Assembly (NCBI GenBank): GCA_964406145.1
Contig: CAYOQP010000001.1
Span: 7,706-71,705, forward strand
DNA: 64,000 nucleotides
Reading direction: 5' to 3'
Source: an uncultured Candidatus Saccharibacteria bacterium
GTDB taxonomy: Bacteria; Patescibacteriota; UBA1384; XYA2-FULL-43-10; 1-14-0-10-43-13
Shown here: positions 1-64,000 of the stretch, in pieces
How positions within the stretch are numbered: position 1 is the stretch's first letter
How the letters are laid out: every line of letters starts with the position of its first letter
Translations under genes and position numbers: made by a program
The notes under the pieces: model-generated
The model's database searches: none
Told to the model about the DNA's origin: nothing
What the model saw: only the letters and a program-made list of their open reading frames with translations

Positions 1-221
1 TTGATGCCAGTTGCTTCAATTTCCGTCATGACAATATTATAAATCTGCTCCAAACCAGCGTAATCGATCGCGCTCGGCGTCGTCTGAATCAAAATAAAAT
101 TATCTCGCCCTTTTACTCCAGCGCAAATACCCTTGGTCACTTCCAGATTAGCCGTATTGAAAGCAGGGATAGCATAGCCACCTTCTCGTGCTTTTTTCAG
201 TTCTTGTGCAACATTGATCAT
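1..221 (-). CDS. fba: Class II fructose-bisphosphate aldolase, N-terminal fragment; the gene runs off the window start
   Basis: Reverse-strand translation from the ATG at 219-221 gives MINVAQELKKAREGGYAIPAFNTANLEVTKG, the canonical class II aldolase N-terminus (YA.PAFN..N.E). It sits in the same glycolytic block as pgk. Confidence 0.7.
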   Translation of the reverse strand, partial: MINVAQELKKAREGGYAIPAFNTANLEVTKGICAGVKGRDNFILIQTTPSAIDYAGLEQIYNIVMTEIEATGI

Positions 222-234
222 ATTATTAATCTGA

Positions 235-1350
235 TTAATTTAAAGCTTCAATTCCTGGTAATTTCATGCCCGCCAAGAAATCTAGGGCCGCCCCACCACC
301 GGTGGAGAGAAAAGTAATTTTCTTATCCAATCCTTCTTCTTTGACAAATCCGACAGTATCACCACCAGCAATGACCGTGACTGCATCAGCTTCATTCATC
401 GCTTTGGCAACCGTGCTCATACCGCCCTGATAGCGAGGATCTTCACTATAGCCAAGACTACCGTTCCAAAAGATTGTTTTTGCTCCCCTTATTGCGATAG
501 CAAAGTTTGTTCTAGTCTGAGCGCCAATATCTAATATTTTAAATCCACCACTTTGTCCTAGCTCTTTGACACTATCAACAGGCAAAACAATTTTATCACT
601 AAATTTTTCAAGTATTTCTTTGCATTTATCTACCATCTCGGTGTCATAGACCGAGCCACCGACATCCTCGCCCTTAGCCTTAACAAAAGTATTGGCAACA
701 CCGCCACCAAGAAGAATTTTATCAGCCATAGGGGCAAGCTTATCGATCACGCCCGCCTTGTCCTTGACCTTGACGCCACCGATGACTAAGACAAATGGTT
801 TCTCGGGATTTTCTGTGATTTTGCTTAAGTTTTCGACCTCAGCTTGCATTAATAGTCCAGCATAGCTTGGAATAAATTTGGTAATTGCTTCGACCGAGGC
901 ATTGGCTCGGTGCGACACGGCGAAAGCATCATTGACATAGACACCAAGATCACCAGAAGAAGAGGTTGTCATATTGGCAAGCTCTTCGCCAAATTGAGAA
1001 TCGTTCTCTTCTTCGCGGGGGTCGAAACGCAGATTCTCAAGCATCATGATGCTTTCACTCAAGACATATTCCTTTTGCGGACTATCAAAATCATGACGAA
1101 TGTTCAATTGTTCTCCAAGACGATTTGCTACTGGCCAAAGACTATAGAGTAGATCTGTTTGTCCTTCTGGACGTCCCAGATGAGTCCCGATGATGATTCT
1201 GCCGCCCTTGTCTAGAATATATTTTATCGTTGGCAATACTGCCTTAATGCGGTTATCATCGGTAATCTCTCCGTCCGTCATTGGCACATTAAAATCAACG
1301 CGCAAAAACACGCGTTTTCCTTTTAGATCGGCTTCTTGTACTTTCCTCAT
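235..1350 (-). CDS. pgk: Phosphoglycerate kinase
   Basis: 371 aa. N-terminal RVDFNVP...IKA.LPTI and the full PGK architecture are present. A GGAGGG SD sits upstream. Confidence 0.95.
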   Translation of the reverse strand: MRKVQEADLKGKRVFLRVDFNVPMTDGEITDDNRIKAVLPTIKYILDKGGRIIIGTHLGRPEGQTDLLYSLWPVANRLGEQLNIRHDFDSPQKEYVLSESIMMLENLRFDPREEENDSQFGEELANMTTSSSGDLGVYVNDAFAVSHRANASVEAITKFIPSYAGLLMQAEVENLSKITENPEKPFVLVIGGVKVKDKAGVIDKLAPMADKILLGGGVANTFVKAKGEDVGGSVYDTEMVDKCKEILEKFSDKIVLPVDSVKELGQSGGFKILDIGAQTRTNFAIAIRGAKTIFWNGSLGYSEDPRYQGGMSTVAKAMNEADAVTVIAGGDTVGFVKEEGLDKKITFLSTGGGAALDFLAGMKLPGIEALN

Positions 1351-1419
1351 ATCCCTCCGAATATTTTCTTGATTTTATTGTACCACAAGAACAAGACTAA
1401 AAAAGGGGTTAGGGGCTCT

Positions 1420-1752
1420 TCATGGAGCCCCCTGTGCGCTGCCGACTTCTTTTTCGGTTCGTTCTTTTTCTTGCTGGATCTTTTTGAGTAGCTCCATCTT
1501 GATCTCATAATAGGCGTTATCTTCGAAGAAGAAATACCACGCCCAGATGAAACAAAAGAGCCAAGCAAGACTCGGAGACCTTTGGCAAAATGCGGCCCAG
1601 AGAGACCATAACCATGCCACAAGGACGACGATTCTCACAATCTTGTGAGAAATGGTGACTAGTTTCAGATCCAGTTCAGGCGGAATATGCATAACAGAAT
1701 TACCTCCAACGAAACATGTTATTGCTATACCACTTTTTAACATTATTCGCAA
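1420..1752 (-). CDS. Small hypothetical membrane protein, two predicted TM helices and a charged C-tail. The true start may be the internal MHIPPE.
   Basis: ORF in the 450-nt divergent region between pgk and hydB. Hydrophobic segments VVLVAWLWSLWAAF and LAWLFCFIWAWYFFF. Followed on its own strand by hairpin GGGGCTC-TTCATG-GAGCCCC (1411-1430) plus a T-run. Confidence 0.3.
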   Translation of the reverse strand: MRIMLKSGIAITCFVGGNSVMHIPPELDLKLVTISHKIVRIVVLVAWLWSLWAAFCQRSPSLAWLFCFIWAWYFFFEDNAYYEIKMELLKKIQQEKERTEKEVGSAQGAP

Positions 1753-1802
1753 CTTCTCTAATTAGTTCAAAAGGGATAAAATAGGATTATTATGGAGGGA
1801 AA

Positions 1803-2744
1803 TTGAACGCACGCATCAATGAACATCAGCTCAATCTAATTATTTCTTATATTCTGAATGAATTTGAAACTTTTGGTGTGCAAAAAAATGACGAGAAGAT
1901 TATGTTCGAATCGCTCAAGAAATCATCAGATTTTGTTATCTGGGCCGATAAACCAATCATCTCTTTTAAGAAAATCCTCTGGCCTAATGGACAGGAGATG
2001 GGTAAAAGAAATAACAGAAAAATTGCTTTTCTTGGCCTTGCTAACTGCGACGCAGAAGCACTCTCCAAATTTTTTCTAGAGTTTAATAAAACTGATTTAC
2101 TAATTGAAAGAAAAAATATTCTGGTCGTCACAACCAAGTGTAAGCCAGATGAGAATTGTTTCTGTCAAGCTTTTGGTAAAGTCAAATTTCAATATTCCGA
2201 TATTCACATCCAAAAAAATGGCCGCGATTTTGAGATCTTTGGGTTAACTCCAACTGGGAAAAGAATATTGGAGAATACCGGCGTCAAGAAAACATTGGGT
2301 CTCGAAATTGAAGAATTGCTCCCTCAGAATATCGAACAGATTGACAAAAATGAGTTATCAAACGAAATAGATAATAAGGAAAAATGGTCCGAATATTGGC
2401 AAGAAATTTCTGATAATTGTTTTGGCTGTGGCGCCTGCACCGCGGTTTGCCCGCTTTGTTTTTGCTTCCGACAAAATTCCAAGAATACCACGGATGGCAA
2501 ATGCAAAAATTGTCTAGAGTGGGACTCGTGTTTTTCGACAAGTTTTTCACAGATCCAACACCACTTTGATTTTCGACCAACCAACAAAGACCGCCTCTAC
2601 AATTGGTACCATCACAAATTCGATCGAGCATATTTTCAGAATAAACATTTCTTATGTACTGGTTGTGGTCGCTGCATCAAGGCCTGTCCGGCGCACCTTA
2701 ATCAATATCGAATAATTTCTCATTTGGTGAAAAAAAATGATTAA
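1803..2744 (+). CDS. hydB: Group 3b [NiFe] hydrogenase (sulfhydrogenase-type) beta subunit, Fe-S protein
   Basis: 313 aa. Two 4Fe-4S ferredoxin motifs, CFGCGACTAVCP and CTGCGRCIKACP, plus extra Cys clusters. First gene of a beta-gamma-delta-alpha operon. TTG start after GGAGGG. Confidence 0.65.
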   Translation: MNARINEHQLNLIISYILNEFETFGVQKNDEKIMFESLKKSSDFVIWADKPIISFKKILWPNGQEMGKRNNRKIAFLGLANCDAEALSKFFLEFNKTDLLIERKNILVVTTKCKPDENCFCQAFGKVKFQYSDIHIQKNGRDFEIFGLTPTGKRILENTGVKKTLGLEIEELLPQNIEQIDKNELSNEIDNKEKWSEYWQEISDNCFGCGACTAVCPLCFCFRQNSKNTTDGKCKNCLEWDSCFSTSFSQIQHHFDFRPTNKDRLYNWYHHKFDRAYFQNKHFLCTGCGRCIKACPAHLNQYRIISHLVKKND

Positions 2745-3543
2745 GAAAATAAATAATTTTGAATACCAAGAATATGAAATATTAGACAAAGAGGAGATTG
2801 CTCCGGAAACATTTTTGTTTAAATTAAAAGACAATATTCCTTTTAAGCCTGGGCAATTTGTCCAAGTCGCGATAGATCATTTTGGCGAAGCAACCTTTGC
2901 TATCTGTTCAAGTCCACATGAGAAAGAATATTTTGAGCTCTGTATTAGAAATTCCGGCAACACCTCCGGTCACCTAACGACTCTTCTGCCCGGAGACAAA
3001 ATGAAGATACGGGGACCATATGGCAATGGTTGGCCGATTGAGAAATTATTCGGAAAAGAAATTGTATTGATTGCTGGCGGTTTAGGATTGGTTCCCCTGC
3101 GTCCATTAATTTTTGCCCTTGAGAAAAGAAAGGTGAAGCTTGGGACAATAAAAATATTTGCCGGATTCAAGAGCCCCGAACAGGTCGTCTTCAAACAAGA
3201 TTTGCGTAATTGGATCAAGAAGTACCATGCTGATGTTGTCGTCGAGTACACTGAGAAGAATTTCTGGGGCGAGAAAGGCATGATCACCGAGGCACTAGAA
3301 AAAAGAAAATTAAATCCGAGCAGATCGATCGTCTTGATATGCGGACCAGAAATAATGTGTCCATATTGTAACGCCGTGTTATTCAAAAAAGGCATTGGGA
3401 AAGATCAGATTTACATCTCTTTAGAGCGAAGAATGGAATGTGGTATTGGTATCTGCCAGCATTGCAACTGCGGCAAACATTTAGTCTGTCAAGATGGTCC
3501 GATTTTTAGACTAGACAAAATCGAAAAAGAAATAGGCAAATAA
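2737..3543 (+). CDS. hydG: Hydrogenase gamma subunit, PyrK/AsrB-like FAD/NAD(P)-binding oxidoreductase with a C-terminal [2Fe-2S]
   Basis: 268 aa. Flavin reductase-like N-domain and a C-terminal CGIGICQHCNCGKHLVC cluster motif. Overlaps hydB by 8 nt. Confidence 0.75.
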   Translation: MIKKINNFEYQEYEILDKEEIAPETFLFKLKDNIPFKPGQFVQVAIDHFGEATFAICSSPHEKEYFELCIRNSGNTSGHLTTLLPGDKMKIRGPYGNGWPIEKLFGKEIVLIAGGLGLVPLRPLIFALEKRKVKLGTIKIFAGFKSPEQVVFKQDLRNWIKKYHADVVVEYTEKNFWGEKGMITEALEKRKLNPSRSIVLICGPEIMCPYCNAVLFKKGIGKDQIYISLERRMECGIGICQHCNCGKHLVCQDGPIFRLDKIEKEIGK

Positions 3544-4287
3544 ATGCAAAACAAAGAAACAATTAATGATTTTATACCCAAGAAAAAATTAGCTATTTTT
3601 TCCTTGACCTCTTGTGAAGGTTGTCAGTTCGAAATGCTAAGCTGTTATGAGGATTTTGAAAAAATCTTAAAATTTTATGACGTTGTAAATTTTCGTCTAG
3701 GTCAGGAAATAAATTTACCCGGACCATTTGATGTTTCAATAGTCGAAGGCAACCCCGATGGTGAAAAACAGGAAAAATTATTAAAAGAAATCCGCAAACA
3801 CACTAAATTAGTCATTGCTATAGGCGCTTGTGCTCACCTTGGCGGCATCCAATCAGAACGAAATCATCAACCCAAAAAACTTATAGATAAAGAAAAAACC
3901 AAAACAGTCGCCGACGTTATCAGGGTAGAATATATCATTCCTGGTTGCCCGATCAACAGATTTGAGCTTTATGATTGCTTAATGGACGTTTATTGGGGCA
4001 AAATTTTTCGTCTACCAGACCTAGCTGTTTGCTTCGAATGTCGTCAAAATGAAAATCCCTGCCTTTTGAAACAGAAAAAACTTTGTCTGGGACCAATTAC
4101 TCGAGCTGGATGCGATTCTGTCTGTGTCAACAGTGGTGAGGCCTGTCTGGGCTGTCGCGGCACGATTCCAAATCCGAACATCAAGAAGCTAAAACAAATT
4201 TTAGGAGCAAATTTTTCAGAAAAAGAGATTGATAATTTTATGACCATATACGGTACAAGTAAAGATTTAGAGGCAAATTTACAATGA
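3544..4287 (+). CDS. hydD: [NiFe] hydrogenase small (delta) subunit
   Basis: 247 aa. N-terminal LTSCEGCQFE proximal-cluster cysteines, then GACAHLGGI and GCPI motifs typical of NuoB-like or group 3 small subunits. Starts 1 nt after the hydG stop. Confidence 0.8.
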   Translation: MQNKETINDFIPKKKLAIFSLTSCEGCQFEMLSCYEDFEKILKFYDVVNFRLGQEINLPGPFDVSIVEGNPDGEKQEKLLKEIRKHTKLVIAIGACAHLGGIQSERNHQPKKLIDKEKTKTVADVIRVEYIIPGCPINRFELYDCLMDVYWGKIFRLPDLAVCFECRQNENPCLLKQKKLCLGPITRAGCDSVCVNSGEACLGCRGTIPNPNIKKLKQILGANFSEKEIDNFMTIYGTSKDLEANLQ

Positions 4288-5531
4288 ACGAAGCAGTCCC
4301 AAAAATTGAAGGCCACGCCGCTTTTTACTCTCATTTGAAGAATGGCCATGTTGATAAAGCCCAGCTAATTGGTTTAGAGAATGATCGTTTTGTCGAGAAA
4401 ATACTGTTTGGACGAAAATATTTTGAAGCCCCGATCATTACTTCACGTATCTGCGGAATATGTCCGACAATTCACAACATCACTTCAATAAAGGCGATCG
4501 AGGCGGCTTGCGGAATTGTGCCATCGTCTCAGACCAAGAAACTTCGAGAGCTAATGCTTTGTGGCCAGATGATACAAAGTCATTCTCTCCATCTCTACCT
4601 TTTAGTCGCGCCAGATTTTGTTGGAGCAAGCTCTTCATTTGAATTACAAAAAACTCATCCGGAATTATTCAAAAATGCCATCGAGCTAAAAAAATATGCT
4701 GACAAAATCATTGAAACAATCGGCGGACGAGCAGTCCATCCTATTGCCAGTGTCCCAGGCGGATTCAAGTCCTATCCAGAGAAAAAAGAACTGGAATTCT
4801 TAGCTGAATCAGCTAAACAGGTAGAAGAAATTGCCGCCAGAACTCTACGCCTTTTTGCTAGCTTTGGCTATCCGACAATAGAGCGAGAGATTATTTATAG
4901 CTCACTTCATTCAGATGGGGAATATGCTTTTTATGATGGAGATATTTGGACCTCGGCTGGCGACCTATTTAAGGCCGAGGAATATAACAGTTATATTTAC
5001 GAAGAGATTAAACCATACACTCATGCAAAGTTTGGGACTCTTAAGGGCAAGGAGATCATGGTTGGGGCAATGGCTAGATATAATCAAAACCACAGTCACT
5101 TCAATAGAAAAACCAAAGAAATTATTTCTGAATTAGGAATTGTTAACAAATTCGATAATCCATTCAATAATATTTTGGCCCAAGCAATCGAGAACTACTA
5201 TTTCGTTACTTTGTCTGCTGAAATTATTTCTAATTTATTGAAAAATGGCATTAAAAAAGAACATATTTTACCACCGAGAAGGTTCGGCATTGGGACTGGT
5301 GTCTGCGAAGCACCTCGTGGAACCTTGTTTCATCACTACGAGCTAGACGAGGAAGGCTTTATTACAAAATGTGATATTATCACACCAACGGTGCAAAGTT
5401 TGCCAGCCTTAGAACACGACATGAAGAAAATGGGGCCATTGCTCAAAGAGGCCGATACCGAAGAAAGAAACAGACTAATCGAAATGTTAATACGTGCTTA
5501 TGATCCTTGTATCACCTGCGCCACACACTAG
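4284..5531 (+). CDS. hydA: [NiFe] hydrogenase large (alpha) subunit, group 3b-like
   Basis: 415 aa. N-terminal Ni-binding L1 motif RICGICPTIH and C-terminal L5 motif DPCITCATH, after which the ORF stops. Overlaps hydD by 4 nt. Confidence 0.9.
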   Translation: MNEAVPKIEGHAAFYSHLKNGHVDKAQLIGLENDRFVEKILFGRKYFEAPIITSRICGICPTIHNITSIKAIEAACGIVPSSQTKKLRELMLCGQMIQSHSLHLYLLVAPDFVGASSSFELQKTHPELFKNAIELKKYADKIIETIGGRAVHPIASVPGGFKSYPEKKELEFLAESAKQVEEIAARTLRLFASFGYPTIEREIIYSSLHSDGEYAFYDGDIWTSAGDLFKAEEYNSYIYEEIKPYTHAKFGTLKGKEIMVGAMARYNQNHSHFNRKTKEIISELGIVNKFDNPFNNILAQAIENYYFVTLSAEIISNLLKNGIKKEHILPPRRFGIGTGVCEAPRGTLFHHYELDEEGFITKCDIITPTVQSLPALEHDMKKMGPLLKEADTEERNRLIEMLIRAYDPCITCATH

Positions 5532-5570
5532 GCTCTTTCAAATAATGTAAATCAGTAATAAAATATTTTT

Positions 5571-6455
5571 ATGAATGTTATCGAAATAACAAAATTAACA
5601 AAATATTATCTTGGCAAGAAAGTCTTGGGTATAAAGGATCTTAACCTTGAAGTTAAAGAAGGCGAAATTTTCGGTTTCATTGGTCCAAATGGTGCGGGCA
5701 AATCTACCACCATTAGACTTCTTCTAGATTTTATCCGGCCGACATCTGGAAATGCTAAAATATTTGGCCAGGATATTAATATCAAGTCAGTAGAAATTAA
5801 AAAACAGATCGGCTATTTGCCTGGAGAGATCTTCCTGGAAGACAATATAACAGGCAAAGAATGCCTAGATTACTACAAGGGCTTCAAAGAAAATGTTGAC
5901 GAAAAGTATCTCGATAGTTTAATAAAGCGTATGGGCCTAAGCCTGTCCAAGAAAGTCAGAGATTATTCGAAAGGAAATAAACAAAAACTGGCGATAATCT
6001 TGGCATTGATGCACAAACCGAAATTATTAATTCTTGACGAACCAACTAGCGGCCTTGATCCATTAAATCAACATGAATTTTTTGAAATTTTGAAAGAAAC
6101 AAAAAAAGAAGGCGTGACTACATTTCTGTCGACCCACATCCTTGATGAGGCTAATCGAATTTGTGATCGCGTCGGCATTATCAAATCAGGTAAGTTAATC
6201 GCTATTGAGGACATCGATGAATTTAGGACGAAGAATATTCGCGATATACATATCAAAACCTCCGAAACTATTCCCTCTTCAGTATTGAATACAGCCGGTA
6301 TTACTAAATCAGAGAAAACTGAAACGGGATATCACCTATCAATCGTCGGCCCAGATGCTCAAATCTTAAAAGAGATACTCAAATATTCAGTCGAAGATAT
6401 CGACATCGAAAAACCAACGCTAGAAGAGATATTTATTAGGTTTTACAAAGATTAA
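5571..6455 (+). CDS. ABC transporter ATP-binding protein (ABC-2 subfamily)
   Basis: Walker A GPNGAGKST, signature YSKGNKQKLAI, Walker B LLILDEPTSGLD. Confidence 0.85.
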   Translation: MNVIEITKLTKYYLGKKVLGIKDLNLEVKEGEIFGFIGPNGAGKSTTIRLLLDFIRPTSGNAKIFGQDINIKSVEIKKQIGYLPGEIFLEDNITGKECLDYYKGFKENVDEKYLDSLIKRMGLSLSKKVRDYSKGNKQKLAIILALMHKPKLLILDEPTSGLDPLNQHEFFEILKETKKEGVTTFLSTHILDEANRICDRVGIIKSGKLIAIEDIDEFRTKNIRDIHIKTSETIPSSVLNTAGITKSEKTETGYHLSIVGPDAQILKEILKYSVEDIDIEKPTLEEIFIRFYKD

Positions 6456-6456
6456 T

Positions 6457-7251
6457 ATGATCAACATCATAAAATACAATTTAAGAAAACAGTTTAAAAG
6501 CATCGCCATATACTTAGTCGCGCTGGTTGGATTTGCATTAATGTATATATCGCTATTTCCCTCTATGAAAAAGATCGACATCGAAGCGATGATGGCACAG
6601 ATGCCCAAAGAATTCTTAGGTTTTTTGGGGGAAGGTGGCGCTGCTAGCTACGGCAAGATTGAAGGATATCTCTCTGGTGAATTTTTTTCATTCTTCTTCA
6701 TACTCTTGGTTGGCTTTTATGTTTCCTCAGTAGCAGGATCAGCTATTGCCGGTAAAATTGAAAAAAGGGTAATGGATTTTGACCTCTCGCAACCAATTTC
6801 AAGATCAAAAAGGCTAATTTCTGAGACACTAGTTGCAATGTTTTATTCATTTATAATTGTCGGAGTTGTCTGTCTTTCGACTAAGTTATTGTGTCTAGCA
6901 TTTGATATATCGATATCAAGCAAAGGATTGTTATTTATGACAATTATTGGCACACTCTTCGCCTGGGCTCTATATGGGATAGCAATATTCATTTCAAGCA
7001 TCACGAGGTCCAAAATTGCAGTCTCTGGTATAACCGTATTCATCACGCTTGCCTCTTATATTTTCTACGCTTTATCACTTGCCGTTGAGAAAATAAAGGA
7101 TTATGGCAAATACAGTCTGTACAACTACTACGATCCACAAAAAATCCTCTCGAAATCAGAAATAAGCCCCGAACAATGTCTCGTCTTCCTTGCTATTTTT
7201 GCTGTAGGCACAGCAATGGCAATGATTATTTTTAACAAAAAAGATACATAA
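6457..7251 (+). CDS. ABC-2 type transporter permease
   Basis: 264 aa polytopic membrane protein, about 6 hydrophobic helices. Starts 2 nt after the ATPase stop. Confidence 0.6.
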   Translation: MINIIKYNLRKQFKSIAIYLVALVGFALMYISLFPSMKKIDIEAMMAQMPKEFLGFLGEGGAASYGKIEGYLSGEFFSFFFILLVGFYVSSVAGSAIAGKIEKRVMDFDLSQPISRSKRLISETLVAMFYSFIIVGVVCLSTKLLCLAFDISISSKGLLFMTIIGTLFAWALYGIAIFISSITRSKIAVSGITVFITLASYIFYALSLAVEKIKDYGKYSLYNYYDPQKILSKSEISPEQCLVFLAIFAVGTAMAMIIFNKKDT

Positions 7252-7284
7252 AAAAAAATAACCTCGAGAGAGGTCATTTTTTTA
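7252..7284. terminator. Bidirectional rho-independent terminator between the convergent ABC permease and hypC
   Basis: A-run, then hairpin ACCTC-GAGA-GAGGT (7261-7274), then TTTTTTT. Confidence 0.5.
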
Positions 7285-7303
7285 AAATATATTCTAACAG
7301 TAA

Positions 7304-7537
7304 TCAATCGTGTCGTTCACAAGCCATCTCTTCATGAGTCTTGATAAACTCTAGGTTTTCTTCGGCTTCTTTTTCCGAAATTTTAGACAGCGCTCGGCCA
7401 TCATGCATCAATATCCAATCTCCTTTCTTTACCTCGGGAGCCAAGGAAATGTCTGCGATATATTCTTTACCATCATATTTAAAATAAGCTTTTTGTTCTT
7501 CAATTTTAATAATTTTTCCGGGAATTGCCAAACACAT
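7304..7537 (-). CDS. hypC: [NiFe] hydrogenase maturation chaperone HypC/HupF
   Basis: 77 aa beginning MCLAIPGKI, the invariant HypC N-terminus. Its ATG directly abuts the gap stop codon (TAA-ATG junction at 7535-7540). Confidence 0.85.
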   Translation of the reverse strand: MCLAIPGKIIKIEEQKAYFKYDGKEYIADISLAPEVKKGDWILMHDGRALSKISEKEAEENLEFIKTHEEMACERHD

Positions 7538-8527
7538 TTATTTTTTGCCAATCAATTGTGCAAGATCAACTAATCTTTCGGAATAGCCCCACTCGTTGTC
7601 ATACCAAGCGATAACTTTGATCAAATTTCCGCCAACAACTTGAGTTAACGAAAGATCAACAATCGTAGAATTTTTATTGCCAAGCAAATCGCTAGAGACA
7701 ATCTGCTCATCAGTTGTGGCAAGTATTCCCATCATCTCTTCGTCTTCAGCGCCAACAAAAGCTTTATTAATCTCATCGACCGTAACTTCTTTCTTCAATA
7801 CTGCTGTAATATCAGCCAAAGAGACAACTGGAGTTGGAACTCTAACGGCTAAGCCATCAAATCGATCTTTCAAAGCAGGGATGGTTTTGAAAGCCGCCTT
7901 GGCCGCACCAGTAGAAGTCGGGACAATATTTAAAGCCGCCGCCCGAGCTCGACGCAAATCCTTGTGGGGACCATCAACCAAATTTTGGTCAGCAGTATAA
8001 GAATGAATTGTCGTCATTAAAGATTTCTCAATGCCAAATTTTTCTTCTATGACTTTCATGACGGGAGTTATGCAATTTGTCGTACAAGATGCGTTAGAAA
8101 CAATATCCTCACCAGCATATTTATCAGCATTGACACCGATTACATACATCGGCGTATCGTCCTTGGGTGGCGCTGACATGACAACTTTTTTTGCCCCTGC
8201 TTTGATATGAGATTTAGCATCTTCTTGCGTTAAGAAATGTCCAGTACATTCAAGTACAACATCAATACCAAGCTCTCGCCAAGGCAACTTGGCCGGCTCC
8301 TTCTCCGCATATGCATGAATTCTTTTTTTATCAATAATTATATCGTTCTCGTCGAAACCAACCTCGTGAGACCAGATCCCATAGGCAGTATCGTATTTCA
8401 AAAGATGGGCCAAGGTCTCTGTTTCTGTCAGATCATTAATGGCTACAAGCTCAAGATCTTTACGCTCATAAATAATTTTTGCGGCCGCGCGACCAATACG
8501 TCCAAAGCCATTGATAGCAATTTTCAT
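7538..8527 (-). CDS. gap: Glyceraldehyde-3-phosphate dehydrogenase (type I)
   Basis: 329 aa. NGFGRIGR NAD-binding motif and the SNASCTTNC active site. Confidence 0.95.
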   Translation of the reverse strand: MKIAINGFGRIGRAAAKIIYERKDLELVAINDLTETETLAHLLKYDTAYGIWSHEVGFDENDIIIDKKRIHAYAEKEPAKLPWRELGIDVVLECTGHFLTQEDAKSHIKAGAKKVVMSAPPKDDTPMYVIGVNADKYAGEDIVSNASCTTNCITPVMKVIEEKFGIEKSLMTTIHSYTADQNLVDGPHKDLRRARAAALNIVPTSTGAAKAAFKTIPALKDRFDGLAVRVPTPVVSLADITAVLKKEVTVDEINKAFVGAEDEEMMGILATTDEQIVSSDLLGNKNSTIVDLSLTQVVGGNLIKVIAWYDNEWGYSERLVDLAQLIGKK

Positions 8528-8536
8528 TTTTTCCTC

Positions 8537-9289
8537 TTAAGGTCTTAAACTTTTTGTTTCTGCCCAAATTTTACAAATTTTGATAAATTCAGCACTTCTA
8601 ACGCTGGCGCTTCCGACTAAGACACCGTCGATCTCCGGACGTCCTGCGTATTCCTTGATGTTAGCCGAACTAACGCTACCTCCATACAATATTGGGGTTT
8701 CGGAATGGACCAGCTCTCTTAATCTTACAATGGCTTTAGCCACGTATAACGGATCGGCATTCTCATGTTTAGTCGTTGAAGTTATGGCCCAGATAGGCTC
8801 ATAAGCCACAACAATATTGCGATAATATTTCTTAGGTACTCCTCGTAGAGCTTCTTCGAGCTCTTTGACTGGCTGATTGAAATTAGTACTTTTGGTCTTC
8901 TCGCCGACACAAATAATTGGCACAAGCCCTGCTTTTAGAGCCGCCAAAACTTTTTCATTAACCTCAATATTGGTCTCACCAAAGTGCTCTCTGCGCTCTG
9001 AATGGCCAACAATAACATAATCTGAAACTTCTTTGACCATCAAGGGCGAAATTTCACCTGTGTAGGCTCCATCTGGCTCATAGAACATATCTTGAGCGCC
9101 CAAAACAGTCTTCCCACCACGTTTCAAAATGTCAGCGATTTCCGTTAACCACAAAATTGGAGGACAAATTATCACCTCAATGTCTTTGAGATCGGCAACA
9201 TTGTTTCTGACAGCAGTTGCGATAACATGAGCGTCAGCAACGCTTGTTACATACATTTTCCAGTTAGCAACGATAATAGAGCGTTTCAT
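8537..9289 (-). CDS. tpiA: Triosephosphate isomerase
   Basis: 250 aa. ANWKM, GHSERR and AYEPIWAI motifs. Confidence 0.95.
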   Translation of the reverse strand: MKRSIIVANWKMYVTSVADAHVIATAVRNNVADLKDIEVIICPPILWLTEIADILKRGGKTVLGAQDMFYEPDGAYTGEISPLMVKEVSDYVIVGHSERREHFGETNIEVNEKVLAALKAGLVPIICVGEKTKSTNFNQPVKELEEALRGVPKKYYRNIVVAYEPIWAITSTTKHENADPLYVAKAIVRLRELVHSETPILYGGSVSSANIKEYAGRPEIDGVLVGSASVRSAEFIKICKIWAETKSLRP

Positions 9290-9350
9290 TTCCCTCCAAT
9301 ATTATATTTGATCCGCTTGCCATCATTATACAATTTGATTGCAAATTTGG

Positions 9351-10595
9351 CTAGTTTTTGAAAATTCCCTTTCGATGCAATGTTCTATAATATGCGATGG
9401 CGAATCGGTGAGATTCATCACGGGCCGAGATGGCAATATCTTTGAGAGATTTTGTATGATTGAAATATTCAGCAATCTTTAAATCTCCGTAATGAAAATC
9501 ATTTTTTGATCTATCTGGTCCTTTGGAAATGGAAATAACTGGAATCGATATTTTTTTTGAATCAAGTACTTTTTTAGCGACATTGAGATGATTGACCCCT
9601 CCATCGATTATAATAAGATCAGGAAAGGGCCAATCATTGTCAAATCTCCTCATCAAAACTTCTTCCAGACGCTCGAGATCACTTTTCTGTTCGCCTTTGA
9701 TCTTAAATTTTCGATACTCATCGACGGATTTTTTGCCATCTTCAAAGACGATCATAGAGCCGACAGAGTATTTATCGCCAATATTTGAAATGTCATAACA
9801 TTCTATCCGCTTAAATGTATCTTCGTGTTTTTCGACAAAATCGTCTCTTAGACCTATCGCCACATCTGAGAGATGTTTCAAAGCCATCAATTGATTGCGG
9901 ATATTCGCCGCCATCTCAAAATTGCGATTTTTACTATAGTTCAACATCTCCTTTTCTAGAGACTTCATTACTTCGCCCTTGCGGCCCTTAAGGAAATTTT
10001 TGAGATATTTAATGTTTCTATTATATTCTGCCTTATTAACATAGCCGACACACGGGCTTGTACAGACCCTTATGTCGCCATAGATACAAGAGCGATTTTT
10101 CTTTTTATAGCTATTGAATTTTGTCTTGGCGCAATCTCTATAAGGAAAAACTTTACGCAAAAAACTCAATGATTTCTTAAGTAATTCTCCAGCTGGGTAT
10201 GGACCAAAATAAAAAGCATTTTTATCCTTCAAATCGACATTTTTAAATCGCTCAAGAGAGATGATCGGGAAATCTTCCTTCGAGATCTTGATCATCAGGA
10301 ATGATTTGTCATCTTTGAGACGAACATTGTACTTGGGTTTTAATTTTTTAATCTGCTCGGCCTCGAGAATCACTGCCTCAATCTCTGACTCTGTCTCGAT
10401 CCACTCAATATCAGTGGCCAACCGGACCATTTGCTCAATGGCTGGACCGCGTCCGAGATCACGCGGCACAAAATATTGCTTCAATCTGTTCTTGAGATTC
10501 TTGGCTTTGCCAATATACAAAATCGCACCTTTTTCATTGAGAAAGCGATAAACACCAGGAACAGCGGGTATAATTTTAGATTGCAATATATTCAT
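9351..10595 (-). CDS. uvrC: Excinuclease ABC subunit C family protein, short form apparently lacking the C-terminal (HhH)2 domain
   Basis: 414 aa. N-terminal GIY-YIG (GVYRF...ILYIGKAKNL), then Cys-rich and UvrC core, ending in the conserved RDESHRFAI..YHR motif. Confidence 0.7.
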   Translation of the reverse strand: MNILQSKIIPAVPGVYRFLNEKGAILYIGKAKNLKNRLKQYFVPRDLGRGPAIEQMVRLATDIEWIETESEIEAVILEAEQIKKLKPKYNVRLKDDKSFLMIKISKEDFPIISLERFKNVDLKDKNAFYFGPYPAGELLKKSLSFLRKVFPYRDCAKTKFNSYKKKNRSCIYGDIRVCTSPCVGYVNKAEYNRNIKYLKNFLKGRKGEVMKSLEKEMLNYSKNRNFEMAANIRNQLMALKHLSDVAIGLRDDFVEKHEDTFKRIECYDISNIGDKYSVGSMIVFEDGKKSVDEYRKFKIKGEQKSDLERLEEVLMRRFDNDWPFPDLIIIDGGVNHLNVAKKVLDSKKISIPVISISKGPDRSKNDFHYGDLKIAEYFNHTKSLKDIAISARDESHRFAIAYYRTLHRKGIFKN

Positions 10596-10649
10596 ATTTA
10601 CTATTATACAGTATCGGGGAACAGAGACATGATCTTTGTTCCCCGAAGG

Positions 10650-11204
10650 TTAGCGCCGGATTTTGGAATAGCGTTTCCTCTCGGCAAAGCGAGACTCGCC
10701 GATTCCGGTATCCGAGCGCAAGAAGTCGCCCATGACTCCAACGGATACCCCGAACATCTCACGCAGAACGTAGTAACTCGTGACCATGCCCTCGCCACGT
10801 CTCAGCTGCTCCATTTCGACAAGCACATAGTCGCGTAGCCTTTCGAGCTGATCCATGGGATACTTTTCCCAGCCTCTGGCGCGGAGCGGACCAGAGCGAG
10901 AAGTACCTTTGGGTTTAGCAGGCCCAGGCCGCGATGTCGGTTTCATCGGTTTGCCGGATCGAACTGCTGGCACATCATGCGGAAGGCCAGTGAGGCGCCT
11001 CCATTCCGGTTTCTCCGATTCTCTCAGTCGGGCCTCTAGTAGTCGAGCGACAAAAGCCGCATCCATGGCAAACTGTCTTGCCAGATCTTCGCATCCCGGT
11101 ATATACCGTCCAACTTTGATGCGTCGACGTACGAACTGCATCAAAGAATGACAAGCCTTGTCAGGATACTGCGAAAAGTCGGCGGATGTGTCTGTAGTAG
11201 TCAT
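10650..11204 (-). CDS. Hypothetical protein on GC-rich island 1, with a possible HTH segment
   Basis: 184 aa ORF, GC about 60% against an AT-rich backbone. Own SD GAGGAGG 11 nt upstream of the ATG. Upstream TTGAAA / ATAGTG promoter-like elements. Putative HTH CEDLARQFAMDAAFVARLL. No recognisable family. Confidence 0.4.
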   Translation of the reverse strand: MTTTDTSADFSQYPDKACHSLMQFVRRRIKVGRYIPGCEDLARQFAMDAAFVARLLEARLRESEKPEWRRLTGLPHDVPAVRSGKPMKPTSRPGPAKPKGTSRSGPLRARGWEKYPMDQLERLRDYVLVEMEQLRRGEGMVTSYYVLREMFGVSVGVMGDFLRSDTGIGESRFAERKRYSKIRR

Positions 11205-11272
11205 TCTTCGACATTCCTCCTCAAGATTTGTATTTGCACTATACCATGTTTTCTATTTTTTTCAAGGAGTTG

Positions 11273-11301
11273 TTGACTCTAATTAGTCTTTCTGGTAGTA
11301 T
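11273..11301 (+). promoter_or_regulatory. Sigma70-like promoter for the plus-strand island 1 gene
   Basis: TTGACT (11273-78), 17-nt spacer, TAGTAT (11296-301), in an AT-rich divergent intergenic region. Confidence 0.4.
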
Positions 11302-11357
11302 ACTTTCATGTTTTTGACACGCAAAAAAAAGCAAGACATCATTAAGTCATTCGGCTA

Positions 11358-11429
11358 CGGGCCAGCTTTTTAGTGCAGTACAAAAACGTGCGCTTGAAGG
11401 AACTGGCCTCCGGGCCAGATTTTTTTTTG
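11358..11429 (+). promoter_or_regulatory. Leader attenuator-like element with an intrinsic terminator hairpin, T-run, and a possible upstream anti-terminator copy
   Basis: CTGGCC-TCCG-GGCCAG hairpin (11404-11419) followed by TTTTTTTTT. The upstream segment CGGGCCAGC (11358-66) can pair alternatively with CTGGCC. It lies between the promoter and the SD of the 11499 ORF. Confidence 0.4.
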
Positions 11430-11498
11430 TTTATCCAGGGGAAAATTCCTACATCATTCCCTGTAATAGACAAAATACCTTGAGGAGGTACACACGTC

Positions 11499-11891
11499 AT
11501 GGTCACTGCTCTTTCGAGCCGCAACACCTTGGCGGGCAAAAAACCCGTCAGCATGACACCAGAAGAGTTGATCAGCCTGGTGGCGGAAGCACCGCTCCAG
11601 TGGTCAAGCTCGCACATCGCCGCTGCCACTATCCTCGGCTGTATGCTCGCGGAAGAAGGTGGCTTTGCCGACACGATCAAGCAGACGCCGCAAGCTCTCG
11701 CGAACATCGCCCGCTGTCGGCGCCTTCACCCCGGAGTTCGCGACACCGCCCTCCTGATCCTCACCCAGCACGAAGGAGAAGGGGCCACGGCCCCTGACAA
11801 CCGCTTTGCGCGGGGATTCGAGCGCCGCCAGAAGCTTCGGACCAAGAAGCCCAAGGCCTGCGGCGGGCCAGTTCCCTGCTTCATCCAGTAG
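11499..11891 (+). CDS. Hypothetical protein on GC-rich island 1
   Basis: 130 aa ORF, GC about 62%. Strong SD GAGGAGG 9-10 nt upstream of the ATG. Basic C-terminus. No recognisable family. Confidence 0.4.
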   Translation: MVTALSSRNTLAGKKPVSMTPEELISLVAEAPLQWSSSHIAAATILGCMLAEEGGFADTIKQTPQALANIARCRRLHPGVRDTALLILTQHEGEGATAPDNRFARGFERRQKLRTKKPKACGGPVPCFIQ

Positions 11892-11918
11892 TGCGCTTAA
11901 AGCGCCACAAGTTCAGAA

Positions 11919-11947
11919 ACGCCTCAGTGCAATGCACTGAGGCGTTC
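11919..11947. terminator. GC-rich perfect inverted repeat at the right edge of island 1, between convergent genes
   Basis: AACGCCTCAGTGCA / TGCACTGAGGCGTT, 14-bp arms. A second small palindrome GCGCTT-A-AAGCGC lies at 11892-11904. No T-run. Confidence 0.35.
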
Positions 11948-11957
11948 CCTGTTTAAA

Positions 11958-13166
11958 CTAGATCTTCTCTATTGATACTTTATCAGTAACCAAATCAATT
12001 TTTTCTATGCCACCAGCTTCAAGTGATTTCTTGGAGACAATTATTCTCTCCGGACAGCCAATCAAATCCGCCTCAGCAAATTTTTCTCCAGCCGACATGT
12101 CTCTATCATCATAAAGAACTTCGACGCCATCAGACTTTAACTTCTTATAAATCTTTTCTGCTTCTTCGTTTTGATTTAATGAGATGATCTCGACTTGATA
12201 TGGAGCGACCTCTTTCGGCCAGACCATTCTATTCTTGGTTGCGTCATAATAGACCTCGACAACTGTCGCCATCGAACGAGTGATGCCAATGCCATAACAG
12301 CCCATGATAAATTCTTTCTCATTTCCATCCTTGTCAAGAAATGTTGCCTTCATCGGCTTTGAAAATCGATCCTTAAGCGGGAAAATATTGCCCACCTCAA
12401 TGCCACGATCTGCCTGGATTTTGCCATCACATTTTGGGCATTTATCATTTTCTTTGACCTCTGCGATCTCCTTATTTTGAGCAAAATCACATTTATCACA
12501 ATGATAGATTGTATCTTCACCTACTGCAGTTAAGACCTGAAACTCATGAGAGAATTTCGAGAATATTCCACCAGAAGCCTCAACAAGCTTTGCATCGAGA
12601 CCCAATCTTTTGAAAACATTGAAATAGGCTGGGATCGATTTTTGATAGAATTCTTCATGTTGATCCAGAGTAGCTGAGAAACTGTACATGTCCTTCATGA
12701 TGAATTCTCTACCACGCAAAAGACCGGATTTAACTCTTGGCTCATTTCGAAATTTTGTTTGAATTTGATAAATAGCAAAGGGCAGATCCTTATAGGAAGT
12801 AATATTTTTTCTCACAATATCAGTGACCTCTTCCTCATGAGTTGGAGCAAGATTCATCTCTTTGCCACGACTATCTTTCAGTTTGTAGAAAATATCAATA
12901 GCTGAATTCCAACGGTCGGTCTCTTCCCAGAGCTCTTTTGGCTGAAGAACATTCATAAGAATTTGTTGGCCACCGATTTCATCCATCTCTTCTTTGACTA
13001 TCTTTTCAATCTTTTCGATTACTCTTTGCCCCAAAGGCAAAAGAGCATAGGCTCCAGCCATATGTTTATGAACAAATCCGGCTCTAATTAAATAAGAAGC
13101 ATTAGTTGAATCGGCATCAGCTGGCGTTTCTTTTCTGGTTTTGAAAAATAGCTTCGATAGTTTCAT
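11958..13166 (-). CDS. proS: Prolyl-tRNA synthetase, minimal form without the INS editing domain
   Basis: 402 aa. Class II motif 2 FRNEPRVKSGLLRGREFIMKDMYSF, motif 3 GCYGIGITR, and a C-terminal anticodon-binding domain. Confidence 0.9.
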   Translation of the reverse strand: MKLSKLFFKTRKETPADADSTNASYLIRAGFVHKHMAGAYALLPLGQRVIEKIEKIVKEEMDEIGGQQILMNVLQPKELWEETDRWNSAIDIFYKLKDSRGKEMNLAPTHEEEVTDIVRKNITSYKDLPFAIYQIQTKFRNEPRVKSGLLRGREFIMKDMYSFSATLDQHEEFYQKSIPAYFNVFKRLGLDAKLVEASGGIFSKFSHEFQVLTAVGEDTIYHCDKCDFAQNKEIAEVKENDKCPKCDGKIQADRGIEVGNIFPLKDRFSKPMKATFLDKDGNEKEFIMGCYGIGITRSMATVVEVYYDATKNRMVWPKEVAPYQVEIISLNQNEEAEKIYKKLKSDGVEVLYDDRDMSAGEKFAEADLIGCPERIIVSKKSLEAGGIEKIDLVTDKVSIEKI

Positions 13167-13179
13167 GATTTTCCTTTTA

Positions 13180-14250
13180 TTATGAAAAAAGTCTCAAAAT
13201 GTCCTTGTAAGTAACGGCCAAAACCAGAAGAATCAATAGAACGAAGCCGATAGTATGAATTATCCCCTCAACATTTTCTTTTACAATACGCTTGCCAAAA
13301 ATTTTTTCAAGAACAATAAATAAAACTCGACCACCATCAAGGGCAGGCAATGGCATGATATTAATTAGCGCCAAATTCAATGAGAGAATTGCAATAAATT
13401 GCAACAGAACAACAAATCCAGCTCTAGCCGCCACACCAGTTAGGTTAAAAATAGCCACCGGACCGCCAACTTGATCTGAAATTGTTCCAGTTGAAAAGAG
13501 TTGTTTGGCAAAATCACCCAAGAAAGAAAAAGTATATTTCAAAACTCTATAAGACTCAATCATGGCAACATAAGGAGCTTTGTACCAAGGAACTCTGATA
13601 ACTGCTTGGTCAATAATTCCTATTCCCATCGGAGCGGATTTATCTTCAGACAAAATGACTGTTTTTTCTATTACATCATTTTGCCTTTGAATTTTTATAG
13701 AAACTTCTTTGCCAAGATTCTCTCCAGTATAAGTAGTTACATCGCTAATTCCGTCGAAAGAAATGTCTCCATGTCCAATCAATTTGTCTCCAATTTGTAT
13801 TCCAGCCCTTTCAGCCGGAGAACCACTCTTGATCTCGGCAATGAAAATTTGTGATTTAATTTTTTGACCAGGTATTTCATCTGATCGACTTGCGATTGGA
13901 GACATGCCAATACTGAAAGCAATGGTCAAGATAAACCAAGCCAGAATAACGTTCATTAAGACACCGGCAACCCCAATAACGAATCGCTTAAATATCGATT
14001 GTCTATTAAAAGAACGAGGATCAGAAGACTGTTCATCTTCACCCAACATTTTGACATAACCGCCAAGAGGAAGAGCTCCGATAGTATATTGAGTCTCATT
14101 TTTCTTAAAAGAAAAAATACGAGGAGGAAAGCCGATAGAAAACTCAAGGACTTTCACACCAGATATTTTTGCTGTTATATAGTGCCCAAATTCATGGACA
14201 AGAACAAGAATACCAAGGACCAAGATGAATGCTACTATTGTAAGAAACAA
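13180..14250 (-). CDS. rseP: Site-2 protease RseP-like zinc metalloprotease with a PDZ domain
   Basis: 356 aa. HEFGH in the first TM, an internal PDZ, and a C-terminal LDGG motif. Confidence 0.85.
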   Translation of the reverse strand: MFLTIVAFILVLGILVLVHEFGHYITAKISGVKVLEFSIGFPPRIFSFKKNETQYTIGALPLGGYVKMLGEDEQSSDPRSFNRQSIFKRFVIGVAGVLMNVILAWFILTIAFSIGMSPIASRSDEIPGQKIKSQIFIAEIKSGSPAERAGIQIGDKLIGHGDISFDGISDVTTYTGENLGKEVSIKIQRQNDVIEKTVILSEDKSAPMGIGIIDQAVIRVPWYKAPYVAMIESYRVLKYTFSFLGDFAKQLFSTGTISDQVGGPVAIFNLTGVAARAGFVVLLQFIAILSLNLALINIMPLPALDGGRVLFIVLEKIFGKRIVKENVEGIIHTIGFVLLILLVLAVTYKDILRLFS

Positions 14251-14283
14251 TTTCCTCCTAAAAAATAAAAATAATGACTAAAA

Positions 14284-14841
14284 TTAGATCTTCATAACTT
14301 CAGTTTCCTTCTCGGAAACTGTTCGATCAACTTCTTTATTCATTTCATTAATAATTTTATTAAGCTCTTCTTCGGCCCAGCGTCGATCGTCTTCAGTTAC
14401 TTCACTTTTTTTCTCAGCCGTCTGAACTTTATCCCAAGCATCACGTCTAATGTTTCTAATACTAACTTTTGTCTCTTCACCATGTTTTTTAACCTGGGAA
14501 ACAATTTCTTTACGTCTTTCTTCGGTCATCGGCGGCAAGACAAGTCTAATCTGTTGACCGTCATTAATAGGCGCAAGACCAATATCAGAATTTCTGATTG
14601 CTGTCTCAATCGTGTTCAAAACGCTTCTTTCCCATGGTCTAATGACAATTTGACCTGGATCTGGCACGGTCACAGAAGCCAGCTCTTTGATCATTGTATT
14701 AGTGCCATAGTATGAAACTGTCACATTGTCCAAAATACTTGGGTTGGCTCTGCCCGTCCTTAATCTAGATAGTTCGGTTCTTAAGGCTGAAATCGCCGAC
14801 TCCATTTTAGGTTTTACTTCTTTGAGAATTTGTTCAATCAT
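14284..14841 (-). CDS. frr: Ribosome recycling factor
   Basis: 185 aa with typical RRF sequence throughout. Confidence 0.95.
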   Translation of the reverse strand: MIEQILKEVKPKMESAISALRTELSRLRTGRANPSILDNVTVSYYGTNTMIKELASVTVPDPGQIVIRPWERSVLNTIETAIRNSDIGLAPINDGQQIRLVLPPMTEERRKEIVSQVKKHGEETKVSIRNIRRDAWDKVQTAEKKSEVTEDDRRWAEEELNKIINEMNKEVDRTVSEKETEVMKI

Positions 14842-14849
14842 AAAACTCC

Positions 14850-15563
14850 TTAGCTAATAATAGTGCCGATTTTTTGGCCATTTATAACATTTTTGACATT
14901 ATCTTTTTCCATTAGAGCAAAAACAATAATTGGCAATTTGTTTTCCATGCACAAAGTCACAGCGGTGCCATCCATAACTTTTAGATCGCCATTGATAATA
15001 TCCAAATAAGATAGATTTTCATACTTTTTAGTATTCTGATGTTTTTCAGGATCTTTATCATGGACACCGTCAACCTTTGTCGCCTTAAGGACGACTTCAC
15101 AATCAAGTTCGCAAGCCCTAATGGCCGCGGCTGTATCGGTCGAGAAATACGGATGGCCGCTTCCTGCGGCGACAATAACAACGCGACCCTTTTCAAGATG
15201 CCTAATGGCACGGTCTCGAATATATGATTCGCATACTTTTGGCATATCAATTGCAGACTGAACCCTAGCAACAACTCCAATTTCATTAAGAGCACTACCT
15301 AAAGCAAGAGAATTCATGACTGTAGCCAACATTCCGATGTAATCACCTGTCGTCCTATCCATTCCATTATGTTCCGCTCTGGCTCCTCTGAAAATATTGC
15401 CGCCGCCAAAAACTATCACAACTTCAGTTCCATCTTTGACTACTTTTTCAATCTCTTTAGCAATAAAAGAACACGCCTCTGGATCAATTCCATAGGTTCG
15501 CTTGCCGAGAAGTGCTTCCCCGGAAAGCTTTAGGAGTATTCTTTTATATTTCTTGTCTGCCAT
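14850..15563 (-). CDS. pyrH: UMP kinase
   Basis: 237 aa. ILLKLSGEAL N-terminus of the amino-acid kinase fold. Confidence 0.95.
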   Translation of the reverse strand: MADKKYKRILLKLSGEALLGKRTYGIDPEACSFIAKEIEKVVKDGTEVVIVFGGGNIFRGARAEHNGMDRTTGDYIGMLATVMNSLALGSALNEIGVVARVQSAIDMPKVCESYIRDRAIRHLEKGRVVIVAAGSGHPYFSTDTAAAIRACELDCEVVLKATKVDGVHDKDPEKHQNTKKYENLSYLDIINGDLKVMDGTAVTLCMENKLPIIVFALMEKDNVKNVINGQKIGTIIS

Positions 15564-15583
15564 ACTAATAAAATGATAGCAGA

Positions 15584-16180
15584 TTAAGCTCCGATTTCAA
15601 AACGAGAAAAACGAGAAATAGTTATCTTTTCACCAATTTTGGCGATTTTTTCATTCAATAGATCATTTATTGTTTTAGTAGAATCCTTAACAAATGGCTG
15701 AGACATTAAACACATTTCTTCAACATATTTGTCAATTTTGCCTTGTACGATTTTCTCGACGATATTTTCTGGTTTACCGCTGGCTTTGACCTCCTCGACA
15801 AAGTAAACCTTTTCCTTCTCGATGTCTTCAGCTGGGACTTGATCAGAACTTAGGTATTTTGGATTCATTGCAGCAATATGCAAAGCAACATCATGAGCAA
15901 ATTCTTTAAACTCGTCATTCTTGGCCACAAAATCAGTTTCAGCAAGGACTTCAACAATGACACCGATTTTGCCATTTGCATGGACATAGGACTCGATAAT
16001 ACCCTCTTTGGCTTCTCTTTCTGATCTCTTGGCCGCCTTCAAAGCACCCTGTTTCTTCAAGATTTCCATTGCCTTAGTTTCATCGCCATCAGCCTCGACA
16101 AGTGCTTTTTTGCACTCCATCATGCCGATACCGGTCTTAGCTCTTAGTTCTGCAATCTGCTTAGCCGTAATATTTGCCAT
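15584..16180 (-). CDS. tsf: Elongation factor Ts (short form)
   Basis: 198 aa. N-terminal UBA-like ITAKQIAELRAKTGIGMMECKKAL. Confidence 0.9.
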   Translation of the reverse strand: MANITAKQIAELRAKTGIGMMECKKALVEADGDETKAMEILKKQGALKAAKRSEREAKEGIIESYVHANGKIGVIVEVLAETDFVAKNDEFKEFAHDVALHIAAMNPKYLSSDQVPAEDIEKEKVYFVEEVKASGKPENIVEKIVQGKIDKYVEEMCLMSQPFVKDSTKTINDLLNEKIAKIGEKITISRFSRFEIGA

Positions 16181-16201
16181 ATCTCTCCTTTTTTCTAAAA
16201 T

Positions 16202-16915
16202 TTATTTTTCTTTAGATGCATCAACTTTTGCGCTTTTCTTTCTGGCTTCCGAAATTGTCTGAGCAAAAAGTTGAGCGAAAAGCTTAACCGATTTTGTTGC
16301 GTCATCATTTGCGGGGATCGGGTAGTCAATTATTGTTGGATCAGCATTAGTGTCGACTGTCGCAACAATTGAAATGCCAACTCTTTTAGCTTCCTTAACA
16401 GCAATTTTTTCATCATATGAACCAAAAAGAAGTAAGGCGTCTGGCTTTCGATCAAGATTAATGAGCCCGCCTAAATATTTTTCGCCTCTGCCAACTTCTT
16501 TTCTGATTTTTGAAAGTTCACTCTTGGTTAAAACTGTATTCTCGTTTTCAAGCTCTTCTTTTTGTTTCTTGAGCTTCTTGGCGGCACTTCTAATAGCATC
16601 GAAGTTAGTCAATGTTCCACCAAGCCAACGAGTATTAACGTATGGCATACCGCAAGAAATTGCCGCATCTTTGATGATTTCTCCGGACTGTTTCTTTGTC
16701 CCGACGAAAACAAACATCTTGCCGGCTTCGGCTTCTTTTTTGATAAAATCGACAGCCTTTTTTAATTCTTCCTGAGTCTTCTCAAGATTAATAACATGAA
16801 CACCGGACTTAGCCGTAAAGATATAAGGAGCCATTTTTGGAGACCAACGTGAAGTCTTGTGACCAAAATGAACACCAGCATCTAACATTTCTCGAAGCGA
16901 AGGTAACTCTACCAT
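16202..16915 (-). CDS. rpsB: 30S ribosomal protein S2
   Basis: 237 aa. LDAGVHFGHKTSRWSP motif. Confidence 0.95.
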   Translation of the reverse strand: MVELPSLREMLDAGVHFGHKTSRWSPKMAPYIFTAKSGVHVINLEKTQEELKKAVDFIKKEAEAGKMFVFVGTKKQSGEIIKDAAISCGMPYVNTRWLGGTLTNFDAIRSAAKKLKKQKEELENENTVLTKSELSKIRKEVGRGEKYLGGLINLDRKPDALLLFGSYDEKIAVKEAKRVGISIVATVDTNADPTIIDYPIPANDDATKSVKLFAQLFAQTISEARKKSAKVDASKEK

Positions 16916-17074
16916 AAAAAAACCTTTCTTAATTTCTCTTTAGATATTTATTAGCAATTTGGTTTCTTTTTTCTTCCGCTCAACATGTCGCAATGGACAG
17001 AAACCTGAGATGAGCGTGATTCCCCGAGATAACTCGTGGGTTTATTTCATTACGGGATTGATAGTAACATAATG

Positions 17075-17103
17075 TTGACTTAAATGCAATGCTATGGTAA
17101 GAT
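17075..17103 (+). promoter_or_regulatory. Sigma70-like promoter for rpmE
   Basis: TTGACT (17075-80), 17-nt spacer, TGgTAAGAT extended -10 (17095-103). Confidence 0.45.
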
Positions 17104-17112
17104 CCTTTAAGT

Positions 17113-17388
17113 ATGAAAGAGAACATTCACCCAAAATACAACAAAGAAGTTATCGCCACTTGTGCTTGTGGCGCTAAATTTGCGACTGGTTCAACTCGTG
17201 AAGAGATTAAGGTTGAAATTTGTTCAGCCTGCCATCCTTTCTTCACCGGCAAACAGAAACTCGTTGACACTGCCGGCCGAGTCGATAAATTCAAAGCCAA
17301 GATGGAGGCTTCCAAGAAAATGCAGGAAGCAAACGCCAAAAAGGCCGCTCTTAAACCAGCCAAAAAAGAGAACAAAGAAGAGAAATAA
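17113..17388 (+). CDS. rpmE: 50S ribosomal protein L31 (Zn-ribbon type) with a Lys-rich C-terminal tail
   Basis: 91 aa. CxC and CxxC zinc-ribbon cysteines, and the [13 protein letters not shown] motif. Confidence 0.9.
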
Positions 17389-17404
17389 CGCTTCCTATAT
17401 TAAA

Positions 17405-17447
17405 ATCGGCCCAGACTAGATATAATTCTAGTAAGCCGATTTTTTTG
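17405..17447 (+). terminator. Rho-independent terminator after rpmE
   Basis: ATCGGC...GCCGAT stem enclosing a second palindrome CTAGATATAATTCTAG, followed by TTTTTTT. Confidence 0.6.
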
Positions 17448-17471
17448 ATAATAAACAACTAGTTACGAGTG

Positions 17472-17549
17472 AGGGTTTTGCTTTTGTGAGTGCCGGTCTC
17501 GCGATTAGCGAGTAGGATGGCTAGGGTGGCTGGAACAAAAGCAAAACCC
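17472..17549 (+). promoter_or_regulatory. Structured leader upstream of prfA. A 14-bp perfect long-range stem encloses a GC-rich segment of about 50 nt.
   Basis: GGGTTTTGCTTTTG (17472-85) pairs perfectly with CAAAAGCAAAACCC (17536-49). An internal hairpin CTCGC-GATTA-GCGAG is present. It ends 9 nt before the prfA ATG. Confidence 0.35.
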
Positions 17550-17558
17550 GAATGAGAG

Positions 17559-18632
17559 ATGAACACAGAAAAATTACAATCAATTTTAAGTCGCTACGAA
17601 GATCTAGAAAAAAGTTTGCATGATCCGGTCATCGCACAGAATCAAACTGAGATCACCAAAGTAGCTAAAGAAAAATCAGAGCTCGAAGAGCTTGCAAATC
17701 TAATCAAGCAATATTTTGATATTCAAAAAAATATTGCCGACAATAAGGAAATTATCAACGGAAATGACGACCAAGATTTGAAAAATCTCGCTCAGGAAGA
17801 ACTTTCTGGACTTGAGAAGGAAGAGCTAAGATTAACCAAAGAGCTTGAGGTTGCTCTCCTGCCCAAGGATCAAAATGACGAAAAAAACGTTATTATTGAG
17901 ATTAGACCAGGAGCAGGTGGCGACGAATCAGAACTTTTCGCCGGAGAAATATTAAGAATGTATAATCGTTTTGCTGAAAGACGCAACTGGAAGATAAATA
18001 CTCTTGAAATTCAAGCTACCGGCATCGGTGGAGTAAAATATGCTGCTTTTGAAATATGTGGCGACAAAGTTTATTCTAAGATGAAATATGAAAGCGGAGT
18101 TCATAGAGTCCAGAGAATCCCCGAAACAGAGAAACAGGGTCGCGTCCACACCTCAACAGTCACTGTCGCCGTCATGCCTGAGGCAGAGGAAGCAGACGTC
18201 GAAATCAGACCAGAAGACCTAAGGCTCGACACCTTTTGCGCTGGCGGACACGGTGGACAATCAGTTAACACTACTTATTCGGCTGTCAGAATCACCCACT
18301 TGCCTACCGGCACAGTCGTAACTTGTCAAGATGAAAGAAGCCAGTTGAAAAACAAAGAGAAAGCAATGGGCATCTTGAGATCTAGAATCTTAGCCGTCAG
18401 AGAAGAACAAGCCATGAAAGAGCGTCGCGACCTTCGTTCATCTCAGATCGGAACAGGGGACCGTTCAGAAAAAATTAGAACGTATAATTTTCCTCAAGAC
18501 AGGGTCACTGATCACAGAATAAATCAGTCGTGGCATTCAATTTATAATATTATGGATGGCGATATTGAATCAATGATGACAGCCCTCATGACAGAGGATC
18601 AATCTCGCAAACTTGCCGCTTCCAATCTCTAA
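17559..18632 (+). CDS. prfA: Peptide chain release factor 1
   Basis: 357 aa. GGQ motif ([11 protein letters not shown]) and an RF1-type PET tripeptide. Confidence 0.95.
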
Positions 18633-19501
18633 TGACGCTAATCTCAACCTATAAAAAAGCAGTCCTTGTACTAAAAAAATCTGGCGACCAGACAGCTGAG
18701 TTGGACGCTAGTATACTCTTGGAATATATAACAAAAAAAAATCGTGGTAATATCTTGAGTCATCCAGAAGAACCACTAACTAATAGCCAGAATGCAAAAT
18801 TCGCCAATCTTATAAAAAAAAGAATAAATGGCATGCCAATCGCCTATATTCTCGGTCATAAGGAATTTTTTGGTTACGATTTTTACGTTAATAAAAACAC
18901 CCTAATCCCCCGCCCCGAAACAGAGAAACTAGTGGAACTCGTATTAAACAGAATTGACAAGGAAAATATTAGAATCTTAGATATGGGCACTGGCTCTGGT
19001 TGCATTATAATCTCACTAGCAAAAGAGTTGGAGAAAAAAGGAATAAACTGTAACCTCCAAGCTTGTGACATCTCGTCAAAAGCTCTTTATGTTGCCAAAA
19101 AAAATGCCCAAAGACATCAAGTTACAGAAAATATTCGTTTTTTCATTTCAGATCTTTTTGATAATCGCAGACTTCATAATAAGTATGATATTATCGTTGC
19201 CAACCTACCATATGTTCCAACAACGAACAGAAAAAATAAGCCGACTATCAAAGACAGTAGCATCCACTTTGAACCACAAAGTGCAATCTTTGTCGATGGT
19301 GATGGTAGCAACATAATCACAAGATTCCTAGAGCAGTCCAAGAACAGATTGAGCAAAAATGGAGCTATTTTTCTCGAACTAGACGAGAGAAATTCGATGA
19401 AAATAAAAGAAATTGCCAAGAAATATTTTTCCGAAAAAAAAATAGAATTACTAAATGATTTATCTGGAAAACTGCGCTATCTTACAATCGAAAAAAGCTA
19501 G
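18632..19501 (+). CDS. prmC: Release-factor glutamine N5-methyltransferase PrmC/HemK
   Basis: 289 aa. SAM motif DMGTGSGCI and an NLPY variant of the (N/D)PPY motif. Start overlaps the prfA stop. Confidence 0.85.
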   Translation: MTLISTYKKAVLVLKKSGDQTAELDASILLEYITKKNRGNILSHPEEPLTNSQNAKFANLIKKRINGMPIAYILGHKEFFGYDFYVNKNTLIPRPETEKLVELVLNRIDKENIRILDMGTGSGCIIISLAKELEKKGINCNLQACDISSKALYVAKKNAQRHQVTENIRFFISDLFDNRRLHNKYDIIVANLPYVPTTNRKNKPTIKDSSIHFEPQSAIFVDGDGSNIITRFLEQSKNRLSKNGAIFLELDERNSMKIKEIAKKYFSEKKIELLNDLSGKLRYLTIEKS

Positions 19502-19515
19502 ACCTGATCATAAAT

Positions 19516-19544
19516 AAAAGACCCCGATTAATCGGGGTCTTTTA
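19516..19544. terminator. Bidirectional rho-independent terminator between the convergent prmC and htrA
   Basis: AAAAGACCCCGA-TTAA-TCGGGGTCTTTT perfect hairpin flanked by an A-run and a T-run. Confidence 0.7.
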
Positions 19545-19567
19545 TTTATACATTCAGTATCTTCTAA

Positions 19568-20833
19568 TTAACTTTTGCTCTCCTCTAAAGTGATCTTGAC
19601 TTCCTTTTCCTTACCCTTGGAAAGAACTTTCAAGGTTATTTGTTCGCCAACTTGATGTTCCTGAACGAGCGATAATAGAGAATGATCCTGATCTATTTTT
19701 TCACCATCGATCTCTAGAATAATGTCATTCTCGACAATTCCGGCCTTATCAGCAGGAGATCCGGGCACAACGGCAAAATCCATTAAGCTATTGCCCCTCT
19801 GAACCAAAGCTCCATGATCGACAGAGAGATTGTTTTCTTTGGCAACAGACGGCGTTATTTCAAAGTACCTCACGCCTAAATATGGTCGAACTATTTTACC
19901 AGTTTTCTTAATGCTTTCGATCGCAGATTTAGCCGCATTAATCGGAATGGCAAACCCTATGCCCTGAGCGTTGCTAGCTACAGCCGTATTGATGCCGATA
20001 ACCTGACCAGCCAAATTGACCAGCGGACCGCCAGAATTACCTGAATTTATAGCCGTATCTGTCTGTAATAATCCGCTCAGACTCTCTGAACTACCGCCAC
20101 TAGCATCAGATGCTTCGATCTTTCTGTCTTTGGCTGAAATAACACCAGCCGTAACGGTATTTGAAAATTGTCCTAGGGCATTACCAATTGCAACAACCCA
20201 CTGGCCGATACTCAATTGATCGGAATCACCAAGTTCAACAACGGGAAGATTTCTAGCCTCAACTTTAATCACGGCCAGATCATTGACCGGATCAAGCGAT
20301 TTTACAGTAGCATCGTAGGTTGTACCGTCTAGCATGACAACGGTATAAGTCGCACTAGCATCACTAACAACGTGCTTATTTGTTAAAATTAATCCATCGC
20401 TTGTGATAACAAAACCGGTACCAGCACCTTCTGACTGATAAACCTGACCGAAAATATTCTGAACCGTTTTCTTTAGTTTAATAGAAACAACCGAGCTAGA
20501 AACTTTATTAACGGTGTCGATAATTGCGCTCGATTCCTGAACCACAACTTTTTGAGTCGAAACAGTCGGAATTGCTAAATCTTTAAAGTTGGGAATACCG
20601 AACTTTTTGGCAATATCACCATTTTTAGCTGAGAAAAGCAAAACTCCTCCGACTCCGCCAACTGCTCCGGCTACAAAAATAGCAATAATTAGAAAAAATA
20701 CTAAGACTGACTTTAAAAACTTATTTTTATTACCCTTAGATTCCTCCCGAAAATAAGGATCTTCATACTCAATTTTCGACATATTTCCTCTTATTTTTTG
20801 TTTAGTCCATCTTCTTTGAGACGGTATCTGCAA
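19568..20833 (-). CDS. HtrA/DegP-family serine protease with an N-terminal membrane anchor and a C-terminal PDZ
   Basis: 421 aa. Trypsin-like catalytic GNSGGPL, a PDZ domain, and an N-terminal TM. Confidence 0.85.
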   Translation of the reverse strand: MQIPSQRRWTKQKIRGNMSKIEYEDPYFREESKGNKNKFLKSVLVFFLIIAIFVAGAVGGVGGVLLFSAKNGDIAKKFGIPNFKDLAIPTVSTQKVVVQESSAIIDTVNKVSSSVVSIKLKKTVQNIFGQVYQSEGAGTGFVITSDGLILTNKHVVSDASATYTVVMLDGTTYDATVKSLDPVNDLAVIKVEARNLPVVELGDSDQLSIGQWVVAIGNALGQFSNTVTAGVISAKDRKIEASDASGGSSESLSGLLQTDTAINSGNSGGPLVNLAGQVIGINTAVASNAQGIGFAIPINAAKSAIESIKKTGKIVRPYLGVRYFEITPSVAKENNLSVDHGALVQRGNSLMDFAVVPGSPADKAGIVENDIILEIDGEKIDQDHSLLSLVQEHQVGEQITLKVLSKGKEKEVKITLEESKS

Positions 20834-21038
20834 CTTCTTTTATTTTTTCTTTCGTGGCTTCCGTGCCTTTTTCAACCATTTCCTTGCCTTTTTCAACATA
20901 ATCCTTGGCTTTGTCGCCAATAATTTTTCTTGTTTCCTTGCCACTCTTTGGTGCAAACAAGATGCCCGCGACTGCTCCAGCTATAGCACCAATGGCCGCA
21001 CCTAAAATGAACTTTCCCTTACCACCGTTATTACTCAT
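20802..21038 (-). CDS. YtxH-like small stress or membrane protein
   Basis: 78 aa. Gly/Ala-rich TM segment followed by a Lys/Glu-rich helix, as in YtxH/DUF948-type proteins. Confidence 0.45.
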   Translation of the reverse strand: MSNNGGKGKFILGAAIGAIAGAVAGILFAPKSGKETRKIIGDKAKDYVEKGKEMVEKGTEATKEKIKEVADTVSKKMD

Positions 21039-21313
21039 TTTTCTCCTTTTTTATAACTTTCAATTTTTTCTCGAATTGATTTGATAAACTCAAGCGAATA
21101 AACAAAACCCTTGAGAGCGTCCAGTCCCTCAGTTATGGTTTTTTCGAATTTACTGATTCCAGCATCAACATCCTGAACTCTTTTTTTAACAATCACTGTA
21201 GTTTCTTTGACATCAGAAAGGATTCCGAAGACTCGCCAAAAAATAGCAATCAAAAAACCAATTGCAATGATGGAGATTCCGATCAATAACTGAATTAATA
21301 ATTCTGTAGACAT
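21035..21313 (-). CDS. DUF948-like small membrane protein
   Basis: 92 aa. N-terminal TM plus a coiled C-terminus. Overlaps the downstream gene by 4 nt. AAGGAGGTGA SD. Confidence 0.45.
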   Translation of the reverse strand: MSTELLIQLLIGISIIAIGFLIAIFWRVFGILSDVKETTVIVKKRVQDVDAGISKFEKTITEGLDALKGFVYSLEFIKSIREKIESYKKGEK

Positions 21314-21380
21314 TCACCTCCTTATTTTATCTGACAAGTTATATTATAGTTCTAGCTACAACTATTAGCAACGGAGAAGC

Positions 21381-21638
21381 TTATTTCTTGCCGTTATCTT
21401 CTTCGTCCTGAAGCATTTTACCCAATAGATATGTAACACCAACAGCGATAACCGTTACAACAAATGCATAAGTAACCTTGGAGGAAATGCCAGTACCATT
21501 TTCTGGCACAAGTCGAGCAATAATACTTTGGATTGCTTCATTCCAAGCAAGAGCAGCAACTAGACCAAAAGCGGCCGTTGCCAACTGAATCATTGTTTTT
21601 AGAAATTCTTTTTTAAGTCTACTGCCTTCTTTTTTCAT
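21381..21638 (-). CDS. Small membrane protein of unknown function
   Basis: 85 aa, two hydrophobic helices. Overlaps the gatB stop (ATGA). Confidence 0.4.
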   Translation of the reverse strand: MKKEGSRLKKEFLKTMIQLATAAFGLVAALAWNEAIQSIIARLVPENGTGISSKVTYAFVVTVIAVGVTYLLGKMLQDEEDNGKK

Positions 21639-23026
21639 AATTTTCCTTTCAATATTTTGGTGATTTCTTGCGGATTTACTTTACCCTTTGTTTCTTTCAT
21701 GATTTGACCCATGAAAAAACCAAGAAGCTGTGTTTCTCCGGCACGATAACGCTCAACTTCTTTGGGATTTGATCGCAATATCTTATCTATAGCTTCAACA
21801 AGCGATTCGCTAGATTCGACAGAACCAATGTCCATCCTAGCTTCGTCAAAACTCTTGCCATCGTGAATACTTTTAACAAGTAACCCGAATAAAGACTTTG
21901 GCATTTTTTCGTTTTCAGCTAGAGAGATTGCTTTGGCATATTCACCAGTTCTTGACCAATCATTTTCTGAAAAATCAAATGGGAAGTAATTATTTACAAT
22001 TGCTTTACCCAGAAAATTGTAGTGTTTTTTATCGACATCGATCACCAGCTTTTGCAAAATTGCATCCTTTGCATGATTGCTAACAAAAACCCTTGCGTCA
22101 GTTTCTGAAATACCAAGACATACTAATTCGTCAAATTTTTCTTCTGCCGTTTTACTAACTTCAGATTTTAATTTTTCGTGATCAAACTTAGTTGTATCAA
22201 ATGGCGGTAAATCTGGCTCTGGAAAATAACGATAATCAGCCGCCTCTTCCTTGGTGCGCTGAGGATATGTTGTATTGTTTTCAGAATTATAACCGCGAGT
22301 CACCTTTTTTAGCTTATCTGGCCAAGCTGGATATTCTTCTTTGAGCCTAGTCTCCTCAATGGTCAGGGCTTTTTCAAGAAATCTGAATGAATTAATATTT
22401 TTAAGTTCAACGATTTCTGACATTTTGTCTCCATCATTGACCGAGATGTTGCCATCACAACGCATGTGACCTTTTTCCATGTCAGCATCAGATACTTCAA
22501 CCACATCGCGGACAATTTTTTGCAATTTTCGCAAAAAATCTCCAGCCTGTTTGGGAGAGGTGATATCCGGCTCAGTCACTATCTCCATAAGTGGAGTCCC
22601 GGCTCTATTTAGATCAACTAAGCTTTTATCTCCCTTATGCGTTAATTTGCCGGCATCTTCTTCGAGATGAATTCTAGTTAAATTTATTTTCTGACCATCA
22701 ACTTCAACATAGCCACCAAGACAAAAAGGCTCATCATACTGAGAAATCTGATAACCCTTAGGAAGATCTGGATAGAAATAATGTTTACGATCAAACTTTG
22801 CAATCTTGGGTATGTCACAGTTGAGTGCTAAGCCAGTCTTAATTGTCCATTCAATTGCCTGATGATTGGCAATAGGCAAACTACCAGGAAAACCTAGACA
22901 AACCGGACAAACGACAGAATTCGGCGCCTTGCCTTGTGCATCATTATCACAAGAACAAAACATCTTGCTCTTAGTCTTAAGCTGAACGTGTATCTCTAAA
23001 CCAATTTTTGTATGCAATTCTGTCAT
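21635..23026 (-). CDS. gatB: Asp/Glu-tRNA(Asn/Gln) amidotransferase subunit B
   Basis: 463 aa. GatB N-terminal KIGLEIHVQL and a C-terminal YqeY-like domain. Confidence 0.95.
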   Translation of the reverse strand: MTELHTKIGLEIHVQLKTKSKMFCSCDNDAQGKAPNSVVCPVCLGFPGSLPIANHQAIEWTIKTGLALNCDIPKIAKFDRKHYFYPDLPKGYQISQYDEPFCLGGYVEVDGQKINLTRIHLEEDAGKLTHKGDKSLVDLNRAGTPLMEIVTEPDITSPKQAGDFLRKLQKIVRDVVEVSDADMEKGHMRCDGNISVNDGDKMSEIVELKNINSFRFLEKALTIEETRLKEEYPAWPDKLKKVTRGYNSENNTTYPQRTKEEAADYRYFPEPDLPPFDTTKFDHEKLKSEVSKTAEEKFDELVCLGISETDARVFVSNHAKDAILQKLVIDVDKKHYNFLGKAIVNNYFPFDFSENDWSRTGEYAKAISLAENEKMPKSLFGLLVKSIHDGKSFDEARMDIGSVESSESLVEAIDKILRSNPKEVERYRAGETQLLGFFMGQIMKETKGKVNPQEITKILKGKL

Positions 23027-23034
23027 ATTTTTTA

Positions 23035-23496
23035 TTACTCATTATCTTCTTCAAATATTGTGCCTAAAGTTTGTTGATCCCAGCGAATTTCTCCGTCAAT
23101 ACCATTTTTATAATGAAGTCTCTTATATAACGCTTCCATTTTCGGTAAGTAATCTCTCAGGAAAATAAGATCGGCCATTCTTCTTTCACTCCTATTATTT
23201 ATATCTCTATAGGCGTATCCATCCTCGGCTTTCAATCCAACTTCCACCATAGCTTCTCGCAGATCCAATGAAAGATCTTTCCACTTTTGAGCCATAACAC
23301 GGAATTCCTTGCTTTGTTCATCATCGCCTTCAAGCATATCTGGATCAGATTCTATCATTCTCATACCATAATGTTGATTTTCGAGCACTGAAGCCTTTAA
23401 ATTATTAAACGGCCTAAGACTGACCAATAGATTCTGAACTTCTGCCGCGATTTCCTCTTCACTCAATTGTTCGCCCGCATCTTCGGTCTCGCTCAT
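23035..23496 (-). CDS. Acidic hypothetical protein, possible partner of the upstream HEPN-like protein
   Basis: 153 aa, strongly acidic (many D/E). Overlaps the upstream ORF by 4 nt. Ends 8 nt before gatB. No recognisable domain. Confidence 0.45.
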   Translation of the reverse strand: MSETEDAGEQLSEEEIAAEVQNLLVSLRPFNNLKASVLENQHYGMRMIESDPDMLEGDDEQSKEFRVMAQKWKDLSLDLREAMVEVGLKAEDGYAYRDINNRSERRMADLIFLRDYLPKMEALYKRLHYKNGIDGEIRWDQQTLGTIFEEDNE

Positions 23497-23948
23497 AATG
23501 TTTTGGTGTAGCTTAATAGTTTTGTTGCTGCTGACTTAAGATCAGAATTCGATATCGCAATACCCTGCTCATGGGCAATCTGATTTCTAATCTTGTGACC
23601 CTGCCATATCTCATTATTAAGACTTTGGCTGAGATTTACCTGAGCTTTTTTCAATCTCTCCGCAAATGTCTGACCAGCATAACCCTGAATTTTCATCGTG
23701 TGATCGACTAGTTTATCAGCCTCGATAACTGCATTTTTAAGTTCAATCTGATTCTCGGTCGACAAGCTCTTTTCAATTTCTAGACGTCTTGAAGAGATAT
23801 AGTTTTTCTCCTCTATCGATAGATTATTATTTATTTTCCCAAATTTGAAACCCTTAAATGGTAAAGAAATGAGCCACCAAAGCATTCTACCAATGCCGAT
23901 AATTATTGTCTGGAAAATATCATTATCATATTTTTGTTTTTTGCTCAT
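23493..23948 (-). CDS. Membrane-anchored protein with a HEPN-like (HepT/DUF86-like) RNxxxH motif
   Basis: 151 aa. N-terminal TM (IFQTIIIGIGRMLWWLISLPF). An alpha-helical C-domain carries GHKIRNQIAHEQG (R121-N-x3-H126), matching the canonical HEPN R-N-x3-H-x-(Y/Q) motif. Confidence 0.45.
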   Translation of the reverse strand: MSKKQKYDNDIFQTIIIGIGRMLWWLISLPFKGFKFGKINNNLSIEEKNYISSRRLEIEKSLSTENQIELKNAVIEADKLVDHTMKIQGYAGQTFAERLKKAQVNLSQSLNNEIWQGHKIRNQIAHEQGIAISNSDLKSAATKLLSYTKTL

Positions 23949-23949
23949 A

Positions 23950-24693
23950 TTACTTTAACTCAACAGAGGTGATATTAACTGGATCTATTGGTTTGTCGCT
24001 TTCATCAACAGGAACTTCAGAAATTGCCACAGCTACATCGAGCCCCTTAATAACATGGCCAAAAACCGTGTGCTGTCCATCCAAATGCGGCTGAGCCTGC
24101 TCTGTCACAATGAAAAACTGGCTACCATTAGTGTTTGGGCCAGAATTAGCCATAGCCAGAGACCCAACATCCATTTTGTGAGAGGTCAGCTTGTAATTAT
24201 ATTTATAGCCCTGATCTTCAAGCTTTTTTATCTGATCGTCACTAAGGCCAAGACTTTTAGGATTGATTTCATCATCAAAAGTGTCACCAAATGAACTTTC
24301 ACCACCGGTGCCATCACCCTTTGGATCGCCCCCCTGAATCATAAAGCCCTTAATAACTCTGTGCCAGGCAAGATTATCGTAATAACCTTTTTCGGAAAGA
24401 GCCTTAAAATTCTCAACTGTCTTGGGCGCACTTTCTGGATAAAAAGCAATTTCAATGTCACCTTTAGAGGTATGAATGATGGCCATATTTCCTTCTGTTG
24501 TTATTAATGAATCTTTTTTTACAAACGGAAAGGCAATGAGAGCAACAAGACAGAGAGTATAAATCCAAAAATCTAATCTTCGCCAAAAATTCTCCCAAGG
24601 ATTTTTGAGACGCGAAATTTCTCTGAGAATTTCCTTCCGACTCTTCTCGGTCTCTTCTTTTTTTGTTCTCCTGATTTGTGCTTTCTTGCCCAT
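23950..24693 (-). CDS. Cyclophilin-type peptidyl-prolyl cis-trans isomerase with an N-terminal membrane anchor
   Basis: 247 aa. HRVIKGFMIQGGDP and NSGPNTNGSQFFI cyclophilin motifs. N-terminal TM. Confidence 0.9.
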   Translation of the reverse strand: MGKKAQIRRTKKEETEKSRKEILREISRLKNPWENFWRRLDFWIYTLCLVALIAFPFVKKDSLITTEGNMAIIHTSKGDIEIAFYPESAPKTVENFKALSEKGYYDNLAWHRVIKGFMIQGGDPKGDGTGGESSFGDTFDDEINPKSLGLSDDQIKKLEDQGYKYNYKLTSHKMDVGSLAMANSGPNTNGSQFFIVTEQAQPHLDGQHTVFGHVIKGLDVAVAISEVPVDESDKPIDPVNITSVELK

Positions 24694-24699
24694 ATTTCT

Positions 24700-25005
24700 T
24701 TAATTTAATCCGATAATAATACCGATCAACCAAAAAACAAAGATGATGCAGATCCAAACAGTTCCCAAAAATGAATAGAGGAACTTTTTTTGATCTGAGC
24801 GAAACAAGTAGTAATTAAATGCATAATTTATACATAAAGCGACTGGCCAAAATACAAAGAAGAAAAGATTTTCAGCAAAAGTTGTTTTAAACCAATCAGA
24901 ATCAAACCCATAAATTACAAAAAGAAAGAAGGCTATCGATTCAAGAAAAGTTAGAAGCAAGCCATTCCCCAAAGCTTTCAAAATTTTGCTAGTATTTTCG
25001 CTCAT
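24700..25005 (-). CDS. Hypothetical small membrane protein (3 TM)
   Basis: 101 aa hydrophobic ORF packed between the PPIase and the next membrane ORF. Confidence 0.4.
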   Translation of the reverse strand: MSENTSKILKALGNGLLLTFLESIAFFLFVIYGFDSDWFKTTFAENLFFFVFWPVALCINYAFNYYLFRSDQKKFLYSFLGTVWICIIFVFWLIGIIIGLN

Positions 25006-25074
25006 TAGTCTCCGTTTTATTTCAATATTAATTATAAATCAACATCATCTTGTTATTATTCTTTTATGGATTAG

Positions 25075-25386
25075 TTACCAATGCAAGAGAAGAGCCATCA
25101 TATTGATTACGATTATGATTAATAAAAGTATGTTTGCTGCAAGTATATGAGTCCATTTGCGCAAATCTTCTTTATGATTTTTTAAAGCTATCAAGGAGTT
25201 TACAGTAAAGATTACAATAAAAATAAAAATGGCAAATATTACGCCTTTAGCATTATCGTCAGAAAAAAGAAGAGAGAAAGGCGCCAAAAAACCCCATACC
25301 AAAATAGAGGTAACCGCTCCGATAACAAATGTTTTTGTATATTCTCTACTCATTATTCTCCGTTCTATTAAAAGAATATTTAACAA
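25075..25386 (-). CDS. Hypothetical small membrane protein (3 TM)
   Basis: 103 aa hydrophobic ORF. Ends 2 nt before the gatA start. Confidence 0.4.
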   Translation of the reverse strand: MLNILLIERRIMSREYTKTFVIGAVTSILVWGFLAPFSLLFSDDNAKGVIFAIFIFIVIFTVNSLIALKNHKEDLRKWTHILAANILLLIIIVINMMALLLHW

Positions 25387-25387
25387 A

Positions 25388-26896
25388 TTAATTGATTTCT
25401 GGCTTTTTCAAATGCCAATCTGTCACTTGCTGATATGCATAGCCGGCGTTTAATATCGCCTGCTCGCCCCACATCGATCCGATCAATTGTAGCCCTACTG
25501 GCAAATCTTTGCCCTCTTTTTTGATAAATCCAGCCGGAATACTGATTGCCGGCAAACCAGCGGGGTTAACCGGAACTGTCAGAATATCCGATAGATACAT
25601 TGCCAATGGATCATCTGTTTTTTCGCCAAATTTGAAAGCAGGAACAGGGGAGACCGGAGTTACCAAAAGGTCAACCTGCTTAAATATTTGCTCGAATTCT
25701 TTTTTAATTAAAGTTCTGACCTTCTGGGCCTTCTTGTAGTAAGCATCATAATATCCAGCCGAGAGAACATAACTGCCAAGCATTATTCTCCGCTTGGCCT
25801 CCGACCCAAATCCTTGAGCACGTGACTTAGAATAAACTTGCTCAAGACCTCTAGGATTAGAATCCTTATCTTTAAGTATACTATTGCCATAATGAATTCC
25901 ATCGTAACGAGCCAAATTGGAGCTGACTTCAGCCGGCATCAGAATATAGTATACTGCCAAAGCGTAATGGACCGACGGCAAAGAAACTTCGACTATTTCC
26001 GCCCCGTGTTCCCTATAAACATCAATTGAATTCCGAATAATTTTTTCAACCATTGGGTCCAGACCTTCAGCAAAAAACTCTTTCGGAACACCAATCTTAA
26101 GACCAGATAAATTATTTTTTAGATTCTTACCATAATCGGGGACTTCTTTTTCTGAGCTAGTAGCGTCATTATCATCGTGACCAGAGATATATTTAAGAAG
26201 TATGGCTGCGTCTTCGACGCTCTTTGTCATTGGTCCAGCCTGATCGAGAGATGAGGCCATCGCAATCGTGCCATAACGAGAAACTCGGCCATAAGTTGGT
26301 TTCAGCCCAGTAATAGAACAATGGCTAGCTGGCTGACGAATTGATCCACCAGTATCCGTGCCAATAGCAGCAATACAAAGATCTGCCGCTACCGCTGCTG
26401 CTGATCCGCCCGATGATCCACCCGGAATTCTCTCTAGGTCCCAAGGATTTCGTGTCGTTGAATCAAAATCTTTCGCCGTCGCATAAGCCGATGTCTCGGT
26501 TGATGAGCCCATCGCAAACTGATCCAGATTAGTCTTACCGATCAGAACCGCACCAGCTTCCCAGAGTTTGCGCGTGACCGTTGACTCATATTGTGGAATG
26601 AAATCGTCAAGAATTTTTGAAGCCGCTGTTGTCTTAATGCCTTTAGTCAGAAATAAGTCCTTAACAGCTATCGGAATACCATCAATCTCACTTAACAATT
26701 TGCCGCTTTTCCGACGCTCATCTGAAGCCCTAGCCATATCCAAAGCTTTATCTTCACATAAAGTAATATATGCACCGATTTTAGAATCAACTTGTTTTAT
26801 CCGTTCAAAAATACTTTCAGTTAGACCGACTGAAGTAATTTCACCATTTCCAAGCTTTAGAATAGACTCTTTAATTGTAAGATTATTGAGATTCAT
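25388..26896 (-). CDS. gatA: Glu-tRNA(Gln) amidotransferase subunit A
   Basis: 502 aa. Amidase signature GGSSGGSAAAVA and the Ser-cisSer-Lys region. Confidence 0.95.
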   Translation of the reverse strand: MNLNNLTIKESILKLGNGEITSVGLTESIFERIKQVDSKIGAYITLCEDKALDMARASDERRKSGKLLSEIDGIPIAVKDLFLTKGIKTTAASKILDDFIPQYESTVTRKLWEAGAVLIGKTNLDQFAMGSSTETSAYATAKDFDSTTRNPWDLERIPGGSSGGSAAAVAADLCIAAIGTDTGGSIRQPASHCSITGLKPTYGRVSRYGTIAMASSLDQAGPMTKSVEDAAILLKYISGHDDNDATSSEKEVPDYGKNLKNNLSGLKIGVPKEFFAEGLDPMVEKIIRNSIDVYREHGAEIVEVSLPSVHYALAVYYILMPAEVSSNLARYDGIHYGNSILKDKDSNPRGLEQVYSKSRAQGFGSEAKRRIMLGSYVLSAGYYDAYYKKAQKVRTLIKKEFEQIFKQVDLLVTPVSPVPAFKFGEKTDDPLAMYLSDILTVPVNPAGLPAISIPAGFIKKEGKDLPVGLQLIGSMWGEQAILNAGYAYQQVTDWHLKKPEIN

Positions 26897-27190
26897 TTAT
26901 TCAAATACTCCCGGCACAACGAAACTGCCATCTCTAAATTCTGGCGCATTCTTGGACATATCATCATGAGATATTTTAGATTCTTCAGCCTCATCAACCC
27001 TATCTACATTCGAAAGACCAGTGATATTGGCCGTTGGCTCAACACCATCGGTATTAACCTCACTAAGTTGGTCGACATAAGAGAGAACCGAAGAAAGCTG
27101 TCCAGCATAAAGATCTTCTTCATCAGCAGAAAGCTCAAGACGAGATAATTTGGCAATGTGTTTTACTTCTTCGATACTTAATTTCGACAT
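26897..27190 (-). CDS. gatC: Glu-tRNA(Gln) amidotransferase subunit C
   Basis: 97 aa. IAKLSRLELS GatC motif. Contiguous with gatA. Confidence 0.9.
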   Translation of the reverse strand: MSKLSIEEVKHIAKLSRLELSADEEDLYAGQLSSVLSYVDQLSEVNTDGVEPTANITGLSNVDRVDEAEESKISHDDMSKNAPEFRDGSFVVPGVFE

Positions 27191-27259
27191 AAAAAAATGA
27201 GTTAATATTCTAACTCAAATCCTAACATTATCGCTCTCAAAGTTCAACTACGCTCAGGA

Positions 27260-28066
27260 TCAACGGAAATCTTTAGGAACATTAATTATGTCGACCTTTT
27301 TCTCACTTCTACCATGTAGCATTGTAAAAAAGAACATTCTAAGTCCTATCGGGATAAAAAAGAACAGGTATTTAAACAATGCGAAAAGTGTCCACTTCGC
27401 ATACATCGCCTGGGTTTGATGATGTGCCAAGGCCATTCTCAAATCATTAGCACTTTTGCCCTCGAAAAGGGTATAGCCTTTACCAATGGCTTCAACAATG
27501 TGAGCGTCAGACGAACCAGTTTCGGCTTTCAACAACATTGTTCTGTTTATAAATTCTGCGCGGTAATTCTCCTCACCTAAAGTTGGTGTTGCGTTAACAA
27601 CCTCAATGCCATGTAATAGCTTCTTTTCCTGGATCAGAGTCATGAGACCGACGCCATCCATAGTCAGACCATTTGGCTCACGATATCTTAAATGCTCAAA
27701 CGGGTGAGAGGCAATGCCAACACCGCCCTGACGCCTAATTTCTTTTAATGTATTATGGGCGGTCATTCCGCTTCTGATTTTTTCTTTAATAAACAAAGCG
27801 AGAATATGTCCTTGCAAAGTAGAAACTTCTTCACCGATTATGAGATCAAAACGATATTTTTTCTTACTCATAATTTCCATTGCCTCAAGCGCACCGCTAA
27901 TTTCGTCGTGATCAGTAATAGCGATAACATTCAGATCGGTATGCTCTTCAACATAATCAAGAATTTGCTCAACAGAAGGTCGGCCATCAGAATGATTGGA
28001 GTGAATATGGATATCGGCTTTGCCTAAATGAGCAAAATCTTCAATTTTCTTGATGCCTTTTTTCAT
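27260..28066 (-). CDS. PHP-domain phosphoesterase
   Basis: 268 aa. DIHIHSNHSDG and ITDHD metal-binding motifs. Abuts the ligA stop. Confidence 0.75.
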   Translation of the reverse strand: MKKGIKKIEDFAHLGKADIHIHSNHSDGRPSVEQILDYVEEHTDLNVIAITDHDEISGALEAMEIMSKKKYRFDLIIGEEVSTLQGHILALFIKEKIRSGMTAHNTLKEIRRQGGVGIASHPFEHLRYREPNGLTMDGVGLMTLIQEKKLLHGIEVVNATPTLGEENYRAEFINRTMLLKAETGSSDAHIVEAIGKGYTLFEGKSANDLRMALAHHQTQAMYAKWTLFALFKYLFFFIPIGLRMFFFTMLHGRSEKKVDIINVPKDFR

Positions 28067-30094
<2,028 letters not shown>

Positions 30095-30134
30095 TTACCG
30101 AGAACAACATGCCAATTCAATAGAAGGGAATCTC

Positions 30135-30162
30135 GAAAAAAGCCCCGACATAAAGTCGGGGC
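30135..30162 (-). terminator. Rho-independent terminator after the GC-elevated 304-aa gene
   Basis: On the minus strand: GCCCCGAC-TTTATG-TCGGGGC followed by TTTTTT. Confidence 0.65.
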
Positions 30163-30177
30163 AAGAGATGTTAGTGC

Positions 30178-31092
30178 TTACGATATTAAACTGGCGACTT
30201 CCCGAAGGTTGTTCCAGCCCTTTCGTAAACAAATAAAGTCGTGAGCGGTCAAATTGTTCCGCCTTTCGACAATAGAGAAATCTGCCTCGCCACTAGCATC
30301 AACCAGTAGATATAGGAGATCGCGATAGATCTCTTTGGAGACAGAGAGCATATCTTCGAGCGAACAAGGGATATCGCCCAAGATAGGCTCGTTCTCTACT
30401 CGGTGGTAGGTGGGACGACGACCGATTGGAGTAAACAGTTGGTGGCTTTGCCAACGAGAGTGTTCTCCCATTTTGGCCAAAACACGTCTAGCCTCGTAGA
30501 AGATTTCCTCCGCTGCGCCTCCGACCATAATCACTTCGTCCCAGTTTTCCGCCCCATCAACCTGGAGAGGACGGCGGCCGATCAGCGCAGAGAGTGGATC
30601 GCGCATATACCAAGCATGAGAAGCCATGTATTTAAGCGCTTCCCATCCGCCCCTGCGCTCAGCAAACTGCTTGATGCGGTCCCCTCCGTGCTGGGAAAGA
30701 TAGCTAGCCATTTCATCGATCATCAGCCACTCATCAGCCAATATCGGGCGATCGCGCAGGATTCGAACGGGCGCGTTGGGGTGGAAATTGGCGACATACG
30801 CTTCGAGGTATCGAATCGCTCGGTCGGCGAAATCCGCTACGAATGGCTCGAACCCCTGGCCAAGCAGAAGGGACGAATAGTTTTCCGCGAAATAGAATTC
30901 GACATCTGCTTTTGCTTTGTCATCAGCCATTTCACGAAGAAGTGCCAGAGCCGGTATAATATATGCAGGAAGCCGAACCGGCACCTCGCAGTTGGGATCG
31001 CAACCGAAACCGGTTACGATAATGGTCCTTCCGTTAAGACGGACAGGACGGGTATCCTTGGCGAAAAGGAATTTCGGGATGTTAAGGAGCAT
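30178..31092 (-). CDS. Hypothetical protein of unknown function. GC-elevated terminal gene of the yerC-like / dapF-like operon.
   Basis: 304 aa ORF, about 50-55% GC against about 35-40% in its flanks. SD GGGAGG 8 nt upstream of the ATG. Own terminator. No recognisable motif. The antisense frame is also open, consistent with high GC. Confidence 0.5.
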   Translation of the reverse strand: MLLNIPKFLFAKDTRPVRLNGRTIIVTGFGCDPNCEVPVRLPAYIIPALALLREMADDKAKADVEFYFAENYSSLLLGQGFEPFVADFADRAIRYLEAYVANFHPNAPVRILRDRPILADEWLMIDEMASYLSQHGGDRIKQFAERRGGWEALKYMASHAWYMRDPLSALIGRRPLQVDGAENWDEVIMVGGAAEEIFYEARRVLAKMGEHSRWQSHQLFTPIGRRPTYHRVENEPILGDIPCSLEDMLSVSKEIYRDLLYLLVDASGEADFSIVERRNNLTAHDFICLRKGWNNLREVASLIS

Positions 31093-31156
31093 CTGTTTTC
31101 CTCCCAGACAATCTCAAGCGTTAGCGTCTAACACTTGGTTTTTACCCAGGAAAAGA

Positions 31157-32029
31157 TTAAATTTCTAAAATATTTTCAGACAATATTTTCACTTCGCTCT
31201 CGACTGATATTTCCGATTTGCCTAAAAATATTTTTATTTTTTTTCCGCTTGGCTGAACAATCTCAAAGGATTTTTTGCCAGTAATTTTGCTTAATTGGTA
31301 AGCCAGGGCCACTGAAGCTGAGCCACAAGCTGTCTCGTAATAAATTGTATTGAGACAATTTACTCTGACTAATGGTAATATTTGGTAAGACCACCGATTT
31401 AATTTGCGGAAAGCCACAAAACCAGCTGCACCCCCCTGAGACAAATCCGGCAACTGCCGATAAATCTGATCAAATAAATCATTAAAACCCGCATTCTCAG
31501 CACTACTGAGGCCTTTATTCTGATCCGAAAATAATTTCTGAGCTGAAGGCGGCAGAATACTTAGATCGACAAGTATCTGTGAAATCCCAGTGAGAACGAC
31601 CCGAATACAATCGACAGCGAACGAGTCTAAAATCAACTTCTCTCCAGACAATTTTTGGATAATTTCGTAACCAAATTTCACCTTGACGCAGTAACTTCCA
31701 ATAAAGATATTGCTAACTTCCGCCTTGACTAAACTTGGTGATCCCGATGTTTTAAATATGACGGAAGATCTTCTAGACTTCAGGGCGATCAAAACTGCTG
31801 CACACCGAGTAGCGTTAACACAAAGCTCACCGTTGGCCATATTAAGATTTGGAATAATGCCACCAAAATTAACAAAACCAACCTGCTCAACTTTCATCCT
31901 TTGCACATATGGGTCAGCTAGAAGTTTTCTGGCCAAGCCAATCCGATCAGCAAAAGGAACTTTGGTCACAACTAGCGCGGTAATATTCCCTCCTGGATCA
32001 GCGATAATAAATTTGATTTTTTTCTTCAT
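31157..32029 (-). CDS. Diaminopimelate-epimerase-fold (DapF/PhzF superfamily) protein with a non-canonical active-site motif
   Basis: 290 aa. N-terminal FIIADPGGNITALV (DapF-like GxGNDF region). First Cys motif NGELCVNATRCA (DapF: CGNGxRC). Second Cys motif ETACGSASVALA. Confidence 0.5.
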   Translation of the reverse strand: MKKKIKFIIADPGGNITALVVTKVPFADRIGLARKLLADPYVQRMKVEQVGFVNFGGIIPNLNMANGELCVNATRCAAVLIALKSRRSSVIFKTSGSPSLVKAEVSNIFIGSYCVKVKFGYEIIQKLSGEKLILDSFAVDCIRVVLTGISQILVDLSILPPSAQKLFSDQNKGLSSAENAGFNDLFDQIYRQLPDLSQGGAAGFVAFRKLNRWSYQILPLVRVNCLNTIYYETACGSASVALAYQLSKITGKKSFEIVQPSGKKIKIFLGKSEISVESEVKILSENILEI

Positions 32030-32106
32030 TTTTTTTCCTTAAATACGAAAAAATCTCCCGGAGGAGATTTAATGCGGATAAAATATTAGTTTTTAGATAA
32101 ACGAAA

Positions 32107-32415
32107 TTACTCTAGCTTATCCAAAGCTAATTCATACCCGCCCATGCCATGATGTAACCAATAATTTATTCGAACAACTGTCGTAGTTGAAACGCCAATT
32201 TCTTTAGCAATATCACGGACACTTTTGCCCTCTTTGAGAAGTTTGGCCGCCAAAAATCTTCGACTCGCCTCTTCTATTTCCTCGATAGTCAGAAGATCAC
32301 GCAGAAAATTAGCCATACTGTCAGCACGGTCAATAGCGGCCAAAGCCTTGTAAAGCTCCTTAGCCGCTGGTGTTTTTAATGAATTTTCTAATTCTTTTTT
32401 CATTTCTCTCTTCAC
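32107..32415 (-). CDS. TrpR-like YerC/YecD family DNA-binding protein
   Basis: 102 aa. Trp-repressor fold signature TIEEIEEASRR..AAKLL..GKSVRDIAKEIGVSTTTVVR. Confidence 0.75.
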   Translation of the reverse strand: MKREMKKELENSLKTPAAKELYKALAAIDRADSMANFLRDLLTIEEIEEASRRFLAAKLLKEGKSVRDIAKEIGVSTTTVVRINYWLHHGMGGYELALDKLE

Positions 32416-32429
32416 CTGATTAGTATCAA

Positions 32430-32456
32430 TGTGTTAACACAATGATACAGTATCAT
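32430..32456. promoter_or_regulatory. Two adjacent perfect palindromes in the divergent promoter region; candidate operator for the TrpR-like regulator
   Basis: TGTGTTAACACA (32430-41) and ATGATAC-A-GTATCAT (32442-56), located 15-40 nt upstream of the yerC-like ATG. Confidence 0.4.
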
Positions 32457-32463
32457 TTTATCT

Positions 32464-32496
32464 TTGTCAATAGGTTATTGAAGTATTTGTTATAAT
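32464..32496 (+). promoter_or_regulatory. Promoter for the MBL-fold gene, extended -10 type
   Basis: TGtTATAAT (32488-96), with TTGTCA upstream at a non-optimal 21-nt spacing. Confidence 0.45.
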
Positions 32497-32527
32497 GAAC
32501 TTAAATAATTAATTTTCAGGAAAAAAA

Positions 32528-33094
32528 ATGGCCAAAATCAAAGTACTATTATCCGGTTTTACTAATGCTGATTGCCGAAAAAACGGCGAGGAAGAGATCA
32601 CTCGCTGCACTACTACACTAATTTATGCCGACAATATGATTATTTTGTCCGACCCTGGAGTATTGTCAGACCAGAAGATAATGATTGATGCCCTAAAAAA
32701 GGAGGGGTTGGGTGTTGATGATATTTCACACATCTTCATAACTCACTCTCACTTGGACCATTATCGCAACATCGGCATGTTTCCCAAGGCCAAAACAATA
32801 GAATTTTGGGGTATTTGGGACGGTGGAAAATGCGAGCCTTATTCAGAACATTTTTCTAAAGATTCAAAAATAATCAAAACCCCAGGACACAGCTATGATG
32901 GCCTAACTATGCTTGTCACCACAAGTGACGGCGTTGTCGCCATCGCTGGGGATCTCTGGTGGAGCAAAAAAGGTCCAGAAAAAGATCCTTTTGCCCTTGA
33001 TAATGAAATATTAAAAAAATCACGAGAAGAAGTTCTAGTTCTCGCCAATTATATAGTTCCTGGTCACGGAGATATATTCAAAGTTGTAAAATAA
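32528..33094 (+). CDS. Metallo-beta-lactamase-fold hydrolase
   Basis: 188 aa. THSHLDHYRN (HxHxDH) and downstream His/Asp ligands. Confidence 0.8.
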   Translation: MAKIKVLLSGFTNADCRKNGEEEITRCTTTLIYADNMIILSDPGVLSDQKIMIDALKKEGLGVDDISHIFITHSHLDHYRNIGMFPKAKTIEFWGIWDGGKCEPYSEHFSKDSKIIKTPGHSYDGLTMLVTTSDGVVAIAGDLWWSKKGPEKDPFALDNEILKKSREEVLVLANYIVPGHGDIFKVVK

Positions 33095-33100
33095 TATTTT

Positions 33101-33510
33101 GTGTGGGCGCGACGGTAAGTCTTTTACCATGGCGCCCACAGAATACGGGGACCAATCACTAGTCACCCCCATTTCTGGCGACCGGCCTCTTCCCCTTGTT
33201 TGAACCCCTACTGGGCTCTTTTTTCTTCGACGAGAATCTACGAGTAAGCCGCCACCACCAAATTTGCCAGGTCTCGATCCGACTCACATCATTGTTGCCG
33301 GACTTCCAGGCTTTGGCCGACTGATAGCAGCCGATAAAGCGAGAGTCACCCTCTGTGATCTCAAGCTGCCAGCTACCAGCAAAGAATCGACTAACGCCTA
33401 GATAACTCCCGGCGGGGACTTTGGTGTTGCCATTTGACGAACAAGCCTCAGTCTCCTCTTCTCTTAAGTTAAGCAGAAAGTGTGCCATACCGACTCCTTC
33501 CACAAGACTG
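33101..33510. other. GC-rich (about 55-58%) non-coding stretch with strong hairpins; candidate structured RNA or decayed remnant of acquired DNA
   Basis: No credible ORF on either strand. The only ORF is a 114-aa W/R-rich minus-strand frame. Begins with the 9-bp stem TGTGGGCGC...GCGCCCACA. Composition contrasts sharply with the flanking 28%-GC spacer. Confidence 0.3.
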
Positions 33511-33564
33511 TGTCTTTAGAGACAATAACACAAGAAAAAAAGCTATTCAATCAAATAAATACCT

Positions 33565-33593
33565 TTGACAAAAATATAAAAAAATGTTATGAA
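33565..33593 (+). promoter_or_regulatory. Sigma70-like promoter for the GC-rich isomerase gene
   Basis: TTGACA (33565-70), 17-nt spacer, TGtTATGAA (33585-93). AGGAG SD at 33672-76, 7 nt before the GTG start. Confidence 0.45.
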
Positions 33594-33683
33594 AATAACA
33601 TTGTCCTAACCGGCAAGTACAATTACATACATGCCGATTGACCAAGAAAAAATCTACTTGGCAATTGGAACAGGAGCACAGAA

Positions 33684-35171
33684 GTGTTAAACACCCCCGC
33701 CGTTAATCTCGGCATCGTTGGCGTCAGCCGGGATTGCTTCCCGATCGAACTGACCCGGACCCGTCTCGGCCAGTTGGCCGAAGCCTGTGGCGACCATGCC
33801 ACCCCGTTCACCACGATCATCGAGAGCGAACGCGATGTCGCATCTGTCCTCAAAGAGGCGCATGATCTCGGCACCAACGCGATCGCGATCTATCTCGGCA
33901 ACTTCGGCCCCGAAGGCCCACTGTCCCTCCTCGCCGAAAAGTTCGGTGGCCCCGTCATGATCTGTGGCGCCGCCGAAGAGAGCATGCACACCCTGATCCA
34001 GGGTCGTGGCGATGCCTTCTGTGGCATGTTGAACGCGCACTACAATCTCGGACTGCGCCGGAAGCGCGTCCACACCCCGCAGAATCCCGTGGGCCTGCCT
34101 CACGAACTGGCGATTGAGATCGCCCACTTCATCAAGGTCGCCCGCGTCGCCCTCGGCATGAAAAGCCTCAAGGTCTTCGGATTCGGCCCGCGGCCCCAGG
34201 ACTTCCTGGCCTGCAACGCGCCGATTCAGCCGATCTACAACCTCGGCATCGAGATCATGGAGAACAGCGAGCTCGACCTCCTGAGGCTCTACAAAGCCGT
34301 CGATGAGAACGATCCTGAAATCGCAGTGATCGCCGAAGACATGGCTGCCGAACTGGGCCAGGGTAACACCTACCCCGACCTGTTGGCCAAGCTGGCCCGT
34401 TACGAACTGGCACTGTCCCGCTTCTTCGACGCCAACCTCGGCATGAGCAACTATGCCGTGATGGCCGACAAGTGCTGGCCGGCCTTCGAGGCCGAATTCG
34501 GCTTCGTCCCCTGCTACGTCAACAGCCGCTTCGCCAAGCGCGGCATTCCCATCGCTTGCGAAGTGGACGTCTACGGCGCGATCAGCGAGTATATGTGCCA
34601 GCTCGCGAGCCTCGCACCAGCGACCCTGCTGGACATCAACAACACCGCCCCGACCGATTTGTTGGCCAAGCTCGGCCGCAACTTCGATCCGGGCAACTTC
34701 TGGATGGGTTTCCATTGCGGCAATACCCCGTCCTGCCAGATGAAGAGCTGCGCTATGGCCTACCAGCTCATCATGAATCGTCTGATGGAAGGTGGCAACA
34801 CGCCCGACATCACCCGCGGTACCCTGGAAGGCCAGCTTCGCCCCGGCGCGGCAACGATCTTCCGCCTGCAAGGGACATCGGACAACTATCTGGCCAGCTA
34901 CATGGCGGAGGGCGAGATCGTCGATCTCGATCCCATGAGCTTCGGCGGCATCGGAGTCTTTGAGATTCCCGACTTCGCCCGCTTCTACCGCCACGTCCTT
35001 TTGAGTCTGCGTTTTCCGCATCACACCGCCGTGGCCTTCGACCACTGCGGCGAGGTGCTCTATGACGCGACGAAGATGCTCGGCCTCGCCAACATCTTCA
35101 CGCCGAACCCGGCGTCGATCCCCTACGAGCGCGAGAACCCGTTCTCCCTCGCCCGGATCAGCGGCAAGTAA
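33684..35171 (+). CDS. L-fucose/L-arabinose isomerase-family (COG2407-like) sugar isomerase, on GC-rich island 3
   Basis: 495 aa, about 62% GC, GTG start. N-terminal VNLGIVGVSRDCFP...AIYLGNFGPE pattern of FucI-like proteins. Central acidic metal-site candidates CEVDVYGA. Antisense frame fully open, a GC artefact. Confidence 0.5.
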   Translation: MLNTPAVNLGIVGVSRDCFPIELTRTRLGQLAEACGDHATPFTTIIESERDVASVLKEAHDLGTNAIAIYLGNFGPEGPLSLLAEKFGGPVMICGAAEESMHTLIQGRGDAFCGMLNAHYNLGLRRKRVHTPQNPVGLPHELAIEIAHFIKVARVALGMKSLKVFGFGPRPQDFLACNAPIQPIYNLGIEIMENSELDLLRLYKAVDENDPEIAVIAEDMAAELGQGNTYPDLLAKLARYELALSRFFDANLGMSNYAVMADKCWPAFEAEFGFVPCYVNSRFAKRGIPIACEVDVYGAISEYMCQLASLAPATLLDINNTAPTDLLAKLGRNFDPGNFWMGFHCGNTPSCQMKSCAMAYQLIMNRLMEGGNTPDITRGTLEGQLRPGAATIFRLQGTSDNYLASYMAEGEIVDLDPMSFGGIGVFEIPDFARFYRHVLLSLRFPHHTAVAFDHCGEVLYDATKMLGLANIFTPNPASIPYERENPFSLARISGK

Positions 35172-35192
35172 ACAACTTCGCCGACACAACAA

Positions 35193-35231
35193 AGCACCCC
35201 TCTCGGTTCCCGGGAGGGGTGCTCGCTTTTT
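35193..35231 (+). terminator. GC-rich rho-independent terminator after the isomerase gene
   Basis: CACCCCTCTCGG-TTC-CCGGGAGGGGTG perfect 12-bp stem, followed by CTCGCTTTTTA. Confidence 0.7.
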
Positions 35232-35233
35232 AT

Positions 35234-36136
35234 CTAGAAACTCATCTGTCTTAGAATTTTGATTCTCTCCGCAATCGGCGGATGCGTTGAAAAAAGTTTT
35301 GCAAAATTAGAGATATTATTTTTATCCTTTTTACCAAAAGGATTGGCAATGTAAAGATGGGCTGTCGCTGAACTAGCATGAGCAAGCGGTTGATTGTAAG
35401 TGGAAATTTTTTCCAAAGCGCTAGCCAAACCTTCGGGATATCGAGTGAGCAATGCGCCATCTGCATCAGCCAGAAATTCTCTCTTCCTTGATATTGCTAA
35501 TTGGACCATCATAGCAATCAGAGGCGCTAATATTGCGGCAACTATACCCAAGATAAATAATAGCTGTCCATTGTCATTTCTATCACGATCGCGACCGAAA
35601 CCAAACCATTGTGATCTTAAGAAGATATCAGAAACAAGTGCAACCACAGCAACTAGAACGGCTACTATGGTCATTAGTCGAATGTCGAAGTTACCAACAT
35701 GACTAAGCTCATGCGCGATCACACCTTCGAGCTCAGATTTATTCAATCTCTCCAGAAGACCAGTTGTTACAGCAACCGAAGCATTTTTAGGGTCGCGTCC
35801 CGTAGCAAATGCATTTGGTGCCGGGTCGGAAATAATATAAACTTTTGGCATCGGCAATCCGCCAGCGATCGTCAGATTTTCAACTGCATTCCAAAGTATT
35901 GGATTGCCCGCCTTTTCGATCTCCTTGGCCCCAGAAGTCGCAAGAATTATTTTATCACCAGCAAAATAGCCGACTGAGGATTGAACCAAAGCAATAATAA
36001 CCGCAAAAATTAAAATTGCTGGCGAATCATATATATATGAAATAAGCCAACCAAGACCTATAACCAATAAGACAAAAACAAATATGAGAAAAAAGCTCCT
36101 CTTTTTATTCGAGTCAACTTGAGTCCAAAGATTCAT
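35234..36136 (-). CDS. M48-family (HtpX-like) zinc metalloprotease
   Basis: 300 aa. HELSHV zinc motif in GVIAHELSHVGNFD, flanked by TM helices. Confidence 0.8.
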   Translation of the reverse strand: MNLWTQVDSNKKRSFFLIFVFVLLVIGLGWLISYIYDSPAILIFAVIIALVQSSVGYFAGDKIILATSGAKEIEKAGNPILWNAVENLTIAGGLPMPKVYIISDPAPNAFATGRDPKNASVAVTTGLLERLNKSELEGVIAHELSHVGNFDIRLMTIVAVLVAVVALVSDIFLRSQWFGFGRDRDRNDNGQLLFILGIVAAILAPLIAMMVQLAISRKREFLADADGALLTRYPEGLASALEKISTYNQPLAHASSATAHLYIANPFGKKDKNNISNFAKLFSTHPPIAERIKILRQMSF

Positions 36137-36142
36137 AATATC

Positions 36143-36496
36143 CTACAAGATTTTAGTAAGACCACCGACAATCGGCAATATTCTTTCTTTGCCGGTGATG
36201 ACATTAACAATACCGCAAAACATAAGAAACAATATTAGCAAAGCAAATATCCAAGGCAAGAAAAGAACATAGAACGAGAAGGAAAACAGAACCCAAACAA
36301 ACAATAATGCTATGCCTTGACGAACATGAAATTGGACAAAGGGACTTTTTCTGGCAAAGAAAAGAGGAATCAGAACTAAAATATGAACATAAGACAAGAT
36401 TCCCATCACCGTCACTAAATTTATCTTCCGCAAATTAATCTTCGAAATGTCGAGCTTCTTGATTTTAATCTTGGGCAATACTACTTTGTTAACCAT
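36143..36496 (-). CDS. Small polytopic membrane protein (DUF4870/Tic20-like features)
   Basis: 117 aa. FVQFHVRQG motif between TM helices. Confidence 0.4.
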   Translation of the reverse strand: MVNKVVLPKIKIKKLDISKINLRKINLVTVMGILSYVHILVLIPLFFARKSPFVQFHVRQGIALLFVWVLFSFSFYVLFLPWIFALLILFLMFCGIVNVITGKERILPIVGGLTKIL

Positions 36497-36513
36497 TAAA
36501 TTCCTTGAAATTG

Positions 36514-37071
36514 TTATTTGCTAAAATCAACCTTGACTGGTTCCTTCGCCGCTTCTTCTGTAACTTCAAAAAGATCTCTCTTTTTGAATTTGAAAGCATT
36601 GGCAAATATGTTAGTTGGGAATGTCTGAATCGCGATATTAAGCTCGCGAACATTGGAGTTGTAAAACCTTCTGGCTGCCTGAATCTTGTCTTCCGTGTCA
36701 GTTAAATCTGCCTGTAACTGAGAGAAGTTTTGATTAGCCTTAAGATCAGGATAAGCTTCAGCAACAGCAAAAACTGATTTCAAAGCCTCGGCCAAGCCTG
36801 CCTCAGCCTTAGATTTGTCATTAATCGTTTTTGCGCCAAGTGCTTCAGTGCGAGCTTTTGTTACCTCTTCAAAAACACCTTTTTCATGAGTGGCGTAACC
36901 CTTAACAGTCTCAACAAGATTTGGTATCAGGTCGTATCGACGCTTCAGTTGAACATCAATATCACTCCAAGCTTCATCTGTTCGAACATTAAGAGTAACA
37001 AGACGATTATAAATTCCAATAATAGCGATGACGATCACCGCAACAACGGCTAGAATTATCCAAAATTCCAT
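36514..37071 (-). CDS. lemA: LemA-family protein
   Basis: 185 aa. N-terminal TM and the LemA core NRLV.L...DEAWS.IDVQLKRRYDLIPNLVETVKGYA.HE. Confidence 0.85.
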   Translation of the reverse strand: MEFWIILAVVAVIVIAIIGIYNRLVTLNVRTDEAWSDIDVQLKRRYDLIPNLVETVKGYATHEKGVFEEVTKARTEALGAKTINDKSKAEAGLAEALKSVFAVAEAYPDLKANQNFSQLQADLTDTEDKIQAARRFYNSNVRELNIAIQTFPTNIFANAFKFKKRDLFEVTEEAAKEPVKVDFSK

Positions 37072-37143
37072 ATTTCTCCTTTATTTATTATTCCTTAAGA
37101 GAATAATACTACTCGTTACAAAGGAAGTAAAGATGGTTTGGCT

Positions 37144-39039
37144 CTATTGATCCGCCGATAGATCTATTACATCAGAGTTGCTTGGCGTAACGAAATTATT
37201 AGCAACATCAAAGTCAGTAAGAGAAACAGAGAGAATCATCTGTATTACTGGAGAAGAAGTGGAATTAGTTACCTTAAGATCAATTTTTCGAACCAATTTA
37301 TCCTTAATTCCGATCCATGCCGTACCAGAAATACTCTGAACCGAGTCGGATGGGACCCCGAGCCCAAGAAGAGAGTCGCCTATCTCAACATTATTTATTA
37401 GATATTTATAGCATCTAACATCTCCTATTTTCTCATTACCAATCCTTGAGCCATTAGCCGAAAAACCTTTGGTGGCATCGATAGAAAAAACCTGGTCAAA
37501 AATATTTGTGTTTTTTAACTTGGGCAAAGTATATGAGAGCCATTTTCCGGACTCGGCTTTTGGATCAAATTTTATCTTATCGCTCTTAACCCAGAGGACA
37601 TCATTTTTATTCTTTAAGTTTACAGTATTGGTAGTTAAAGGCTTTTTTACAGTTATTGTTGCTTCATTGCCCGATACGCCAACGCTCGCTGTAAAAGATG
37701 TGTCGATTGATCTGGTTGTAGAGGTGTCAACATAAGCTGTTGTCGTGGCTTGATCAACATTACTAGACGTTGTCGCAGAAGAACTATTATTTAGCAAACC
37801 ATCATTGAACGTGTCTCCACCGTCAGAACCAATGGCAGTGAGAACCGCCTTAATGGGCGAATCACCAAGACGGATAAGATCCGGCATTTGACTTACAAGA
37901 GGCGTCGTCACATTGCTTTTGATTGTTTTGTCGATTTTTAGAGACATAGTGCCGGTAGCCTTGATCTCCTTATGATCATTCATTACGAGAAAGGATTGAC
38001 CAAGAGCAGTCTCGGAATTTTTTGATAAACCATTCCAGATCTTTTCAAGACCGACTGTGCCATAATATTTTTCCAGACCCAAAGAAAGATAGCCAGATTC
38101 GGTCGCCCAAATAAGACCAGCCAAAATTGTTATAAGACCAATAATTATTACTAAAACAAAAGGAAATCTTTTGATCTTTTTGGTTGATAGTGGCACTTCA
38201 GCAATCTCAGTAGACTCAGATACCTCTGGTGCCTTTTCATGTTTAAGGTTAGCAAAAAGTTGCGACAAGCCATGGCGATCATTATTACTCTGAGAATCTT
38301 TAACCGAACTGTCAATCGATTGGTTTCCGCTTTCTGGGACTACAGGATTTGTTGCTGGAGCTGGATCAGTCCCAAGATTTGGTTGTGTGACTGGAGAAGT
38401 ATTTACGGCGGGGGCCTCAACAGAAGGCGCTGGAACACTAGGCTGAATAATAGCCGAAGATAATGTCGAACCCTGAAGATTATTCGCAGGAGGATTATTT
38501 GGGATTTGTGAAGTCACGTTTGAAACAGGTTGCGATGGCGCGACAGCAGGAACAACCGGCTGAGTCGTTAATTTTGGAGCCACCGACAAAGAATCAACCG
38601 TATTATGTACTTGAGCAACAGCTGATGATGCCTGAGCCAAGGGAGGAGCTATCGGTTGTGTCGGGGCAGGAGAGGTCGTTGGCTGAGATTGTGTCTCAGA
38701 AAAACTATAATTAAAAGCCGGGTTGGTCTTCGGCTCTGGATTTGGTGTCGATACTTGAGAAACCGGAGCTGGATTTTTCGCAATAGTGTCAACTCCAGCC
38801 ATCTGACTAGCCTGGACGACAGGAGGAAAAGTCTTTGACTCTATATCACTGGGCAGATTGAAAGGTTTTACACTTTCGGGCTTTTTTTCCGCCTGATCAA
38901 TAAAACCACCAACAATCTTTGGCTTTGGTGCCGGCTCTTCAGGAAGAGGTTCATCCCAAGGGCTTCCCCCACTAGCTGGTTGATTATTAGGAACAGTAGA
39001 ATTGGTTTGTGTATTTGACACGTTATTTATATCTGGCAC
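37144..39039 (-). CDS. Large bitopic membrane protein: about 290-aa P/S/T/Q-rich disordered N-region, single TM, about 320-aa C-terminal domain of unknown function
   Basis: 631 aa. Low-complexity N-half. TM FPFVLVIIIGLITILAGLIW. C-domain has no recognised motifs. Sits in the ftsEX / ctpA envelope operon. Confidence 0.5.
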   Translation of the reverse strand: MPDINNVSNTQTNSTVPNNQPASGGSPWDEPLPEEPAPKPKIVGGFIDQAEKKPESVKPFNLPSDIESKTFPPVVQASQMAGVDTIAKNPAPVSQVSTPNPEPKTNPAFNYSFSETQSQPTTSPAPTQPIAPPLAQASSAVAQVHNTVDSLSVAPKLTTQPVVPAVAPSQPVSNVTSQIPNNPPANNLQGSTLSSAIIQPSVPAPSVEAPAVNTSPVTQPNLGTDPAPATNPVVPESGNQSIDSSVKDSQSNNDRHGLSQLFANLKHEKAPEVSESTEIAEVPLSTKKIKRFPFVLVIIIGLITILAGLIWATESGYLSLGLEKYYGTVGLEKIWNGLSKNSETALGQSFLVMNDHKEIKATGTMSLKIDKTIKSNVTTPLVSQMPDLIRLGDSPIKAVLTAIGSDGGDTFNDGLLNNSSSATTSSNVDQATTTAYVDTSTTRSIDTSFTASVGVSGNEATITVKKPLTTNTVNLKNKNDVLWVKSDKIKFDPKAESGKWLSYTLPKLKNTNIFDQVFSIDATKGFSANGSRIGNEKIGDVRCYKYLINNVEIGDSLLGLGVPSDSVQSISGTAWIGIKDKLVRKIDLKVTNSTSSPVIQMILSVSLTDFDVANNFVTPSNSDVIDLSADQ

Positions 39040-39088
39040 AGCCCCTCCTTTGATTTTTATTTTAGTTTAAAGAATTTCTATTTGCAAA

Positions 39089-40327
39089 TTAAAGACCAGT
39101 CACTATATATTGAATAGCTCGGTCGAATTGTGGATCACTATCTCCACTTTCGGCACTTTTAACTTCAATATCTGGAGTAATTCCTTCACCATTAATAGTG
39201 CGACCATTTGGTGTCAGCCATTTTGCGACCGTTATTTTGACAGCAGATCCATCAGACAGATCAACCAATTCTTGAACGCTGCCCTTGCCAAATGTCTTTT
39301 CACCGATTATCTTAGCACTCTTATGGTCCTGAAGAGCACCACTCATAATCTCTGAGGCAGAAGCGGAGCCACCATTAACTAAAATTACTGTTTTAAAGTT
39401 TTTGAGTCTTGCCTTCTTAGTAACACTAAATTCCTTCTTCTCGCCGCTGCGATCTTGTTCGGCCACAATCGTGCCACCGTCAACAAAATAGCTCGATAAA
39501 TTTATGGCTGTTTCAAAATATCCGCCCGGATCATTTCTAAGGTCGATTACTATACCATCTGGCTTAGAGCTAACAGCTTCATCAACAAATGATTCGAAAA
39601 GCTTGTCGGTGTCATCACCAAATTGTCGAACTTTAACATAAAGTATTTTTTTGCCATTGCTGGTCTTTTCTTCCCAAGTAACACTTTTAACTACAATGGT
39701 GTCTCTAATAACATCAAAATTTAAAAGATCGTCTTTGCCGGCTCTCATGATTTTAATATTAACTGTCGTCCCCTTTTTGCCCCTTATTTTGTCAATAACT
39801 TCATTGAAGCCCAGAGTTGAAGACTTAATACCTTCAACCTCAACAACAACATCTCCGGCTTTAATACCAGCTTTCTCACCAGGTGATTCGGAAAGAGGCG
39901 AAACAACGGTGACTAGACCACTCTTTTGCACTAATTCGACACCGATTCCATCAAATTCGCCCTGAATATCTTCCTTAAATCTTTTGTTGTCTTCTGGAGT
40001 AAAGAAAACAGTGTACGGATCATCCAGCGATGAAAACATGCCCGAGATAGAACCATAGATCATTTTCTGAGTATCGGGCAAAGATACTGAGTCATTCTTT
40101 AATTTATTCCATGCCTCCCAATAAAGAGAGAAGTCTAGATTACTCGGTTTACCGACCTCCGTATTGGTAACGTCTCTGAATCCAACAATACCGATGGATT
40201 TTCCCTTTTGGCCAAGATTGTAACCGAAGACAAAAGTTACGGCCAATGCAAAGACAGAAACCAGAAAAATTATAATTATTTTCGGTAATACTTTTTTAAA
40301 CACAATTAGCGATTTAGGGGCGGACAT
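39089..40327 (-). CDS. ctpA: Carboxyl-terminal processing protease (S41), membrane-anchored
   Basis: 412 aa. PDZ (GIGVEL...GDVVVEV) and S41 catalytic region ILVNGGSASASEI...KTFGKGSVQ. Confidence 0.85.
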   Translation of the reverse strand: MSAPKSLIVFKKVLPKIIIIFLVSVFALAVTFVFGYNLGQKGKSIGIVGFRDVTNTEVGKPSNLDFSLYWEAWNKLKNDSVSLPDTQKMIYGSISGMFSSLDDPYTVFFTPEDNKRFKEDIQGEFDGIGVELVQKSGLVTVVSPLSESPGEKAGIKAGDVVVEVEGIKSSTLGFNEVIDKIRGKKGTTVNIKIMRAGKDDLLNFDVIRDTIVVKSVTWEEKTSNGKKILYVKVRQFGDDTDKLFESFVDEAVSSKPDGIVIDLRNDPGGYFETAINLSSYFVDGGTIVAEQDRSGEKKEFSVTKKARLKNFKTVILVNGGSASASEIMSGALQDHKSAKIIGEKTFGKGSVQELVDLSDGSAVKITVAKWLTPNGRTINGEGITPDIEVKSAESGDSDPQFDRAIQYIVTGL

Positions 40328-40362
40328 CTACCTCCCGGTAATTAAAATTAACAATTATTTTC

Positions 40363-41634
40363 CTAATTTCTAGTAAGCTTCATTGAAATAACATTCGCAA
40401 GATCATAACTACTGTTTCTCCAATATGGATCATGAATCAGATATTTGCCATTTGATAAACCACTGATAACAATGAAGTGATTAGAGCCATCAGCGTTATA
40501 AACCGGTCCAGGAACTTTTACACTAACAATCACAGGACGACCGTTGGCAAGCTCAGTGTTAATAATGCCCCAATCCTTAGGGACAGATCCATTGACGGAA
40601 AAGCCTGGATCACTATTAAACCACAACCAGGAACCACCGGTCGTAAAAGACGATTTTCTAACAATATCGACAGGAGACGAGGTTGTACCATAATATGTTG
40701 CCACCATTGCATAAGAGGTTACCAGACATCCAACCTCTCCAATCGTCATACGCGAAGGTGAAAGATAGGTTCCGCTCCACTGACTATCTATTTGACTGTA
40801 ATACCAACTAAAATCTGGGTCAGTAATAAGTTGAGTGCCCCTTGGCCCACCGCCCGCACCAGAAGTATAGATACTGGCAATAACTTTTCTAAGCTCAGCC
40901 GCTTTTGCTTCAGCTTCAGCCGCTTGGGCATTAAGGCTACTAATCGCACCATTAGTATCAGACAAAAGATGATTTTTAAGAGTTTTCTTGTCTTCAAGAT
41001 AACTCTTTTGCTCGTTCTGAGTCTTTTTTAGATCAGAGAGAGCAGCAAGATTATTTTGTTGTTCAGTTTTTTGATTGCCCAAATCTGCTTTTATTTCTTC
41101 GATCTTATCCATCGCCCCCTTGATCTGCTGGCGAATCGATTCATAATATTGCTGTTGTGTAATAACATCAGAAATATTTTGTGAATCAATCATCGCCTCG
41201 AGTAGTCCTGTCTCCCCCTCCATATACCAAGACGAGATTACCTGACCCATACGATCTTGCTCTTTGACCAGATTGTCCTCTTCGGTTTTTATCGCTATTT
41301 CCAAATCAGCAATAGACTTTTCGGTTGTAGAAATCTGACCCTCGGTTCTAGAAATCGCATTCTCAGTAGAAGAGATGTTTTCTGTTACAGCAGTAATTTG
41401 TTGTTGTATCTGTTGAGCTTGTTGTTGTTTTAGAGCCGCTTGCTGTCTGGCCTGTTCGGCTAATCTTTTTTGATAATCAAGCTGAGCTTGATATTGAGCA
41501 GCGGTGAGAGCAAGTGCTGGCATCGCTGGCATGAAAGACAGAGAAAATATCATCGACAGGCCGATGAATGCTTTAAGGAAAAAGCTAATTTTCGCATTAT
41601 ATTTCATACTATTTAAGATGTTTCTTGACGGCAA
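40363..41634 (-). CDS. PcsB/EnvC-like coiled-coil protein with a C-terminal C39-like (papain-fold) cysteine peptidase domain
   Basis: 423 aa. Signal/TM, then about 230 aa of Q/A/E-rich coiled coil. C-terminal EVGCLVTSYAMVATYYG (C39-type Cys motif) and downstream HFIVISG...IHDP (His). Overlaps ftsX by 26 nt. Confidence 0.55.
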   Translation of the reverse strand: MPSRNILNSMKYNAKISFFLKAFIGLSMIFSLSFMPAMPALALTAAQYQAQLDYQKRLAEQARQQAALKQQQAQQIQQQITAVTENISSTENAISRTEGQISTTEKSIADLEIAIKTEEDNLVKEQDRMGQVISSWYMEGETGLLEAMIDSQNISDVITQQQYYESIRQQIKGAMDKIEEIKADLGNQKTEQQNNLAALSDLKKTQNEQKSYLEDKKTLKNHLLSDTNGAISSLNAQAAEAEAKAAELRKVIASIYTSGAGGGPRGTQLITDPDFSWYYSQIDSQWSGTYLSPSRMTIGEVGCLVTSYAMVATYYGTTSSPVDIVRKSSFTTGGSWLWFNSDPGFSVNGSVPKDWGIINTELANGRPVIVSVKVPGPVYNADGSNHFIVISGLSNGKYLIHDPYWRNSSYDLANVISMKLTRN

Positions 41635-42526
41635 AGACTGAGCAAACCGTGCCCAAAACTATGCCGATCACCAATTGACTAAAAACTATCAGTGATAAAC
41701 CAATATTGGAGTAAAAAGCTCCCTCATTGCTAATGCCAAGATAGTTTCCAGCAGCTGGCAAGGAATATCTGAAAGCAAAGAAAAGTATTATCGAAGAGAC
41801 AATTGAGGCTAGAAAACCATAAGCCACCCCTTCAAGAACAAACGGCCCCTGAACGTACGCATCAGACGCTCCGACTAGATTCATTATCTCTATCTCGTTC
41901 GATCGAGCATAGATAGTCAATCTAATCGTGTTATAAATAATAAGAATTGAGACAATGACAAATATCCCCGAAAGTGCCCAGCCAACATATTTGATGAATG
42001 AAGTAATCTTCATCAATTTATCAATACGATCTTTGTTTTTCTGATAGCTGATTTCACGAATAAGTGGCTTATAGTCGTCAGAACTCAAAAAAGTGTTAAC
42101 ACCTTCAATATCTTCGGGGTGCTCAGTCTTGATCTCCAGGCTTCTTGGTAGAGGATTGTAGACATCGGTAATTATACCTGCCAAACCTTCATCACCAACA
42201 TTTCGTTCTCGCCAACGTTTTAAAGCTTCTTCTTTGGAAATATAATCAACTTTCTTAATATCAGACCTCTCGTGCAAAACATTTTCAATCGCCAAAATCT
42301 GATCTTTAGAGGCAGTGTCATTGAAATATACCGCAATATCAACTTTGCTTCTTAATAATTCTGTCGTCGAATTTACCATAATAAGAAGACTAGCGAAAAA
42401 AGAGATAGTAAATAGTGTCAAAGTCATAACTAAGGTTGCCGCTAACGACAATCCCCTGTTTCTCCAAAGAGAGTTAGCGGCGGTTCTAGCAATTCTTGTT
42501 AAGGTTGTGAAAAATTGAAAATTCAT
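41609..42526 (-). CDS. ftsX: Cell-division ABC transporter permease FtsX
   Basis: 305 aa. N-terminal TM, large extracytoplasmic loop, and three C-terminal TMs typical of FtsX. Overlaps ftsE by 4 nt. Confidence 0.8.
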   Translation of the reverse strand: MNFQFFTTLTRIARTAANSLWRNRGLSLAATLVMTLTLFTISFFASLLIMVNSTTELLRSKVDIAVYFNDTASKDQILAIENVLHERSDIKKVDYISKEEALKRWRERNVGDEGLAGIITDVYNPLPRSLEIKTEHPEDIEGVNTFLSSDDYKPLIREISYQKNKDRIDKLMKITSFIKYVGWALSGIFVIVSILIIYNTIRLTIYARSNEIEIMNLVGASDAYVQGPFVLEGVAYGFLASIVSSIILFFAFRYSLPAAGNYLGISNEGAFYSNIGLSLIVFSQLVIGIVLGTVCSVFAVKKHLK

Positions 42527-43326
42527 AGCGTATACTTGCCTTTCAATTGATCAGAGACAATTTTTCCATCTTTCATGCTGATAACTCGACGTTGAAGCGT
42601 GTCGACAACTTCCTTATCGTGGGTTGCTAAAATTACTATCGTACCCTGCTTATTGATCTTGAAAAGTAGCTCGATAATTTCCCAGGTCGAAACCGGATCA
42701 AGATTTCCCGTCGGCTCGTCAGCTATTAAAAGCTTGGGGTTGTGGACCAGCGCTCTGGCAATAGAAACACGCTGTTTCTCGCCGCCAGATAGTTCCTCGG
42801 TAAAGGCAAAGGCTCGACTGGTAAGGCCAACAAGATCAATAATTTTGGGTACCTTGTCTTTGATTTCGCTGTTTGTGGCATCACATACCTCGAGGGCAAA
42901 TGCAATGTTCTCGTAAACGGTCTTTCTGGGGAGAAGTTTGAAATCTTGGAAGATGACACCGACCTTACGACGAAAGAATGGCAGCTCTTTCTTTTTGAGC
43001 TGAGATATATTCCTACCGGCAACTAAAATTTTGCCCGAAGTCGGACTTTCTTCGCATGTTAGAAGCTTGACTAAAGTAGATTTCCCGGCCCCAGATGGGC
43101 CAACAAGAGAAATAAATTCACCAATCGAAACATTGAAAGAAACATCGTGCACAGCTTCGACAGCAGCAGAATATTTCTTAGAGACTTCTTTAAATTCAAT
43201 CACAATATCGGAAGAGGAATCCTTTTCGTCCTCCTTTTTTTCCGTTTTGACATTATCCTCTGCTATTTCCGGTTCAATGTGCTCGGAATCTTTTTTGTTT
43301 TTGTCTTTTAACTCTATATCACTCAT
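42523..43326 (-). CDS. ftsE: Cell-division ATP-binding protein FtsE, with an acidic/Lys-rich N-terminal extension of about 40 aa
   Basis: 267 aa. Walker A GPSGAGKST, LSGGEKQRVSIARAL, and the FtsE-typical LIADEPTGNLD. Confidence 0.85.
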   Translation of the reverse strand: MSDIELKDKNKKDSEHIEPEIAEDNVKTEKKEDEKDSSSDIVIEFKEVSKKYSAAVEAVHDVSFNVSIGEFISLVGPSGAGKSTLVKLLTCEESPTSGKILVAGRNISQLKKKELPFFRRKVGVIFQDFKLLPRKTVYENIAFALEVCDATNSEIKDKVPKIIDLVGLTSRAFAFTEELSGGEKQRVSIARALVHNPKLLIADEPTGNLDPVSTWEIIELLFKINKQGTIVILATHDKEVVDTLQRRVISMKDGKIVSDQLKGKYTL

Positions 43327-43379
43327 CTTTTTTTATAAGCACCAATTAAAAACATTGTCTAAACTTGGACTATTATATT

Positions 43380-44939
43380 TTATATCATTGCCACCGTTAA
43401 ATCCATCCCGGTCATCTCCGCTGATTTCTCCAAACCAAGATTAGCCAGCACCGACGGAGCTACATCAGCTAGAACTCCAATCGGAGTTCCAATCGCATAT
43501 TGAATATAATCAGCTTGAGCCAAAGCAGTTTCGGTAAACTGATAAGGCTTTTTTTCAAAATCCAAAAAAACAAAGGGTACAGGATTACAGGTGTGTTCTT
43601 TGTTTGGCTCACCTGAATCATCTATCATATATTCGCAGTTTCCATGATCTGCAGTCAGAATTACCTTGTAAGCTTTTTCTGAAGCGATAGGCAAAATCTC
43701 CGCTAAACAGCTATCGAGAGCTTCGCAAGCCTTAATTGCCGATTCTAAAACTCCAGTATGGCCAACCATGTCACCATTAGCAAAATTAACCACTATAAAA
43801 TTAACCTCTTTATTAATCGCACCGATGACTTCCTTTGTCACCTGAGGCGCTGACATTTCTGGAATCTTGTCATAAGTTGGCGACTTTCTCGACGGCACGA
43901 CTATATCTTTTTCGCCTGGGAATAATTCTTCCCGTCCTGCTTTGAAGAAATAAGTCACATGAGCGTATTTCTCAGTCTCAGCGGTGTGTAATTGGGTCAT
44001 ATTCTTATTTGATACAATTTCAGAAAGAGTATTTTTGGCTTCTGTGGGCTCAAATATCACTAATGCTTTTTGCCCTTTTTCATACTCTGTCATCGTTGCA
44101 ATTGTCAAATTATCCGGGATCTTAGAATTCATCGCCCCAGTAAAAAGAGATAGCATCTGACGCGAGCGATCACTTCGATGATTGAAAAATATAACACTAT
44201 CGTTCTCTTTGACTACACCACCTTCACCAATAACTGATGGCTCAATATTTTCATCATTCTTGCCATTTTTATAATTAGCCTGAAGCGCCGCTTTGGCATC
44301 TGGATACTTTTCTCCAACATTTTCGACAAATAGATCGAAGGCTTTCTTTTCTCTGTCCCAGTTCTTATCACGATCCATTGAAAAATATCTTCCTATCATC
44401 GTGGCAATTTTGCCGATACCAAACTTCTTGAAAGCTGCCTCTAATTGATCGACGAAACCCTCTGCTACTTGCGCCCCAGTGTCACGGCCATCAGAAATAA
44501 AGTGGATATAAACATTCTTAACATTGTTCTTTGCTGCTGCCTCGATTAAGGCAAAAACGTGACGTATGTGCGAATGAACTCCACCATCAGAAATAAGGCC
44601 AATTAAGTGAAGATTGGAATCATTCTTTTTAGTTTTTTCAAATAGTTCAACAAGCGCCTTTTTATTGGCAAAGTCTCCAGATTGAATTGATTGATCAATC
44701 AGGGGTAAATTTTCCCAAATAACTCTGCCCGATCCTAAGCTCAAATGACCAACCTCTGAGTTGCCCGGTTCGCCTTCGCTCAAACCAACCTCTAAACCAG
44801 AGGCGGTGATGGAAGTTTTGGGGTAATTGGAATAGACAAAATCTAACGTTGGAGTCTTGGCCAAAAGTGGAGCATTACCTTTCTCCTGTCCAGACAACCC
44901 AATACCGTCAAGTATCACAAGTAAAACCTTATTAGACAC
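43380..44939 (-). CDS. gpmI: 2,3-bisphosphoglycerate-independent phosphoglycerate mutase
   Basis: 519 aa. N-terminal LVILDGIG, and iPGM phosphatase and transferase domains. Confidence 0.95.
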   Translation of the reverse strand: MSNKVLLVILDGIGLSGQEKGNAPLLAKTPTLDFVYSNYPKTSITASGLEVGLSEGEPGNSEVGHLSLGSGRVIWENLPLIDQSIQSGDFANKKALVELFEKTKKNDSNLHLIGLISDGGVHSHIRHVFALIEAAAKNNVKNVYIHFISDGRDTGAQVAEGFVDQLEAAFKKFGIGKIATMIGRYFSMDRDKNWDREKKAFDLFVENVGEKYPDAKAALQANYKNGKNDENIEPSVIGEGGVVKENDSVIFFNHRSDRSRQMLSLFTGAMNSKIPDNLTIATMTEYEKGQKALVIFEPTEAKNTLSEIVSNKNMTQLHTAETEKYAHVTYFFKAGREELFPGEKDIVVPSRKSPTYDKIPEMSAPQVTKEVIGAINKEVNFIVVNFANGDMVGHTGVLESAIKACEALDSCLAEILPIASEKAYKVILTADHGNCEYMIDDSGEPNKEHTCNPVPFVFLDFEKKPYQFTETALAQADYIQYAIGTPIGVLADVAPSVLANLGLEKSAEMTGMDLTVAMI

Positions 44940-45019
44940 TTTTCCTCCGACATTAAAAGTTTCTTCTATTATACCATTGCAACAAAGAGTTCAAAATACA
45001 CAAACAAAACAAGAGATGT

Positions 45020-47731
45020 TTATTTACCGCAACATTTCTTATATTTCTTGCCACTACCACACGGGCAAGGATCGTTGCGGCCAACTTTTGGAGATGATTT
45101 GACTTGTGAGGCAACTCCGGTTCGAGATTCTTTCATACGATCAAATACTGTCTTGCCGCGCTCAACCACCGTAACACTCTCGGTGCCTGGATGAATTTTA
45201 TTAGACTCAGCCAACATTTTTTGTTCGACAGCCAATTGTTCCTTTTGGCTTTCGAAGCTACCAACTGAGTCAGCGTCCGGCTTAGAATAATCGACTGTTT
45301 GAGGCTTTTGCACCGGAGTTTGTCTAGCAATTTCGACCTCAACCTTGTAAATCGTTCTAACGATATTGGCTTCAATATTTTTAAGCAAACTTTCAAACAT
45401 CTTGTAAGCTTCGTGTTTGTATTCAACCAAAGGATCTCTCTGACCATATCCGCGAAGCCCAATACCGGCACGAAGCTCATCAATGGTTGTCAGGTGCTCA
45501 ATCCAAAGCATATCGATCGTTCTCAAATAAACCATCTTTTCAGCTTGACGCATAACTTTGGACGAATATTTTTTCTCACGATCTTCGTAAATCTTTTTAG
45601 CTAATTCTTTGGCCGAATCGGCATCATCAATCTTCTGACCAAAATCACCTAAAATAGCCTTGAGCTCGATATTTATCTTTTCTAGGTCTTCCTGATATAC
45701 CAAGAAAATATTGTCGATATCTTCCTCAATCATCGCCAGGATTTCTTCTTTGAGATTAGAGTCACCGATATTTCCGTCCTCAGTCATCTCTAATATGCGA
45801 CGTCGTTTGCGATAAATAACCTCTCGATGTTTATTCATTACATCGTCGTATTCAACTAAATGTTTTCTGGTATCAAAGTTATATCCCTCTACTCGTCTCT
45901 GAGCCGATTCGATGGATCTGGAAATCATTTTGTTCTCTATTGGCATATCATCTGGCAACCCCAAAGAATTCATTAGATTTCTAAGTCTTTCGCCGCCGAA
46001 TATTCTCATTAAATCGTCATCCAAAGAGACAAAGAATTGAGACGCACCCGGATCACCCTGGCGACCGGCTCGACCACGAAGCTGATTATCAATTCTTCTG
46101 GCTTCGTGCCTCTCAGTGCCCAAAACAAACAACCCACCAAGTCCTCTAACCTTGTCATCGAGTCGAATATCAGTTCCGCGACCAGCCATATTAGTAGCAA
46201 CAGTCACCGCACCAGTGAAGCCTGCCTTAGCGATGATCTTGGCCTCGCGCTCATGATGCTTGGCATTCAAAACCTCGTGTTTGACACCTGCCTTCTTGAG
46301 CTTTTTTGATAAAACTTCATTTTTAGAGACAGAAACAGTACCAATTAAGATCGGCTGACCCTTTTCGCTTCTCTCTTTGACTTCAGCCACAATCGCATCT
46401 AGCTTTGCCTCATCAGACTTATAAATTCTGTCTGGCAAATCGCGTCGCAGAACATTTTTATTCGTCGGAATCTCGACGACATCAAGTTTATAAATTTTAT
46501 AAAATTCCTCAGCTTCAGTCGCTGCTGTACCGGTCATACCAGCCAACTTTCGATACATTCTAAAAAGATTTTGAAAGGAAATAGTCGCTAAAGTCTGAGA
46601 TTCTTGTTTGACCTCGACGCCCTCCTTGGCCTCAATCGCCTGATGGAGCCCCTCGGAATAACGACGTCCCACCATCAATCGCCCCGTAAACTCATCAACT
46701 ATAATAATCTCTCCTTCGCGAACAACATAGTCTCGATCCTTTTTGAAAAGTGCATGCGCTTTGAGCGCCTGCTCCAGATGATGAACCATAGTAATGCCAC
46801 CGACCGCATAAATATTGTCGACATGGAGTAACTTCTCCATCTCGGCAATTCCCTGATCAGTCAAGGTCACAGCTCGATCTTTTTCGTCCAGAACATAGTC
46901 AATATCAATCTTGAGCCGTGGTACTAATGCGGCAAATTGCTGATACATAGCGCCAGATTCTTCAGCCGGAGAGGAGATGATGAGTGGGGTCCTAGCCTCA
47001 TCAATCAAAATTGAGTCAACCTCATCAACGATGGCAAAGTTTAGCTCTCTTTGCGAACATTGCTCGAGTGTCGGCGCCATATTGTCGCGAAGATAATCAA
47101 AACCGTATTCATTGTTCGTACCGTATGTAATATCACAAGCATAAGCGTCTTTTCTGGAACATGGCTCAAGATTCAATCCTTCACATTCAGAATAATGTTT
47201 GTAGTTTTCTTTCTTAACGAAGCGGAAAGTTTCCTGATTGCTCTGAATTATTCCTGTCGATAATCCCAAAAAATTAAAAACTTCACCCATGCCTTCGCCC
47301 TGATGTTTCGAAAGATAGTCATTGACCGTCACCAGATGGGCACCCCTGCCAGAAAGTGCATTTAGGTAAAGTGGCAAAGTCGCAACAATAGTTTTACCTT
47401 CACCAGTTTTCATTTCGGCAATCTTACCCTGATGTAGGACCAGTCCACCAATAAGCTGAACATCAAAATGACGCTCATTCCAAACCCTTTTCATCGCCTC
47501 TCGCACGACGGCAAATGCTTCCGGAGTGATTGATTCGATAATTGATTTTTCCTGTTCAATATCTCCACCTGCTTTGGCGATTTCCTTCTTAAAATCTGAG
47601 GTTTTTTCCCTAAGCTCAGAATCACTCAATTTTTGCAATGCCGCTTCATGACCATTAATATCGGCGACAATCTTTTCTAAAGAAGAAATGACTCGCTTAC
47701 TTGGGTTGTAGATTAAATCCAGAATACTCAT
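45020..47731 (-). CDS. secA: Preprotein translocase ATPase SecA
   Basis: 903 aa. DEAD-like motor, and a C-terminal zinc-binding CPCGSGKKYKKCCG. Confidence 0.95.
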   Translation of the reverse strand: MSILDLIYNPSKRVISSLEKIVADINGHEAALQKLSDSELREKTSDFKKEIAKAGGDIEQEKSIIESITPEAFAVVREAMKRVWNERHFDVQLIGGLVLHQGKIAEMKTGEGKTIVATLPLYLNALSGRGAHLVTVNDYLSKHQGEGMGEVFNFLGLSTGIIQSNQETFRFVKKENYKHYSECEGLNLEPCSRKDAYACDITYGTNNEYGFDYLRDNMAPTLEQCSQRELNFAIVDEVDSILIDEARTPLIISSPAEESGAMYQQFAALVPRLKIDIDYVLDEKDRAVTLTDQGIAEMEKLLHVDNIYAVGGITMVHHLEQALKAHALFKKDRDYVVREGEIIIVDEFTGRLMVGRRYSEGLHQAIEAKEGVEVKQESQTLATISFQNLFRMYRKLAGMTGTAATEAEEFYKIYKLDVVEIPTNKNVLRRDLPDRIYKSDEAKLDAIVAEVKERSEKGQPILIGTVSVSKNEVLSKKLKKAGVKHEVLNAKHHEREAKIIAKAGFTGAVTVATNMAGRGTDIRLDDKVRGLGGLFVLGTERHEARRIDNQLRGRAGRQGDPGASQFFVSLDDDLMRIFGGERLRNLMNSLGLPDDMPIENKMISRSIESAQRRVEGYNFDTRKHLVEYDDVMNKHREVIYRKRRRILEMTEDGNIGDSNLKEEILAMIEEDIDNIFLVYQEDLEKINIELKAILGDFGQKIDDADSAKELAKKIYEDREKKYSSKVMRQAEKMVYLRTIDMLWIEHLTTIDELRAGIGLRGYGQRDPLVEYKHEAYKMFESLLKNIEANIVRTIYKVEVEIARQTPVQKPQTVDYSKPDADSVGSFESQKEQLAVEQKMLAESNKIHPGTESVTVVERGKTVFDRMKESRTGVASQVKSSPKVGRNDPCPCGSGKKYKKCCGK

Positions 47732-47821
47732 ATATTTCCTAACTACAAAATAATAAGATATGTTTACTCACATCTGATATTATCATTATGCTTTTGCGAA
47801 TACAATCAATAAGAATATGGC

Positions 47822-48190
47822 CTATTTTTTGATTCTTAAGGCACGGAGCGCTCTAGAAACGTAATCCTCTGTCCCTTCGTGAGATTTGTCAATTCTTTTC
47901 TTGTGAAATCGACTTAAGTTGCGCTCAAGTGACTTGTAAGCGATGGCAAATGCTCTCATTAGACGATCATCAACTTCTCTGACAAAAATCTTTTCCTTGC
48001 CGAAAGTAGTTGCGAGCTCAACTGCTTGATCCATGCCGCCCTTCTCTGGACTTGTCTCGTCTTTGAAATAAACGTCAATTATCATTGGCTCATCTTTGAG
48101 ATAGCGTTTTAGCTTCATCAACTTTTTCTCAAAAAAAGACTTTTGCTTCGCTGAAATTACAATATTTTTAATGTGAAATTCAATTTTCAT
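47822..48190 (-). CDS. hpf: Ribosome hibernation promoting factor / RaiA family
   Basis: 122 aa. Sigma-54 modulation protein fold sequence. Confidence 0.8.
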   Translation of the reverse strand: MKIEFHIKNIVISAKQKSFFEKKLMKLKRYLKDEPMIIDVYFKDETSPEKGGMDQAVELATTFGKEKIFVREVDDRLMRAFAIAYKSLERNLSRFHKKRIDKSHEGTEDYVSRALRALRIKK

Positions 48191-48300
48191 TTCGCCTCCT
48201 AATTTTATTAATTATTTTCCACGGCATAGAACACAAACCAAGCAGGACTCCCTCAAAATCCCACTTTTCTTAATTTTAGTCTGTCTATACACTATAGAAA

Positions 48301-49557
48301 TTACCTCTTAATTTCCTTAAAACCGGTATATTTTTGCAATACTTTTGGTACGACAATAGAGCCGTCTTTTTGCTGATAATTTTCCAGAATGGCAATAAGT
48401 GGTCGATCAGAAAAGGCTGTGCCGTTAAGAGTATAAACAAAGTCAACCTTGCCACTCTTGGTCTTGTATCTAATATTTAGACGTCTAGACTGGAAATCAG
48501 TACAATTTGAACAGGAATGAGTCTCGCGATAATTATTTTCACCCGGCATCCAAGCCTCAATATCAAATTTTTTGGCCGCTGACGCGCCAAGATCACCAGC
48601 GCAAATATTGATAACCTGATAAGGAATTTTTAGAGCTGTCATCATCTTCTCCTCGAGAGAGACGAGATATTCATGTTCCTTTTCGGCGTCTTCTGGCTTA
48701 ACATACGAAAACATTTCGACTTTGTTAAATTGATGAGCCCTCAATATTCCACGTACATCTTTGCCATGACTTCCAGCTTCACGCCTAAAACAGGTCGAAA
48801 CTGCAACATATCGCAGAGGCAAAGTCTTCTCGTCCAATATCTCATCCATATGGTATCCGGCCAGCGGTTGTTCAGCGGTGCCAGCCAAATAAGAATCGTC
48901 TTGTGAGCGATAAATCTCATCTTCGCCACCAGGAATATAGCCAGCACCTTCCATAATTTTACGACCCAAAAGGATCGGCGGAATCATCGGAATAAAGCCC
49001 TCAGCTATCAAAAAATCAAAGGCAAAACGGAAAAGTGATTGCTCAAGAATGACTAATTCATTCTTCAAATAATAAAAACGTGAACCAGAAATCTTACCAG
49101 CTCGCTCAATATCAATAAGGTCCAGCTTCTGACCAAGATCAACGTGATCAAGCGGTGAAAAATCAAATTTGGTCGGCTTTCCAACTTTGCGATTGACAGT
49201 ATTATCCTTATCCGATTCTCCGTCTATAACACTCTCAAGCGGTGGATTGGGAATATCAATCATTACTTTTCTGTATTCAGAATTGACTTTATCTAGCTCA
49301 GGTTTAATCTGTTTAATTTTTTCGGAATATTCGCTTGCTTCATTGATAGCGTCAATTTTCTGTTGACCATGAAACATAGCAATTTCTTTAGAACGAGTAT
49401 TTAATTCGCTCTGGAAATCTTCAACTTTAGAAATAAGTTCTCTTCTGCGCTCATCTAATTCCAAAAGTTCATCGACAAGTGCCGGCTCAGCACCCTTGCG
49501 GGCAATCGCCTTCTTGATCTCTTCAGGTTTTTCTCTGATTTGTTTAATATCTAGCAT
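48301..49557 (-). CDS. serS: Seryl-tRNA synthetase
   Basis: 418 aa. N-terminal coiled-coil arm and class II motifs, including the FRRE motif-2 region. Confidence 0.95.
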   Translation of the reverse strand: MLDIKQIREKPEEIKKAIARKGAEPALVDELLELDERRRELISKVEDFQSELNTRSKEIAMFHGQQKIDAINEASEYSEKIKQIKPELDKVNSEYRKVMIDIPNPPLESVIDGESDKDNTVNRKVGKPTKFDFSPLDHVDLGQKLDLIDIERAGKISGSRFYYLKNELVILEQSLFRFAFDFLIAEGFIPMIPPILLGRKIMEGAGYIPGGEDEIYRSQDDSYLAGTAEQPLAGYHMDEILDEKTLPLRYVAVSTCFRREAGSHGKDVRGILRAHQFNKVEMFSYVKPEDAEKEHEYLVSLEEKMMTALKIPYQVINICAGDLGASAAKKFDIEAWMPGENNYRETHSCSNCTDFQSRRLNIRYKTKSGKVDFVYTLNGTAFSDRPLIAILENYQQKDGSIVVPKVLQKYTGFKEIKR

Positions 49558-50963
49558 TTTTCTCCTTCGTTCTTTTTGGCAGAGTCAACTGGTTTCATGA
49601 ATGGGAAATATAATATTTCTCTCAATGTCTTGGAATCGGTCAGCACTTTGACAAAACGATCAACTCCAAGGCCCCAGCCGGCTGTAGGTGGCATACCATA
49701 CTCGATCGCTTTCAAGAAATCTTCGTCAAGTCTTTGTGCTTCCTCATCGCCTTTTTCGCGAAGCTTGGCCTGATCGACGAATCTTTCTCTCTGGTCAATC
49801 GGATCATTGAGCTCAGAGAATGCCTTGATAAGCTCAATTCCACCAATTACCAACTGGAATGAATCAACTAATTTTGAATTTTTGCTATTTCTTTTAGCTA
49901 ATGGCAAAAGATCGGCTGGGTGATTTGTCACGAATGTTGGATTAACAAGCTTGGCAACGCCCTTTTTAAAAGCCTCGTCTGATTCTTCACCACCAGTTAG
50001 TTCATGAAAAGTTGTTCTCTCAAATTTTTGAGCAAAATCAATTTTCTTGCAGTCTATTTCGAGAACAAGATCGCCGTTATTAACAGCTCTGACGACAAAA
50101 CGGACAAGATCCTCGGTCAGATTCATTAATTTCTCATAATCAGCATACGCCCAGTAAAATTCCAGATTAGTAAATTCAGGGTTGTGGGTCGCATCGACGC
50201 CTTCATTTCTAAAACATCGCGCAAATTCGAATATTTTTTCGAATCCACCGACAAGCAATCTCTTAAGATATAGCTCTGGAGCAATTCGCAAAAATACTTC
50301 CCTGTCATAGGCATTGTAATGAGTCGAGAAAGGCTTAGCCGAAGCACCGCCCGGAATAGCTTGGAGTACCGGGGTATCGACTTCCATAAAGCCATTTTCT
50401 ACTAAGAAGTCTCGCAGGGCTTTGATTATTTTGGAGCGAGCATAGAATTTCTGCTTAACTTCAGGGTTGACAATAAAATCGACATATCTCTCTCTGTATC
50501 TGGTCTCAACATCTTTAAGTCCATTCCATTTCTCTGGAAGTGGTCTGATCGATTTGGTCAATATTCGGACATCACTTGCCTGGACTGAGAGCTCGCCGGC
50601 ATTTGTGATAAAGATTGTGCCTGATATCTCGATAAAATCACCAACTTCTAGACAGCTGACGACCTCAAAGGCACCTTCTTTTAAAAGATCTGCCTTTAAA
50701 ACTCCCTGAATCTTGCCCGATTCATCAACAATATCAAGAAAAACTAGCTTACCATGTCCTCTTTTGGCAATAGCACGACCGGCAATAGTGACTTCTTCTT
50801 TCGAATCAATCAGAGAATCTTTGTTGGCTAAAACTACTTCAATCAAACGGTCTCTATTTGAAACTGAAGGATATGGATCAATACCCAAATTCTTAAGTTC
50901 GGAGAGCTTAGCGACTCGACTTTCTATTAAATCTTTTTCTGTTGCACCCAAATCATTAGACAT
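49551..50963 (-). CDS. lysS: Lysyl-tRNA synthetase (class II)
   Basis: 470 aa. OB-fold N-domain and class II motifs. Overlaps the serS start by 7 nt. Confidence 0.95.
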   Translation of the reverse strand: MSNDLGATEKDLIESRVAKLSELKNLGIDPYPSVSNRDRLIEVVLANKDSLIDSKEEVTIAGRAIAKRGHGKLVFLDIVDESGKIQGVLKADLLKEGAFEVVSCLEVGDFIEISGTIFITNAGELSVQASDVRILTKSIRPLPEKWNGLKDVETRYRERYVDFIVNPEVKQKFYARSKIIKALRDFLVENGFMEVDTPVLQAIPGGASAKPFSTHYNAYDREVFLRIAPELYLKRLLVGGFEKIFEFARCFRNEGVDATHNPEFTNLEFYWAYADYEKLMNLTEDLVRFVVRAVNNGDLVLEIDCKKIDFAQKFERTTFHELTGGEESDEAFKKGVAKLVNPTFVTNHPADLLPLAKRNSKNSKLVDSFQLVIGGIELIKAFSELNDPIDQRERFVDQAKLREKGDEEAQRLDEDFLKAIEYGMPPTAGWGLGVDRFVKVLTDSKTLREILYFPFMKPVDSAKKNEGEKC

Positions 50964-51049
50964 CTGTATCCTTTTTACACTTTACAACTTTTTTATAGCA
51001 TATTCACAAAGTTAAATCGATACCTCAAAGTCAATTTTGTCGCCCCAAC

Positions 51050-51084
51050 AAAAAAGACCTCCGATTTATCGGGAGGCCTTTTTC
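51050..51084. terminator. Bidirectional-looking terminator hairpin after greA
   Basis: A-run, then GACCTCCGAT-TT-ATCGGGAGGCC (one bulge), then TTTTT. Confidence 0.45.
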
Positions 51085-51099
51085 TATCTTGAGAGAAAA

Positions 51100-51585
51100 T
51101 TATTCAATATTTATAATTTTACACTTAGAGACACCAGCTGGGGTTTTGACTTCGACTGTTTCGCCCTTCTTATGACCAACCAAAGCTGAACCAATCGGCG
51201 AATCAATGGAAATGCGACCATTCAACGGATCAGACTCGTCACTTCCAACGATTTGATATTTCATTTTGTCACCATCATCATCGATCTCAACCGTACAGCC
51301 GACATTGATAGTATCATTCTTACATTCTTTTTTGATAATCTGAGCGCTTCTAATTTTCTGATCAAGCTCCTGCTCTTTGCCCATCAAAAAAGACTGCTCA
51401 TTTTTAGCTTCATGATACTCTGCATTCTCAGAAAGATCGCCCATTTCTCTGGCTTCTTTGATTTTCTGGCTGACTTCTTTTAGCTTAACTTTAATATCGG
51501 CTAATTGAATTTTAAGTTTTGAAAGACCGTCTTCGGTCAAGTAATTACTCATAATTTGGCTCCTTTTGAGAAAAAAAGCGCTCAC
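51100..51585 (-). CDS. greA: Transcription elongation factor GreA
   Basis: 161 aa. GreA coiled-coil and FKBP-like C-domain. The real start is probably at the internal MSNYLTE. Confidence 0.9.
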   Translation of the reverse strand: MSAFFLKRSQIMSNYLTEDGLSKLKIQLADIKVKLKEVSQKIKEAREMGDLSENAEYHEAKNEQSFLMGKEQELDQKIRSAQIIKKECKNDTINVGCTVEIDDDGDKMKYQIVGSDESDPLNGRISIDSPIGSALVGHKKGETVEVKTPAGVSKCKIINIE

Positions 51586-51601
51586 GATTGATACCGTGAA
51601 G

Positions 51602-51640
51602 CGTTATTTCTTTTAATGTTGGCAAATTTTCTCAAAATTA
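51602..51640 (-). terminator. Terminator-like hairpin after pbp2, just upstream of the greA SD
   Basis: On the minus strand: hairpin AACGCTTCACG...CGTGAGCGCTT followed by TTTTTTT, then the AAAGGAG SD of greA. Confidence 0.4.
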
Positions 51641-51724
51641 GCTCTTTTTGTCAATATTTATAGACTTGCAAAAATTGTTTTATCCTTTTCTAGACTTAAC
51701 AATTAAAATAAGTTTTTTCTCCGA

Positions 51725-53659
51725 TTATCTCGTAAAATAATAGTTCAAAATCTCCTTGGCTACCGGTAATGCAATTTCATGGCCACCACCACCTCCGTCA
51801 ACCAGGACTATAACTGCAATCTGAGGATCTTCATATGGGGCAAAACAAGTAAACCAAGCGTGGGTCTTTTGGTTGTTTAGAAATTGTGCCGTTCCTGTTT
51901 TGCCAGCCGATTTTATAGGCAAATCAGAGAGTGTCCTAGCCGAACCTTCAGTTACGGCCATTCTCATGCCCTCAGCCACAGTTTTAATAACATCAGAACT
52001 AATAAAATCTTGTCTTTCGATTCTTGGAGCAAATTCACTAATAACGGCACCGTCTGGTCCAATAATCTTTTTGACTAGTTGCGGCTCATAAAGTTTACCG
52101 CCGCTAGCGATTACTGCTGTCGCTCGAAGCATCTGAAGAGGCGTTACCAAAAGATCGCCCTGGCCAATCGACACATGGTAAGTGTCGCCAATATACCAAG
52201 GCTCGTTCTTGACGGTTTTTTTCCAAGTCGCATCGGGCAAGAGTCCCGTTGCTTCTCCAGGTAAATCAATGCCGGTTTTTTCACCCAAACCGAAAAGCTC
52301 CCAATAATGCTTTATCGCATCAATACCGATTCCCTTTATCTTGTCATAGCCACCTCCGATCGAATAGAAAAAAACATTGTTTGATTCGGCCAATGCCCTC
52401 TCAACGTCGGTGGTTTCATAGCTATGATCCTTCCAATCCGGAAAACCATAATCACCTATCCTGATTTCTGCAGGAGTAACGAAAGAAGTATTTTTTGTAA
52501 TATTACCCTCGGATAGTCCAGCCGAAGCCATAATAATCTTGGAAATCGAACCTGGCGGGTAAACTCCGCCAATAGATCGATTAAACATCGGAAGCGATGC
52601 ATCGCTCATCAGCCCTTGATAATCCTTGTCTGAGATTTTTGTTGTAAACAAATTATTATCATAATCTGGCAAGGAAACCATCGACAAAATTCCACCTGTT
52701 TTTACATCCATGACGATAGCCGCGCCACCAGTCACTTCTGTTCCAGTCATTTCTTTACCAGAGTCAATACCAGCTCTCAGAGCTGCGGCAGCTTTTTCCT
52801 GAAGTCCTAAATCAATATTTAAGACTAAGTCATCTCCAGCAACTGGATCTTTGTTTTCCTTGTCGACCAAAACCTTAGCGATATTTCCCTTGGAATCAAC
52901 CTCAATCTGTTCAACCCCATAGGTTCCTCTCAAAAAACTCTCGTACTCGGCCTCAAGGCCAACCTTGCCAATTCTGTCTGATAGATAATAACTCGGATAT
53001 TTTTTCAAATCTTCGCCCGAAACAATGCCAGAATAACCAATTAGATGACTCAAGCCACTTGTGCCTTTATATTCTCGGATAGATTTTTTGGCAATAAAAA
53101 CTCCAGGCAAACCAGTGATGTTTTCCTCAAGCAAAAGAGCATCATCATGGGATATATCTTCTTTTAACAAAACCTCATCCAAAGATGATAAACCATTTTT
53201 TTCAGCATCCTTTTTGATTTGGTCAACAGAAATTCCAGACAATTCAGAAATTTTTTGGTAGAGCTCTTGTCGATCATTTTTTTTCTTGGGAAGATCAGAA
53301 GGATATATGGCCAAAGCAAATGATGGCTTATTTCTGGCTAGCCACTGACCGTTTGAATCAACTATCAAACCGCGGCTGGCTTCCAGAACTCTAGGACGGA
53401 TTCTGTTGCCTTCAGCCAATTTTTGATTTATATCTCCATGCACAACCTGAACAAAAAATAATCTGTAAACAAGAATCGAGAAAATTAAAATCGAAATCAG
53501 TTTTGGAAGCAGAAAAGATTGCTCCGAGCTCTTGCTTTCTACTTTGCCGATTGACTCATCTGTGACTTCAGAATACGAGAATTCAAGATCATTTTGAGTC
53601 CTGATTGTCCTTTTATTTTTATCTCCTAGCAACTGTGAAAAATTTCCAAATATATCCAT
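51725..53659 (-). CDS. mrdA: Class B penicillin-binding protein (PBP2-type transpeptidase)
   Basis: 644 aa. N-terminal TM. SxxK (GSISK), SxN (ESNN) and KTG (KTGTA) motifs. Follows mreBCD. Confidence 0.85.
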   Translation of the reverse strand: MDIFGNFSQLLGDKNKRTIRTQNDLEFSYSEVTDESIGKVESKSSEQSFLLPKLISILIFSILVYRLFFVQVVHGDINQKLAEGNRIRPRVLEASRGLIVDSNGQWLARNKPSFALAIYPSDLPKKKNDRQELYQKISELSGISVDQIKKDAEKNGLSSLDEVLLKEDISHDDALLLEENITGLPGVFIAKKSIREYKGTSGLSHLIGYSGIVSGEDLKKYPSYYLSDRIGKVGLEAEYESFLRGTYGVEQIEVDSKGNIAKVLVDKENKDPVAGDDLVLNIDLGLQEKAAAALRAGIDSGKEMTGTEVTGGAAIVMDVKTGGILSMVSLPDYDNNLFTTKISDKDYQGLMSDASLPMFNRSIGGVYPPGSISKIIMASAGLSEGNITKNTSFVTPAEIRIGDYGFPDWKDHSYETTDVERALAESNNVFFYSIGGGYDKIKGIGIDAIKHYWELFGLGEKTGIDLPGEATGLLPDATWKKTVKNEPWYIGDTYHVSIGQGDLLVTPLQMLRATAVIASGGKLYEPQLVKKIIGPDGAVISEFAPRIERQDFISSDVIKTVAEGMRMAVTEGSARTLSDLPIKSAGKTGTAQFLNNQKTHAWFTCFAPYEDPQIAVIVLVDGGGGGHEIALPVAKEILNYYFTR

Positions 53660-53661
53660 AT

Positions 53662-54159
53662 TTATAACTTTATCTCAAATTCAGACAGGAAGAATTTTTT
53701 TGCTTTTGTGTAGAATACATTTATGATCGTGCCCATAATAGCATTTATCATTACAAAGTAGCCCACAGCCCTAAAACCAGCAATACTCCACTCGGAAGAC
53801 CAAGCGAGCAGAGAAAATTCGAATAAAAATGCAACGATAATAAAGTAAAGTATCGCCGTTAATGTACTCGGGCTGGGTAGATATTTTTTAATTAAATAAT
53901 TAATTGTAGCTGGGACTAATACAAAATTAAAACCTATAACAAAAAGTGGCACGGAGGAAAAAATTGAAAAGAGAATCACCAGTATCAGGCCGAAGAAAAT
54001 ATAATCATCACTTTTATTCGAAAGCGCCAACATAGTCAGAACTATAAGAGAAGTGATTAAGCTGGCACCGTAAATTTCAATATAACTAAAAAATGTTAAA
54101 TCCATTATAACTAGGACAAGACCAAGAAGAATGAATAATAACAATTTTGATAATTTCAT
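53662..54159 (-). CDS. mreD: Rod shape-determining protein MreD
   Basis: 165 aa polytopic membrane protein. Overlaps the mreC stop (ATGA). Position and size are consistent with MreD. Confidence 0.55.
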   Translation of the reverse strand: MKLSKLLLFILLGLVLVIMDLTFFSYIEIYGASLITSLIVLTMLALSNKSDDYIFFGLILVILFSIFSSVPLFVIGFNFVLVPATINYLIKKYLPSPSTLTAILYFIIVAFLFEFSLLAWSSEWSIAGFRAVGYFVMINAIMGTIINVFYTKAKKFFLSEFEIKL

Positions 54160-54941
54160 TGTTGTATGAAGACTAATTCTAGTTTTGATAAATCAAGTAA
54201 GGGTTCAACACTAATCGTCTTAAATATTCCAGAAGAGGACGATTGAAGCTTGTCGGCCTTTCCGATAAGAATTCCCTCCTTTATTTTACCACCAAGACCA
54301 CTGGTAATCACAAATTCCACCTCTTTATACTCTGTATCCCTTGTAATGTTTTCAATATACAAGCCAGAATTTCCACCTTTTAAAATTCCCTTTGCTCTGC
54401 AATCTTGAAGCATTGCTTGAATAATTGAATCCTTACTCGTAATTAAAACAACTGTGGACGTATTTTTCATTACTTCTCTAACCTGACCAACAAGTGTTCC
54501 ACTCGAAACAACTGCCATCCCGGACTTTAGCCCATCATCAGATCCACGGTCTACAATGACATAATCAAGATATGACATTGGATCACGCTCGATTATCTTG
54601 GCCGGAATTAACGGACCCGTTGATGAATCTTTAGCAAAGCCAAGTTCTTTTTTGAGAATTGTATTTTCATTTTCAAGTTCGCTAATTCTGCTTGTATCAA
54701 CTTGAAGACTCAATATTTTTTCCGATAGCTCGTTATTTTTAGAACGCAAATCACCAATATGTCTTATAAATGAAAGGTTCTCTCTGAGGTTTTTACCCGA
54801 AGAAGATAAATGTGATAACACAGGGCTGAAAAATCCAGACATAAAAGAACGAATGTTGGATCTCGCGCCAGAGAAAACAAACAATATTAAAACGATCGCC
54901 ACCAGTAGTAATATCGAAATTATGTTATTTTTCTTTTTCAT
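54156..54941 (-). CDS. mreC: Rod shape-determining protein MreC
   Basis: 261 aa. N-terminal TM, a coiled-coil, and a C-terminal beta domain with a G..SGLGG.IP.G..IG-like region. Confidence 0.75.
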   Translation of the reverse strand: MKKKNNIISILLLVAIVLILFVFSGARSNIRSFMSGFFSPVLSHLSSSGKNLRENLSFIRHIGDLRSKNNELSEKILSLQVDTSRISELENENTILKKELGFAKDSSTGPLIPAKIIERDPMSYLDYVIVDRGSDDGLKSGMAVVSSGTLVGQVREVMKNTSTVVLITSKDSIIQAMLQDCRAKGILKGGNSGLYIENITRDTEYKEVEFVITSGLGGKIKEGILIGKADKLQSSSSGIFKTISVEPLLDLSKLELVFIQQ

Positions 54942-55994
54942 TTATCGTTTATATTCTCTCGGAAGCAAGACTTCTGAAAGAAGATCAAGATCCTCAAGAA
55001 CCATACCTGTTCCCCTAGCCACAGCTGTTAGGGGATCATCGGCTATATAGACTTGGGTATTAGTCTCAAGAGAAATCAATCTGTCTAACCCTCGAAGAAG
55101 AGCTCCGCCGCCAGAAAGAATTATTCCGCGATCCATAATGTCAGCCAAAAGTTCCGGCGGAGTTTCTTCCATTGTGACTTTAATGCTCTCAATAATTAAG
55201 CTTATTGATTTTTTCATTGCCTCGCGAATTTGAGCATCATTAATAATGATCTCCTTGGGGAGTCCAGTTACAAGATCTCGTCCTCTCATTGGTGCTTCCG
55301 GCTTCTCTCTCATTTCAATGGCCGACCCAATTTTTATCTTAATCTCTTCCGCAGTCCTTTCGCCAAGTAGAAGATTAAACTTATCTCTTGCATATTGAAT
55401 TATGTCTTCATTTAGCTCATCTCCAGCAATGCGCAAAGAACGCGAAGCTACAACACCACCCAGAGAAATAACCGCTACCTCTGTCGTGCCGCCGCCGATA
55501 TCGATGATCATACTGCCAGAAGCATCCTGGATGGGAAGTCGGGCGCCAATCGCTGCAGCGATTGGTTCTTCAATCAGATAGACTTCTCTAGCACCAGCGT
55601 TGATCGCGCCTTCTTCAACAGCCCTTCTTTCCACTTCTGTCACACTATGAGGAATGCCGATAACAACTCTGGGGCGGGGAATAAGTGAAAAATGTTGTTG
55701 ATGAACACGATCAAAGAAATATCGAAGCATTGCTTCTGTAATTTCAAAATCTGATATTACACCATCAACTAACGGCCTGATTGCCACAATATGGCTAGGT
55801 GTCCTGCCAACCATTCTCTTTGCTTCTTCTCCAACAGCTAGAATTTCCTTCGTTTTTTTATTAATTGCCACAACAGAAGGCTCACGAATGACAACGCCCT
55901 TGCCGCGAACATAAACAAGAGTATTCGCAGTACCAAGATCGATTCCAATATCCTGCGAAAAACGACTTAAAATTTTACTAATTGGGCTCTTCAT
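54942..55994 (-). CDS. mreB: Rod shape-determining actin homolog MreB
   Basis: 350 aa. DIGIDLGTANTLVYV, DIGGGTTEVAV and the full MreB architecture. Confidence 0.95.
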   Translation of the reverse strand: MKSPISKILSRFSQDIGIDLGTANTLVYVRGKGVVIREPSVVAINKKTKEILAVGEEAKRMVGRTPSHIVAIRPLVDGVISDFEITEAMLRYFFDRVHQQHFSLIPRPRVVIGIPHSVTEVERRAVEEGAINAGAREVYLIEEPIAAAIGARLPIQDASGSMIIDIGGGTTEVAVISLGGVVASRSLRIAGDELNEDIIQYARDKFNLLLGERTAEEIKIKIGSAIEMREKPEAPMRGRDLVTGLPKEIIINDAQIREAMKKSISLIIESIKVTMEETPPELLADIMDRGIILSGGGALLRGLDRLISLETNTQVYIADDPLTAVARGTGMVLEDLDLLSEVLLPREYKR

Positions 55995-56122
55995 TTCATC
56001 ACAAGAAAAATTTAAATGATTTAGCTGCTACTCGAAAACAAAAACTAGTATTTTGCCAAAAAGCTTAATACTTGATTCACATATGAGTCTATTTCAAAAG
56101 TACGATTCGGTCAAGTCGAGAA

Positions 56123-57100
56123 TCACCAAAGATATTTTGCGGCCAGAGCCTCATGCTCAGCTGATGTTGAGCTTGGATAAATTTTACCGTCTCTACCGTA
56201 GAGGAAATAATAATATTTGCTTGGTGTTGGATTCTTGGCCGCCTCTATGCTCTTCAATCCCGGATTACATATCGGACCAAGAGGGAGCGCGCTTATTTGA
56301 TAGGTATTGTAAGGTGATTTGACGCTAGTATATTCAACCGTTTTGGCCGATTTCCAGAAAGTATAGTCTTTCTGATCGGAGACAGAAATTTTGGCAATCT
56401 CATTACTGTCACGACCATATTCAACTGTTGGATCAGACTGAAGCTTCATCCCTGCTTTTAAACGATTACTGTAAATTCCTGCAATCAGACCGCGATCAGT
56501 ATCATTAGCTGCTTCCCTCTCTACAATAGAAGCAAGAATTAAGTCATTATCAGTAACGCTGAGTCCGCTGATGCGTTTGTTGTAATCATCTAGCATCATC
56601 ACAATGATCTCATCAGCAGTCATGCGAGGATTAAAGAAATAGGTATCAGGGAATAGCTTGCCCTCTTTGTCTTTGGCCCTAGAAACAAATTCCTCATAGC
56701 TGACAATCCCCGCCTCATCAAGCTTTCGAGCAATTTGTTCGACTCTTAGTCCCTCGGGGATAAGAATCTTTGCTACTTTAACTTTGCCAGAATCAAGAAG
56801 ATTTAAGATGTCGCTAATTGACATTTTCGGTGTTAGCTCATAAAAACCTGGGGTAATCTTCTTGCTCAGAATAATCGAGGCATAATAGAAAACTCTGTCA
56901 TCGCTAACAAGGCCAAGTTTTTCCAAATCGCTACCAATTTCTTTGCTGCCCTTGCCGGATTCTATTTCTATAATTGTATTTTTTTCGATTTTTTCATTTG
57001 GCGCGTAAGTCTCTTTTTTCATATCGAAGAAAACAAAGACAACCACAAGCGCAAAAATCAAAACTAAAAAGCCAAAAATATATAGCAATTTAAATTTCAT
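56123..57100 (-). CDS. mltG: Endolytic murein transglycosylase MltG (YceG-like)
   Basis: 325 aa. N-terminal TM, YceG-like domain, conserved catalytic E in LASIVEREA. Confidence 0.85.
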   Translation of the reverse strand: MKFKLLYIFGFLVLIFALVVVFVFFDMKKETYAPNEKIEKNTIIEIESGKGSKEIGSDLEKLGLVSDDRVFYYASIILSKKITPGFYELTPKMSISDILNLLDSGKVKVAKILIPEGLRVEQIARKLDEAGIVSYEEFVSRAKDKEGKLFPDTYFFNPRMTADEIIVMMLDDYNKRISGLSVTDNDLILASIVEREAANDTDRGLIAGIYSNRLKAGMKLQSDPTVEYGRDSNEIAKISVSDQKDYTFWKSAKTVEYTSVKSPYNTYQISALPLGPICNPGLKSIEAAKNPTPSKYYYFLYGRDGKIYPSSTSAEHEALAAKYLW

Positions 57101-57104
57101 CTAT

Positions 57105-57515
57105 TTATCTCTCGCCACGCTTATTAATAAATTGTTCCAATATTAAGACGGCCGCCATTTCATCAGTCTTGCCACTCGCTCGAGAATAATTTTTGCCGCT
57201 TTCTTTTAAAATCTCTGTCGCCAGAACCGAGGTGTATTGCTCTGGCTCAAAATAAATTGGCAGACCAGTCTTTTCAATCAATGCTGCAGCCAATTTTCGA
57301 GCCTTCAGGCTGATCCTGCCCTCTTCGCCTTGAGATCTGATCGGTAGGCCAACAACAATCTTTTCGATCTCTTCTTCATGACAAATTTTAGCTATATCAT
57401 CAACAATCTTTTCCATTTTTTGTTCGCCATCAACCACGCCAGCACCTTTAGGGAAAATTGTCCCAACTGCCAGCCCTATTCTTTTTTCACCATAGTCAAT
57501 CGCTAAAAAAGCCAT
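57105..57515 (-). CDS. ruvX: Holliday junction resolvase-like RuvX/YqgF
   Basis: 136 aa. FLAIDYGEKRIGLAVG N-terminus. Confidence 0.9.
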   Translation of the reverse strand: MAFLAIDYGEKRIGLAVGTIFPKGAGVVDGEQKMEKIVDDIAKICHEEEIEKIVVGLPIRSQGEEGRISLKARKLAAALIEKTGLPIYFEPEQYTSVLATEILKESGKNYSRASGKTDEMAAVLILEQFINKRGER

Positions 57516-57547
57516 AAGAATTTTTGTTAATTATTTTTTGCCAATTA

Positions 57548-59317
57548 TTACTTTTGGTAATCAAAATCAACTTTTATTTTCTTGGTCAGAAAAGAAGTTC
57601 TATTTAACAACTTTGGTGTAATCTTTAGTGATACAGATTCGACTCCCTCTATTTTCCCAAGATAGCTTACGGCATCTGTATAACTTCGATTTTTGACACC
57701 TTCTTTAATATTATCACTCGAAATCTTCGGACCAACTTTGCCCTTAAAATCAGCTGATATTTTGATCTTTCCTTCGGACATCGAGTCCTCAATCATCTCG
57801 TAGGTCAATTCTGTTTTGTCAGCATTGATTAGCATTTTGTCAGCAGTCAAATCTTGTCCCGTCAAATCACTCATGATTTTTCTTAAGTCATCCTCTTTAA
57901 ATCCAAGTGCCATAAGCTTCACTCTAGCAGTAATCTGAAACTTATCAGCCTCATCATTGATTTTTTTATTAGAATCTTGAGAGATTATTTCTACCGCAAT
58001 GTTCTTCTCGAATATTTTTAAGCTTTCTTCAGCCGCCTTATCGATCAAGCCTTGCTTGCCCTGAGTAGTTCCCTCTTCTTTGATCGTCACCTCAGCTTTG
58101 GCTAAATCTTCATCTGTTACAAAAGAAACGTTTTTAGTGACTCCACCAGTAAATGTAGTTTTACTACTTGCGGTTAATTGCCCAACCGTAAAAGTTGTAG
58201 CAGGGATGTTGTATTTGTCGCCATTTTCAGAAGCAATCACAGATGCGTCTACGACGCCGGGAATCGGATCACAAATAATATTAAGCTGGGCATCTTGATG
58301 ACATTTACTAATATCGGTCTGAGCAGTCTTTCCCGGAACCAATACTCCCTTTTCAATATAAAAAATTTTACCATCAGCAGCCGTGACCTTGGCACCAGGA
58401 GAAACCGTGATTGCTTTGGTGCTAACAGTATTAGAAATTGTAATTGTGCCATGTGCCTTTTCGCCGATATCCTTTTTGCCAGTCGAGTCAAATTCTTTGG
58501 TAATTGATTTCTCTACTTCGACAAGCTGTCCTGGGACAGCAAAAACAGCCGGATCAGCAATGGCCTGATTCTTATCGACAAAAATATTGCTCTTTTTCTC
58601 GACGTCACTAGTCTTTAATATTAAAGAGGCTTCAGTCGTAGGAATAAGGACATAAAAAGCCGCAGCAAGACCGACCAATACAATTGACGAAATTACAAGA
58701 AATGCTTTTCGGCTTCCTTCTGTTTTTATGTGTCGCTTTTCTTTCTTGTTTGGAGACATAACCACCATTTCCTCCTCTTCATTATCTTTTTTCACATCCA
58801 AAGCTTTCGCTTGTATTTCTGGCTCGGACTGTTCTTCATGTTCTTCTTCCGGAATTTCTTCCACTACTACTTCTTCCTCTGGCACAGATTCTTCAATCTG
58901 TTCTTCTGGCTCTTCTAGATCTGGGTCATCTTCTGGCTCCGGTTCTAGCTCAGAATCTTCAGTCATCTTGCTAAGATCATATTTTTTGTATCGATTTACT
59001 TTTAATGAAGAAGAAGTCGCCTCTTCAGCTTTGACCGGCACATTAAGACTCGCTTTCTCCGCTTCTGTAACCTTAGAGAAAACTTCAATCCCGACCTGAT
59101 CAGCGAGGTTATTAGTAATCTTATCTGAGCTCACTATACCTATGACCTTACCGTGATCAGATGCATTTCTTTTGAGCAATTTAAGATTGATGGTGCTTTG
59201 CGAAATCGAAGAGCCTCTAGGCACAACCAAAACAACTCCGGCTTCTTCGCTCTTACGAATCCGATCAATGACTTTTGTTATCTCTTCATCTGGCTCAAGA
59301 TAATAGACTTTATTCAT
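57548..59317 (-). CDS. Hypothetical bitopic membrane protein co-transcribed with ftsA: about 90-aa N-domain (STAS-like topology, tentative), acidic E-rich linker, TM, about 360-aa C-domain of unknown function
   Basis: 589 aa. N-domain VVLVVPRGSSISQSTINLKLLKRN...KVIGIVSSD...GIEVF. E/P-rich repeats. TM LVISSIVLVGLAAAFYVLI. Start overlaps the ftsA stop (ATGA). Occupies the position where ftsZ is normally found. Confidence 0.5.
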   Translation of the reverse strand: MNKVYYLEPDEEITKVIDRIRKSEEAGVVLVVPRGSSISQSTINLKLLKRNASDHGKVIGIVSSDKITNNLADQVGIEVFSKVTEAEKASLNVPVKAEEATSSSLKVNRYKKYDLSKMTEDSELEPEPEDDPDLEEPEEQIEESVPEEEVVVEEIPEEEHEEQSEPEIQAKALDVKKDNEEEEMVVMSPNKKEKRHIKTEGSRKAFLVISSIVLVGLAAAFYVLIPTTEASLILKTSDVEKKSNIFVDKNQAIADPAVFAVPGQLVEVEKSITKEFDSTGKKDIGEKAHGTITISNTVSTKAITVSPGAKVTAADGKIFYIEKGVLVPGKTAQTDISKCHQDAQLNIICDPIPGVVDASVIASENGDKYNIPATTFTVGQLTASSKTTFTGGVTKNVSFVTDEDLAKAEVTIKEEGTTQGKQGLIDKAAEESLKIFEKNIAVEIISQDSNKKINDEADKFQITARVKLMALGFKEDDLRKIMSDLTGQDLTADKMLINADKTELTYEMIEDSMSEGKIKISADFKGKVGPKISSDNIKEGVKNRSYTDAVSYLGKIEGVESVSLKITPKLLNRTSFLTKKIKVDFDYQK

Positions 59318-60564
59318 TTTCTTAATCCTTCAACAATTCGATCGAGCACTCCATCAACGACACCTTCGCTACCGGCTAAATCAATGGCTAAATTAGCTAA
59401 GGCCATAGGGGTAATGTCCTGAGAACCCTTCAATTTCCCTGTCTCATCGATAATTGAAGTCACCTGTTTTGGCTTGATAAAATCAACTTTCGGCTGTTTA
59501 GCAAATGGTAGATTTTTCGTCCATGAGCGCTTCTCGAGATAATCTTTGATCTCAGGAAGCAATGAGCCGCCGCCGCACAGCAATATCTTCGATGGCAAAA
59601 GCTCAACATTCGAGAAATCCTCTAAGGCCAATTCTACTCCGGAGAGCCAGACTTCACAATCGTTTTCAATTGCCTTCCTGATCTTGCTTCCAATCTCTGA
59701 ATCTTTCTCTATCTTACCCGCAGAATAGTCAAGTTTTAACTGTTCAGCATCAGCAAAAGGCTTGTCAAATGCATCAGCAATAGACTTAGTAAACACTCGT
59801 CCGCCGATCGCGAACATCTTTGTCCCCTCGACTCCTCCGGCTCGGACAACAGCAATGTCGGTCGTACCGCCACCGATATCAACAAAAATTGAGGAAAATT
59901 CAGAAGAATCCTCGAGACCAACACAGCGCGCAACAGCATATGGCTCAGCGGCAATGGAGAGTAAGTCTAGTTGCAAGTCCTCAGCAATAGTTTGCAAAGC
60001 ACCAAGATGAACGATTGGGGCAAAAGCATTGAATATTCCGACCTGAACATCGCGACCCTGAAAACCGACTGGATTTGTGATCTTGTAGCCGTCTATTCTG
60101 ACATCAACAACAGCAGAATTTACCAATCTGACGTCAAGCTCAGCCTGACCAGTTTCCCAAGCCAATTCACTTCTAGTGCGGTCGAAGGCGCGCTCTTGGA
60201 CTTGTTCGATAATATCTTTGAGCTCCTTAACAGTTATTTTTTCTTTTGATTCTTCGCGCTTGTAGTGAATGACGGTTGTTGTGCCTTTAACAAGCTCACC
60301 GGCAATACCAATAACACACTGACGTGGTGCTACTTTGGCTTCTTCAAAAGCCTGCGCCAGAGCTTTTTCGCAATTTTTGATCACACCAGAAATGTCAGTG
60401 ACTCGTCCGCCTTGCATATCAGAGAGCTGCTGCTTCTGGCGACCGACACCGATGACATGAGCGACGTCATCATCAATACGAAAAACCAGCACTTTGACAA
60501 ATTCAGTCCCGATGTCCAGTGCGATTGCATAGTTTTTCTTATTCTTTATTCCAAAAAGTCCCAC
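59314..60564 (-). CDS. ftsA: Cell-division protein FtsA
   Basis: 416 aa. Actin-fold motifs ALDIGTEFVKV and DIGGGTTDIAV. GTG start. Confidence 0.9.
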   Translation of the reverse strand: MGLFGIKNKKNYAIALDIGTEFVKVLVFRIDDDVAHVIGVGRQKQQLSDMQGGRVTDISGVIKNCEKALAQAFEEAKVAPRQCVIGIAGELVKGTTTVIHYKREESKEKITVKELKDIIEQVQERAFDRTRSELAWETGQAELDVRLVNSAVVDVRIDGYKITNPVGFQGRDVQVGIFNAFAPIVHLGALQTIAEDLQLDLLSIAAEPYAVARCVGLEDSSEFSSIFVDIGGGTTDIAVVRAGGVEGTKMFAIGGRVFTKSIADAFDKPFADAEQLKLDYSAGKIEKDSEIGSKIRKAIENDCEVWLSGVELALEDFSNVELLPSKILLCGGGSLLPEIKDYLEKRSWTKNLPFAKQPKVDFIKPKQVTSIIDETGKLKGSQDITPMALANLAIDLAGSEGVVDGVLDRIVEGLRK

Positions 60565-60633
60565 AAAAATCCCTCGCTTATAGGTATAGGACTATTATAT
60601 CAAATGAAAAAATTAATGCCAATAAAAACGGGA

Positions 60634-60656
60634 AGGCGGCCCGTCATGGGCCGCCT
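60634..60656 (-). terminator. GC-rich terminator hairpin overlapping the cdsA stop codon
   Basis: On the minus strand: AGGCGGCCC-ATGAC-GGGCCGCCT (9-bp perfect stem) followed by a T-rich tract. Confidence 0.5.
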
Positions 60657-61473
60657 AGAATCCGATCAAGCGGAAGAGAAGGTAAGCAACAGGAGCAGCA
60701 TAGATCATGCTGTCCAGTCTATCAAGCATTCCGCCATGGCCGGGGAAAATCCCTCCGGAATCCTTTTTGTGAAGATTCCGCTTCAGGAGCGATTCGACCA
60801 AGTCTCCGACCTGGCCAAAGACTCCAACGACTGGGCCCAATAGGACCAAAGTCGCTTTGTGTAGTAAGATGGCAAACACTGCCGCCATCAAGATCGCCGC
60901 TACGAAGCCAGCAACACAGCCGCCCACGGTCTTGCCAGCACTGATGTCTGGGCAAAGCTTGGCAGTCTGCAGTTTCCTGCCGATCAGGTAAGCGAAGATG
61001 TCTGTCGCCCAGATCGTAAAGAAAAAGGCGACCACGAGCATTGAGCCCGTACCGGTCTGAAAACCGAAGACAATACTCTCGCCCGGAATGGCACGGATTG
61101 CGGCGATAAAGCTCGGCAGTAATCCGATATACAGAACTAGCCTGACAGGATTGTCGGCCTTTAGGGCCAACTTACCCAGTACCAGTTCACCCCCAAGAGC
61201 CATCATAGTCACCAAAGCCGACAGGACAAGAACCACTTCGAAGCCACCAGTGATACAGGCATAACTAGTTGCATAAGCCGCAACGACAGTTATGACCGAG
61301 AACAACTTGATCGTCTCCGATTGACCTGCCATGTCGCAGTACTCGCTCACCATCATGACGACAGTGATGGCTATAAGAGCCAGAAAGAAATCTTGGTTAC
61401 CCAAGAATATTGATGCCACAGTTAGGGGGATCCCGATAACTGTGACGACTAATCTTGCCAGAAAAGTCTTCAT
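60655..61473 (-). CDS. cdsA: Phosphatidate cytidylyltransferase (CDP-diglyceride synthase), on GC-rich island 4
   Basis: 272 aa polytopic protein. C-terminal signature KRNLHKKDSGGIFPGHGGMLDRLDS. GC clearly elevated against both flanks. Confidence 0.85.
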   Translation of the reverse strand: MKTFLARLVVTVIGIPLTVASIFLGNQDFFLALIAITVVMMVSEYCDMAGQSETIKLFSVITVVAAYATSYACITGGFEVVLVLSALVTMMALGGELVLGKLALKADNPVRLVLYIGLLPSFIAAIRAIPGESIVFGFQTGTGSMLVVAFFFTIWATDIFAYLIGRKLQTAKLCPDISAGKTVGGCVAGFVAAILMAAVFAILLHKATLVLLGPVVGVFGQVGDLVESLLKRNLHKKDSGGIFPGHGGMLDRLDSMIYAAPVAYLLFRLIGF

Positions 61474-61543
61474 GGGGAAGACCCCTTGGACAGCGTGCCA
61501 TCCTAGTCACGACTTACGTCGGTGTCGTTGTTAGCGACACTGT

Positions 61544-61572
61544 ATAGTACAATAATTTGTTAATTTAGTCAA
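61544..61572 (-). promoter_or_regulatory. Sigma70-like promoter for cdsA, with a 5' UTR of about 70-80 nt containing small hairpins
   Basis: Minus strand: TTGACT, 17-nt spacer, TACTAT. Confidence 0.4.
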
Positions 61573-61619
61573 CTAAAAAAGCCATCAGGAAATGACTTTG
61601 TCGCATTCTCAACTGGTGA

Positions 61620-63308
61620 CTATTTCAAAACTGCTTTGATTCTTCTGACACCAGAAGACGAGCTCTCTTCCTTTTGAATTTTGAACTCACCGAGATCACT
61701 CGTGCGAATCACATGAGGTCCACCACAAATTTCTTTGGAAAAATTTCCTATCGTATAGACTCTGACTTTGTCGCCATATTTAGACTCGAAGACTCCCATC
61801 GCACCAGATTTCTTGGCCTCTTCGAGGGTCATTTCCATCATCTCCACAGGCAAATCTTCTTGTATTTTTTCATTAACAATTTTCTCAACTTTTTCGATCT
61901 GCTCAGATGTCAGCTTCTCCGGATATGAGAAGTCGAACCGCATTCTCTCGGCCGTAATATTCGAGCCTTTTTGGAAGACTTCGCCACCTAGCACCTCTCG
62001 AAGAGCCGCTAGAAGCAAGTGAGTCGCAGTATGATATTTGGTCGTCGCTTCGCCAGCCTCGGCCAATCCCCCCTTAAACATGCCTGCAGATGCCGTGCGA
62101 GAAAGCTCTTGATGCTTTTTGAATAATTCTTCATAGTCAGAAACGGCATTAACCTCCAGTTGAGACTTGAGCCGACCGATCTCTTCAAGCGATATCTCCG
62201 AAGGAATGCCAAATGACTGATATAGGTCGAAAAGATCCTTGCCCGAAACATGTGCTTTTGATTCCAAAATTTTCAGACCATCTTTCAGGGTTTTGCGAAA
62301 CTTTTCTTCCTCTTTATCAAGTTCGGAAATAACTAATTCGTCGTTAAATTCATAAACACCTTTATAGGTTTCAAAATATTCACGAGCCAAGATACTTGTG
62401 AAATTTTGTGAAATTCCAATCTGCTGACCCTTGACGATCGCTCGACGGATCAGTCGGCGCAAGACATAGCCCTTGTCTTTGTTGGCCGGGACAACGCCAT
62501 CATTGATAATAAATACGGCAGCCCTAATATGATCAAGAATAATGCGCTCAGCAGATATATCTTCTTTCTGCAACAATTCATGTAATTTCGAGTGAGCCTT
62601 GGCAAATAATTCTGTGTGATAGACGCTATCAAGCGGCTCGCCGGCATAGCAAAGCAATCGCTCTAGACCCATCCCGGTATCAACTCCCTGCTGTTCCGAG
62701 GACTCAAACTTCCCTGCTTTGAATATATATTCGTTGAAGACTAAGTTCCAAACCTCGACATCGTCAATGTAGAATTCGACTGTTGGTCCGCCAGGAGAAT
62801 TTTCCGTACCAAGTGACCAAAAATTGTCGTCAAAACCCTGTGGTACGACTTTACTTAGACCATCGATGCTTTCAAGGATTTTAAGTGATTCTTCATCCTT
62901 AGGCACTCCCCGCTCTCCGAAAAAATATGTAGCGTAGATGCGGCTTTTTTCTATTTTTAAAACTTCTGTTAAGAACTCCCAAGCCAAAAATATTGCCTCT
63001 TTTTTGAAATATGAACCATCATTTTTAGGATAACCAAAGGAAAAATTACCCAGCATTTCGAAAAATGTACAGTGTGTTTTGTCGCCGACTTCATCGATAT
63101 CGCCAGTCCGGACACATTTCTGACAGGTCGTGACTCTCGACTTTGGCGCCTCAGCTGGATTGGCATAGTAGTTTTTAAATTGTTGCATCCCAGCCGTGTT
63201 GAATAACACGGTTGGATCAGTTTCCAATGGCACCAAAGAAGCAGAAGGAAGCACCAAGTGCCCCTTCTCTTTGAAAAAATCAATAAATTGTTGCCTCAAA
63301 TCCATCAC
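61620..63308 (-). CDS. alaS: Alanyl-tRNA synthetase, short form (catalytic, tRNA-recognition and editing domains; no C-Ala domain)
   Basis: 562 aa. AlaRS N-terminus FF.EKGH..LPS.SLVP..D.T.LF..AGM..FK. Editing-domain H..TATHLLLAALREVLG motif near the C-terminus. Confidence 0.9.
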   Translation of the reverse strand: MMDLRQQFIDFFKEKGHLVLPSASLVPLETDPTVLFNTAGMQQFKNYYANPAEAPKSRVTTCQKCVRTGDIDEVGDKTHCTFFEMLGNFSFGYPKNDGSYFKKEAIFLAWEFLTEVLKIEKSRIYATYFFGERGVPKDEESLKILESIDGLSKVVPQGFDDNFWSLGTENSPGGPTVEFYIDDVEVWNLVFNEYIFKAGKFESSEQQGVDTGMGLERLLCYAGEPLDSVYHTELFAKAHSKLHELLQKEDISAERIILDHIRAAVFIINDGVVPANKDKGYVLRRLIRRAIVKGQQIGISQNFTSILAREYFETYKGVYEFNDELVISELDKEEEKFRKTLKDGLKILESKAHVSGKDLFDLYQSFGIPSEISLEEIGRLKSQLEVNAVSDYEELFKKHQELSRTASAGMFKGGLAEAGEATTKYHTATHLLLAALREVLGGEVFQKGSNITAERMRFDFSYPEKLTSEQIEKVEKIVNEKIQEDLPVEMMEMTLEEAKKSGAMGVFESKYGDKVRVYTIGNFSKEICGGPHVIRTSDLGEFKIQKEESSSSGVRRIKAVLK

Positions 63309-63988
63309 TATTTTTGACCCGAACTAAAGATATTTTGAAAAATTTGAACCCAGACGAATCCTCTAACTCGAGCATCCTCTTCTTCCTTCGGTGTTTCTCG
63401 AAGCTCGGAGCTGACATCTTTCTTTAGACCAAGCTCCTCACCGTACATCTCAGTGTAAACTCTTTGATAATTCTTGACTTTACGAACATAGGTCACAGTT
63501 TCACTCTTTGAATTGGAATTTATAACTCGATCGAAAATGTTTTGCCTAACCCAGCTATCGACAGTACCAGTGCCAGCATTATATCCAGCCAGTGCTTGAT
63601 CAACATCACCATTATATTTCAACAGCAAGTCTCGTATATGAGCAGCACCAAAATCTATCGAGGTTTCAGCATCAAAGATATCATAATTGGGATATCTTCC
63701 AGTCTCCTTCGCCATCGTCTTAGCCGTGCCAGGCATAAATTGCATCAAACCCTGAGCACCCGCACTTGATTTAGCGTTCGGATTAAAACGACTCTCCTGA
63801 AGAATAACGGCGGCAACCAAAGCCGGATCAACGTCGTACTTTGTGCTATATTTAACTATCAGATCAGCATATTTCAAAGGATAGACTTCATCGGCAAACA
63901 TTTTTGGTATCAGAAAGTACGCAGTCAACATAACTAAAATGACGACCGAAAAAACAGTAAAAATTAACTTCTTCTTTCTATTTGCCAT
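63308..63988 (-). CDS. Membrane-anchored lytic transglycosylase (SLT/GH23 domain)
   Basis: 226 aa. N-terminal TM. Catalytic ESRFNPNAKSSAGAQGLMQFMP and AGYNAG motifs. Confidence 0.8.
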   Translation of the reverse strand: MANRKKKLIFTVFSVVILVMLTAYFLIPKMFADEVYPLKYADLIVKYSTKYDVDPALVAAVILQESRFNPNAKSSAGAQGLMQFMPGTAKTMAKETGRYPNYDIFDAETSIDFGAAHIRDLLLKYNGDVDQALAGYNAGTGTVDSWVRQNIFDRVINSNSKSETVTYVRKVKNYQRVYTEMYGEELGLKKDVSSELRETPKEEEDARVRGFVWVQIFQNIFSSGQK

Positions 63989-64000
63989 GTTATCTCTTGC

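What the first reader, a model, noticed from the sequence alone, without database searches (positions are those of the whole stretch)
1803..5531. Complete four-subunit group 3b-type [NiFe] hydrogenase operon; the large subunit ends exactly at the DPCxxCxxH motif
The beta (2x 4Fe-4S), gamma (FAD/NAD(P) plus 2Fe-2S), delta (small subunit) and alpha (large subunit, RICGICPTIH ... DPCITCATH) genes are arranged as in sulfhydrogenases. The large subunit terminates 0 residues after the final His of the Ni-Fe binding motif. It therefore lacks the C-terminal extension that is normally cleaved by a HycI/HybD-type endopeptidase during maturation. This implies protease-independent maturation. The enzyme likely serves as the NAD(P)H-reoxidising electron sink for the adjacent fermentative glycolysis genes.
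Basis: partly seen in the sequence, partly recalled or inferred. Interest (0 to 1): 0.5.

Follow-up and report, generated by a model that had tools for sequence, protein, structure and literature searches.

The report
CPR group 3b hydrogenase without cleavable tail
This is a normal-looking four-subunit cytoplasmic nickel-iron hydrogenase operon of an ultra-small (CPR/Patescibacteria) bacterium, of a kind already described, whose catalytic subunit naturally lacks the short tail that a dedicated protease cuts off in the textbook enzyme; that trait turns out to be shared by a large clade.

Summary
Four translationally coupled genes (1803-5531, + strand) encode the beta, gamma, delta and alpha subunits of a sulfhydrogenase-type (group 3b) [NiFe]-hydrogenase. 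Each subunit's best solved-structure match is the corresponding subunit of Pyrococcus furiosus SH-I. The alpha subunit ends DPCITCATH-TAG.

The stop codon is not a sequencing error. The identical protein occurs on independent assemblies, and 117 of 117 full-length close homologues (59-94% identity, Patescibacteria/Berkelbacteria) end at the same His. So do 12 more clade members from JGI metagenomes.

The trait is broad. About one third of 3b-like representatives lack the extension. In a neighbour-joining tree, 46 of the 63 extension-less sequences form one clade holding the window, other CPR lineages, Archaeoglobi and Korarchaeota.

Across GTDB loci, a HycI/HybD-type protease gene lies within 1.5 kb of 40/54 extension-bearing genes and 0/15 extension-less genes (p=1.4e-7). 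This supports protease-independent maturation.

hypC is the only maturation gene in the 64 kb. It sits directly behind gap-tpiA. HypABDEF in the rest of the genome could not be checked.

The operon belongs to the published CPR "hyd1" clade, so it is a new member of a known kind. The missing tail within group 3b is a modest, apparently unremarked point.

The parts
235..1350 (-). pgk (phosphoglycerate kinase), transcribed divergently from the hydrogenase operon
   Evidence: Pfam PGK on the identical gene in L001. The arrangement PfkB-FBA-PGK <-|-> hydBGDA is conserved in L003, L005-L008.
1803..2744 (+). hydB-like beta subunit (AsrA/HydB family Fe-S protein). Two CxxCxxCxxxCP motifs at residues 206-217 and 285-296, plus extra conserved Cys.
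   Evidence: Fer4_22, 3e-22; ShyB/AsrA/HydB best; PDB 9nez_B SH-I beta, 5e-17; Cys positions, GGAGG before the TTG start.
2737..3543 (+). hydG-like gamma subunit: FAD- and NAD(P)-binding diaphorase with a C-terminal [2Fe-2S] motif CGIGICQHC (residues 235-243)
   Evidence: AsrB, HydG and ShyC among the top NCBIfam hits; 9nez_C SH-I gamma, 7e-48.
3544..4287 (+). hydD-like delta (small) subunit. 14 Cys, including the N-terminal CxxC, GCP, and a C-terminal 8-Cys block matching SH-I delta.
   Evidence: Oxidored_q6; ShyD 1.6e-45; 9e1j_A SH-I delta 1e-32, Cys-rich C-terminal region aligned.
4284..5531 (+). hydA-like alpha (large, catalytic) subunit, 415 aa, ending at the last His of the Ni-Fe motif
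   Evidence: All 25 invariant columns of a 36-sequence alignment are present, including C57, C60, C409, C412, R345 and H415.
4446..4475 (+). L1 motif RICGICPTIH (two Ni-Fe cysteine ligands)
   Evidence: Sequence read directly.
5502..5531 (+). L2 motif DPCITCATH followed immediately by the TAG stop: no C-terminal extension
5571..7251 (+). ABC ATPase (5571-6455) and ABC-2 permease (6457-7251). They start 39 bp after the large subunit with no terminator between, so they are possibly co-transcribed. Function unknown.
   Evidence: ABC_tran, ABC2_membrane_2; no terminator at 5531-5571. Syntenic in L003, L005-L008.
7252..7283 (.). Bidirectional terminator-like hairpin between the ABC permease and the convergent hypC
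   Evidence: 14-pair stem on the - strand, 5-pair stem on the + strand, T runs on both.
7304..7537 (-). hypC (Fe(CN)2CO-delivering chaperone, N-terminal MC... and conserved His). Its ATG directly follows the gap stop codon.
   Evidence: HupF_HypC 4e-20; 70-100% identity across the clade.
7538..9289 (-). gap (7538-8527) and tpiA (8537-9289), upstream of hypC on the same strand
   Evidence: Gp_dh_N/C, TIM. The same tpiA-gap-hypC order is found in L005-L008, and in L003 with inserted genes.

Best explanation
The region encodes a functional cytoplasmic heterotetrameric [NiFe]-hydrogenase of the sulfhydrogenase type (group 3b). It belongs to the CPR-specific 'hyd1' clade, in a Berkelbacteria-like Patescibacteria genome.

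**Electron path (inferred by homology to P. furiosus SH-I).** Electrons pass between NAD(P)(H) at the FAD/[2Fe-2S] gamma subunit, the Fe-S clusters of beta and delta, and the Ni-Fe site of alpha.

**Maturation.** The large subunit is made in its final length. It ends at the His that becomes the C-terminus only after proteolysis in the archetype. Maturation therefore skips the endopeptidase step. HypC (encoded 1.8 kb away, behind gap-tpiA) delivers Fe(CN)2CO, nickel is inserted, and the protein closes without cleavage. [quoted passage not shown]

**Evolution.** Loss of the extension and loss of the adjacent protease gene went together. The loss is ancient and is shared by a large clade of 3b-like enzymes.

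**Physiology.** Given the conserved embedding among glycolysis genes and the fermentative lifestyle of CPR bacteria, the most likely role is to balance NAD(P)H made by glycolysis against H2. That means H2 evolution at low H2 partial pressure, and reversibility otherwise.

**Shown versus inferred.** Shown: gene content, homology, motif integrity, clade-wide absence of the extension, and the protease/extension correlation. Inferred: activity, cofactor content, nucleotide specificity, direction of catalysis, and absence of a protease elsewhere in the genome.
For: **Four-subunit homology to SH-I.**

**Catalytic residues intact.** All invariant residues, including the four Cys ligands, are present.

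**The stop is real.**

**Breadth of the trait.** 43 of 133 motif-bearing representatives at 50% clustering are extension-less, including Thermoleophilia, Archaeoglobi and Korarchaeota. A neighbour-joining tree puts 46 of the 63 extension-less sequences in one clade with the window.

**Protease correlation.** A protease gene lies within 1.5 kb in 0/15 extension-less loci and 40/54 extension-bearing loci, Fisher p=1.4e-7. CPR contrasts fit this pattern:
- Falkowbacteria L068 keeps the extension and the order LS-protease-hypA-hypC.
- Komeilibacteria L015 has no extension and the order LS-hypA-hypC.
- Saccharibacteria L074 is extension-less, with hypC, hypD and hypE directly downstream.

**No protease near the gene.** No protease-like ORF is found in the window or the clade flanks, even at E<=10 with filters off.

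**HypC is present and conserved.**

**Synteny with glycolysis genes is conserved.** pfkB-fba-pgk and tpiA-gap-hypC.

**Literature.**
- CPR hyd1 group 3b clade with a hypC-like gene nearby: PMC7304191.
- Berkelbacteria 3b operon: PMC10811913.
- The archetype requires FrxA cleavage of -VVRL: PMC2865534.
- Natural extension-less classes use the Hyp machinery: PMC7294309, PMC7654741.
Against: - Only 64 kb of the genome (plus about 9.5 kb beyond its ends, from other assemblies) was visible. A protease encoded far away cannot be excluded. In P. furiosus, frxA is unlinked to SH-I, and 14/54 extension-bearing loci also lack an adjacent protease.
- HypA, B, D, E and F were not found near the operon in any of 11 distinct members of the window's own clade. 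A CPR HypD profile search also did not return a HypD on any of the long contigs carrying clade hydrogenases. Canonical cofactor assembly in this clade is therefore assumed, not shown.
- NAD(P)H-driven H2 evolution is thermodynamically unfavourable except at low H2. P. furiosus SH-I is usually regarded as working in the uptake direction.
- All NCBIfam hits are below the equivalog cut-offs, so this is not an orthologue of SH-I or SH-II in the strict sense.
- The tree is neighbour-joining, without support values.
Confidence: 0.8

Rival explanations
1. The enzyme is an electron-bifurcating (or confurcating) hydrogenase. It would couple NAD(P)H and a second carrier such as ferredoxin to H2, rather than acting as a simple NAD(P)-linked enzyme. 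This was proposed for the Berkelbacteria/Moranbacteria 3b complex from an AlphaFold multimer model.
For: PMC10811913 proposes two electron paths and an extra partner site. Beta carries more conserved cysteines than two ferredoxin motifs need. Confurcation would solve the thermodynamic problem of making H2 from NAD(P)H.
Against: All four subunits are homologous, one to one, to P. furiosus SH-I, which is characterised as an NADP(H)-linked enzyme. There is no extra subunit, no ferredoxin gene and no second flavin domain in the operon. The proposal rests on a model only.
Confidence: 0.12
2. The physiological function is sulfur/polysulfide reduction (a true sulfhydrogenase), or H2 uptake to make NAD(P)H, and not disposal of glycolytic reductant.
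For: Beta and gamma are AsrA/AsrB homologues. P. furiosus SH-I reduces S0 in vitro. Valentin-Alvarado 2024 links CPR 3b enzymes to sulfur cycling.
Against: The tight, conserved linkage is to glycolysis genes, with hypC fused to the gap-tpiA transcription unit. No sulfur-metabolism genes are in the window. This differs from the best explanation only in the direction or acceptor of catalysis, which sequence cannot decide.
Confidence: 0.2
3. The missing extension is an artefact (sequencing or assembly error, or stop-codon read-through), and a normal cleavable tail exists.
For: An 8-codon open stretch (ALSNNVNQ) follows the TAG in frame.
Against: The sequence is identical in independent assemblies. 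117/117 close homologues plus 12 JGI clade members stop at the His. TAA, TAG and TGA are all used at this position, and the downstream frames are unconserved and unlike real extensions.
Confidence: 0.01
4. The complex is a relic or non-catalytic hydrogenase-like protein, because the lineage lacks the Hyp machinery apart from HypC.
For: Only hypC was found in the window and in all clade flanks. No clade HypD was recovered.
Against: All metal ligands and catalytic residues are retained. All four subunits and HypC are conserved (59-94% and 70-100% identity) across many genomes. Other CPR with extension-less enzymes carry hypA, hypC, hypD, hypE and a hypF-like gene next to the operon. The CPR proteins that truly lost function (Ehr-like) lost their cysteines.
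Confidence: 0.05

Closest known systems
CPR 'hyd1' group 3b [NiFe]-hydrogenases (Jaffe et al. 2020, PMC7304191); Berkelbacteria/Moranbacteria 3b operon (Valentin-Alvarado et al. 2024, PMC10811913)
   Same: Large and small subunits are co-located with AsrA-like beta and AsrB-like gamma subunits, with a hypC-like gene in the neighbourhood. The closest named homologues (65-69% identity) are labelled Berkelbacteria or Patescibacteria.
   Different: Nothing substantive: this is a member. Neither paper's main text contains the word 'maturation' (0 occurrences), so they appear not to address the missing C-terminal extension or the maturation route.
Pyrococcus furiosus sulfhydrogenase I/II (SH-I, PDB 9nez/9e15) and Thermococcus kodakarensis Hyh (PDB 5yxy): the group 3b archetypes
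   Same: The same four subunits, the same L1/L2 motifs, and full-length alignment of alpha (E 1e-68). Beta, gamma and delta each match their SH-I counterpart best.
   Different: The alpha chains of SH-I and Tk Hyh run 4 residues past the final His (His424 of 428). For SH-I this tail is -VVRL, and FrxA must remove it for activity. The window's alpha ends at the His. All NCBIfam scores are far below the equivalog cut-offs. Beta is about 50 residues shorter. The host is a mesophilic bacterium with low GC, not a hyperthermophilic archaeon.
Naturally extension-less [NiFe]-hydrogenases: H2 sensors (groups 2b/2d, e.g. R. eutropha HoxC), CODH-linked CooH (4c), Ech (4e), and 4g
   Same: The large subunit terminates at the final His of the motif, and no processing protease is needed. 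Where studied, the cofactor is still inserted by the Hyp proteins.
   Different: These belong to different hydrogenase groups with different partners and roles. Group 3b is not named in those lists.
Anaerobic sulfite reductase AsrA/AsrB
   Same: Beta and gamma are homologues of AsrA and AsrB (1e-21 and 2e-57).
   Different: There is no AsrC siroheme subunit. Beta and gamma are coupled here to a hydrogenase dimer.

Membership tests
Group 3b [NiFe]-hydrogenase (sulfhydrogenase type) | Large subunit with L1 (RxCGxCxxxH) and L2 (DPCxxCxxH) motifs and four Cys ligands | tested here: met
   RICGICPTIH at residues 55-64 and DPCITCATH at 407-415. All invariant columns of a 36-sequence 3b alignment are present.
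Group 3b [NiFe]-hydrogenase (sulfhydrogenase type) | Large subunit closer to 3b references than to 3a, 3c or 3d | tested here: met
   PDB phmmer: SH-I alpha 235 bits and Tk Hyh 226; MvhA (3c) 211; SH HoxH (3d) 155; Frh (3a) 102-153. The best NCBIfam families are ShyA and HydA. The margin over 3c is modest.
Group 3b [NiFe]-hydrogenase (sulfhydrogenase type) | Heterotetramer: AsrA-like beta and AsrB-like FAD/NAD(P) gamma encoded with the small and large subunits | tested here: met
   Gene order is beta-gamma-delta-alpha with coupled junctions. Each subunit's best PDB hit is the matching SH-I chain.
Group 3b [NiFe]-hydrogenase (sulfhydrogenase type) | HydDB classifier or supported phylogeny assigns group 3b | not testable with these tools
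   HydDB is not available. Published trees place the CPR clade with 4-subunit context in 3b (PMC7304191).
Group 3b [NiFe]-hydrogenase (sulfhydrogenase type) | NAD(P)-linked H2 turnover (and S0 reduction in vitro) | not testable with these tools
   Requires enzyme assays.
Group 3b archetype maturation (SH-I/Hyh) | C-terminal extension removed by a HybD/FrxA-type endopeptidase | tested here: not met
   Zero residues follow the final His. No protease-like ORF is in the window or the clade flanks. This is a property of the archetype, not a criterion of the group.
CPR 'hyd1' clade (Jaffe 2020) | CPR origin, beta and gamma co-located, full-length small subunit (about 250 aa), hypC-like gene nearby | tested here: met
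   Top homologues are Patescibacteria/Berkelbacteria. Delta is 247 aa. hypC lies 1.8 kb away.
Naturally unprocessed [NiFe]-hydrogenases | Large subunit ends at the final His of L2 | tested here: met
Naturally unprocessed [NiFe]-hydrogenases | No cognate maturation endopeptidase in the genome | tested here: inconclusive
   None is found in the 64-kb window, in about 9.5 kb beyond its ends, or in the flanks of 10 other distinct clade members. Across GTDB loci the figures are 0/15 against 40/54.
Naturally unprocessed [NiFe]-hydrogenases | Cofactor still assembled by HypCDEF (and Ni inserted by HypA/B) | tested here: inconclusive
   HypC is present and highly conserved. HypA, B, D, E and F were not seen near any member of the window's clade. 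Other CPR extension-less loci have hypA, hypC, hypD, hypE and a hypF-like gene adjacent.

The most novel reading that the evidence does not exclude
The Berkelbacteria-like clade to which this window belongs may encode only HypC of the whole [NiFe] maturation apparatus: no HypA/B, no HypD/E/F and no endopeptidase. That would imply either an unknown route to the Fe(CN)2CO-Ni site or dependence on a host for cofactor assembly. The evidence does not exclude this. hypC is the sole maturation gene in the window and in the flanks of 10 other distinct clade members. No clade HypD surfaced on the long (0.4-1 Mb) contigs that carry the hydrogenase.
Probability: 0.08. Interest if true: 0.8.

Novelty: new member of a known kind. 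Interest (0 to 1): 0.3.

Why it matters
The operon itself adds nothing new to what is published on CPR hydrogen metabolism.

The useful by-product is comparative. A large, mostly monophyletic part of 'group 3b' is naturally extension-less and has lost the linked protease gene. It includes all the CPR types sampled except one Falkowbacteria locus, plus Archaeoglobi, Korarchaeota, Nitrospirota and some Actinomycetota. Reviews list only sensing, Ech-type and CODH-linked enzymes as unprocessed.

This gives a natural test set for what the C-terminal peptide and the protease checkpoint actually do. It also points to small bacterial 3b enzymes that might be expressed heterologously without a dedicated protease.

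The conserved placement of hypC behind gap-tpiA is a concrete hint that hydrogenase maturation is co-regulated with glycolysis in these fermenters.

Tried and rejected
- **Sequencing error or read-through at the TAG.** Rejected.
- **Other maturation genes in the window.** I searched all six frames of the window and clade loci with E. coli HypA-F and HycI seeds, with four fused protease domains, and with jackhmmer/HMM profiles built from 80 GTDB loci. Only HypC was found.
- **Locating HypD of the window's clade.** I built a CPR HypD profile from Saccharibacteria and Moranbacteria-type loci and searched the 5.8-billion protein set. Many CPR HypDs came back (Moranbacteria, Kuenenbacteria, Terrybacteria, Parcubacteria). 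None sits on a contig whose length matches the long clade contigs (971566, 867751, 798787, 603007, 413557, 100963 bp). Only the best 120 hits are listed, so this is inconclusive.
- **Walking off the window ends** with the look-up of encoding contigs gave only about 5.7 kb and 3.8 kb more, with no hyp genes.
- **Supplementary tables** of Jaffe 2020 and Valentin-Alvarado 2024 hold no hyp or protease entries.
- **Rfam and tRNA scans** of the window found nothing, so the GC-rich blocks are not structured RNA genes.
- **A paper on the SH-I cryo-EM structures** was not found in the library.
- **Structure prediction** was not run. Full-length sequence homology to solved SH-I chains made it unnecessary.

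Full report
**1. What is there**

Four ORFs on the + strand occupy 1803-5531:
- 1803-2744: 313 aa, TTG start preceded by GGAGG
- 2737-3543: 268 aa
- 3544-4287: 247 aa
- 4284-5531: 415 aa

The junctions overlap by 8 nt, abut, and overlap by 4 nt. This is a translationally coupled operon.

Pfam finds these domains:
- a 4Fe-4S dicluster domain (Fer4_22) in the first protein
- FAD_binding_6 + NAD_binding_1 + DHODB_Fe-S_bind in the second
- Oxidored_q6 in the third
- NiFeSe_Hases in the fourth

In NCBIfam, the best match for beta, delta and alpha is the Pyrococcus sulfhydrogenase subunit family. For gamma those families rank just behind a cytochrome-c3 hydrogenase gamma model and AsrB. Beta and gamma also match AsrA and AsrB. 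All scores are well below the equivalog cut-offs.

Against all PDB sequences, each subunit's best hit is the corresponding chain of P. furiosus sulfhydrogenase I:
- alpha 1.3e-68 over residues 6-415
- beta 5e-17
- gamma 7e-48
- delta 1e-32

For alpha, the next-best groups are 3c MvhA (211 bits, against 235 for SH-I), then 3d and 3a.

The large subunit carries RICGICPTIH (residues 55-64) and DPCITCATH (residues 407-415). It also has every invariant residue of a 36-sequence alignment of relatives. The small subunit has 14 cysteines, and its Cys-rich C-terminal region aligns to SH-I delta. Gamma has the CGIGICQHC [2Fe-2S] motif. Beta has two CxxCxxCxxxCP motifs plus further cysteines conserved with P. 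furiosus HydB, so '2x 4Fe-4S' is a lower bound.

**2. The C-terminus**

The codon after His415 is TAG, at 5529-5531. Five observations show this is not an error:
- The identical protein is found on four independently assembled contigs from two sequencing runs.
- Of the 120 closest database proteins (59-94% identity), all 117 that carry the motif end at the His.
- Twelve further full-length clade members from JGI metagenomes do the same.
- Across 30 extension-less genes the stop is TAA 14 times, TAG 12 times and TGA 4 times.
- The in-frame sequence downstream is unconserved and unlike genuine extensions, which read [FLM]L-x-V-x-[FW]....

**3. How widespread the trait is**

I searched every protein against 1.84 billion cluster representatives. 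Among the 133 of the 150 best hits that carry the motif, 43 have no extension. The rest have mostly 4-10 residues. Four have the maturation protease fused to the C-terminus.

Named members of extension-less clusters include Thermoleophilia, Archaeoglobi and Korarchaeota.

A neighbour-joining tree of 201 large subunits contains 63 extension-less sequences. Forty-six of them form a single clade. That clade holds the window, the other CPR types (Moranbacteria, Komeilibacteria, Saccharibacteria and an unclassified Patescibacteria genome), Archaeoglobi and Korarchaeota. The remainder form eight small clades, including Nitrospirota/Thermodesulfovibrionales and Actinomycetota. The minimum number of state changes is 9. 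The tree has no support values, so the number of independent losses is approximate.

**4. Does the protease go with the extension?**

A scan of one genome per GTDB species with a diverse 3b alignment returned 80 loci with up to 10-kb flanks. I searched them with jackhmmer, starting from E. coli HypA-F and HycI and from the four fused protease domains.

Among loci with at least 1 kb of sequence downstream, a HycI/HybD-type gene lies within 1.5 kb of the large subunit in 40 of 54 extension-bearing loci. It lies there in 0 of 15 extension-less loci (Fisher p=1.4e-7).

The gene orders are telling:
- Several extension-bearing loci read LS-protease-hypA-hypC. Examples are Falkowbacteria L068 and Omnitrophota L054 and L061.
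- Extension-less CPR loci read LS-hypA(-hypC). Examples are Komeilibacteria L015, Patescibacteria L019 and Moraniibacteriota L088 and L089.

The protease gene is missing from exactly the slot it otherwise fills. Fourteen extension-bearing loci also lack a linked protease, as does P. furiosus itself. Absence of linkage is therefore not proof of absence from the genome.

**5. Maturation genes in the window and its clade**

The only maturation gene in the 64 kb is hypC (7304-7537, - strand; Pfam 4e-20). Its ATG directly follows the stop codon of gap, so it probably rides on the tpiA-gap transcript. HypC is 70-100% identical across the clade. It is more conserved than the hydrogenase, which argues that it is in use.

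HMMs for the protease and for HypA, B, D, E and F find nothing in the window, even with filters off and E<=10. They also find nothing in the flanks of 10 other distinct clade members, or in the 5.7 kb and 3.8 kb beyond the window ends seen in other assemblies.

Other CPR lineages with extension-less enzymes do carry hypC, hypD and hypE adjacent to the hydrogenase operon, with a hypF-like ORF alongside; L042 and L087 also have hypA. Examples are Saccharibacteria L074 and the Moranbacteria-type loci L042 and L087. CPR HypD proteins are numerous. None of the 120 listed HypDs lies on a contig matching the long clade contigs. Whether this particular clade has hypD, hypE and hypF elsewhere remains open.

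**6. Context and likely role**

The neighbourhood is conserved in all four long clade contigs examined:
- pfkB, fba and pgk on the - strand, divergent from the operon
- hydB-G-D-A followed by an ABC ATPase and an ABC-2 permease on the + strand
- tpiA, gap and hypC on the - strand, converging on them

No terminator separates the large subunit from the ABC genes. A bidirectional hairpin sits between the permease and hypC.

By homology to SH-I, electrons should flow between NAD(P)(H) on gamma and the Ni-Fe site through the clusters of beta and delta. The linkage to glycolysis, and the fermentative metabolism attributed to CPR bacteria, make redox balancing of glycolytic NAD(P)H against H2 the most plausible role. 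Direction, nucleotide preference, sulfur reduction and the proposed bifurcation (PMC10811913) cannot be decided from sequence.

**7. Comparison with what is known**

The operon is a member of the CPR-specific 'hyd1' clade of group 3b described by Jaffe et al. 2020. That clade has four subunits, a full-length small subunit and a hypC-like gene nearby. It also matches the Berkelbacteria/Moranbacteria operon modelled by Valentin-Alvarado et al. 2024.

It differs from the archetype in one respect. The alpha chains of P. furiosus SH-I and T. kodakarensis Hyh run four residues past the His (His424 of 428). For SH-I the tail is -VVRL, and the enzyme is inactive unless FrxA removes it (Sun et al. 2010).

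Natural absence of the extension is well known for groups 2b, 2d, 4c, 4e and 4g (Hartmann et al. 2020; Finney et al. 2020). Group 3b is not on those lists. The word 'maturation' does not occur in the main text of either CPR paper, so they appear not to discuss the C-terminus.

Engineered removal of the extension left the R. eutropha SH without nickel, and E. coli Hyd-2 also without the CN and CO ligands, but did not abolish maturation of the R. eutropha MBH. Naturally tail-less enzymes must therefore fold around the site without the checkpoint.

**8. Verdict**

The caveats are that the rest of the genome was not searchable and that the physiological direction is inferred.

The thing itself is ordinary for a CPR genome and already in the literature. 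The clade-wide loss of the extension together with the linked protease gene is a modest new point. The only reading that would be surprising is that the lineage encodes HypC alone. That is not excluded, but it is unlikely.

Noticed in passing
window 33684-35171 (+): A 495-aa ORF with an L-fucose isomerase C-terminal domain (PF02952, 6e-20) sits in a block of about 54% GC inside a genome of 38-40% GC. The long antisense ORF 33687-35192 has no Pfam hit. It looks like a recent horizontal acquisition.
   Followed up: partly
window 10600-11900: A block of about 48% GC holds two orphan ORFs (10650-11204 on the - strand, 184 aa; 11499-11891 on the + strand, 130 aa) with no Pfam or Rfam hit. It lies between uvrC and proS. 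The same block is present in an independent assembly (L001 16367-17608), so it is not a mis-assembly.
   Followed up: partly
window 5571-7251 (+): An ABC ATPase (DrrA-like C-terminal domain) and an ABC-2 permease follow the hydrogenase large subunit by 39 bp with no terminator. The pair is syntenic with the hydrogenase in all long clade contigs. The substrate is unknown, and it is not a recognisable nickel transporter.
   Followed up: partly
window 7304-7540 (-): The hypC start codon directly abuts the gap stop codon (…AAATAA ATG). The order tpiA-gap-hypC is conserved in the clade. In L003, seven tandem ORFs of about 200 aa and unknown function are inserted between gap and hypC.
   Followed up: partly
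proteins P0217, P0239, P0255, P0266 (representative search): These are 3b-like large subunits of 598-626 aa. The normal extension (FLDLRL.../FLTLTIERR...) is followed by a fused HybD/HycI-like protease domain of about 170-195 aa (GxGNxxRxDDGxG motif). Substrate and protease are in one polypeptide.
   Followed up: partly
proteins P0123-P0126, P0194 (representative search): These are large-subunit relatives of about 395 aa at 35-46% identity, probably the CPR 'hyd2' type. Their L2 motif has degenerated (e.g. SYNICPTCALH, AYNFCPNCALL): the Asp-Pro is lost and the final His is sometimes lost. They too end at or within a residue of the motif.
   Followed up: no
L010 6810-7184 and L011 434-808: In another CPR-like extension-less 3b operon (GCA_037129835.1), a stand-alone response-regulator receiver gene overlaps the start of the beta subunit gene. 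This hints at regulated expression, or a signalling link, in that lineage.
   Followed up: no
window 1-64000: There is no tRNA gene and no Rfam family at gathering threshold anywhere in the 64 kb. Nearly all genes from 7.3 kb onwards are on the - strand, with steadily negative GC skew.
   Followed up: yes
L042 8808-9923, L087 7461-8822, L074 4012-4374: The HypF-like ORFs next to CPR hydrogenase operons are short (about 370-450 aa, against 750 aa in E. coli) and lie on the opposite strand to hypCDE. They may be truncated or split HypF.
   Followed up: no

What the first reader, a model, noticed from the sequence alone, without database searches (positions are those of the whole stretch)
10612..11950. 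GC-rich island 1: two divergent unknown genes with their own AT-rich promoters, identical SD sequences and a leader attenuator
A segment of about 1.3 kb at roughly 60% GC sits between uvrC and proS in a backbone of about 35-40% GC. It carries a 184-aa ORF (minus strand, possible HTH) and a 130-aa ORF (plus strand). They are transcribed divergently from a short AT-rich spacer holding two sigma70-like promoters. Each is preceded by the identical SD GAGGAGG, and GC-rich hairpins sit at both island edges. Neither protein matches a family recognisable by eye. The gene signals fit the host genome while the coding sequence fits a high-GC donor, which argues for recent horizontal acquisition of a small regulator plus effector module.
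Basis: partly seen in the sequence, partly recalled or inferred. Interest (0 to 1): 0.6.

Follow-up and report, generated by a model that had tools for sequence, protein, structure and literature searches.

The report
Conserved GC-rich gene pair with attenuator
The GC-rich "island" is not a recent foreign insert but an old gene pair specific to one group of Patescibacteria (a predicted DNA-binding protein and a small helical protein); the second gene sits behind a previously undescribed, strongly conserved leader that looks like a ribosome-sensing transcription attenuator.

Summary
Two real genes lie between uvrC and proS in a ~39% GC Patescibacteria backbone: A (184 aa, GC3 0.55) and B (130 aa, GC3 0.75). 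The divergent promoters, the identical GAGGAGG sites, the edge hairpins and a leader terminator are all present.

The "recent HGT" reading fails.
- Orthologous or analogous pairs occupy the same proS–uvrC slot in at least 10 related lineages (ProRS 62–95% identical).
- A's 4-fold sites have diverged as much as those of its neighbours. dN/dS is 0.07–0.10 for A and 0.13–0.72 for B (0.21–0.38 among the close orthologues).
- The raised GC3 persists across saturated synonymous divergence.
- No homologue exists outside this clade, and none in phages or plasmids.

The most interesting part is the 190-nt leader of B.
- The –10 box lies 6 nt before an AUG in seven of the nine loci, and 5 and 9 nt before it in the other two.
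- That AUG opens a 20–22 codon leaderless ORF with a Lys-Lys(-Lys) run, ending …P-A/D-F-stop.
- The ORF's 3′ end can pair with the 5′ arm of an intrinsic terminator.
- This layout is kept in 9 loci, with compensatory changes, even where the B proteins are no longer alignable.

Function of A (tandem HTH-like domains) and B (ARM/HEAT-like helices) is inferred only.

The parts
10603..10610 (-). Extended -10 box (TGTATAAT) of uvrC, 7 nt before the uvrC ATG. There is no SD, so uvrC is probably leaderless. This marks the left boundary of the island.
   Evidence: Read from the sequence. Conserved in L004 and L001.
10615..10645 (-). GC-rich hairpin just after the stop codon of A (CGGGGAACA...TGTTCCCCG), with no U tract. 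It is probably the 3' end or a stabiliser of the A transcript.
   Evidence: RNAfold gives -23 kcal/mol. It is conserved in L004 and L001 with paired changes (GGGGAACA/TGTTCCCC becomes GGGAAACA/TGTTTCCC) and with G-U pairs.
10650..11204 (-). Gene A, 184 aa. It has two HTH-like four-helix domains (residues 15-72 and 111-182) joined by a disordered Pro/Lys/Arg-rich linker. Predicted to bind DNA. It belongs to a clade-restricted family of tandem HTH-like repeats that, in every locus examined, lies directly upstream of uvrC.
11216..11222 (-). SD GAGGAGG of A, 11 nt before the ATG.
   Evidence: The 11-nt spacing is kept in L001 and L002.
11238..11265 (-). Promoter of A: TTGAAA, 16 nt, TATAGT, with a TG extension.
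   Evidence: This stretch is nearly identical in L001, L004, L005 and L007, and the hexamers are kept in L006 and L002.
11273..11301 (+). Promoter of the B leader: TTGACT, 17 nt, TAGTAT, with a TG extension. The -10 box ends exactly 6 nt before the leader AUG.
   Evidence: The -35/17 nt/-10/6 nt/ATG geometry is kept in window, L004, L005, L007, L006, L002 and L099, although the hexamer sequences differ.
11308..11373 (+). Leaderless leader ORF of 21 codons: MFLTRKKKQDIIKSFGYGPAF*.
   Evidence: The start, the reading frame and the stop position are kept in 9 loci representing about 7 lineages. Lengths are 20-22 codons and all indels are multiples of 3. A Lys-Lys(-Lys) run sits at codons 6-9 in 7 of the 9 loci (at codons 3-4 in L009; Arg-Lys in L020). 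The C-terminus is [GRW]-[PS]-[AD]-F.
11323..11332 (+). Segment 1: the A-run (AAAAAAAAGC), which is also the Lys codons. It can pair with GCUUUUU of segment 2.
   Evidence: RNAfold of each of 8 leaders predicts this pairing.
11360..11370 (+). Segment 2: GGCCAG-CUUUU, the last codons of the leader ORF. It forms the 5' strand of the antiterminator.
   Evidence: RNAalifold consensus, per-sequence folds and hand pair counts.
11372..11394 (+). Small hairpin enclosed by the antiterminator (AGUGCA...UGCGCU). Its base overlaps the stop codon.
   Evidence: Compensatory changes occur in L009 (AGUAUU/AAUACU), L020 and L002.
11396..11408 (+). Segment 3: GAAGG-AA-CUGGCC. It pairs either with segment 2 (antiterminator, -14 to -25 kcal/mol) or with segment 4 (terminator).
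11403..11428 (+). Intrinsic terminator: CUGGCC-UCCG-GGCCAG followed by U9.
   Evidence: A stem plus U6-9 is present in all 9 leaders. In L099 the closing pair changes from C-G to U-A, a change on both sides.
11425..11475 (+). Post-terminator hairpin H5, which uses the terminator's U tract. The outer stem is UUUUGUUUAU/AUAGACAAAA and the inner stem is CAGGGGA/UUCCCUG.
   Evidence: The inner stem has a different sequence in L009, and the outer stem is compensated in L020.
11482..11488 (+). SD GAGGAGG of B, 10 nt before the ATG.
11499..11891 (+). Gene B, 130 aa. It is all-helical and looks like an ARM/HEAT repeat, with a basic C-terminal tail and a CGGPVPCF end.
11918..11946 (.). Perfect 14-bp hairpin (AACGCCUCAGUGCA/UGCACUGAGGCGUU) between the convergent genes B and proS. 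It is probably a shared terminator.
   Evidence: Conserved in L004, L005 and L007. L006 and L002 have hairpins of different sequence at the same place.

Best explanation
**What it is.** The segment is an old, vertically inherited locus specific to one clade of Patescibacteria (CPR). The nearest public genomes are labelled Berkelbacteria or 'Saccharibacteria' MAGs. It holds two divergently transcribed genes.
- A is a DNA-binding-type protein built from two HTH-like helical domains. It is made from its own promoter, directly upstream of uvrC.
- B is a small alpha-helical-repeat protein.

**How B is probably controlled (inferred).**
1. Transcription starts at or next to an AUG, so the mRNA is leaderless. 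That AUG opens a 21-codon ORF.
2. The last codons of the ORF (GGCCAG-CUUUU) can pair with GAAGG..CUGGCC and form an antiterminator.
3. A ribosome that reaches the stop codon masks that strand. CUGGCC then pairs with the downstream GGCCAG, and the U9 terminator stops transcription before B.
4. A ribosome that stalls earlier, most plausibly on the conserved Lys-Lys(-Lys) codons in the A-run, leaves the antiterminator free. RNA polymerase then reads through into B.

**Composition.** The GC-rich, host-atypical codon usage of A and B is a long-maintained property of these genes. It is not the trace of a recent transfer.

**Shown.** Both ORFs are coding. Synteny and co-divergence with the neighbours hold. 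The leader ORF and the alternative helices are conserved with covariation. No homologue exists outside the clade.

**Inferred.** The transcription start site, translation of the leader ORF, the signal that is sensed, DNA binding by A, any A-B functional link, and the reason for the GC bias.
For: **Coding status**
- Changes concentrate at third codon positions. dN/dS is 0.07-0.10 for A and 0.13-0.72 for B (0.21-0.38 among the close orthologues).
- No alternative reading frame stays open across the orthologues.

**Vertical history**
- A and/or B lie between proS and uvrC in L001, L002/L003, L004, L005, L006, L007 and L099/L100.
- Distant A-family genes fill the same slot in L011, L012, L015, L020 and L097.
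- Divergence at 4-fold sites between the window and L004 is 0.425 for A, 0.496 for proS, 0.455 for rseP and 0.493 for frr.
- GC3 of the slot genes exceeds that of proS in 11 of 13 loci.

**Restricted distribution**
- 4 to 6 hits in 5.8 billion protein clusters.
- About 9 real relatives in 1.84 billion representatives.
- Nothing in phages, plasmids or IMG/VR.

**Attenuator**
- The spacer is 91-95% identical between the window and L004, L005 and L007, although 4-fold sites of the neighbouring genes differ at about 45-50%.
- The leader ORF frame and stop position are kept in 9 loci.
- The -10 box lies 6 nt before the ATG in 7 of 9 loci.
- The terminator, the antiterminator, the 1:2 pairing and hairpin H5 are predicted in each sequence.
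- RNAalifold independently picks the antiterminator.
- Wobble-compatible or compensatory changes occur in every helix.
- A covariance model built without L020, L009 or L099 finds L020 at E 7e-9 and L099 at E 1.6e-8. It finds no other copy in 1 Mb of related DNA.
- The window's leader folds better than its shuffles, with z = -3.3.
- The genome uses hairpin-plus-U terminators elsewhere, for example 19510-19549.

**Protein folds**.
Against: - There are no transcript or ribosome data. The start site is inferred only from promoter geometry.
- The leader peptide's middle part is poorly conserved. Position 18 varies G/W/R, and its changes are not biased toward synonymous ones. The constraint could therefore be mainly on the RNA.
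- The Lys codons coincide with an A-run that also has a pairing role. In L020 the run is Arg-Lys.
- Nothing links B to lysine or to translation.
- There are only about 7 independent lineages, so the covariation statistics are thin. The GGCCAG/CUGGCC core is almost invariant.
- The cause of the GC bias is not explained.
- The lower 4-fold divergence in B could also reflect recombination among close relatives.
Confidence: 0.65

Rival explanations
1. Recent horizontal acquisition of a regulator plus effector cassette from a high-GC donor.
For: The composition and codon usage are strongly atypical. Other GC-rich genes occur in the same window, including a Fucose_iso_C gene with GC3 0.83. The proS-uvrC slot varies in content among relatives.
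Against: Orthologues lie in the same slot in sister lineages and have co-diverged with the flanks. No homologue exists outside the clade. There is no integrase, tRNA gene, direct repeat, or phage or plasmid match. The AT-rich regulatory spacer is the most conserved part.
Confidence: 0.04
2. Ancient acquisition, or de novo origin, at the base of this clade. The GC-rich codon usage was then kept by selection, by biased gene conversion, or by repeated recombination with GC-richer relatives. This is compatible with the best explanation and concerns origin only.
For: GC3 stays raised across saturated dS. The excess is moderate in distant members and extreme in the window's subclade. Some relatives have genomes of about 50% GC (L013). 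B shows lower divergence at 4-fold sites.
Against: No donor is identifiable, and no test here separates selection from biased conversion.
Confidence: 0.3
3. The leader is an attenuator driven by a protein or a small ligand (riboswitch-like, or bound by A or B) rather than by a translating ribosome. The short ORF would then be incidental.
For: The middle of the peptide is poorly conserved, while the RNA helices and H5 are well conserved. B has a basic tail and a helical-repeat fold, and such folds can bind RNA.
Against: The ORF's start, frame and stop position are kept through indels that are all multiples of three, in about 7 lineages. The promoter-to-AUG geometry is fixed. No conserved unpaired core that could form an aptamer is visible, and the 50 nt upstream of segment 2 vary freely. 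Rfam gives no match.
Confidence: 0.17
4. The promoter, short ORF and terminator form an independent small gene (a micropeptide or sRNA), and B is transcribed separately.
For: The unit from promoter to terminator is complete in itself. L001 keeps the promoter and the start of the ORF after losing B.
Against: No conserved promoter lies between the terminator and B. The ATG-to-ATG distance of the leader is constant at 186-207 nt, and the element always accompanies a B-slot gene. It is absent where only an A-family gene is present (L011, L012, L015, L097). The terminator overlaps an alternative helix.
Confidence: 0.08
5. Artefact: a chimeric assembly, or a GC-rich non-coding or structured-RNA region wrongly read as ORFs.
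For: None beyond the composition break.
Against: Independent assemblies share both junctions. The substitution pattern shows codon periodicity. Rfam and tRNA scans are negative.
Confidence: 0.01

Closest known systems
Ribosome-dependent (leader-peptide) transcription attenuators of amino-acid operons, such as trpL, hisL, pheL and thrL. The comparison rests on established knowledge; see also PMC3082878 and 10.1101/864512 for descriptions.
   Same: A short ORF lies in the 5' leader. Four segments can form 1:2, 2:3 (antiterminator) and 3:4 (terminator plus U tract). The ORF's stop lies inside segment 2. A short run of identical codons sits in segment 1.
   Different: The leader ORF has no SD and apparently starts at the transcript's 5' end. 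The controlled gene is not a biosynthetic gene but an orphan helical-repeat protein. The organism is a CPR bacterium. An extra conserved hairpin reuses the U tract. Which amino acid is sensed, if any, is not established.
Leaderless polycysteine short ORFs that act as Cys-responsive attenuators in mycobacteria (Canestrari et al., bioRxiv 10.1101/834739).
   Same: A leaderless short ORF is the first cistron. Ribosome stalling on a codon run is proposed to remodel downstream RNA structure and switch on the next gene.
   Different: According to that paper's abstract, the stalled ribosome unmasks the ribosome-binding site, which is control of translation. Here the alternative structure is an intrinsic terminator, which is control of transcription. 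The codon run here is Lys, not Cys, and there is no metabolic link.
Antibiotic-inducible leader-peptide attenuators (erm, yxjB and ABC-F types; for example PMC6851288).
   Same: A short leader ORF sits upstream of a terminator/antiterminator switch, and the controlled gene is unrelated to amino-acid biosynthesis.
   Different: No resistance-type gene lies downstream, no known arrest motif is present, and the ORF is leaderless.
Small HEAT/ARM-repeat proteins (Pfam HEAT_2, PF13646).
   Different: B itself has no Pfam match, even at E 10. A profile comparison of B with the L009 protein is negative. Foldseek is not significant.
Tandem HTH or homeodomain/Myb-like DNA-binding proteins, and sigma-70 regions 3/4.

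Membership tests
Leader-peptide transcription attenuator (trp/his type) | A short translated ORF within the 5' leader of the regulated gene | tested here: inconclusive
   A 20-22 codon ORF with conserved start, frame and stop position is present in 9 loci. Translation itself is not shown.
Leader-peptide transcription attenuator (trp/his type) | Mutually exclusive antiterminator and terminator helices that share one strand, with the ORF's end inside the antiterminator's 5' strand | tested here: met
   Predicted in every sequence. RNAalifold picks the antiterminator. Pair tables show wobble or compensatory changes.
Leader-peptide transcription attenuator (trp/his type) | An intrinsic terminator (GC stem plus U tract) upstream of the structural gene | tested here: met
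   Window 11403-11428. A stem plus U6-9 is present in all 9 leaders.
Leader-peptide transcription attenuator (trp/his type) | A run of codons for the amino acid whose supply is sensed, matching the operon's pathway | tested here: inconclusive
   Lys-Lys(-Lys) is present in 8 of 9 leaders, at codons 6-9 in seven of them. The run coincides with a pairing A-run, and B has no known link to lysine.
Leaderless short-ORF attenuators (mycobacterial Cys type, 10.1101/834739) | The transcript starts at the AUG of the short ORF | tested here: inconclusive
   The -10 box ends 6 nt before the ATG in 7 of 9 loci, and no SD is present. No 5'-end data are available.
Leaderless short-ORF attenuators (mycobacterial Cys type, 10.1101/834739) | A polycysteine tract, and sequestration of the ribosome-binding site as the output | tested here: not met
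   There is no Cys run, and the switch here is a terminator. Only a weak hairpin covers the SD, and it is not conserved.
Known riboswitch or RNA-leader families (Rfam 15) | A match to a curated covariance model | tested here: not met
   No hit at gathering thresholds across the window. Only chance-level hits appear in 11180-11520.
Recently acquired genomic island | Atypical base composition and codon usage | tested here: met
Recently acquired genomic island | Absence from close relatives, with an empty site in sister genomes | tested here: not met
   Present in all the closest relatives found, with ProRS 77-95% identical. The site is empty only in some more distant genomes, L008, L010 and L019.
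Recently acquired genomic island | Mobility signatures (integrase, tRNA target, flanking direct repeats) or homologues in a donor, phage or plasmid | tested here: not met
HTH transcription factor families (Pfam/NCBIfam) | A sequence match to a curated HTH family | tested here: not met
   No hit for A at E <= 10. The fold-level resemblance is weak.
HEAT_2 (PF13646) | A sequence match above the gathering score | tested here: not met
   B has no hit. Only the non-alignable B-slot protein of L009 reaches 27.8 bits against the 27.7 cut-off.
Anti-phage defence systems (PADLOC) and phage proteins (PHROGs) | A match to a defence or phage protein model | tested here: not met

The most novel reading that the evidence does not exclude
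The locus carries the first ribosome-dependent transcription attenuator seen in the Candidate Phyla Radiation. It would be a leaderless-ORF plus intrinsic-terminator switch, more conserved than the protein it controls. It would report translation status, either Lys-tRNA supply or ribosome progress, to a clade-specific pair of proteins: a tandem-HTH protein and a HEAT-like protein. The host-atypical GC-rich codons of both genes would be held by selection at synonymous sites rather than by foreign origin.
Probability: 0.4. Interest if true: 0.62.

Novelty: new variant of a known kind. Interest (0 to 1): 0.5.

Why it matters
- **Gene regulation in CPR bacteria.** Patescibacteria are uncultivated, reduced symbionts, and almost nothing is known about how they regulate genes. 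A conserved cis-regulatory leader that can be modelled (R1) gives a concrete element. It can be tested in metatranscriptomes or in a surrogate host. It also suggests that leaderless translation and classic attenuation both operate in this phylum.
- **A caution for HGT calls.** A sharp GC and codon-usage island can be an old, vertically inherited locus whose composition is actively maintained. This matters for compositional HGT detectors applied to MAGs.
- **Two orphan families.** These families are pinned to a fixed slot next to uvrC and proS. They are candidates for lineage-specific regulators.

Tried and rejected
- **Protein family searches were empty or at chance level for A and B:** Pfam, PHROGs, NCBIfam, PADLOC and PDB sequence searches.
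- **The AFDB fold library was not available**.
- **Foldseek of B against PDB was not significant**.
- **Mobile-element searches found nothing:** phage and plasmid BLAST, and IMG/VR scans.
- **The GTDB pattern scan for A found nothing**. A tblastn of the fetched proS loci later showed a 40%-identical A gene in L011.
- **Two metagenome pattern scans for the leader gave little.** The first returned nothing. The second returned one true hit, L091, which is the L020 contig, plus chance matches.
- **An overlapping or antisense gene as the cause of high GC is rejected.** No alternative frame stays open in all orthologues.
- **RF1-specific sensing at an invariant UAG is rejected.** L099 ends its leader ORF with UAA.
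- **The A-3' inverted repeat as a LexA/Cheo-type box is rejected.** The spacing is wrong (GAAC-N15-GTTC), and G-U pairs point to an RNA hairpin.
- **A palindromic operator GACT-N6-AGTC in the spacer is not conserved** beyond the closest relatives.
- **Internal duplication of A's two domains has only weak support.** hhalign gives E 0.002 and probability 14%, and BLAST finds nothing.
- **No paralogue of A, B or the leader exists elsewhere in the window**.
Full report
**1. The observation**

The segment 10612-11950 is 53.7% GC in a window that averages 40.9%. The excess lies in two ORFs.
- A (10650-11204, minus strand, 184 aa) has GC 55% and GC3 0.55.
- B (11499-11891, plus strand, 130 aa) has GC 63% and GC3 0.75.
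- The 294-nt spacer between them is 39% GC.

Backbone genes have GC3 of 0.29-0.46 with a median of 0.36. A CAI-like index based on backbone genes gives 0.59 for A and 0.53 for B, against 0.716 +/- 0.023 for the backbone.

The flanking genes are uvrC (GIY-YIG, UVR and UvrC_RNaseH domains) and proS (class II tRNA synthetase core plus anticodon-binding domain).

- Two back-to-back sigma70-like promoters.
- The shared CTTGAGGAGG ribosome-binding sites.
- A hairpin-plus-T9 terminator inside B's leader.
- Hairpins at both edges of the island.

The SD-to-ATG gaps are 11 and 10 nt, whereas host genes place the SD core 4-6 nt from the start.

**2. Are these genes real, and how old are they?**

Searches of 5.8 billion protein clusters found only 4 relatives of A and 5-6 of B. 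Every one of them lies in the same place, between proS and uvrC, inside the conserved block rpsB-tsf-pyrH-frr-rseP-proS | uvrC-tpiA-gap.

Codon alignments show that changes concentrate at third positions. dN/dS is 0.07-0.10 for A and 0.13-0.72 for B, with the close orthologues at 0.21-0.38. Both are therefore protein-coding and under purifying selection. No alternative frame stays open in all orthologues.

Between the window and L004, 4-fold sites differ as follows:

| Gene | 4-fold divergence |
|---|---|
| A | 0.425 |
| proS | 0.496 |
| rseP | 0.455 |
| frr | 0.493 |
| B | 0.266 |

A has thus diverged together with its neighbours.

GC3 of A stays at 0.49-0.59 in five lineages. These include L001 and L002, whose dS against the window is 1.3 to more than 3. 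If this composition were a decaying foreign signal under the host's AT bias, it should have largely vanished over that distance. This is an inference. I therefore read the GC bias as maintained, not recent.

**3. The wider clade**

The nearest species representatives are Patescibacteria MAGs, variously labelled Berkelbacteria or Saccharibacteria, with ProRS 62-81% identical to the window's.

In their proS-uvrC junctions I found the following.
- L008, L010 and L019 have an empty site.
- L011 has a 306-aa A homologue (40% identical).
- L097 has a 300-aa one.
- L012, L015, L020 and L099 have longer proteins (295-530 aa) built from repeated HTH-like modules. BLAST links L012, L015 and L020 to one another in a chain (L015 to L020 at 1e-46, L020 to L012 at 1e-9); L012 links only weakly to A (E 0.003 against a nine-sequence database) and to the L099 protein (E 2e-5).
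- L009, L020, L002 and L099 have small helical proteins in the B position.

A profile search of 1.84 billion representative proteins returned only about 9 genuine A relatives. None has a curated domain. One (P0016) scores just below the Sigma70_r3 cut-off.

GC3 of the slot genes exceeds that of proS in 11 of 13 loci, most strongly in the window's own subclade. No phage, plasmid, IMG/VR, PADLOC or PHROGs relation was found.

**4. The leader of B**

The spacer is the best-conserved part of the locus. It is 91-95% identical between the window and L004, L005 and L007. It is still recognisable upstream of the B-slot genes of L006, L002, L020, L009 and L099, whose proteins are 51%, 34%, not alignable, not alignable and 36% identical to B.

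The common plan has five parts.

(i) *Promoter geometry.* A -35/17 nt/-10 promoter has its -10 box ending exactly 6 nt before an ATG in seven of the nine loci. The gap is 5 nt in one and 9 nt in the other. No SD is present, which implies a leaderless start.

(ii) *A short ORF.* The ORF has 20-22 codons, and all length differences are multiples of three. The peptides are:
- window: MFLTRKKKQDIIKSFGYGPAF
- L006: MFLIHDKKQDIKSKVIGPAF
- L002: MLLFDIKKQLQKWMSAGSAF
- L020: MNLCIRKVGKVDFLAKRPAF
- L009: MLKKSKINAIIVPPMKTGWPDF
- L099: MIFGCIKKKVGFLLGRGPAF

(iii) *An antiterminator.* The ORF's last codons (GGCCAG-CUUUU) pair with GAAGG..CUGGCC and form a helix of -14 to -25 kcal/mol that encloses a small hairpin.

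(iv) *A terminator.* The same CUGGCC pairs with a downstream GGCCAG, followed by U6-9, at -6 to -12 kcal/mol.

(v) *A 1:2 pairing and hairpin H5.* An A-run containing the Lys codons can pair with the U-run of segment 2. A further hairpin, H5, reuses the U tract.

Independent support comes from several directions.
- RNAalifold chose the antiterminator on its own.
- Changes in the shared strands are wobble-compatible in both alternative helices (L002, L006). In L099 the closing terminator pair changes from C-G to U-A.
- The enclosed hairpin and H5's inner stem change sequence but keep their pairing.
- A covariance model built from six sequences finds the L020 and L099 leaders, which were not used to build it, at E 7e-9 and 1.6e-8. 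It finds L009 weakly (E 0.05) and nothing else in 1 Mb of related DNA or elsewhere in the window.
- Rfam has no match.

**5. Mechanism (inferred)**

This is the layout of a ribosome-dependent transcription attenuator. A ribosome that reaches the stop codon covers segment 2, so the terminator forms. A ribosome held on the early Lys-Lys(-Lys) codons covers segment 1 and frees 2:3, which lets RNA polymerase read into B.

The start at the transcript's 5' end recalls the leaderless Cys attenuators of mycobacteria (10.1101/834739). According to that paper's abstract, however, those act by unmasking a ribosome-binding site, not through a terminator.

Several points weaken this reading.
- The middle of the peptide is not conserved, and residue 18 varies G/W/R.
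- The Lys codons double as a pairing element.
- B has no visible link to lysine.
- There are no expression data.

An attenuator driven by a protein or a ligand, using the same helices, remains possible.

A search of the held literature did not turn up a description of leader-peptide attenuation in CPR bacteria among the top results. That shows absence in this library only.

**6. The proteins**

My working model is that A is a DNA-binding regulator acting on the shared promoter region, and possibly on uvrC. That promoter region is nearly invariant even in L001. B would be a helical-repeat partner or effector made only when the attenuator is read through. All of this is inference.

**7. Verdict**

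The regulator-plus-effector idea is plausible, and the leader attenuator is supported. The core claim of recent horizontal acquisition is not supported.

What remains of interest is threefold:
- a new, well-conserved leaderless-ORF/terminator attenuator in a phylum where gene regulation is essentially uncharted;
- two orphan families fixed in one genomic slot;
- a compositional island that has been maintained over long evolutionary time.

Noticed in passing
window 33684-35171 (+): A 495-aa ORF with an L-fucose isomerase C-terminal domain (Pfam E 6e-20). Its GC is 62% and GC3 is 0.83, the most extreme compositional outlier in the window. It is a better candidate for genuine HGT than island 1.
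   Followed up: partly
window 30178-31092 (-): A 304-aa ORF with GC3 0.55 and no Pfam match. This is another GC-rich orphan, lying next to ligA.
   Followed up: partly
window 60655-61473 (-): A 272-aa CdsA-type cytidylyltransferase (Pfam CTP_transf_1, E 6e-46) with GC3 0.60. This is a housekeeping-type gene with the same foreign-looking composition, so GC-rich genes in this genome are not only orphans.
   Followed up: partly
window 9351-10610 (-): uvrC is short (414 aa). It has an extended -10 box (TGTATAAT) 7 nt before its ATG and no SD, so it is likely translated from a leaderless mRNA. The arrangement is conserved in L004 and L001.
   Followed up: partly
L001 7316-8236; L012 7285-9915; L018 7167-11956: The proS-uvrC junction is a variable slot in this clade. 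In L001 a GGDEF gene replaces B, and the leader's promoter and first codons survive as a remnant. L012 and L018 carry other cargo, and L008, L010 and L019 have empty sites.
   Followed up: partly
window 19510-19549: A perfect 20+20 nt palindrome (ATAAATAAAAGACCCCGATT/AATCGGGGTCTTTTATTTAT) lies between convergent genes. It is probably a bidirectional intrinsic terminator, which shows that this genome uses hairpin-plus-U terminators.
   Followed up: no
window 11216-11222 and 11482-11488: Both island genes place their SD 10-11 nt from the ATG, whereas host genes use 4-6 nt. The long spacing is conserved for A in L001 and L002, and it may keep translation of both proteins low.
   Followed up: partly
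window 11499-11891 compared with L004 1094-1495: B's 4-fold degenerate sites have diverged about half as much as those of neighbouring genes (0.27 against 0.46-0.50). This points to constraint at synonymous sites or to recent recombination among close relatives.
   Followed up: partly

What the first reader, a model, noticed from the sequence alone, without database searches (positions are those of the whole stretch)
23035..23948. Membrane-anchored HEPN-like (RNxxxH) protein plus acidic partner, embedded between gatB and the gatCA-PPIase block
The 151-aa protein has an N-terminal TM helix and a helical C-domain ending in GHKIRNQIAHEQG. This matches the HEPN/HepT R-N-x3-H catalytic motif of RNA-cleaving toxins and defence effectors. 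A strongly acidic 153-aa protein with no recognisable fold follows it with a 4-nt overlap. This could be a toxin-immunity or RNase-regulator pair. Unusually for such pairs, it sits inside a tightly packed housekeeping operon with essentially no intergenic gaps, rather than in a defence island. It splits the gat genes together with a cyclophilin and two small membrane proteins.
Basis: partly seen in the sequence, partly recalled or inferred. Interest (0 to 1): 0.5.

Follow-up and report, generated by a model that had tools for sequence, protein, structure and literature searches.

The report
Membrane HEPN protein inside gatCAB operon
The 151-aa protein belongs to a large uncharacterised family of membrane-anchored, HEPN-fold (RNase-like) proteins that almost always sit between gatA and gatB in Patescibacteria (CPR) genomes. 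It behaves as a vertically inherited housekeeping gene, not a toxin, and the acidic "partner" is a clade-specific insert rather than an antitoxin.

Summary
**Observation:** confirmed. Two minus-strand genes overlap by ATGA. One is a basic 151-aa protein with an N-terminal membrane segment and HKIRNQIAHE. The other is an acidic 153-aa helical protein.

**Toxin–immunity reading:** not supported.
- The family has about 4,800 clusters at 90% identity, all short single-domain proteins.
- In 80 species genomes chosen only by HEPN similarity, gatA lies upstream in 77 of 79 evaluable loci and gatB downstream in 71 of 79. In Saccharibacteria nothing lies between them.
- Its divergence tracks gatB (r = 0.91).
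- No relatives occur in phage, plasmid or viral collections.
- The acidic protein exists only in a narrow Berkelbacteria-like clade and has no nucleotidyltransferase fold.

**Published data:** the probable Saccharibacteria orthologue, SEML1_0535, is listed as core, Patescibacteria-enriched and class II essential by Tn-seq, but the paper never discusses it.

**Most likely function:** a cytoplasm-facing, membrane-tethered HEPN endoribonuclease or RNA-binding factor co-expressed with GatCAB. The substrate is unknown and activity is inferred, not shown.

The parts
23493..23948 (-). ORF A: 151-aa membrane-anchored HEPN-fold protein, member of a Patescibacteria-wide family
23856..23918 (-). N-terminal hydrophobic anchor, residues 11-31 (IFQTIIIGIGRMLWWLISLPF), with a conserved central K/R and an LWWLxxLPF motif
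   Evidence: The AF2 model has a helix at 9-28. In 58 of 76 homologues this position holds a classical TM helix (mean KD 3.2) with a 4-aa N-tail and K/R only on the C-side.
23502..23816 (-). HEPN-fold helical domain, residues 45-149
23568..23597 (-). Predicted active-site motif H118-K-I-R121-N122-Q-I-A-H126-E127 (Rx4H with N after R)
   Evidence: H118, R121, N122 and H126 are invariant and K119 is 99% conserved in 76 sequences. The same holds in the 39-sequence alignment A4. The motif definition is from PMC3710099.
23703..23723 (-). Upstream conserved acidic motif E76-A-D78-K-L-V-D82
   Evidence: A77, D78 and D82 are invariant, and K79 is 86% conserved.
23035..23496 (-). ORF B: 153-aa acidic all-helical protein, a clade-specific insert between the HEPN gene and gatB
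21635..23026 (-). gatB, 8 nt downstream of ORF B
   Evidence: The translation has the GatB_N/GatB_Yqey architecture in orthologous loci.
25388..26896 (-). gatA (amidase)
   Evidence: and the Pfam Amidase hit in orthologous loci.
26897..27190 (-). gatC
23950..24693 (-). Cyclophilin PPIase with a basic N-tail and one TM helix, 1 nt upstream of ORF A. Present only in the Berkelbacteria-like subset.
   Evidence: Pro_isomerase E 3e-49. The PPIase lies between gatA and HEPN in L001-L012, L033, L036 and L039 only.
24700..25386 (-). Two small multi-TM ORFs (101 and 103 aa) between gatA and the cyclophilin
   Evidence: No Pfam family reaches threshold. They are not found in the other loci by tblastn.
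30092..30162 (-). Terminator-like hairpin followed by a promoter-like site just upstream of ligA, the likely start of the transcription unit that contains the finding
   Evidence: consensus scans only.

Best explanation
ORF A is the local member of a large, previously uncharacterised family of small proteins: an N-terminal membrane anchor plus one HEPN domain. The family is specific to, or strongly enriched in, Patescibacteria (CPR). It is inherited vertically as part of the gatC-gatA-[HEPN]-gatB operon.

The HEPN domain faces the cytoplasm. It keeps the complete catalytic signature of metal-independent HEPN endoribonucleases: Rx4H, N after R, and upstream invariant acidic residues. The most likely mechanism is a membrane-tethered, probably dimeric, endoribonuclease (or at minimum an RNA-phosphate-binding module). 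It would be made in fixed proportion with GatCAB and act on a cellular RNA. A tRNA or an mRNA handled at the membrane is the best guess.

ORF B is not a conserved partner. It is a fast-evolving acidic helical protein inserted into a variable slot between the HEPN gene and gatB in one Berkelbacteria-like clade. At most it modulates the HEPN protein locally.

**Shown:** fold, motif conservation, family size, synteny, co-divergence, absence from mobile elements, predicted topology.

**Inferred:** RNase activity, dimerisation, substrate, and any physical link to GatCAB.

For: **Sequence.** The only Pfam families recurring across members are HEPN families: Swt1 in 11 of 43, RiboL-PSP in 8 of 43, Ymh with best E 3e-5, plus DUF4145, Apea and pEK499_p136.

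**Motif.** R121, N122, H126, H118, D78 and D82 are invariant in 76 sequences. This matches the superfamily definition in PMC3710099.

**Housekeeping behaviour.**
- Among 80 species loci, gatA lies upstream in 77 of 79 evaluable and gatB downstream in 71 of 79. Both are directly adjacent in 56.
- The HEPN distance matrix correlates with gatB at r = 0.91 and with gatA at 0.875, against 0.93 for gatA versus gatB. Mantel p = 0.001.
- The gene is single-copy in the window and has the same composition as its neighbours.
- pN is far below pS.
- No homologues occur in 2.9 M viral contigs, 72,556 plasmids or 50,697 phages.

**Topology.** All 58 classical-TM members have a roughly 4-aa uncharged N-tail. 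They average 3.2 K/R after the helix against 0.07 before it.

**Independent data.** SEML1_0535 is a 139-aa protein between gatA and gatB in Southlakia epibionticum. It is flagged as a core family, Patescibacteria-enriched, with Tn-seq calls GD/GD/ES. Its DPAM fold is the nucleotidyltransferase substrate-binding (HEPN) group, residues 26-135 (PMC10633639 Tables S1 and S2).
Against: - No member reaches the gathering threshold of any Pfam HEPN family.
- A PDB sequence-profile search finds no HEPN protein.
- Foldseek E-values are all above 0.1. Helical bundles give moderate structural matches easily.
- RNase activity has not been tested. No bacterial HEPN protein is known, to my knowledge, as an essential housekeeping RNase. 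A constitutive HEPN RNase would need restraint, and none is evident.
- The extra invariant residues (H118, K119, W115, D82, R98) are not part of the canonical site and could indicate a different chemistry or ligand.
- The typical Ex3[KR] spacing is not reproduced.
- Operon membership does not prove functional coupling. The Tn-seq depletion of SEML1_0535 could be a polar effect on gatB.
- I inferred orthology of SEML1_0535 from size, position and fold, not from its sequence.
Confidence: 0.6

Rival explanations
1. The protein is a non-catalytic accessory subunit of the tRNA-dependent amidotransferase. The HEPN domain would bind tRNA, a nucleotide or GatA/GatB, and tether GatCAB (the transamidosome) to the membrane. 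The conserved R/N/H would serve phosphate binding rather than cleavage.
Against: According to PMC3710099, HEPN domains used as binding modules have typically lost Rx4-6H. Here it is invariant, together with the polar N. In Paceibacterota, Uhrbacteria, Kaiserbacteria and Minisyncoccota loci gatB is not downstream. In Dojkabacteria no gat gene is nearby. No fusion to a Gat subunit appears among 3,025 representatives, all of 80-215 aa. No interaction test was possible.
Confidence: 0.2
2. This is the first reader's model: ORF A is a HEPN RNase toxin or defence effector and ORF B is its immunity or antitoxin protein, a selfish or defensive pair lodged in a housekeeping operon.
For: A basic HEPN protein (pI 9.6) is followed by an acidic small protein (pI 4.5) with an ATGA overlap. 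Most prokaryotic HEPN proteins are toxins or defence effectors (PMC3710099). Other ORFs found in the same slot are also acidic.
Against: ORF B occurs in only a narrow clade. The HEPN gene occurs alone in at least 56 of 80 species loci. ORF B has no MNT or nucleotidyltransferase fold. PADLOC and NCBIfam give nothing. The gene is inherited vertically with gatA and gatB. There are no phage, plasmid or viral relatives. The probable orthologue is needed for fitness rather than dispensable.
Confidence: 0.05
3. The protein is an Ire1-like envelope or membrane-stress sensor. The membrane anchor would sense bilayer or secretion stress and switch the cytoplasmic HEPN RNase on, functionally linked to the neighbouring extracytoplasmic cyclophilin, HtrA, YtxH and MscS genes rather than to GatCAB.
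For: The window operon and its Berkelbacteria-like relatives carry a TM-cyclophilin immediately upstream, with DUF5654 or MscS, YtxH and HtrA downstream. PMC3710099 section 15 predicts stimulus-dependent RNA degradation for other TM-HEPN proteins. The window clade has a conserved, unusual anchor with a polar stripe.
Against: In Saccharibacteria, the bulk of the family, the external part is about 4 residues. The cyclophilin is absent and the only constant neighbours are gatA and gatB.
Confidence: 0.1

Closest known systems
HepT/HEPN toxins of HEPN-MNT toxin-antitoxin systems (e.g. Shewanella SO_3166, PDB 5yep; Aphanizomenon HEPN, 7ae2/8xdj)
   Different: There is no adjacent MNT nucleotidyltransferase, and ORF B is an unrelated helical bundle. 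This protein has a membrane anchor. It is vertically inherited, operon-fixed and fitness-relevant instead of mobile and dispensable. Sequence similarity is undetectable by HMM.
Membrane-associated bacterial HEPN proteins predicted by Anantharaman et al. 2013 (DUF4145 group with a 'WP' TM helix; Abi2/Swt1-group TM-HEPN)
   Same: The architecture matches: a single TM helix plus a predicted cytoplasmic, catalytically intact HEPN domain. The proposed role is RNA processing on the inner face of the membrane (PMC3710099 section 15). ProtNLM and UniRef name some members 'DUF4145 domain-containing'.
   Different: The Pfam DUF4145 HMM does not recognise the family: 1 of 43 members at E 0.016 and none of 16 further members. 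There is no strictly conserved WP. The phyletic range is restricted to CPR. The family is embedded in gatCAB rather than in R-M or defence contexts.
SEML1_0535 of Southlakia epibionticum (Wang et al. 2023, Cell; supplementary tables only)
   Same: It is a 139-aa hypothetical protein overlapping gatA and gatB, matching the Saccharibacterial members found here in size and position. It has an HEPN-type ECOD fold. It is flagged core, Patescibacteria-enriched and class II essential.
   Different: It is never discussed in that paper, which has 0 occurrences each of 'HEPN', 'RNase' and 'tRNA'. It has a classical TM helix and no ORF B or cyclophilin neighbours.
Ire1/RNase L KEN domains and C6orf70 (eukaryotic membrane-anchored HEPN RNases); RNase Y and RNase E (bacterial membrane-tethered RNases)
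   Same: The working analogy is an endoribonuclease held at the cytoplasmic face of a membrane. Ire1 and C6orf70 use an HEPN-type active site.
   Different: There is no kinase or sensor domain and no sequence relationship. RNase Y and RNase E have unrelated folds. This is a comparison of mode of action only.

Membership tests
HEPN superfamily (Pfam clan CL0291; Anantharaman et al. 2013) | All-alpha up-down helical bundle fold shared with solved HEPN domains | tested here: met
HEPN superfamily | Conserved Rx4-6H motif | tested here: met
   R121-x4-H126 is invariant in 76, 43 and 39 sequences.
HEPN superfamily | Polar residue (N, D or H) immediately after the conserved R | tested here: met
   N122 is invariant. 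Definition.
HEPN superfamily | Second conserved acidic residue upstream, typically in an Ex3[KR] motif | tested here: inconclusive
   D78 and D82 are invariant and K79 is 86% conserved in the first long helix. The spacing is (E)ADKLxD, not Ex3[KR], and E76 is not invariant in the wide alignment.
HEPN superfamily | Metal-independent endoribonuclease activity leaving a 2',3'-cyclic phosphate | not testable with these tools
   This needs biochemistry.
Any curated HEPN family model (Pfam HEPN_Swt1, RiboL-PSP, Hypoth_Ymh, DUF4145, DUF86, etc.) | Score at or above the family's gathering threshold | tested here: not met
   The window protein's best hit is HEPN_Swt1 at 15.1 bits against a 27.5 cutoff. 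No member passes any model. NCBIfam gives nothing.
HEPN-MNT (HepT-MntA) type II/VII toxin-antitoxin system | Adjacent minimal nucleotidyltransferase (MNT) antitoxin gene | tested here: not met
HEPN-MNT / toxin-antitoxin or defence modules in general | Conserved two-gene unit; patchy, mobile distribution, often on plasmids, phages or islands | tested here: not met
   The partner is confined to a narrow clade. The gene co-diverges with gatA and gatB, r 0.88-0.91. No hits in viral, plasmid or phage collections. PADLOC shows only a spurious Cas1 hit at E 0.007.
DUF4145-type TM-HEPN of Anantharaman 2013 | [quoted passage not shown] | tested here: not met
   The window clade has LWWLxxLPF (W and P not adjacent). 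Only L013 has WPF. The Saccharibacterial majority has plain hydrophobic helices without W or P. Homology of the anchors could not be tested because no reference sequence was available.

The most novel reading that the evidence does not exclude
The TM-HEPN protein is a fourth, Patescibacteria-specific component of the tRNA-dependent Asn/Gln pathway, and the first essential housekeeping HEPN enzyme in bacteria. One version is a membrane-tethered RNase that acts on tRNA(Gln)/tRNA(Asn), for example culling mischarged Glu-tRNA(Gln) or Asp-tRNA(Asn) that escapes GatCAB. Another is a subunit that localises the transamidosome to the membrane. The fact that in Dojkabacteria the gene instead follows another glutamine-hydrolysing enzyme (a class I GATase) would then reflect a link to the glutaminase step.
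Probability: 0.2. Interest if true: 0.8.

Novelty: new variant of a known kind. Interest (0 to 1): 0.55.

Why it matters
Prokaryotic HEPN proteins are known almost exclusively as toxins and defence effectors. This family is instead vertically inherited, apparently phylum-wide, and fixed inside one of the most conserved translation-related operons of the CPR. That group makes up a large share of bacterial diversity, and most of its essential lineage-specific genes have no assigned function.

The probable orthologue in the one genetically tractable Saccharibacterium is already scored as essential, but nobody has commented on it. The family has invariant candidate catalytic residues and occurs in a transformable organism. 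That makes a concrete question testable: what does a membrane-bound HEPN RNase-like protein do next to GatCAB in cells that depend entirely on the indirect Asn/Gln-tRNA pathway?

Tried and rejected
1. **Single-sequence family searches.** Pfam, NCBIfam and PADLOC gave only sub-threshold or spurious hits.
2. **PDB sequence-profile search.** It returned only chance matches, MCM8 and ribosomal protein S20.
3. **AFDB50 Foldseek.** The library was not available.
4. **ORF B as an MNT antitoxin.** Rejected by fold.
6. **Other ORFs in the HEPN-gatB slot as divergent ORF B homologues.** L012 and L005 are homologues. L003 and L018 are not detectable. L013 is RhuM/Fic and L045 is NUDIX.
7. **DUF4145 membership, suggested by ProtNLM and UniRef names.** The Pfam HMM does not reproduce it.
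8. **Mobile-element origin.** No relatives occur in viral contigs, plasmids or phages.
9. **RNA genes or riboswitches in the window.** None were found.
10. **Literature link between HEPN or DUF4145 and GatCAB, Saccharibacteria or Patescibacteria.** None was found in full-text searches.
11. **First attempt to fold ORF B.** It was repeated with alignment A3.

Full report
**1. What is in the sequence**

The two ORFs exist exactly as described, on the minus strand. ORF A is 23493..23948 (151 aa). ORF B is 23035..23496 (153 aa). They overlap by ATGA.

ORF A is basic (pI 9.6). It carries one hydrophobic N-terminal segment at residues 11-31 and a single Rx4H match, R121-NQIA-H126. ORF B is acidic, with 35 D/E against 19 K/R and pI 4.5.

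The surrounding minus-strand genes are ligA, a PHP phosphoesterase, gatC, gatA, two small multi-TM ORFs, a TM-anchored cyclophilin, ORF A, ORF B, gatB and DUF5654. These are followed by a 92-aa ORF, YtxH and HtrA. Gaps run from -4 to 69 nt.

A terminator-like hairpin and a promoter-like site sit just upstream of ligA, and no convincing terminator lies inside the block. ORF A and ORF B have the same GC and GC3 as their neighbours, and the window holds only one copy of the family.

**2. ORF A is an HEPN-fold protein**

The window protein alone gives only a sub-threshold HEPN_Swt1 hit in Pfam (E 0.029) and nothing in NCBIfam or PADLOC. Across 43 homologues, however, the families that recur are HEPN families:
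- Swt1-like in 11 of 43.
- RiboL-PSP in 8 of 43.
- Hypoth_Ymh, best E 3e-5.
- DUF4145, Apea and pEK499_p136.

None reaches a gathering threshold.

The sequence signature is the strongest evidence. In 76 non-identical homologues sharing only 25-55% identity with the window protein, nine residues are 100% conserved: A77, D78, D82, G92, W115, H118, R121, N122 and H126. K119 is 99% conserved and R98 is 96%.

This fits the definition in Anantharaman et al. 2013: Rx4-6H, a polar residue (N, D or H) right after R, and an upstream conserved acidic residue (PMC3710099). The usual Ex3[KR] spacing is not reproduced.

**3. It is a very large, CPR-wide family fixed between gatA and gatB**

A single-sequence search found 67 relatives. 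A profile of diverse members found 4,846 clusters at 90% identity. An exhaustive HMM scan of 1.84 billion representatives found 3,025 clusters at 50% identity, and those listed are all 80-215 aa, single-domain proteins.

A scan of one genome per GTDB species returned more than 561 confirmed loci. The 80 best come from Saccharibacteria, Berkelbacteria, Paceibacterota, Uhrbacteria, Kaiserbacteria, Dojkabacteria, Minisyncoccota and unclassified Patescibacteria. These loci were chosen by HEPN similarity alone.

| Context across the 80 species loci | Count |
|---|---|
| gatA upstream on the same strand | 77 of 79 evaluable |
| gatB downstream | 71 of 79 evaluable |
| Both present | 70 |
| Both within 200 nt | 56 |

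In Saccharibacteria the protein is 138-140 aa. Its gaps to gatA and gatB are about -4 to +60 nt, with nothing in between.

There are two kinds of exception:
- In Paceibacterota, Uhrbacteria, Kaiserbacteria and Minisyncoccota the order is ligA-gatC-gatA-HEPN, with gatB elsewhere.
- In two Dojkabacteria the gene follows a class I glutamine amidotransferase with a 4-nt overlap.

**4. It behaves as a housekeeping gene, not a mobile toxin**
- Pairwise distances of the HEPN proteins correlate with those of GatB (r 0.91) and GatA (r 0.875) from the same loci. That is nearly as good as GatA against GatB (0.93). Mantel p is 0.001 over 62 loci. The mean p-distance is 0.55, against 0.44 for GatA and 0.48 for GatB.
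- Against an 84%-identical relative (L088), pN is 0.084 and pS is 0.66.
- No relative exists in 2.9 million viral contigs, 72,556 plasmids or 50,697 phage genomes.

**5. Topology**

Of the 76 family members, 58 have a classical TM helix with mean Kyte-Doolittle hydropathy of 3.2. It is preceded by about 4 uncharged or acidic residues and followed by an average of 3.2 K/R, against 0.07 before the helix. All 58 have more K/R after the helix than before it. By the positive-inside rule this places the N-terminus outside and the HEPN domain in the cytoplasm.

The window's clade (18 of 76) differs. It has a K-rich N-tail and a less hydrophobic segment with a conserved central K/R and an LWWLxxLPF motif. 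Polar residues recur at positions 13/14, 21 and 28, which fall on one face of the helix. That suggests an oligomerising or interfacial anchor. Here too, K/R after the segment outnumber those before it in 14 of the 18.

**6. ORF B is a real gene but not a conserved partner**

ORF B is under purifying selection (pN 0.168, pS 0.72). It evolves about twice as fast as ORF A.

Only 9 clusters in 5.8 billion proteins resemble it. Iterative searching adds the slot ORFs of L005/L007 and L012, and L010 appears to carry a split copy.

The slot between the HEPN gene and gatB is variable:
- Empty in most genomes.
- Unrelated small acidic ORFs in L003, L018 and L028.
- A RhuM/Fic gene in L013 and a double-NUDIX gene in L045.

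The cyclophilin and the two small membrane ORFs are likewise clade-specific inserts between gatA and the HEPN gene.

**7. What is already on record**

Anantharaman et al. 2013 predicted three groups of bacterial TM-anchored HEPN proteins acting on RNA at the inner face of the membrane. None of them is linked to gatCAB.

In Wang et al. 2023 (PMC10633639), Table S1 lists SEML1_0535. It is a 420-nt hypothetical gene overlapping gatA (SEML1_0536) and gatB (SEML1_0534). It is marked core family = 1 and Patescibacteria-enriched = 1, with Tn-seq calls GD/GD/ES. Normalised reads fall from 127 to 5.9 to 2.8, which makes it class II essential.

Table S2 gives ProtNLM 'DUF4145 domain-containing protein' (score 0.98) and a DPAM assignment to the nucleotidyltransferase substrate-binding (HEPN) fold for residues 26-135. 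The main text never mentions it. One UniRef entry carries the same DUF4145 name, but the Pfam DUF4145 HMM does not hit the family.

Two caveats apply. I inferred orthology from size, position and fold, not from sequence. Polarity on gatB could explain the Tn-seq depletion. Full-text searches found no paper linking HEPN or DUF4145 with GatCAB or CPR.

**8. Mechanism**

The best-supported reading (confidence about 0.6) is a cytoplasm-facing, membrane-tethered HEPN endoribonuclease. It would probably act as a dimer, as other HEPN RNases do, with the anchor helping dimerisation. It would be co-expressed stoichiometrically with GatCAB and act on a cellular RNA.

- **Shown:** fold, invariant catalytic-type residues, topology prediction, synteny, co-divergence and lack of mobility.
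- **Inferred:** RNase activity, dimerisation and substrate.

| Rival reading | Confidence | Main point |
|---|---|---|
| Non-catalytic tRNA-binding or GatCAB-tethering subunit | about 0.2 | Disfavoured because binding-type HEPN domains usually lose Rx4H |
| Ire1-like membrane or secretion-stress RNase tied to the cyclophilin and HtrA neighbours | about 0.1 | Disfavoured because those neighbours are absent in most lineages |

**9. Verdict**

The toxin-immunity interpretation is not.

What is there is a new, unnamed HEPN family with an unusual biology for this superfamily. It is housekeeping-like, phylum-wide, membrane-anchored and intercalated in gatCAB. It is a new variant of a known kind, partly visible in published supplementary tables but never analysed. 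Interest is moderate to high (0.55), because it makes a concrete and tractable question about CPR translation biology testable.

Noticed in passing
L067:4312-4872 and L081:4300-4860 (Dojkabacteria): In these loci the TM-HEPN gene is not near any gat gene. It directly follows, with a 4-nt overlap, a 186-aa class I glutamine amidotransferase (PF00117, E 2e-28). In both contexts the upstream gene is therefore a glutamine-hydrolysing enzyme. This may be coincidence.
   Followed up: partly
window 23856-23918 (ORF A residues 11-31) and homologues L001-L018, L028, L046: About a quarter of the family (18 of 76) has an atypical anchor in place of a plain TM helix. It has a K-rich N-tail, a conserved central K/R, an LWWLxxLPF motif, and polar residues at positions 13/14, 21 and 28 on one helical face. 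This could be an oligomerising or interfacial helix.
   Followed up: partly
L003:6466-7002, L018:5434-5766, L028:5532-5744, L012:5404-5853, L005:6459-6878: Every small ORF found in the HEPN-gatB slot is acidic (pI 4.5-5.2), although only some are detectably homologous to ORF B. Either one partner is diverging very fast or this is just ordinary cytoplasmic acidity.
   Followed up: partly
L013:5558-6565 and L045:5318-6433: The same slot holds a RhuM/Fic-domain gene in one Saccharibacteria-labelled MAG and a double-NUDIX gene in another Patescibacteria MAG. The HEPN-gatB junction therefore seems to tolerate insertions.
   Followed up: no
L010:5399-5814: The ORF B homologue appears split into two short ORFs (69 and 63 aa) that carry the KYNNL and FLxDF motifs. 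This is either a frameshift or assembly error, or a decaying gene.
   Followed up: no
window 23950-24693 (-): The cyclophilin has a highly basic 40-aa N-tail followed by one TM helix. Its PPIase domain is therefore predicted to be extracytoplasmic, a membrane-anchored foldase. It occurs between gatA and the HEPN gene only in the Berkelbacteria-like subset.
   Followed up: partly
window 33684-35171 (+): A gene with an L-fucose isomerase C-terminal domain (E 6e-20) lies in a 54% GC stretch, against about 39% for the rest of the window. A long antisense ORF (33687-35192) is produced by the high GC. This is probably a horizontally acquired gene.
   Followed up: partly
window 19568-20833 (-): The longest htrA ORF starts at a TTG that overlaps ytxH by 32 nt. 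The orthologue in L088 is called at 404 aa rather than 421, so the true start is probably downstream.
   Followed up: no
P0288 / UniRef100_A0A1F5DM79 and SEML1_0535: Public machine-generated names call family members 'DUF4145 domain-containing protein', but the Pfam DUF4145 model does not match them here. The name points to the right superfamily but not to a verified family membership.
   Followed up: yes
window 1-64000: No tRNA, rRNA or any Rfam family reaches threshold anywhere in the 64 kb.
   Followed up: yes
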